Assembly: GCA_019057635.1 (NCBI GenBank) | Contig: DXJL01000011.1 | Location: forward strand, 1-16,368 | DNA length: 16,368 nt | DNA from: Candidatus Heimdallarchaeota archaeon | GTDB lineage: Archaea > Asgardarchaeota > Heimdallarchaeia > Hodarchaeales > Hodarchaeaceae | Direction: 5' to 3' | Shown here: piece after piece, positions 1 to 16,368 of the stretch | Layout: each line of letters starts with the position of its first letter | How positions within the stretch are numbered: the first letter of the stretch is position 1 | The notes under the pieces: generated by a model | Seen by the model: the letters and a program-made list of their open reading frames with translations, nothing else | Databases searched by the model: none | Told to the model about the DNA's origin: nothing | Position numbers and translations under genes: made by a program

Positions 1-1356
1 ATTGCTTTCTATTTAAAAGAAGTGCTTGTAGAACCTTCCAACTTTGATGCATTATTTGTAACCATGGTAACTTTTTCTGCAAAGCTTAGTGAGGGCTTAA
101 TTAACGTGCCTGTCGCTCGATTTTCCGATAATATAAGAACAAGATTTGGTAGAAGAAGACCATTTTTTTTGCTTACTCCCATCTGGGTGTTCTTTTTCGT
201 ATTAACATTTGCCTGTCCATTTGATGAAACATACCTCATACTTTTGTGGCTTCTTCTCGCATATGGGGGATTTCGATGGACTAATGCAGCGGTTGTAAAT
301 CCGTACCTTGCCCTTCTTCCCGAAATAGCACCAGAGGAACATCAACGTACTATTTATAATTCATATCGTACCTTATTTGTTTTACTCGGGACAATAATTG
401 GAGTAATAAGTTTCCCAATTTTACGAGGTTTATTTGTTGGATCTTTTGGAGAGTCAAAAATAACCGCATTTTATGCTACACTGCCAGTTGCGTTCCTAAC
501 ATTCATTGGCATGGTAGTAGTATTTTTCGGTGTAAAAGAGAATCCTAATGTGCCAGTAACCCAATTTGGTATGATAAAATCCTTTAAAGAGACATTCAAA
601 AATAAAACCTTTTTTCCTAGCTATTTGGCCACTGTCAGCGCCCTCATGCTAGCTGAATCTATGCTCCTTGCCTCGCTTCCGATGATTGCTCAAGATTATA
701 TTGGTCTCTCCCCCGATGATTTGATGGTATCTTTGATTTCAGGGATATTTGTTGTATCTGCAATAATATCCATTCCATTTATCACCAAACTTTCAAAACG
801 GGTCGGTAAAGCCAGATTGTATTACTATTGCTGTTTGTCTTTCGGTATATTGGCTTGGTTAATTATTTTTATCGGTCAGGTTCCATTTATTACTCCAGAA
901 AATTCCGTGTCTTTTACAGTGAGTGCTGATGACACAATTCAAGCTGTAACTAGCTCCGAATGGAAAAATTTTGCATTACTTCAGACTATTCTGACAATTA
1001 TGATAGTTGGTATTCCGGTTGGTGGTGTTATGGTGCTAGGCTATTCTGTCTTCTCTGATGTCATTGATTTCGATGAAAAACACACTGGTCAAAGAAGAGA
1101 ATCAATGTATTTTGCCGCACAAGGTGTAGTAGACTGGTTTTTTGCTGCTGCAGGGGATCTCATTCTTGGAATTTTACTTACACTTTTCGGAAGAGAATAT
1201 TTCTCTGATGCAATTACAACAGAATCTGGTCTATTAAACACTGGGCCAGCTGGGTTGCTTTTAGTTGGGCCCGTAGCTGGAGTTATACTTCTTCTCGGGG
1301 CCTATATGTTTCGGAAATACCCATTAATGGAAGAAAAGAAGAACAAAACAACATAA
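1..1356 (+). CDS. MFS transporter, GPH/MelB-like sugar-glycoside:cation symporter family (5'-truncated by the window edge)
   Basis: Frame 1 is open from base 1 (IAFYLKEVLVEP...), so the true start lies upstream. It has many hydrophobic segments and GPH motifs: SDNIRTRFGRRRPF, NPYLALLPEI, FKETFKNKTF, LSKRVGK and SDVIDFDEKHTGQRRESMYFA. Confidence 0.9.
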   Translation: MAFYLKEVLVEPSNFDALFVTMVTFSAKLSEGLINVPVARFSDNIRTRFGRRRPFFLLTPIWVFFFVLTFACPFDETYLILLWLLLAYGGFRWTNAAVVNPYLALLPEIAPEEHQRTIYNSYRTLFVLLGTIIGVISFPILRGLFVGSFGESKITAFYATLPVAFLTFIGMVVVFFGVKENPNVPVTQFGMIKSFKETFKNKTFFPSYLATVSALMLAESMLLASLPMIAQDYIGLSPDDLMVSLISGIFVVSAIISIPFITKLSKRVGKARLYYYCCLSFGILAWLIIFIGQVPFITPENSVSFTVSADDTIQAVTSSEWKNFALLQTILTIMIVGIPVGGVMVLGYSVFSDVIDFDEKHTGQRRESMYFAAQGVVDWFFAAAGDLILGILLTLFGREYFSDAITTESGLLNTGPAGLLLVGPVAGVILLLGAYMFRKYPLMEEKKNKTT

Positions 1357-1374
1357 AATGTTGTTTCCAACACC

Positions 1375-1391
1375 TCTTCCTCTTTTTTTTC
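1375..1391 (+). terminator. possible archaeal oligo-T terminator
   Basis: A pyrimidine tract ending in T8 (1383-1390) lies about 25 nt after the MFS stop codon. Confidence 0.4.
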
Positions 1392-1507
1392 CCAAGTTAA
1401 CAATATAGATAAAAAAATAACGTTCTGGTTGTTGAAATTTCTTATTTGAATCATATAAAAGAAAATGATATAAAAATGATATAGAATAATGGTTATTTGG
1501 GATTTAT

Positions 1508-1804
1508 TTGGTATCCACCGAGAAAATACGCTTCCAATTACCTTCTAGTCGAAACTATTTTTGTGAAATGAAAAGAATAGAGGACGGGTACGAGCTGATA
1601 TTCTACCAAGCTATCACAAGAATAAAAACAATCCATATTTCTGAGGCTCAAATCGATCGTCAATACTTACATAAGGTCGCAATTAATGTAGGCATTGAAT
1701 TTTATGCTCTTACTGGTCCATATGATTGTGCAGATGAAATATTGCGACAGTGGCATAAACACTTCAAGAAAAAGGGCTGGAAAGAACGAATATTTGGTCG
1801 TTAG
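1508..1804 (+). CDS. small hypothetical protein (up to 98 aa; start uncertain, TTG)
   Basis: The ORF fills the gap after an AT-rich intergenic region. Its stop codon overlaps the convergent gene's stop at 1801-1804. No motif recognised. Confidence 0.5.
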   Translation: MVSTEKIRFQLPSSRNYFCEMKRIEDGYELIFYQAITRIKTIHISEAQIDRQYLHKVAINVGIEFYALTGPYDCADEILRQWHKHFKKKGWKERIFGR

Positions 1805-2763
1805 AATCCTGTATCCTTGGTTAATTTTGCTCGTAACTTTTCTATCATTTCTTTCGTCATTTTAGCTAGATCATACTCGGGATCCCAATTCCATTCTGCC
1901 CGTGCAACTGAGTCATCAACTGACTGAGGCCAAGAATCCGCAATTGCTTGCCGAAAGTCGGGTTTATAATCAATGGTAAAGTCTGGAATGATTTCTTTGA
2001 TAGATTGAGCAAGGATTCCTGCACTAAAACTCATAGAGCCAATATTAAATATTCTGTGCTTTAACTTGGCGTTATCAGCTTCAGCTAAATCAATCAATCC
2101 TTTTATGGCATCTGGCATGTACATCATAGGTAAAACAGTATCTTCCCGAACAAAACACATGTATGATCCTTGTTGTACTGCATCATAATAAATAGCTACA
2201 GCATAATCTGTGGTTCCTCCACCTGGAGGTGTCTCACTGCTAATAATACCAGGATATCTGACAGAGCGAACATCTACCCCATATTTATGATGGTAATAAT
2301 CAGCAAGTAGTTCTCCTGCGACTTTAGTGACCCCATAAATAGTAGTTGGCCGTAAAATCGTGTCATTAGGTGTATTCACCTTCGGGGTATCCGGTCCAAA
2401 TACTGCAATCGATGATGGCCACATAACGCTAATATCGTATGTACGAGCTACCTCTAAGACATTGTATAACCCATTCATGTTAATATCCCAGGTTGACTGT
2501 GGTTTATGTTCCCCAACGGCACTTAAGATGGATGCCATATGATAAATCGTGTCAACATTATTCTCAAAAGCAGTTTTTTCTAAATGATTACGATCCAAAA
2601 CATTCAGGTAACAAAATGGGCCATTGTTCTTAATATAAGCTGGAAGTTGTGTCCGTCGACCTGTAGCAATAACTACAGCATCTTTCCCATAGTGTTGACG
2701 TAGAGCCGTCACTAATTCAGTACCTATTTGACCAGCAGCACCAGTAACAAGTATATTCTTCAT
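1801..2763 (-). CDS. L-threonine 3-dehydrogenase, SDR (GalE/epimerase-like) type
   Basis: Rossmann motif ILVTGAAGQIG and catalytic YGVTK (YxxxK). Also SDR-TDH signatures LSAVGE, PSSIAVFGP, VRYPGIIS, PGGGTTDYAV, LPMMYMPD and RQAIADSWP. Confidence 0.9.
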   Translation of the reverse strand: MKNILVTGAAGQIGTELVTALRQHYGKDAVVIATGRRTQLPAYIKNNGPFCYLNVLDRNHLEKTAFENNVDTIYHMASILSAVGEHKPQSTWDINMNGLYNVLEVARTYDISVMWPSSIAVFGPDTPKVNTPNDTILRPTTIYGVTKVAGELLADYYHHKYGVDVRSVRYPGIISSETPPGGGTTDYAVAIYYDAVQQGSYMCFVREDTVLPMMYMPDAIKGLIDLAEADNAKLKHRIFNIGSMSFSAGILAQSIKEIIPDFTIDYKPDFRQAIADSWPQSVDDSVARAEWNWDPEYDLAKMTKEMIEKLRAKLTKDTGF

Positions 2764-3157
2764 AAAAAATCCCTTCAGGCCTTAATCAGTTTGTATACTT
2801 CAATGGTTATTTGATTTCTTATCCCATTCATCTAAAAATATAGAGGAGAGAACCACGAAGAGAAGGAAAAGAGTAGTAAATAGTAAGGAAAACAAAATTA
2901 ACCTAATTAAATGAATCCATTACAACTTTAATTTCCCGTTTCTCATGGATTTCAGTCATCCCTTTTTCCCAATCAATCATATTTACACGATGCGTGATAA
3001 TATTATTTTTAAGCTTATCCTGCAAGTTTTTTGACTTTAAGAGCCCTTTCATTACTTGCTAAGTTTGAAATTTACGTCGGCCAGCAATTCCAAAAACTGA
3101 TGTTCCCTTACTAATCATCAATGAATTAATATCAAATTCAATTGATCCTGGAAAGAA

Positions 3158-3330
3158 CCGTTCTGAAAGACTTACCCAAATAGGACAGCTAGGAATAATT
3201 TGGAAAAATTATTCTTAACTATCTTTGGAGCTGTTCTTCCTGATTCAGCGACGCGAGCCGGCATTAATGCTGGTCTTACCGCCTCTCCACAGGCGTTTAA
3301 AGTCTCCGCAGAACTCTCGGCGACGGGAAA
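3158..3330 (-). ncRNA. putative TnpB omegaRNA (reRNA) scaffold, copy 1; guide would continue into 3157-3138
   Basis: The pattern AACGCCTGTGGAGAG...GTAAGACC...GAATCAGGAA is typical of tnpB 3' ends. Pairings seen: CCTG/CAGG, hairpin CCAGCAT-TA-ATGCCGG, long hairpin CCAAA-GATAGTTA-GAATAATTT / AAATTATTC-TAGCTGTC-TTTGG, and a possible AAGAC/GTCTT pseudoknot next to the element end. The 5' boundary is approximate. Confidence 0.7.
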
Positions 3331-3559
3331 TACACATGACTTTTCTGCTTGATTAGCAGCTTTTCTTCTTATAAACCTACTAGCCCTGTAATCATAAACA
3401 AATTTGCTTGTTTCCCGTTATTCTAATATCAAGAAGTTACAGATCGCGTCATTTTAGGTATAATCGCATGAGATCGGTTGAACACTCTGTTAATCATGAA
3501 TTTTAATCTCTACCCCTTCCTCTAAGATATCCTGCCTTCTATTTCTCTTCTTTCCCTAA

Positions 3560-3591
3560 TGTCATCTTGTCCTTAAATGTCCATATCTGTC
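3560..3591 (-). repeat. phased GACA direct repeats at the element left end (candidate TnpA binding sites)
   Basis: TGTC occurs on the + strand at 3560, 3568, 3578 and 3588. The equivalent motifs in copy 2 are at 8913, 8930, 8940 (TGGC) and 8950. Confidence 0.55.
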
Positions 3592-4016
3592 AATCTATCC
3601 GACAACAGTATTGACCCCTAGTAGAGAAACACGACCACCATACGTTAATGATTCTAAACCGTGTTTGAGAGCATAAATATTCCCTGCCATTTCAAGAAGA
3701 ACATTAACTCCTACTTCATCTGTTGCATCTTTAATAATTTTAGGAATTTTCTCCCCTTCCCCTCGGGTATTAAAAACCATATCTGCACCTAGCTTTTTTG
3801 CAGTTTCTAACCTCAGTAAATTATTTCCACCAGCTGTAACGAACACTTGTCCTGCCCCAAGCATTTTTACTTCTGGGATGGCCATGAGACCAATAGGGTC
3901 AGCACCAGTGATGAGAATATTTTTACACGCAATATCTTCAATATTATCTTTGGGTAATATAGTATGAACTGCATTTCCTTATCACATAAGATGCTTGTCT
4001 GATATGATACTCAACC

Positions 4017-4871
4017 CTAGAATAAGGGATGGTTACTAATAAGGAGCTCAGGATTACCTTTCTGGGTATTGTTCATATCATTATAGGTATTATAGCCTAA
4101 TATGTAGAACTGACTGAAAATTTCCCTGATAAGAGGCGTATCACGATTTGATAAGAGCCAGTGAATTGGTAGAGAAGTTAGGAGATCTTTCAATTTATCA
4201 ATATCAATTTGATTATATTTTTTCCCGTACAATGAGCCTTTTTGAGCAACATCATGATATGGGGGGTCTAAATAAAGGAAATAATCTATTAAGTCATCAT
4301 CTGGAGAGAGCGAAACTATTATCTTTTTATAATCAAAATTAGTGATTCGCACCTTTTTGTTTTCAAATATCTGATGGATAAAACGCCACATTTTTGGTTT
4401 ATTCTGATACCATTTTCGATGGGCTTTCTCATGACTATATCCACCTCCAGCACCATTCGGAGAGCAATTGAGAATTACCAATCTTCTTATTGCACGATCC
4501 AATGTTTTGGAGGGATTAAATTGTTTCCAGTGATAGTAATCATCCCTTGTGACTGGCTCTAACGATTTTATGGATTCTATGAGTAGTTGTAGTAAAGTTG
4601 AATCCTGCATACAGCTTAACAATGAAAATATTTCTGGATCTTTATCATTTAACCATACTTGTGAAATTTGGGGAGATAAGGCAATGAAAACATTGGCTAA
4701 GCCAGCAAATGGTTCAACAAAATATTCTATATGTTTAGGAATGGACAAATAAAGTGGGAGATGTTTTTTCTTATCACTTTTACCTCCAGGAAAACTGGCA
4801 ATTGTGGTGCGCTTGGGGAGAAACAATTGTTCGTCTAATAAACGTGAGTTATCCCACATTTTCTCCATCAA
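4017..4871 (-). CDS. DNA adenine methyltransferase, Dam/D12 class
   Basis: Motifs FPGGKS, SAM-binding FVEPFAG, WLNDKD, catalytic FLYLDPPY, WLLSNRD and C-terminal ELLISN. The start is uncertain by a few codons. Confidence 0.88.
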   Translation of the reverse strand: MMEKMWDNSRLLDEQLFLPKRTTIASFPGGKSDKKKHLPLYLSIPKHIEYFVEPFAGLANVFIALSPQISQVWLNDKDPEIFSLLSCMQDSTLLQLLIESIKSLEPVTRDDYYHWKQFNPSKTLDRAIRRLVILNCSPNGAGGGYSHEKAHRKWYQNKPKMWRFIHQIFENKKVRITNFDYKKIIVSLSPDDDLIDYFLYLDPPYHDVAQKGSLYGKKYNQIDIDKLKDLLTSLPIHWLLSNRDTPLIREIFSQFYILGYNTYNDMNNTQKGNPELLISNHPLF

Positions 4872-4920
4872 GGTAAACTCCGAAATTAAGTGGACAAAAG
4901 GAGAGGTAGATATCTATTTT

Positions 4921-5385
4921 TCATTTGGAATGGTAAGTATTCGTATTCTTAAATGTATCTTCTATTTTTGGAATAATTGAACTAAACTGTTTTACCTCTT
5001 CAATTTCATTGATTCTTGCTGCACGGAAAAATTTATACAATAATTGTCTAGGGTAAGGATCAATAAGTCCGTGACCTTTACGTTTTTGGAGTTCCTTCTT
5101 CAAATCACTTCGCATATGCTTCCCCTCCTTATCAAAGTCCAGAAGAAGTATGATTATTGAAACAGGATAAATTTGATCTGCAAGTTTGCTCAGAGACAAA
5201 CCCTTTCTAGCCAAAATTTTTCCGTTAATTAGCGTGATTCCAATGGCTTCTAATGCTTCAATATCTCGTTTTCCTTCAACGATAAGAACAACTGGTTCCC
5301 TGATCGAGTTGCAATACGCAACAAATTGAATTAATATGCCAAGGGGAAGATTAGTTGACGGTTTCATTATCTCAAAATTCGTCAT
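4921..5385 (-). CDS. small stand-alone Toprim-domain protein (archaeal small primase-like / RNase M5-like)
   Basis: Toprim motifs LIVEGKRDIEAL and LLLDFDKEG (DxD). Its start overlaps the upstream stop codon (ATGA, 5382-5385). Confidence 0.85.
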   Translation of the reverse strand: MTNFEIMKPSTNLPLGILIQFVAYCNSIREPVVLIVEGKRDIEALEAIGITLINGKILARKGLSLSKLADQIYPVSIIILLLDFDKEGKHMRSDLKKELQKRKGHGLIDPYPRQLLYKFFRAARINEIEEVKQFSSIIPKIEDTFKNTNTYHSK

Positions 5386-6905
5386 TCACGTGCGAGAAGC
5401 ATTCCTTCAATAGTAACTGGTAAATCACCTTTTACTAATTCAGCTTCTGCTGCTGCTAGCTTTTTCTCATTAGATGAATATAATGTAAACAAAATTTCAC
5501 CCCGTTTAACAGAATCCTTCTTCTTATGAAAATATATTCCTGCTCGTTTATCCATTGGTGCGCCTGCAGCACGTGCAGCTCGGACGATGACTTTGTTATC
5601 AATTTCAACGACATAACCACTTTGAGGTGCCAAATATTCATAGGTAGCAGATCCAACTTCTATATCTGCAGGTTTCAAGTCTGGATCAGCGTTCTGAGCC
5701 TCTAAGATTTGTTGGAACTTCTTATACGCTTTACCCGAATTTAAAATCTCATACGCCATTTCTTGACCTGTACCAGGAATCGTTTTCCCAGCCATCTCAA
5801 GTAGAATACCCGCTAAGGAGGTACTCTTTCCAACTAAAGAATGAGGAGCTTCTAAAGAGTTTTTTAAACTTGTCAGGGCCTCTCTAGCCTCTAATGCAGG
5901 GCCAATAGCATTGCCAACAGGTGAGCTTCCGTAGGTTATACCACTTTCGATACGAATCCCGACTAGACGACCTAATTCAGAAAAGCGATGAGCAAGACGC
6001 TTGCCAGTATCTAAATTAGCCACTTTAGTCCCATAACCGCATGGAATGTCTAAGACAAGGAACTTGACTCCCATTGCGATTTTCTTGGAAATGACAGAAG
6101 CCATCATCATTGGTTCAGGATCGATACCCAGCGGATACTGAACATCACGGATAATCTTTTCATCGGCTGGAACAATATTCAAACCACCTGTCCATGCAAT
6201 TAATCCACCAATGTTTTGAGCTATGTCTACCATCTCATCGATGGTGAATTCAATGTCACACCCTAGAGCTTCCATAGTATCTGCCGTACCAGAAGGGCTG
6301 GTGATAGCACGTGAGGATGTTTTCGGAATTGTTAATCCTACAGCAGCAATGATAGGAACAACTAGAAGAGTTACCTTATTACCAGGAACCCCACCGAGAG
6401 AATGCTTATCAAAGATTACAGTTTCACCCCAGTTGATTGTCTCTCCAGAACGGGCTCTTGCCTTAGTTAGACATTCAACCTCTCCAATACTCCACTCTTG
6501 AAGCATTTGAGAGGTTAGAAATACAGACTCCTCAAGCGGGGTCATGTTATCAAGTGTGATGTCGCTGACAATCTGGTCTATTTCATTTTTAGTGAATATT
6601 TTTCCAGGTTGGGTTATTCGTTGCTTAATCAAGGAGAAACTCTTAGAGATAGTCCTGCCCACTGATTGAAGTGTCACCATCTCTCCTTCTGTAACTCCTA
6701 GTTTATTCATCATGACCTGGGTTAGTCCTATTTGGTTTTCTTCTAAAAGACATTTAAATTTGAATACTTGTCCGACTTTTGCCTCTTTTCCTTTGAAGGA
6801 TAAAGCAAATTTCGCTTGTGTAACGATATGTTGATTATTCTCCGCGGAAACAATCACGGCATCTTTTGGGTCAATTTTAGAAGTTACAACTTTGTATTCT
6901 GGCAT
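5382..6905 (-). CDS. deoA: AMP phosphorylase (archaeal thymidine/pyrimidine-nucleoside phosphorylase family)
   Basis: Motifs DKHSLGGVPGNK, IPKTSSRAITSPSGTADTME, ASVISKK, DIPCGYGTKV, IGPALEAREAL and ARAAGAPMDKRAGI. It is 507 aa with the N-terminal extension typical of AMP phosphorylases. An AAGGTGA RBS precedes the ATG. Confidence 0.93.
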   Translation of the reverse strand: MPEYKVVTSKIDPKDAVIVSAENNQHIVTQAKFALSFKGKEAKVGQVFKFKCLLEENQIGLTQVMMNKLGVTEGEMVTLQSVGRTISKSFSLIKQRITQPGKIFTKNEIDQIVSDITLDNMTPLEESVFLTSQMLQEWSIGEVECLTKARARSGETINWGETVIFDKHSLGGVPGNKVTLLVVPIIAAVGLTIPKTSSRAITSPSGTADTMEALGCDIEFTIDEMVDIAQNIGGLIAWTGGLNIVPADEKIIRDVQYPLGIDPEPMMMASVISKKIAMGVKFLVLDIPCGYGTKVANLDTGKRLAHRFSELGRLVGIRIESGITYGSSPVGNAIGPALEAREALTSLKNSLEAPHSLVGKSTSLAGILLEMAGKTIPGTGQEMAYEILNSGKAYKKFQQILEAQNADPDLKPADIEVGSATYEYLAPQSGYVVEIDNKVIVRAARAAGAPMDKRAGIYFHKKKDSVKRGEILFTLYSSNEKKLAAAEAELVKGDLPVTIEGMLLARE

Positions 6906-6976
6906 ATGTTCACCTTAGATCTAGTTCCCAAGATATCCCCTTTTGCATAATGGGAACTATGCACTCTTCATCTAAG

Positions 6977-7000
6977 TATAAATATTTAGTCTTTTTTCAG
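6977..7000 (-). promoter_or_regulatory. candidate BRE/TATA promoter for the AMP phosphorylase operon
   Basis: The minus strand reads GAAAAAAGACTAAATATTTATA, a purine run followed by TTTATA, about 72 nt upstream of the ATG. Confidence 0.35.
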
Positions 7001-7153
7001 GAGACCTTTTTTGGATTTAGGATGATTTCTAACTTATCATAATGGAGGTATACCTTGATAAGCGGTCACCATAATTAAAAACAATTTAAAGGTAGTTTTA
7101 AGGGATATAGAAGGTAAGAATCAAATATAAAGTTACAGAGGATGAAGTTTGGA

Positions 7154-8446
7154 TTATTCCTCTGATTCTTTCTTCATTTTAACGACCATCTGGAAGTTTT
7201 GAGCCAATGAATCATAGAAATCAATCAAAGTTTCCAAATCATCTGCCATCAATGAACCACCCCGACCCATTTCACCAATTTTTCGCAGCATTAATCGATC
7301 TGCTTCTCCTAATCCGATCGCATAGAGGACTACTTCGGGATGTTGCTCCACATGCTGCTTCACGATTGGAATGGGGTTTACTCCAAGTCCATTTCCTTTG
7401 TTCGGATTTCCATCAGTGAGAACAATAATCATGGTTGGATTTTTCTTCTGGATTGTAGGGTTTTCGTCAAAACTGTCAATACTTTTGTATGCTTGATCTA
7501 ACGCCCCACTCAGAAATGTTAAACCAGTACTTTCTGAGGTCTTTTGGACAACATGATCAATAATACTTTCGATTCCTGCTTTTTTTGTCTCACCAACACA
7601 AGAAATGACATTTGCTTCTCCTAGTGAATATCTCTCTACTTCGCCAGAGAATGTCAGTAACTGAATTTGTTCTCCCCACCCTTTGGCAATTTTTAGTGAC
7701 ATAAACAACATAATAGCCATAGCAGCTGCATCGACCCTAGACACTTTTTTACCATCTTGGAATTTTTCAATGAACAAGTTAAGTTCATCTGACTCATCTA
7801 ACCCCTTTTTTAATCCTTCCAATGCACCACTAATATTTTTGACTTTCATATCCTTTTTAGACATACTCCCTGATACATCAAGAACTAATACTGCGTTGAA
7901 ACTCATTTCGGTAAATGGAATTATGTTTATCTCCACTTCACGACCTGTTGGATCTACAATTCCTATATTGCCATCTGGAATTGGAGGATCAGCTCCAAGG
8001 AAACGCACCATAATATTGCCAATTGGACAATCTTCCCAGGCAATTTGAAGATTGTTGAACACAGGTCGATTTTTGAGAAGAGTAGAAAGCTGTTCGAATT
8101 CTGTAGCAATCCACAAAATGGTTTCTTCAACTTCTTGACCAGCAAGAGGTTCTATCCCCAATTTAATTGATTTGATACCTGCTGCAGCATTATTAATAGG
8201 TTCTACTTCCACAGCATCACCATCTGAAATATTTGCTGATGATAGTACACTAGCATCTACAGCAATAGTTCCCTGTTCCACTTCATCTGAAGAAAGAATT
8301 TGAACCGCACCCCAATCTTCCCATTCTGTTACCATTTTAACATAATCAAATTCATTTATAGCCAGTTTTTCTATATCTTGGGTGTGGAGGTACGCTCGTC
8401 CTTCAATATTACCCACATTTACAACATTCAACGGTATTCTGGTCAT
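7154..8446 (-). CDS. CDC48/VAT N-domain-like region fused to a von Willebrand factor A (vWA) domain
   Basis: Start placed at the ATG at 8446 because it follows a GGAG RBS (430 aa). The N-terminus has double-psi-barrel-like repeats (RAYLHTQDIEKLAINEFDYVKM; GTIAVDASVLSSANISDGDAVEVEP) followed by a CDC48_2-like segment (LLKNRPV). The vWA domain has an intact MIDAS: LVLDVSGSM, GLT, IIVLTDG, then LYAIGLG. Confidence 0.85.
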   Translation of the reverse strand: MTRIPLNVVNVGNIEGRAYLHTQDIEKLAINEFDYVKMVTEWEDWGAVQILSSDEVEQGTIAVDASVLSSANISDGDAVEVEPINNAAAGIKSIKLGIEPLAGQEVEETILWIATEFEQLSTLLKNRPVFNNLQIAWEDCPIGNIMVRFLGADPPIPDGNIGIVDPTGREVEINIIPFTEMSFNAVLVLDVSGSMSKKDMKVKNISGALEGLKKGLDESDELNLFIEKFQDGKKVSRVDAAAMAIMLFMSLKIAKGWGEQIQLLTFSGEVERYSLGEANVISCVGETKKAGIESIIDHVVQKTSESTGLTFLSGALDQAYKSIDSFDENPTIQKKNPTMIIVLTDGNPNKGNGLGVNPIPIVKQHVEQHPEVVLYAIGLGEADRLMLRKIGEMGRGGSLMADDLETLIDFYDSLAQNFQMVVKMKKESEE

Positions 8447-8508
8447 CTTATTGTCTCCTTGTATGAACGCCAAGTTTATTCTTTATTATTTCAGTCTAGA
8501 TTGTTATT

Positions 8509-8681
8509 CCGTTCTGAAAGACTTACCCAAATAGGACAGCTAGGAATAATTGGGAAAAACTATTCTCAACTATCTTTGGAGCTATTCTTCCTGATTCAGC
8601 GACGCGAGCCGGCATTAATACCGGTCTTACCGCCTCTCCACAGGCGTTTAAGGTCTCCGCAGAACTCTCGGCGACAGGAAA
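8509..8681 (-). ncRNA. putative TnpB omegaRNA scaffold, copy 2; guide would continue into 8508-8489
   Basis: Same motifs as copy 1. Hairpin CCGGTAT-TA-ATGCCGG is fully paired. The stem substitutions relative to copy 1 give G-U pairs on the minus strand (GATAGTTG/TAGCTGTC, GAATAGTT/AATTATTC). Confidence 0.7.
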
Positions 8682-8979
8682 GACCCATGACTTTCCTGAT
8701 TGATTAGCAGTTTTTCTTCTTATAAACCTACTAAGCCCTGTAATCTACAACAAATTTGCTTGTTTCCCGTTATTCTAATATCAAGAAGTCACGTAGTGCG
8801 TCATTTTATGTATAATCTCATGAGATCGGTTGAACACTCTGTTAATCATGTATTTTAATCTCCACCCCCTTCTCCTAAGATATCCTGCCTTCTATTTCTC
8901 TTCTTTCCGTGATGTCATCTTTTCCTATTTGTCTCTAAATGGCCATATCTGTCAATCTATCCGACAACAGTATTGACCC
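8509..8979 (-). mobile_element. non-autonomous IS607-family (tnpB-derived) element, copy 2 (intergenic)
   Basis: Aligns end to end with 3158-3617 and is 11 bp longer (a 9-bp left-end unit plus two 1-bp indels). Minus-strand junctions are TTTAAAG-GG-GTCAATAC...TTTCAGAAC-GG-AATAAC. Confidence 0.85.
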
Positions 8980-9027
8980 CTTTAAAAATTACATCCTTTG
9001 AGATAAAAGAATGTTAGATATCTATGT

Positions 9028-12000
9028 TTAAAGATCCAAGTCACGCCTCTTTTCAAAAGTAGTTTTTGTTATTAGACTATATACTCCAATTGGTTCGGAT
9101 ATTAGGTGCATGGGGAGAATGCCCTTATCTGTACGAATTTGAACATCAAAGATTAAGTATCCACATTTTTTAGGAGTTTTAAATTTGATGGTTGGCGCAA
9201 TAAACTCATCACCTTTATCTATGTACCTCTTTAAGCGTAAAGACGTTAATTTCTTAGTTTCTCCTTGGGGAAATGTGTTGACATAAATTGAGATGGCAAC
9301 AGGAGGCAAAGATCTAAGGAAATGAAAAACAAAATCAACTGCGTAATGTGTTTTTGGTTCTACTCCTTGCCATAAGTCATTTTTTGACCCAGGTCGTGTT
9401 ACGAATGACCAATCAACAACAACTTCGCGTAGAACGGGGACATGAATACTTTTGAAAGATCGATTTTTCTTTAGAAGACCCATTGTGACACGAGCGAGAA
9501 TATAAAAGGAGCTATGCTGATAATCTATAGATAAATCTAGGCTTCGAGCTAATTCAAAAGATGCAAGAGGTTTTAGATTAAATTTTTCTTCATAAATTAC
9601 AATAGGTGTTGACGATGACTGTGTTGCTAATAGTAACGTTAGTTCTCCTCTTTCTTCTTTCTTAGAGTCGTTAGTTGCTTTGTACACACACTCAACAGTT
9701 CCAAAATTACTAGTGATATAGAATTCTTTGGGTGAAATACTAATTTTGTCTTTTCGTTCCACTGCAAAGGAAAATTTCTTAGGTAGTAATCTATGATTTG
9801 TTGAAGTAATTGCTTCCACTCGAATTCTTAGTTTTCCGTATATTTCCCCTAAGTCAATAGAACAAGGAATTCGTACCGTTTGGTGCTTTTCAATTCGAGA
9901 TATATCCAAAAACGTCCTTAGTGTACTAATTATATTGTTTGTTTGATTATCATAAAACTTCAAGGTTATAGGGTTATTCCGAAATTGGTACATGACCTTT
10001 TTAATGTCACTAAAAGAGAGTACGATATACCCGAACAGTTCGGGCCCAGAAATTAGAGCTGGAAAAACAGCAGTTTGTTTTTTGGGAAATGGCTTGAAAT
10101 CGGACTCTTCCTCTTTAAGATGTTCTCGGAAAAACACAACCCGCTTAGCTTCGATTTCTTGACGACGGGTACGCATGATATTTGCGATTTTGGAACTAAT
10201 TTTCTGATATTTTGGTTCAATCTCAATCATGGGGGAATATATTTCTAGATCCTCGTTTTCATCGAAAGCTGAGATTACTTGAGTAGGTTCTCGTTTTGCT
10301 ATAGGTTTTGTTTCGGGAGTTGGTTTCTTTTTCTCTCTTTGTTTTGGAGTTTTTGCCTCAACCATTTTTTTCGGTTTTGGGGTTTCAGGAGGCCGCTGCT
10401 TTTTAATCGGCGCTTTTTTCTTTGTTAGAGGTTTTTCAGGAGTGGTAGCAGGAATTTTTTTCGTTTTATCTTTGATGACTTTCTCTTTAGCTACCACAGG
10501 TTTCTTTTTCTTCTGCTTTTTTGGTTTTAATTCAGATCTGCTCTTGAAAACTTCCCGAGTTGCAATATCTTGTTGTAGGAGCTGGGTTAAATTCTGTTGT
10601 TGTTCATTTACCTCCAAAAAGGAATCAGGAGGATTCTCAACAAGAAAGGATGAAAAATCACCTGCCACTTGGGGCGGATAAATAAGTTTTTCGCTATAAT
10701 ATAGTTCATTAAGAAACTCAGGTACTTTTTGATTCTTTTCTGCATAGAGTTTGAAAAGGTATTCGCATACCGAAAATGGCGGGGCAAATTTTTTTGACCC
10801 TAACACAGGTAAGAGGACTTGGTCGATGTAGTTTGAGTTAAATTCAAGTAACTCATCTTCGATGTAGATTAGTAAAGCTAAAACTGAATGCATTAATTTA
10901 GATGCTTTAACTCTTTTTTCAATATCATAATTGTAGAACCATGCAAACTCCCCTGTTAAGGTCTCATCTCTGGTAAATTGAGCAAGTAAACCAAATTGAA
11001 TAGCTTTTCGACGATTTTTATACAAACTCTGAGATGATACTGTGGGAACTGGGTTCTTTTGTTTTATCAGTGTTTTTGTTTTTTGGGCCAATGCCTGTAT
11101 AAGTAATACCATAGCTAAGCGATTTTCTTTCCAAGGTTGTGCATCAAAGAACCTAAGCTCTATAGTTGAATAATCTGTGTAGGGAAAAAGATCTATCATG
11201 CGGTCTTCGGGGGGTACTTTCTTTATTAATCGTGCAAAATCTTCTCGTGAAGTCATATCCTCTATAATGGGTAAATATTGAGGTATATTGGGCCCCATTT
11301 GACCTGTATTGTTAGCCAGTCGATATGAATGAGTACCACGACTTATTACTTGTTTTTTATCATTTTTTTCTTTAATAATAACTTTACTACTTGTACTTTG
11401 ATTCAAAAACGGTGAAGTGGAGCTTAATGCTATTAAGTGGGGAATGTAGTTACGGAGCATGTTATATACAGGTGCTCGAATAAAAGATGGAATTCCTATA
11501 TGATGGTGTTCTCCACATGTGAGTCCACTTCGTACTCTTTTTTCCATCGGGTTTAATCCCATTGGTAATAACGCACACTTACCTTTTACCTTTGATAATC
11601 CATAAACTGCTGCGGCATACAAAGAATCAATCCAAAAGGCAATTTCCTCCAGATATTCACATGGCGGGGTCACTAATTCCAGTAACCAAGTTATCTGGGA
11701 TATATTTGGATCGGGCCCGAATACATTGACTCGTACGGTTTGTTTACCCAAGCGATAATGTACAAAAATGAAATTAAGTCGTTTTTCTCGTTTTATTTCT
11801 TCGGTAACTTCAATTTTTACAATTTTCTTAGCAATTGTCTTGGGAGTATGTTTTGCTTTTTTTAGACGTTCTAAGTACTTTACTGCACCAGAAAACATTT
11901 CCTCCCACGTACTTAGCAAATCATTTCCTACTAGTACCTCTCCAGTAGTCACGTCAACAAGGTGATTTTCTACTTCTATCCCATGTGAGAAAAATAGAGG

Positions 12001-12039
12001 TGTTTTCAATACGTAGTCTTTTAGGTTCATTGTTTTCAC
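9028..12039 (-). CDS. large multidomain protein: N-terminal glutamate-cysteine ligase (GCS2/YbdK-like carboxylate-amine ligase) domain, Lys/Pro-rich linker, beta-rich C-terminal region
   Basis: GCS2 motifs SHGIEVENHLVD, LLELVTPPC, TCGEHHHIG, IPHLIALSSTSPF, SYR and TIELRFFDAQ. A low-complexity K/P/T/E tract lies at about aa 500-585. The C-terminal ~350 aa show alternating beta-strand patterns. Confidence 0.8.
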   Translation of the reverse strand: MKTMNLKDYVLKTPLFFSHGIEVENHLVDVTTGEVLVGNDLLSTWEEMFSGAVKYLERLKKAKHTPKTIAKKIVKIEVTEEIKREKRLNFIFVHYRLGKQTVRVNVFGPDPNISQITWLLELVTPPCEYLEEIAFWIDSLYAAAVYGLSKVKGKCALLPMGLNPMEKRVRSGLTCGEHHHIGIPSFIRAPVYNMLRNYIPHLIALSSTSPFLNQSTSSKVIIKEKNDKKQVISRGTHSYRLANNTGQMGPNIPQYLPIIEDMTSREDFARLIKKVPPEDRMIDLFPYTDYSTIELRFFDAQPWKENRLAMVLLIQALAQKTKTLIKQKNPVPTVSSQSLYKNRRKAIQFGLLAQFTRDETLTGEFAWFYNYDIEKRVKASKLMHSVLALLIYIEDELLEFNSNYIDQVLLPVLGSKKFAPPFSVCEYLFKLYAEKNQKVPEFLNELYYSEKLIYPPQVAGDFSSFLVENPPDSFLEVNEQQQNLTQLLQQDIATREVFKSRSELKPKKQKKKKPVVAKEKVIKDKTKKIPATTPEKPLTKKKAPIKKQRPPETPKPKKMVEAKTPKQREKKKPTPETKPIAKREPTQVISAFDENEDLEIYSPMIEIEPKYQKISSKIANIMRTRRQEIEAKRVVFFREHLKEEESDFKPFPKKQTAVFPALISGPELFGYIVLSFSDIKKVMYQFRNNPITLKFYDNQTNNIISTLRTFLDISRIEKHQTVRIPCSIDLGEIYGKLRIRVEAITSTNHRLLPKKFSFAVERKDKISISPKEFYITSNFGTVECVYKATNDSKKEERGELTLLLATQSSSTPIVIYEEKFNLKPLASFELARSLDLSIDYQHSSFYILARVTMGLLKKNRSFKSIHVPVLREVVVDWSFVTRPGSKNDLWQGVEPKTHYAVDFVFHFLRSLPPVAISIYVNTFPQGETKKLTSLRLKRYIDKGDEFIAPTIKFKTPKKCGYLIFDVQIRTDKGILPMHLISEPIGVYSLITKTTFEKRRDLDL

Positions 12040-13433
12040 TCTTGCGACGATTCACGCCTCAATTCAGCATGCAGCTTTTCCAGCGAAAGTTTTTTTGCTT
12101 TTCTCAATGATTTTTGGGTTGAAAGTAGTGGATGAATAGTATTTTCACTGAAATTAACTTTCTGAATGGATTGATGGACAGATTGCAAAAATACTTCTTG
12201 TAGATTGGTTGTTTCAAAGATTATAAAAGAAATTTTTGAGTTTGTTCCTCCTATTGAAAGTACTTGAACTACCTGTTTTTTCGAGTGGTCATAAGCCAGA
12301 TCGATTCTTGCATAATTCCCTTCTTTCGTCATGAATTCTTTGAGAAATTGCAGAAAGATATCCTTAGTAACTTTATATTTGAATTTAGAATTATTGCAGG
12401 GAGTTTGGTTCCATGCAACAGGGATTAGTGCAAGTGCATTGGCCCCCAAGATTTTAAATGCAATATTCATGGGATTTTTGTTTTCATCTATCTCAAATAC
12501 CATTTTGTGGAATTCTTTTGAAAATAAGTATGCTATTAAATCCGTTGCCTGGAGTACACTAAAATAATTATGGTCTGAACCAAATAGGAGTTTATCATCC
12601 CATTTAGGAACTTCCATTACATGGTTAAAGAAGATTCCAACATCCTTCCCACGCATTCCAGATGTTTCAGCATACATACCATCTTGTGATAAACACTCAA
12701 AAATTTCAGGAGAAGAGTAATCGAATCCTGTATGACCAAGTATGACATTAACAGGATTATCTGCCCCTTGACGAGCTTTCTGAGTTATAGTTGTAATATC
12801 GAGAGCTACTCCTTTATTGGGTACATCAAAAATTACTGGAATATTAAGATTTCCAGCAGTTTGTAAAATATCATTTGTTTCTGGAGAATTAATCTTATCT
12901 ACCCATCCTTGAGAAAGTGGATGTAACTTTAATCCACACATTCCGAGGTTGATAGACTCTTGAACTTCCTTTACTGCCCCTGAATCAGTCGGATCTACAC
13001 GACAAAAAGGAGCAAATCGAAATGTATTATCAAATGTATTAACCTGATGACGAACATAACGATTGCTTTTAACAAATTTTGGTTGAGTTTTCAGGTGAAA
13101 AATATCATTAAACGGGAATGTAACTACTCTGTCAACTAGCCAACCTCTTGTTTTACTAGATTGGGAAGAAAGTACTGATTTAACAAATGGAAAGAGGGGC
13201 TCTGCGCAAGTTTCGACATCAGGAATATGTATATAATAGCTGTCTTCGCTCTGTTTAATACGAGAGACAATCTCATACTGCAATTTCTGGTATAAATTTG
13301 TTATGTCCTGAGGTTGATTGATACGCTGTGAGGCGCCCTTCGTTGTTGCTATTTTTACCCGTCCTATATGAGTGTGGACGTCTACAAGTGGTAGGGAGTA
13401 TAGATTATCCTCCTCATCAAATACCTTCAACAA
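12036..13433 (-). CDS. metal-dependent amidohydrolase (Amidohydro_2-like TIM barrel) with C-terminal extension
   Basis: Motifs LVDVHTHIG (HxH), PFCRVDP, GLKLHP, VILGHTG, LLFGSDH and KILGANA. TTG start after GAGGT. Its stop overlaps the ligase start (ATGA, 12036-12039). Confidence 0.85.
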   Translation of the reverse strand: MLKVFDEEDNLYSLPLVDVHTHIGRVKIATTKGASQRINQPQDITNLYQKLQYEIVSRIKQSEDSYYIHIPDVETCAEPLFPFVKSVLSSQSSKTRGWLVDRVVTFPFNDIFHLKTQPKFVKSNRYVRHQVNTFDNTFRFAPFCRVDPTDSGAVKEVQESINLGMCGLKLHPLSQGWVDKINSPETNDILQTAGNLNIPVIFDVPNKGVALDITTITQKARQGADNPVNVILGHTGFDYSSPEIFECLSQDGMYAETSGMRGKDVGIFFNHVMEVPKWDDKLLFGSDHNYFSVLQATDLIAYLFSKEFHKMVFEIDENKNPMNIAFKILGANALALIPVAWNQTPCNNSKFKYKVTKDIFLQFLKEFMTKEGNYARIDLAYDHSKKQVVQVLSIGGTNSKISFIIFETTNLQEVFLQSVHQSIQKVNFSENTIHPLLSTQKSLRKAKKLSLEKLHAELRRESSQE

Positions 13434-13561
13434 CAGAAATACCTCAGAAGATTCAGAGGGACTCTCCGAATCATTATCTTTTTAATTTTCCCTAACTATA
13501 AAGAAAATTTCTGTGTTGAGCTGAATTATGAAAATATTAAAGTGGATCTTAAAAAAAATCC

Positions 13562-14473
13562 CTAAGAAATTCTGTAGACAGTTTTAAAGAATGTCTGCCC
13601 TAATTTAGTCAAAGAAATCCAAAAATTTTCATCTTTTTTTAATCGTGATAATTTTAATGATGGAAACAACGATTTATCAACAGAAAAGTGTTTAATTAGT
13701 AATGCAAAAATAGGTAAAAGAAAAATTCCTTGAATTGACAGTCGAAATCGTTTTTCTTTTCCCCAATTTTCTTCTACCATCAAGAAACCTGACAGCTTGT
13801 TTAGTGAACTGCTAATAGGAGTTGAAATTTCTGTTGTATTTTCTATTGTAGATTTATTTAAACCAGTATTATAGTGTAAGTAATCCCAAATCAATTCTTC
13901 AAAGATTTTAAAGGCAGTATTCCCAGTTTTACCAGTAAAAACCTTGACCATTGGGATGATAAATGGTTTTGAAAGTTTTATTTTACGTGGTTCTTTTCCC
14001 GTTCTTAATGAGGTCAAAACACGCTTCAGAGTAGCATCTTGAGTGAGTAACGTATCAATGGTGTACAAAATCATCTTATCTTCAGAATCAGCATAGTCTT
14101 GGAATCGGCTAGTATCCCAATGGATTGAAGCAGGATCAATTTTAACAATATACATTAAAAGTACATAAGTTAACACAATGTAGCCTAAAGGACTAATTGA
14201 ATGGAAAGAAACTTTTGTAGAGCTGATTACCTTCTCACGTTCTCTTTCAAGAATACCCCCATTTACTAGGGAAGTAATCAATCCTCTAGTTTTTGCAGTG
14301 GTGAATTCTTCGTGTTTTCCAAGAAGACATGATAAAATATCCGTTATTCCTTGGATGGTATTACGATCTGCCTTTTGTCCTAAGTATACAGACATGAGGC
14401 ACAGAATGCGGTTTTCGTGTTCAATTACTGCAAGAGTATCGACAAGTTGGGTAAATGGATCAGCAGATTCCAT
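13562..14473 (-). CDS. hypothetical protein with two probable winged helix-turn-helix domains
   Basis: Two wHTH-like segments, each ending in a wing plus (I/L)SxxG: NRILCLM...TAKTRGLITSLVNGGILERE...FHSISPLG and AFKIFEEL...GLNKSTIENTT...ISSSLNKLSGFLMVE...RFRLSIQG. Confidence 0.65.
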   Translation of the reverse strand: MESADPFTQLVDTLAVIEHENRILCLMSVYLGQKADRNTIQGITDILSCLLGKHEEFTTAKTRGLITSLVNGGILEREREKVISSTKVSFHSISPLGYIVLTYVLLMYIVKIDPASIHWDTSRFQDYADSEDKMILYTIDTLLTQDATLKRVLTSLRTGKEPRKIKLSKPFIIPMVKVFTGKTGNTAFKIFEELIWDYLHYNTGLNKSTIENTTEISTPISSSLNKLSGFLMVEENWGKEKRFRLSIQGIFLLPIFALLIKHFSVDKSLFPSLKLSRLKKDENFWISLTKLGQTFFKTVYRIS

Positions 14474-14494
14474 TTTGGTAACCTTTTATTAATT

Positions 14495-15082
14495 TCATTG
14501 ACCTTGACCATCCCAAACATCAAATGCAGAAGAATCTTTATCAAATTCACACAGATCCAAGATACCTGTTAAACAGTTCTGGGTTTCCTTTTGGAATTGA
14601 CCATCTTCAACTTTGATAGCAACTGTAGGAAGGATATACTTGATTAGTTTTTTTTGTGTATTAATGAAAAAATCCTCAATCTTCTCTTTATATTCATCAT
14701 AGTTATCGTTTGCTAAATCAAATTTATTAAGAAAGATAGTGACTTGTTTGGTAGGAATTTGGAGGTTCTCGTAGAATTTAAGTTGTCTATCAAGGTCTAT
14801 GGACAAATCGAACATGCACAAAAAGCGGTTAGCGTTTCTTAAGACATAAACACGGTAGTAATCAGTAATAGGAGTAGTGTGACCGCCTGTGCCGTATAAA
14901 ACATGAATAAATCCCCTGTGGGTAAATCTTATGAAATCTACAGTTTGAGTGGTGTACATCTCTGGACCTCCTGGGGAACCAGAAATAATTTTCTCATTAG
15001 TGGCGGCCAATGAGTTCATAAATCGTACAAATACTGATGTTTTCCCGCAATTCATGTCACCTAAAATACCAACATTTACCAC
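14495..15082 (-). CDS. Ras-superfamily-like small GTPase with a non-canonical G3 motif (MglA/ATP_bind_1-like)
   Basis: G1 GDMNCGKTS, G2-like TTQTVDF, G3 position LYGTGGH, G4 NKFD, G5-like TVA. GTG start with an AAGGAGA RBS at 15092-15098. Confidence 0.85.
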   Translation of the reverse strand: MVNVGILGDMNCGKTSVFVRFMNSLAATNEKIISGSPGGPEMYTTQTVDFIRFTHRGFIHVLYGTGGHTTPITDYYRVYVLRNANRFLCMFDLSIDLDRQLKFYENLQIPTKQVTIFLNKFDLANDNYDEYKEKIEDFFINTQKKLIKYILPTVAIKVEDGQFQKETQNCLTGILDLCEFDKDSSAFDVWDGQGQ

Positions 15083-15403
15083 GAATACGCGTCTCCTTAT
15101 AATTGTCTAATATATAATCTTGCTTTGTAGATCGTTATCTCTCTATCCATACGACATTTGAGATGAGTCAAAGCATTTTTCGTTCGATAGAGTCCTAGGG
15201 AAGCTAAGAATGCGTCCAAAGTTATCTTAAATTATATGTATTATGAATATTATTTGTTTTAATGAAAGATTCTATTCGTAAAAATCTAGTTAAAATGCAA
15301 AAAGAAGTATTTTCATGATAGAACAATATGATTTATTCCGTGATCTAAGGGATTCATTTATTAATTTAATTCATTTTCAAAGTATCAAACACAGGGAAAG
15401 AAA

Positions 15404-16368
15404 ATGGCTGATCCTAAATTTTTTCTTGGACGATTAGACGATGGCGAAAGATTTGAATTACCCTCTACAGCTTTTTTGACGCATGTGGCAGTGTTAGGAG
15501 CAAGTGGTTCTGGGAAAACTGTTGTTTGCAAGTCAATAGTTGAAGAAGCTATTCGATCCAATATTCCAGTAATTGCAATTGATCCTAAAGGAGATATTGG
15601 GGCATTAGGAATAGGTTTTGGGGATTTTTCCAAAGATAGACTATTTATTCATGCCAAAGTCGAAGCTGAAGATCGTGGTGGAGGAGATCCTGAAGATATT
15701 GCAGAAAATTGGGTTAAATTATATGAAGAGAAACTCGAAGAATCTTTTGGTGATGATTACCTTTCTGCGGAAGCTGAATATTCAGATAAAGTTGCTACAG
15801 TGTTAATTACTCCTAAAAATGCCGCCGGCGTCCAAATTTCTCTTACACCTCATTTTGAAAAGCCCAAGAACTATAATAAAATGATGGAAGAATCACCTGA
15901 TGCGGTGTTAAGTGCCTTAGATCTGAAAATTCAATTGTTGTTATCTCGTGTTGGGATAGGTACATCGTCCTCTACTGATAATCGTGTTATATATCTAAAC
16001 AATATAATTCGTCACGTATGGGTAAATGAAAGAAAGAATGTTGTTGGGTTGGATCTTTTAATAGAGAAAATCCAAGATCCTCCTTTTAAAAAAGTGGGGT
16101 CGCTTGCAGTTGATAAATTTATATCTAGTACCAAACGTGAGGAATTGGCCCGTAACATTAATGCATTAATGGTCCGAGCAGTTCCAGGGGTAGAACTTGA
16201 TTTTAATAAATTAATAGGTTTAGCAACTAAGGAGAAGAAAACTCCCATAATTGTTTTTGACCTACGCAAAATTACAGATTCAGATGAAAAAAATACTTTC
16301 GTAGCAGAAATTTTGGGTGAAGTGCAACGTTGGGCTTGGTCGAAAGGTGGTACAAGTCGTTTACGTGC
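15404..16368 (+). CDS. HerA/FtsK-superfamily ATPase (DUF87/DUF853-like), 3'-truncated by the window edge; absent from the supplied ORF track
   Basis: Manual translation from the ATG at 15404 gives MADPKFFLGRLDDGERFELPSTAFLTHVAVLGASGSGKTVVCKSIVEEAIRSNIPVIAIDPKGDIG. This includes Walker A (GASGSGKT) and the family-typical IDPKGD. The window ends in the same frame with EILGEVQRWAWSKGGTSRLR. Confidence 0.9.
   Translation, partial: MADPKFFLGRLDDGERFELPSTAFLTHVAVLGASGSGKTVVCKSIVEEAIRSNIPVIAIDPKGDIGALGIGFGDFSKDRLFIHAKVEAEDRGGGDPEDIAENWVKLYEEKLEESFGDDYLSAEAEYSDKVATVLITPKNAAGVQISLTPHFEKPKNYNKMMEESPDAVLSALDLKIQLLLSRVGIGTSSSTDNRVIYLNNIIRHVWVNERKNVVGLDLLIEKIQDPPFKKVGSLAVDKFISSTKREELARNINALMVRAVPGVELDFNKLIGLATKEKKTPIIVFDLRKITDSDEKNTFVAEILGEVQRWAWSKGGTSRLR

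Follow-up and report, generated by a model that had tools for sequence, protein, structure and literature searches.

The sequence analysed here, referred to below as the window, is a stretch of 16,368 nucleotides that forms contig C75 in the genome assembly (3.19 Mb in 214 contigs, 91.6% complete, 36% G+C) of a Hodarchaeales-like Asgard archaeon. It carries two copies of a 458–469-nt repeat, both on the minus strand, one of them within the remnant of a threonine dehydrogenase-like gene (tdh) and the other between genes. The features relevant to the analysis are the following:

2905..3954, minus strand: remnant of the threonine dehydrogenase-like gene tdh, split by copy 1 and lacking its N-terminal half
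3158..3615, minus strand: MITE copy 1, 458 nt, inside the tdh remnant, gene and element in the same orientation
8509..8977, minus strand: MITE copy 2, 469 nt, intergenic, 91% identical to copy 1
3616..3619, minus strand: host AGGG bordering copy 1 on the left; target, predicted TAM and, in its GGG, a Gly codon of tdh
8978..8981, minus strand: host AGGG adjoining the left end of copy 2
3138..3157, minus strand: right flank of copy 1, predicted omega-RNA guide template and target half of the donor joint
8489..8508, minus strand: DNA to the right of copy 2, predicted to template the guide
3158..3324, minus strand: predicted omega-RNA scaffold of copy 1, 167 nt ending in ...CAGAACGG, its 5' part corresponding to the last tnpB codons of the parent elements
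3369..3375, minus strand: TATA-like box TTTATAA, conserved between MITEs and parents and, in the MITE, located 44 nt before the scaffold
3555..3593, minus strand: left-end array of GACA direct repeats in copy 1, spacing about 8–10 bp, candidate TnpA binding sites
92..95, plus strand: unoccupied AGGG target reading ...GTGAGGG/CTTAAT, at which the sister genome G002 has a MITE copy exactly in place

Copy 1 has the minus-strand sequence ...CTACTAGGG/GTCAAT...CAGAACGG/TTCTTTCC, where slashes mark the element borders and the right flank begins TTCTTT, and copy 2 reads ...TTTAAAGGG/GTCAAT...CAGAACGG/AATAAC, letter for letter as in a preliminary description of this DNA. The same description had claimed that deletion of positions 3158–3615 restores the tdh frame, and the comparison with a known protein structure bore this out. 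The tdh pieces on either side of copy 1 align without gaps to the Pyrococcus TDH (PDB 2dfv), with the upstream piece stopping at residue 266 (LLG) and the downstream match pairing query residue 2 with residue 268 of 2dfv, so that its first residue is 267. From this gap-free alignment it follows that exactly 458 nt were inserted, with ambiguity confined to a GG, and therefore that removing 458 nt restores the frame. The remnant itself comprises only the C-terminal half of the gene and carries an in-frame TAG at the position of a Trp conserved in homologues; a Dam-like DNA methylase frame with a DPPY motif (4017–4871, minus strand) occupies the place of the missing N-terminal half.

No terminal inverted repeats were found at the ends of the window copies. 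By eye, the copy alignments show about five GACA units in the left end, at intervals of 8–10 bp. Copy 1 is missing one 9-nt unit of this array (window 3546–3566, minus strand) that is present in all other full copies. The TTTATAA box is a putative promoter. The guide-template role assigned to the right flank of copy 1 is predicted by analogy with TnpB biology as described in 10.1101/2023.11.20.567912.

BLAST searches of the genome revealed eight full MITE copies and many more truncated by contig ends, a second subfamily about 71% identical (contigs C51 and C125), and three longer parent elements (C104, C139, and C152). In these parents, the two halves of the MITE lie about 1.2 kb apart, separated by DNA that encodes a TnpB of 426–439 aa; the MITE thus consists of the parental left end, about 280 nt, joined to the last 167–173 nt of the parent, which include the final tnpB codons and the region downstream. 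The RuvC and zinc residues of the parental TnpB proteins are invariant (D199, E283, D365, and four Cys), and the proteins match the Pfam families HTH_OrfB_IS605, OrfB_IS605, and Cas12f1-like_TNB, as well as the NCBIfam model guided_TnpB above its cut-off. The parents carry tnpB only and the MITE is gene-free, with tnpA present in neither.

The preliminary description had proposed (A)GGG as the target from two copies, a preference that holds across the genomic copies. At 17 of 18 left junctions GGG abuts the element, the exception being GGTG in C176, and the G run is preceded by A in 16 of the 18 (C in C178 and T in C139). Right ends read CAGAACGG, ending in GG, in 22 of 23 cases, and the next base is T in 15 of the 23. 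Given that AGGG occurs genome-wide at a frequency of 0.0022 per position, this junction pattern is far beyond chance. Three subfamilies could be distinguished by their left termini (GTCAAT.., TTGACAAT.., and (A)TTGATAAC..), all of them starting after GGG, and in other records of the Hodarchaeales GGG was present at 5/5 left junctions and CAGAACGG at 11/11 right ends.

The insertion sites were then compared with G002, a sister genome of the same genus in which the flanks of the window sites are 93–96% identical. The sites of copies 1 and 2 are both unoccupied in contig C54 of G002, where they read ...TTTACTAGGGTTCTTTCC... (ACTAGGG/TTCTTT) and ...TTTTTAAAGGGAATAACAATC... (TAAAGGG/AATAAC), identical base for base, except for one flank polymorphism, to the empty sites reconstructed beforehand. 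Further empty sites were found for the copies in C111 (...TATAGGGGGTATCG, the insert lacking one G that copies 1 and 2 have) and C82 (...CTTAGGGTTATTAC), and in the reciprocal case a G002 copy occupies the site that is empty at 92–95 of the window. An autonomous IS607 element in C56, whose right end reads ...AATGG, also has its empty counterpart in G002 (...TCAGGG/TAAAC), whereas for the copy in C137 the other flank had no match in G002. Together with the copy in C153, this gave seven comparisons, all of them showing host GGG with the right flank directly after it. Five of the seven empty sites have AGGG immediately ahead of the flank, C111 and the C153 site of G002 have GGGG instead, and GG is present at the exchange point in all seven. 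These comparisons substantiate the earlier claims that AGGG is host sequence and that GG is common to both ends. Similarly, the expectation that long variable duplications would be missing stood in six of the seven, in which no duplication beyond the ambiguous bases was detected, but not at C153, a single outlier with a 10–12-nt junction repeat.

Judged against the empty sites, the left end starts with G in copies 1 and 2 and with T in C82, and this first base is missing from C111 and the copy of G002:C54, an observation that points to slippage within the G run or to an exchange register that varies. In the neighbourhood of the target at 92–95, G002 is devoid of about 1 kb that matches window positions 187–1223.

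Empty sites of the kind that the preliminary description proposed to look for were therefore found in the sister genome, but none appeared in the contigs of four public runs examined over positions 2700–4100, where no contig bridges 3158–3615, contigs being blind to rare excision products. In the best-matching of these runs both junctions of copy 1 were occupied, and loose contig ends at 3157 and 3618/3619 coincide with the repeat borders. The circle junction (right end–GG–left end) gave 0 matches in the assembly, whose contigs cannot reveal rare forms.

The outlier copy (C153:770–1270 of this genome, G000; locus L038) has CAGGG-TTGCTAAATA-CTG... at its left junction and ...AACGG-TTGCTAAATA-ATACG at its right one. 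The repeated 10–12 nt (GGTTGCTAAATA) are present once in the empty site (G002:C44, L048) and resemble a target duplication, the sole such case among 16 elements. A left-end variant, xTAAATA.., is common to C82, C153, and C176, and at C153 it shares a 6-nt microhomology (TAAATA) with the target; the repeat may have arisen from a secondary repair or slippage event through this microhomology with the left end. The idea that the start of the left end generally copies the right flank was rejected, as the first ten bases matched their own right flank at 3.5 of 10 positions and mismatched flanks at 3.0 of 10 among the 16 elements, with C153 alone standing out.

In order to describe the putative guide RNA, the last 167 nt of 22 distinct copies, taken from the genome and its relatives, were aligned and found to be conserved. 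The RNAalifold consensus comprises 34 pairs, five of them with compensatory changes, GGAAGA and the terminal UCUUUC among others forming a long-range helix; the single-sequence fold was better than that of shuffled sequences (z = −3.19). No known RNA family gave an Rfam match at gathering score anywhere in the window. However, the scaffolds of two relatives, L043 and L051, showed sub-threshold matches to RAGATH-18 (RF03064) on the correct strand, at 24 and 23.3 bits, where the gathering score is 44.9; the core motif of the ISFba1-type RAGATH-18 guide RNA, CCUGUGGAG...UGAAxCAGGAA, could be recognised in the scaffold, in the window copies by reading the alignment. In PMC11061315, RAGATH-18 RNAs are reported with IS607 TnpB only. 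Differences from the ISFba1 type were evident too, since the relatives reached no more than 23–24 bits on that model and neither window copy matched it (Rfam searches of copy 1 and of the right end of copy 2, E up to 10, returned chance-level hits or none), and the RNA of the present family overlaps with tnpB at its 3' end, unlike the RNA of PMC11061315, which is described there as coding-independent.

Taking these results together, we propose, with a probability of about 80%, that the 458–469-nt repeat is a non-autonomous MITE of the IS607 type that carries a TnpB guide-RNA scaffold and moves in the following way. It would have originated from a tnpB-only element by loss of almost the entire tnpB gene, keeping the left end of about 280 nt, with its phased GACA repeats and TATA-like box, and the right 167–173 nt with the omega-RNA scaffold. 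A serine-recombinase TnpA acting in trans would exchange strands at GG and, because this dinucleotide is found both at the right end of the element and in the host 5'-AGGG, the element would enter and leave without duplication or scar, presumably with formation of a double-stranded circle upon excision. RNA read from the right end would run on into the flank, and the parental TnpB, guided by it, would cleave AGGG plus flank once the element has left, whereupon recombination would restore the copy; the occupied site would be spared, as its right-end junction reads ACGG and not AGGG. AGGG as the TAM, predicted from the junctions and from published IS607 cases, and scarless excision are both well-founded predictions.

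A more specific version of this scheme, which we regard as rather unlikely, would make the MITE a self-promoted guide-RNA gene. The internal deletion would have joined the tnpB promoter, that is, the TATA-like box, to the scaffold, and each copy would guide a borrowed TnpB against its own vacated AGGG. The repeat at C153 would then be a natural repair scar, in which the left DNA end kept the first target bases and was joined through TAAATA to an incompletely copied left end.

Regarding the transposase, exchange at a GG core and insertion behind a tetranucleotide in the manner of IS605 cannot be told apart by the junctions alone. Two tnpA-tnpB elements are present in the genome (C54 and C56), with TnpA proteins scoring 168.5 and 166.8 bits on the NCBIfam IS607-transposase model (cut-off 110), while no Y1 transposase (PF01797) was found in this 91.6% complete genome or in G002. 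Across 22 genomes of the genus, Y1 was detected in 2 and IS607 TnpA in 9, in 5 of them above the cut-off. A comparative set of 80 loci encoding TnpB relatives (34–92% identity) was also analysed. A serine-recombinase gene ends at the tnpB start in 25 of them, to which Pfam adds two (27/80), and no Y1 was found among the 71 frames of 100–330 residues scanned with Pfam upstream of the remaining 55 loci. The nearest relative with a serine tnpA belongs to the same genus (L063, G008:C59) and has a TnpB 60% identical; none of the 12 closest loci (at least 77% identity) has a tnpA. Copy pairs of autonomous relatives (L087/L090, L065/L067/L068, L062/L063, and L098/L107) begin after GGG and end in ...AACGG, and other autonomous relatives end in ...GCGG or ...GCAG.

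The mechanism of the IS607 type, with a serine TnpA, is therefore favoured for the element on comparative grounds: the serine tnpA genes at 27/80 related tnpB loci with no Y1 among the scanned upstream frames, the two IS607 TnpA genes in a genome without Y1, the ...AACGG end and GGG border shared with autonomous relatives, and the lack of inverted ends and, in 6/7 empty-site comparisons, of duplication. The preliminary description had made the same assignment, which gains support from these data for an element that itself contains no tnpA. Several observations count against this reading: tnpA is missing from the MITE, its parents and the 12 closest loci; the tnpA of C56, the best candidate for a mobiliser, has an in-frame TAG at codon 4; G002 has many copies of the element, yet no IS607 TnpA above the cut-off; and there are the junction repeat of C153, the GGTG of C176, the varying first base of the left end, and the sub-threshold RAGATH-18 scores.

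The element in C56 (C56:27140–29370, L131) is an autonomous IS607 that carries tnpA and a tnpB of 544 aa; it follows CAGGG at the point where a zinc-ribbon gene has its stop codon. Seven nucleotides, GGTAGAC, are identical at both of its junctions. The GAACGG by the tnpB stop had been considered as its right end and was ruled out by the empty site of G002, according to which the element extends another 47 nt past this stop and closes with the GG of ...AATGG.

The alternative of an IS200/IS605-type, PATE-like element, which a Y1 HUH transposase would insert as single-stranded DNA 3' of AGGG, is compatible with the junctions, as IS605 elements also insert 3' of a 4-nt motif without duplication. 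Each subfamily has a small palindrome at its left terminus, as read from the alignments, and the TnpB scored slightly higher on the IS200/IS605 NCBIfam model than on the IS607 one (282.7 versus 243.8 bits), although both values are below the cut-offs and give no family assignment. We nevertheless consider this alternative improbable in view of the distribution of Y1 and serine tnpA genes described above, of the terminal GG and AACGG common to autonomous relatives with a serine tnpA, and of the phased direct repeats of the left end, similar to those of IS607 ends (PMC6188088).

Less probable still is an IStron, in which a group I intron fused to the transposon would splice from the tdh mRNA. 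IS607-family IStrons whose splice sites are the transposon borders are known (10.1101/2023.11.20.567912), and such an arrangement would explain the sense, frame-keeping insertion of copy 1 within tdh and a left end that, at about 280 nt, is long for a transposon end. However, no group I intron was matched in Rfam at E up to 10 in copy 1 or up to 5 in a parent, no CCCU-like internal guide able to pair with AGGG was seen by eye near the 5' end of copy 1, and only one of the eight full copies lies in sense orientation inside a long open frame, in a gene that was already a truncated pseudogene. Finally, a classical DDE-type MITE, with GG as the remnant of a short target-site duplication, could draw on the direct repeat of C153 and the 7-nt junction identity of the C56 element, but it can practically be dismissed, as terminal inverted repeats were not found, six of the seven empty sites contradict it, and the similarity between left end and right flank is not general (3.5 versus 3.0 of 10).

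The features on which the IS607 reading relies have precedents, since earlier publications on IS607 elements report a GG core, a preference for (G)GG, and TAMs rich in G, namely TGGG and GAGGG (PMC6188088; 10.1101/2023.11.20.567912; PMC11061315). According to PMC6188088, IS607 of H. pylori, IS1535, and ISC1926 have GG at their termini and in the target, prefer (G)GG, produce no duplication, and have no inverted repeats but short direct repeats near the ends. The MITE family shares all of these with them and differs from such autonomous tnpA-tnpB elements in having lost tnpA and, in the MITE, also tnpB. For TnpB of the ISFba1-type IS607 elements, TAMs of AGGAG in 18/22 strains and GAGGG in 4/22 are given in PMC11061315.

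The closest parallel in logic is CboIStron, an IS607-family element of C. botulinum, which according to 10.1101/2023.11.20.567912 has a serine TnpA, a GG core, and scarless donor joints. As reported there, its TnpA and TnpB both specify TGGG, its scaffold ends in UCGG, and position −3 separates self from target; moreover, a mini-element devoid of tnpA and tnpB was mobilised in trans. The present family has the same GG core and, by prediction, a TAM equal to its target, here AGGG, opposed to a scaffold end in ACGG, but it differs in its archaeal host, in having A instead of T at −4, and in having no detectable group I intron. Its natural copies are tnpB-only or gene-free, and, unlike CboIStron, it is known from sequence alone.

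Another parallel is offered by the PATEs, gene-free derivatives of IS200/IS605 that often encode omega-RNAs used in trans (PMC10055086). Like them, the MITE is gene-free and keeps its ends and guide RNA, with TnpA and TnpB predicted to be needed in trans; unlike them, with their palindromic ends and Y1 transposase, it has non-palindromic ends with a GG core. TnpB clades are reported to switch between Y1 and serine partners (PMC10691335). A survey of archaeal insertion sequences covers IS607 and Asgard archaea, and its available text makes no mention of the present element family (PMC13343696); our literature search found no description of it.

The seven occupied/empty pairs, all with (A)GGG and a GG core, cleanly document insertions of the IS607 type as they occurred naturally in an Asgard archaeon. 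They change nothing in the mode of action published for IS607 and TnpB, and would add that IS607-type elements, like those of IS605, yield gene-free derivatives that keep the guide RNA. In addition, a TAM and a guide scaffold of 167 nt can be predicted for an archaeal TnpB that is intact, about 430 aa long and testable as a compact editor. If the MITE were indeed a self-promoted guide-RNA gene, it would be an archaeal, IS607-type counterpart of the PATEs that encode omega-RNAs.

A second omega-RNA-like scaffold, of 184 nt, was also observed in a related record of the Heimdall group (L053:4862–5045), directly 3' of a complete tnpB element, as a tandem or nested right end.

Follow-up and report, generated by a model that had tools for sequence, protein, structure and literature searches.

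Stand-alone omegaRNAs of the OMEGA systems are mobilised guide-RNA scaffold copies that lack nuclease and transposase; they reportedly act in trans (PMC10691335, citing Altae-Tran et al. 2021). Many PATEs (palindrome-associated transposable elements) of IS200/IS605, described from Geobacillus stearothermophilus and Clostridioides difficile, reportedly encode omegaRNAs that require TnpB in trans (bioRxiv 10.1101/2023.03.14.532601, 10.1101/2023.11.20.567912). For the IS607 family, a GG core, a preference for TGGG, no target-site duplication (TSD) and no palindromic ends are described (bioRxiv 10.1101/2023.11.20.567912, PMC6188088), and an engineered mini-IS of the Clostridium botulinum IS607 IStron is reported to undergo excision by serine TnpA and to act as a guide source for TnpB, both in trans (bioRxiv 10.1101/2023.11.20.567912).

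Here we describe two segments in a 16,368-nt stretch of DNA (the window) from a member of the Hodarchaeales (Asgard), which are non-autonomous, protein-free deletion derivatives (minis) of an IS607-type, tnpB-carrying insertion sequence, probably with an omegaRNA role in trans. Like the OMEGA stand-alone omegaRNAs, so far as the cited source describes them, the minis share a genome with effector-bearing loci and each have their own flank-derived guide; unlike them, the minis belong to an IS607-type (serine recombinase) lineage in an Asgard archaeon, keep their own promoter region and have a trans function that is putative, and at least three independent deletion lineages are seen. The PATEs, as described, are likewise protein-free minimal elements with tnpB-element ends, but they have subterminal palindromes and move as ssDNA by Y1 TnpA, whereas the minis have neither of these features and show a GG-core serine-recombinase signature. 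The engineered C. botulinum mini-IS also joins a left and a right end without genes, at a TGGG/GG target, but by its description it is a laboratory construct of 581 + 221 bp that contains a group I intron and was used in bacteria, while the minis are natural, intron-free and 296 + 167 nt long (39 + 184 nt in the solo form described below). As in IS1341-type elements, the full-length parents are tnpB-only. ISDra2 itself belongs to IS200/IS605 (Y1), and its TAM is TTGAT. The parent TnpB aligns over its full length with the solved TnpB of the ISDra2 TnpB-omegaRNA complex (PDB 8bf8, 8exa, 8h1j; E 2.8e-46), and the RNA module here, as in ISDra2 and IS1341-type elements, overlaps the tnpB 3′ end and reaches the right end; unlike in ISDra2, AGGG is predicted as the TAM and serine recombinases are linked to the lineage.

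Two gene-free copies and their host loci

A repeat search of the whole window found four collinear direct-repeat blocks, 90-94% identical, spanning 3158-3619 (copy A) and 8509-8981 (copy B), and BLAST aligned the copies at 91% identity over 462/473 nt, in agreement with the original prediction of a ~460-bp segment present twice in the same orientation at ~90% identity. Similarity in the pairwise alignment begins abruptly at CCGTTCTGAAAG (3158 / 8509) and stops at TTGACCCCT (3619 / 8981); the predicted stops, 3617 and 8979, therefore fall 2 nt short. In the metagenome contigs, many distinct loose ends lie precisely at 3157/3158, 3618/3619 and 8981/8982, and depth over the element is 10-25x that of the flanks. 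The absence of terminal inverted repeats and of a long ORF held as predicted: the window has no inverted-repeat pair of ≥30 nt, and the ORF list has no frame of ≥80 aa inside either copy. Two ORFs overlap only the edges, namely 3595-3885(-), an interrupted dehydrogenase that extends 25 nt into copy A, and 8300-8707(+), an antisense frame of 135 aa with a TTG start and no counterpart in copy A. The proposed BLASTN count of copies in the source genome (G000) gave 33 matches at E≤0.001, 8 of them near full length, well beyond what chance would give.

Each copy joins a left-end part to a right-end module (Table 1). In alignments, the modules match the final ~130 nt of full-length tnpB and 41 nt past its stop codon, confirming the tnpB-end motifs predicted for the minus-strand 3′ part, and the left-end parts carry a TATA-like TTTATAA at 3369-3375 (copy A) and 8720-8726 (copy B). 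The deletion junction of copy A lies at 3332|3333, with 3325-3332 being an 8-nt tnpB remnant, and a loose end at 3332 in the metagenome contigs leads into tnpB sequence; that of copy B is at about 8683|8684, with loose ends at 8680/8681 in the same contigs. A tblastn search of the copy A left-end part found no tnpA remnant. A mini is composed of ~296 nt of left end, including the TATA-like box, and the last 167 nt of the parent. The bases after the right end differ between the copies as predicted, both flanks having been given correctly and each being its copy's own.

Table 1. Coordinates of the two mini-elements, their parts and the interrupted host gene in the window
Feature	Position	Strand	Description	Basis
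Mini-element, copy A	3158..3619	-	462 bp including target-shared AGGG	Repeat blocks, sharp borders, loose ends 3157/3158 and 3618/3619, empty site in G002/G005
Mini-element, copy B	8509..8981	-	473 bp including AGGG	Repeat blocks, sharp borders, loose ends 8981/8982, empty site in G002/G005
omegaRNA-like module, copy A	3158..3324	-	167 nt, tnpB 3′ end and right end, GTCGCCGAGAG...CAGAACGG	Alignment with full-length tnpB elements
omegaRNA-like module, copy B	8509..8675	-	167 nt	Alignment with full-length tnpB elements
Left-end part, copy A	3325..3615	-	Non-coding	Aligns with the ~340 nt that precede the tnpB ATG of full-length copies
Left-end part, copy B	8676..8977	-		Same alignment to full-length copies
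Predicted guide, copy A	3138..3157	-	TTCTTTCCAGGATCAATTGA, 20-nt length assumed	Unique flank right after ...ACGG
Predicted guide, copy B	8489..8508	-	AATAACAATCTAGACTGAAA, 20-nt length assumed	Unique flank
Left-junction AGGG, copy A	3616..3619	-	Target motif / predicted TAM; GG is the putative crossover core	Single AGGG at empty site
Left-junction AGGG, copy B	8978..8981	-		Empty-site comparison
Dehydrogenase, upstream fragment	3620..3885	-	Zn-dependent, interrupted by copy A	Pfam ADH_zinc_N, E 3.1e-16
Dehydrogenase, downstream fragment	2903..3157	-	In-frame TAG at 3059-3061, Trp in G002	Translation against the G002 frame

Copy B is intergenic, and copy A lies in sense orientation within the dehydrogenase gene, whose two fragments are contiguous in sister genome G002 as an intact 402-codon frame. 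The sense position of copy A within a gene, together with the IStrons described for the IS607 family in the literature, would suit an IStron-like element in which a group I intron splices the insertion out of host transcripts, but the window has no Rfam match at E≤1, group I introns included, and the interrupted gene has since decayed (in-frame TAG and upstream deletion), leaving this explanation with a negligible probability. We also consider it very unlikely that the copies are domesticated regulatory RNA or promoter cassettes, which would regulate neighbouring genes by outward transcription or through a guided TnpB-derived repressor. While the promoter-like box points outward through the right end, copy B is intergenic and TnpB-derived RNA-guided repressors are described in the literature, copy A destroyed the gene that it entered, the guides by construction have no match other than their own insertion sites, the catalytic D/E/D is intact in the cognate TnpBs, and the sister species has neither copy.

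Full-length relatives and origin by deletion

A full-length tnpB-only element of 1.66 kb is present in the same genome, with two intact TnpB genes (426 and 435 aa); full-length elements lie at C139 and C104 and a broken copy in C152. These share with the minis a right end that is 84-86% identical, the last ~25 nt being identical throughout, and most of the left end at 71-76% identity. By Pfam names, the parent ORFs carry HTH_OrfB_IS605, OrfB_IS605 and Cas12f1-like_TNB domains. The RuvC-type residues of the cognate TnpB are intact, and D199, E283, D365 and the zinc-finger Cys are invariant in 8/8 family members. Minis and full-length copies diverge over the first ~35 nt of the left end, and the direct parent is therefore not among the full-length copies seen. 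A full-length tnpA(serine)-tnpB parent had been anticipated; the tnpB-bearing part of this expectation stood, with the right end shared by all three elements, but this assembly has no tnpA-tnpB parent with these ends, those found being tnpB-only.

The minis are internal-deletion derivatives of the 1.66-kb element. A single ancestral deletion took out ~1.19 kb, beginning just past the point where tnpB transcription putatively starts and stopping 8 nt ahead of the RNA module. It joined the ~296-nt left end with its TATA-like box to the 167-nt module ending ...CAGAACGG, and the resulting mini then multiplied.

Insertion signature and recombinase

Empty sites of both copies exist in sister genomes G002 and G005, where they read flank-AGGG-flank, the one exception being AGGA for copy A in G005; the comparison reveals no TSD at either copy and a GG common to both junctions. 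The copy A site in G002 holds exactly one AGGG, followed directly by the copy A 3′ flank, and the copy B flank likewise directly follows AGGG, identically in G002 and with one mismatch within 20 nt in G005 (AAAAAC for AATAAC). AGGG followed by the element's own 3′ flank is the layout that would be expected for a TAM plus guide. Both insertions postdate the split from G002. All 16 of the left junctions examined end in GG and 11/16 are AGGG, and 36/38 model matches with a complete 3′ end in the wider clade are GG-ending, including 6 elements with an upstream Resolvase ORF.

The flank-AGGG-flank alleles, the lack of a TSD and the GG at both junctions constitute the signature of IS607 (serine recombinase). 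A profile search of G000 gave 0 matches to Y1_Tnp, which occurs in only 2/22 genomes of the genus, both times as a fragment, and the ORFs upstream of TnpB relatives are Resolvase in 16/66 cases, MerR alone in 1/66 and Y1 in 0/66. In two relatives in G018 (61-63% identical in TnpB), a decayed serine tnpA lies immediately upstream and the terminus reads ...GGAACGG. The predicted IS607-type nature is thus well founded in the shared GG, the missing TSD, the AGGG targets, the lack of Y1 in the genome and the serine recombinases beside relatives. It is hardly likely that the copies are instead PATEs of IS200/IS605 type, moved as ssDNA by a Y1 (HUH) TnpA, with AGGG as both left-flank target and TAM. 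IS605 also inserts 3′ of a fixed tetranucleotide without TSD, a 6-bp hairpin (GTCAAT...ATTGAC) can be read near the mini left end, and the TnpB domains bear Pfam names that point to IS605; the full-length copies, however, do not have the left-end hairpin, the Y1 counts above oppose this reading, and the GG at both junctions, with a conserved ...CGG terminus that tnpA(serine)-linked relatives share, fits a 2-bp crossover.

As IS607 elements do, the mini enters NGGG sites, mostly AGGG, with exchange across a GG dinucleotide and no duplication, so its movement would have been in trans, by a serine-recombinase TnpA. G000 has two serine tnpA genes. That at C56, which is more like the tnpA of this lineage, carries an in-frame TAG as the fourth codon of the HTH-bearing frame; that at C54 is intact, and the TnpB of its element matches the parent weakly (21% identity).

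A conserved RNA module in several deletion lineages

The modules have predicted minimum free energies of -54.7 kcal/mol (copy A, z -3.19) and -54.1 kcal/mol (copy B, z -2.46), while the left-end part of copy B has no unusual fold (z -0.63). Copy A is the best match of our covariance model R1 (198 bits; copy B, 193.9 bits). Within the close family, pairing holds in 88% of cells versus 36-47% with slid partners, and the covariation score is 0.114 versus 0.03-0.07. The model matches the tnpB 3′ end in 39/66 divergent loci, 36 at full length, and the wider-clade alignment shows two-sided changes in 43/55 pairs, with 211 compensatory cells versus 91±7 when shuffled (0/500 reach 211) and 44-85 when slid, although this alignment was fitted to the model structure and that structure was taken from one member, both of which lean towards the result. 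The module is thus predicted to fold into a conserved RNA with strong covariation across the wider TnpB clade, as had been proposed for an omegaRNA scaffold. Its 5′ part is also conserved TnpB coding sequence (...ETLNACGE.VRP...), which could alone explain its conservation there in full-length copies.

G000 contains 22 complete modules, whereas its intact cognate tnpB genes number only 2. The same module is kept in at least three independent deletion lineages (mini, mini2 and solo); in each, the retained part starts at or ≤8 nt from GTCGCC, with a TATA-like box 22-44 nt upstream of the module. Together with the insertions that postdate the G002 split, these lineages and the 22:2 ratio are hints of selection or use.

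The minis might instead be inert, MITE-like passengers of IS607 type, the right end being kept for the transposase in cis or by chance deletion and the RNA having no role with TnpB, an explanation that we consider possible but doubtful. Across 10 complete minis, diversity in the module lies only slightly below that of the left end (0.063 vs 0.087 differences per site) and its paired positions are about as diverse as unpaired ones (0.059 and 0.069), so these values do not show that the RNA of protein-free copies is under purifying selection; the most conserved last ~25 nt are also where the recombinase would act. Against a passenger, three independent deletions halt no more than 8 nt from a common point that lies ~165 nt before the end, while excision of the C. 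botulinum IS607 element is described as needing only ~60 bp of right end (bioRxiv 10.1101/2023.11.20.567912). The endpoint argument is somewhat weaker because the module collection kept only matches spanning most of the module and may miss shorter remnants. The TATA-like box kept in all three lineages and the covariation across the clade also speak against a passenger.

Discussion

We favor the reading of the minis as sources of guide RNA for TnpB in trans, and infer its later steps, from transcription and processing to loading and cleavage, as follows. Transcription from the retained promoter would run through the module into the flank, yielding an omegaRNA with the ~16-20 nt adjoining the right end as its guide, and TnpB supplied by the few full-length copies would bind this RNA in trans. 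Alleles with AGGG followed by that flank, i.e. the empty or excised site, would be cut by the complex, and repair off the occupied copy would restore the mini, resulting in homing or retention.

The idea itself is not new, as stand-alone mobilised omegaRNAs acting in trans, omegaRNA-encoding PATEs and an engineered IS607 mini-IS with a trans guide are already in print. The minis are clearly a natural archaeal case of the known stand-alone guide-RNA elements, one that keeps the element ends, the promoter region and the guide-RNA scaffold.

Two copies of a dispersed, protein-free element

The two related segments of the window are copies of a protein-free element, here termed mini, and were matched by a repeat search of the window in four collinear repeat blocks of 90–94% identity. 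They lie in direct orientation and are 91% identical by BLAST, in agreement with the original prediction that a segment of ~460 bp occurs twice in the same orientation at roughly 90% identity. Pairwise alignment of the copies shows abrupt borders of similarity, at CCGTTCTGAAAG on the left and TTGACCCCT on the right of the plus strand; the sense strand of the element is the minus strand of the window, on which it starts with AGGGGTCAAT and ends with CAGAACGG. The predicted lack of terminal inverted repeats and of a long ORF was borne out: the repeat search found no inverted pair of ≥30 nt in the whole window, neither terminal inverted repeats nor paired subterminal palindromes are conserved at the mini ends (repeat search and alignment with full-length copies), and an ORF scan detected no internal frame of ≥80 aa in either copy, two frames overlapping the edges only. 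Alignment also shows a 6-bp hairpin at the left end of the minis that is missing from the full-length copies. One TTG-start frame, which runs antisense through the end of a neighboring gene into copy B, is probably spurious, because copy A has no such frame.

In the source assembly (3.19 Mb in 214 contigs, 91.6% complete), counting of copies by BLAST gave 33 matches at E≤0.001; near-full-length copies account for eight, and contig ends truncate many of the matches. When aligned with 40-nt flanks, all eight complete copies have AGGG at the start and GGGTAAGTCTTTCAGAACGG at the end, and each is followed by a different flank, as was noted for the window copies. In contigs of four public DNA runs, loose ends of many unrelated sequences fall precisely at 3157/3158, 3618/3619 and 8981/8982, element depth is 10–25x flank depth, and no contig skips copy A or B, as an empty allele would. 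The sole joint in these runs, connecting 5525 with 6256 (one contig, side 29), is weak and unrelated to the minis.

The sister genome G002 has an intact version of the Zn-dependent (threonine-dehydrogenase-like) gene that copy A destroyed, and the remnant in the source genome carries an in-frame TAG where G002 has Trp. In addition, ~1.4 kb of G002 between matches to window positions ~3979 and ~4021 is missing here (about 3980–4020), and the N-terminal half of the dehydrogenase is lost. The minis flank genes for a DNA methyltransferase and a small Toprim-domain protein; because G002 keeps the same neighborhood, they do not form a composite transposon. Elsewhere in the window, two ORFs of 465 and 303 aa that follow a 1003-aa ORF match no Pfam family at E≤1e-4.

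Locations of the elements, modules and neighboring features
Feature	Location	Strand	Description
Mini, copy A	window 3158–3619	−	462 bp
Mini, copy B (miniB)	window 8509–8981	−	473 bp
Module, copy A	window 3158–3324	−	last 167 nt of mini
Module, copy B	window 8509–8675	−	last 167 nt of mini
Deletion junction, copy A	window 3332/3333		common to all minis
Dehydrogenase remnant	window 2903–3157 + 3620–3885	−	402 codons when intact (G002)
In-frame TAG in remnant	window 3059–3061		Trp in G002
Genes between the minis	window 4017–5385	−	D12-class N6-adenine DNA methyltransferase; small Toprim-domain gene
Gene next to copy B	window 7154–8473		overlapped antisense by TTG-start frame
TTG-start frame	window 8300–8707	+	135 aa
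Three ORFs	window 9028–14473	−	1003 aa (weak GCS2 match only), followed by 465 and 303 aa
Full-length tnpB element	C139:3638–5300		source genome
Solo element	C174:1354–1690		source genome
Solo element in tandem (L040)	G002:C96, ~1245–1683		after full-length tnpB element
Serine tnpA of IS607 pair (L032)	C56:28779–29330		source genome
Second module match	L112:2314–2448		G018-like record
Second module match	L142:5568–5725		Thorarchaeota record

Origin from a tnpB-bearing element

Three contigs of the source genome (C139, C104 and C152) match both halves of the mini by BLAST, with ~1.2 kb between the halves; the tnpB ORF is 435 aa long on C139 and 426 aa on C104, and the C152 copy is broken. The ORFs contain HTH_OrfB_IS605, OrfB_IS605 and Cas12f1-like_TNB domains, and the cognate TnpB aligns with the solved ISDra2 TnpB over its whole length (E 2.8e-46). 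The zinc-finger cysteines and residues D199, E283 and D365, which we take to be the RuvC catalytic residues from the alignment and the ISDra2 numbering, are invariant in all eight TnpB family members aligned. With 13 other TNB-domain matches in the source genome, this TnpB shares 21–33% identity in partial alignments, except for one chance-level match of 15 residues, and by this comparison it is a distinct family within the genome.

Alignment with the full-length copies resolves the mini into three parts: a ~296-nt non-coding region from upstream of the tnpB ATG (71–76% identical), an 8-nt tnpB remnant and the last 167 nt of the element (84–86% identical, the final ~25 nt being the same). Metagenome contigs that continue into tnpB sequence leave the window sequence exactly at the deletion junction shared by all minis. 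Minis and full-length copies do not agree over the ~35 nt at the start of the left end, so that the direct parent was not seen among these copies. The anticipated parent, a serine tnpA–tnpB element with the same ends, was found in part: the three contigs supply the tnpB-bearing elements, and tblastn with both serine TnpAs of the source genome recognized no tnpA or remnant in the minis or the full-length parents, a search of the long left end giving a chance-level match only (E 2.2). The intact C139 element and a 96%-identical copy in G002 (contig C82, L034) share their 3′ flank (GATATTTATTCATCC...), so that this insertion is older than the species split, unlike the minis of the window.

Empty sites and the type of transposition

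Empty alleles in the sister genomes G002 and G005 define the insertion sites of both copies. At the copy B site, where the G002 flanks are 96% identical, the empty sequence is ...TTTTTAA-AGGG-AA(T/A)AACAATCTAGACTGAAA... (T in G002, A in G005) and the occupied one ...TTTTTAA-AGGG-GTCAAT...CAGAACGG-AATAACAATC...; the empty copy A site in G002 reads ...TTTACT-AGGG-TTCTTTCCAGGATCAATTGA... and lies inside the intact dehydrogenase frame. Both empty alleles thus consist of AGGG followed by the 3′ flank of the respective copy; the match is exact in G002, and G005 departs from it by AGGA where copy A is inserted and by a single mismatch in the flank of copy B. Because occupied AG[GG]GTCAAT...GAAC[GG]flank corresponds to empty AGGG+flank for both copies, the GG is common to both junctions, and there is no target-site duplication (TSD) beyond the shared AGGG/GG. 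All 16 left junctions examined end in GG (11 AGGG, 3 GGGG, 1 TGGG and 1 ACGG), the single ACGG being the right end of another element.

Insertion without TSD next to a fixed motif is also characteristic of the IS605-type (Y1) mechanism, by which the minis would be PATEs of the IS200/IS605 kind. We rejected this assignment on a domain search that found no Y1_Tnp in the source genome (91.6% complete) and Y1_Tnp in two of the 22 genomes of the genus, as fragments in both cases, and on the lack of conserved end palindromes. An IStron, a group I intron within an IS, was rejected on Rfam 15, which has no match anywhere in the window at E≤1. The omegaRNA-like module, too, thus matches no curated RNA family, although Rfam may hold no model of this omegaRNA type.

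Evidence from relatives points to a serine transposase. We took the best 80 TnpB relatives in a species-level genome collection; among the 66 with a same-strand upstream frame to examine, this frame has a Resolvase domain and ends at the tnpB start in 16, has a MerR-type HTH only in one and encodes Y1 in none. In genome G018, a decayed serine tnpA lies directly upstream of two relatives (61–63% identical in TnpB); it is 52–62% identical to the TnpA on contig C56 of the source genome, and the right ends of these two relatives read ...GGAACGG, after which the flanks diverge. In the wider TnpB clade, GG ends 36 of the 38 complete matches to the covariance model described below, six of them with a Resolvase ORF upstream. 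Published accounts of IS607 likewise describe insertion at a GG core with a preference for TGGG, without TSD and without palindromic ends (bioRxiv 10.1101/2023.11.20.567912; PMC6188088). From the GG junctions, the absence of TSD, the absence of Y1 in the source genome, the Resolvase frames beside TnpB relatives and the GG termini in the clade, we conclude on sequence grounds that the mini is a non-autonomous IS607-type element, as originally predicted.

A predicted RNA module at the right end

In full-length copies, the omegaRNA-like module comprises ~130 nt at the 3′ end of tnpB and a further 41 nt, and runs to the right end of the transposon. A set of right ends from nine genomes comprised 39 unique sequences from the 45 that passed our filter, of 69 BLAST rows; the filter demanded most of a 200-nt query and would miss much shorter right-end remnants. 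These sequences align from GTCGCCGAGAGTTC to the terminus, lineages are unrelated further upstream, and the 3′ flanks of the 39 all differ, bar one orthologous pair. The predicted folds of the module have energies of −54.1 kcal/mol in copy B (z −2.46) and −54.7 kcal/mol in copy A (z −3.19), the fold of the left end being unremarkable (z −0.63). The common architecture is built around a closing helix, formed by GUUCUGcGGAGAC near the 5′ end and GUCUUUCAGAAC immediately ahead of the terminal GG. Within this helix lie three short hairpins and a long variable one, and outside it the GG terminus and the flank are single-stranded.

Because an RNAalifold consensus on a MAFFT alignment recovered P1 and two hairpins and missed the variable hairpin, the MFE structure of miniB was mapped onto the alignment instead. 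In the close family, 88% of cells are paired vs 36–47% with slid partners, few pairs vary, and 9 of 500 shuffles attain the covariation score of 0.114. With a covariance model derived from this alignment, matches were obtained in 39 of 66 loci from divergent TnpB relatives (36 matches being full length), always on the tnpB strand and, apart from two extra copies, always at the tnpB 3′ end. In the wider-clade alignment, which was fitted to the model, takes its structure from one member and coincides with conserved coding sequence towards the 5′ end of the module, 43 of 55 pairs changed on both sides and compensatory cells numbered 211, vs 91±7 in shuffles (0 of 500 reaching that value) and 44–85 in slid controls; the closing helix, for example, is flipped from GUUC...GAAC to GUUG...CAAC. 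Structural covariation, on which the proposed omegaRNA scaffold could be judged, was thus found across the wider clade, and the modeled secondary structure appears to be conserved. In loci L112 and L142, a second full-length model match lies 0.7–2 kb downstream of the tnpB-attached one; these second matches could represent guide-only modules of further Asgard lineages.

The flank that adjoins the right end on its 3′ side is the predicted guide, and its target would be the TAM followed by the same sequence in the empty site.

Protein-free lineages and candidate transposases

At least three protein-free lineages of this tnpB element family derive from different deletions: the mini; mini2 (contigs C125 and C51), with its breakpoint exactly at GTCGCC; and solo (contig C174 and genomes G002 and G012), which is ~223 bp long with a left end of only 39 nt. 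All three keep the whole module together with a TATA-like TTTATAA or TTTAAAA 22–44 nt upstream, which, judging from the usual archaeal TATA-to-start distance, would be the tnpB promoter. The source genome has 22 complete modules, three attached to tnpB, with two of these genes intact; about 19 have no attached tnpB, and at least 16 are shown to be gene-less. Dispersed, protein-free predicted guide modules and two intact, apparently compatible TnpBs with D/E/D occur in the same genome. Diversity among ten complete minis is 0.063 in the module vs 0.087 in the left end, a gap too small for us to count as support for the idea that purifying selection acts on the module once the protein gene is gone.

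In G002, a full-length tnpB element ends in ...CAGAACGG and a solo micro-element (L040) follows immediately, forming a head-to-tail tandem that would be expected if a further insertion can target the GG of an element junction. The solos of C174 and of G012 (contig C55, L061) have ~100 nt of upstream flank in common and unrelated downstream flanks, and may have inserted next to another repeat.

Candidate TnpAs are encoded on two contigs of the source genome: the gene on C54 is intact and encodes 195 aa with HTH + Resolvase, whereas on C56 the Resolvase stands alone, downstream of an in-frame TAG that occupies codon 4 of a longer frame with the HTH. Intact serine TnpA homologs also lie beside related TnpBs, for example in loci L123, L135, L141, L144 and L152. 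The C56 sequence, M-K-L-TAG followed by an in-frame HTH-like stretch (EYAKNKGISYKTAGRMYKAGKIP...), seems to represent a tnpA either knocked out at codon 4 or using a downstream start without the DNA-binding domain; the putative ends of its element are AGGG/ and ...GAACGG/. As candidates for subterminal repeats of the kind bound by TnpA, motifs resembling ATGGACA/ATAGACA recur in the left end about every 10 bp, and an inverted TGTCCTAT lies 30 nt from the right end. A regular expression for these subterminal motifs matches miniB and the C56 element and not the full-length copy on C104, and we do not infer shared TnpA sites from them.

Discussion

In the mechanism that we propose, a serine TnpA supplied in trans would move the mini into NGGG sites, the retained promoter would transcribe the module and the adjacent flank, and TnpB from the few full-length copies would bind this RNA in trans. 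The complex would then cut alleles with AGGG + flank, that is, empty or excised sites, and repair from an occupied copy would restore the mini. Both empty alleles in G002 show the exact layout of AGGG + guide, and insertion of both window copies after the split from G002 indicates that the system was active fairly recently. As a laboratory precedent for the trans steps, an engineered IS607 mini-IS is described as excised by TnpA in trans and as a source of guides for TnpB in trans (bioRxiv 10.1101/2023.11.20.567912).

With reference to Altae-Tran 2021, the introduction to PMC10691335 mentions stand-alone mobilized omegaRNAs that act in trans, and PATEs are stated to "often encode omegaRNAs", TnpB being needed in trans (bioRxiv 10.1101/2023.03.14.532601). 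A limited word search of the open-access literature did not turn up any account of guide-only elements derived from IS607 in Asgard archaea. The current picture is unchanged by our findings, since stand-alone omegaRNAs and their use in trans are already published, and the most interesting feature is the repeated, convergent trimming to "promoter + module".

The minis are clean, well-bounded natural guide-only derivatives of an IS607-type TnpB element in Asgard archaea, the affiliation originally proposed. Their empty sites are exact, AGGG is the predicted TAM, the scaffold is a defined 167 nt, and two cognate nucleases are intact. The minis offer a ready system for testing whether, in nature, TnpB works in trans with many dispersed guides and whether retention of guide-only elements depends on this service, as well as a compact archaeal TnpB/omegaRNA pair for nuclease mining. 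A speculative reading, which we consider rather improbable, is that the guide-only cassettes of this Hodarchaeales genus are more than decay products and constitute a selected "satellite" layer of the IS607/TnpB system, with one nuclease and many guides, in which at least three independent deletions put the TATA box of the element directly before the omegaRNA module and discarded the nuclease gene. If this is true, about 19 modules without tnpB would be served by two nuclease genes in the archaeal lineage closest to eukaryotes, and the satellites would either parasitize TnpB homing or widen TnpB targeting.
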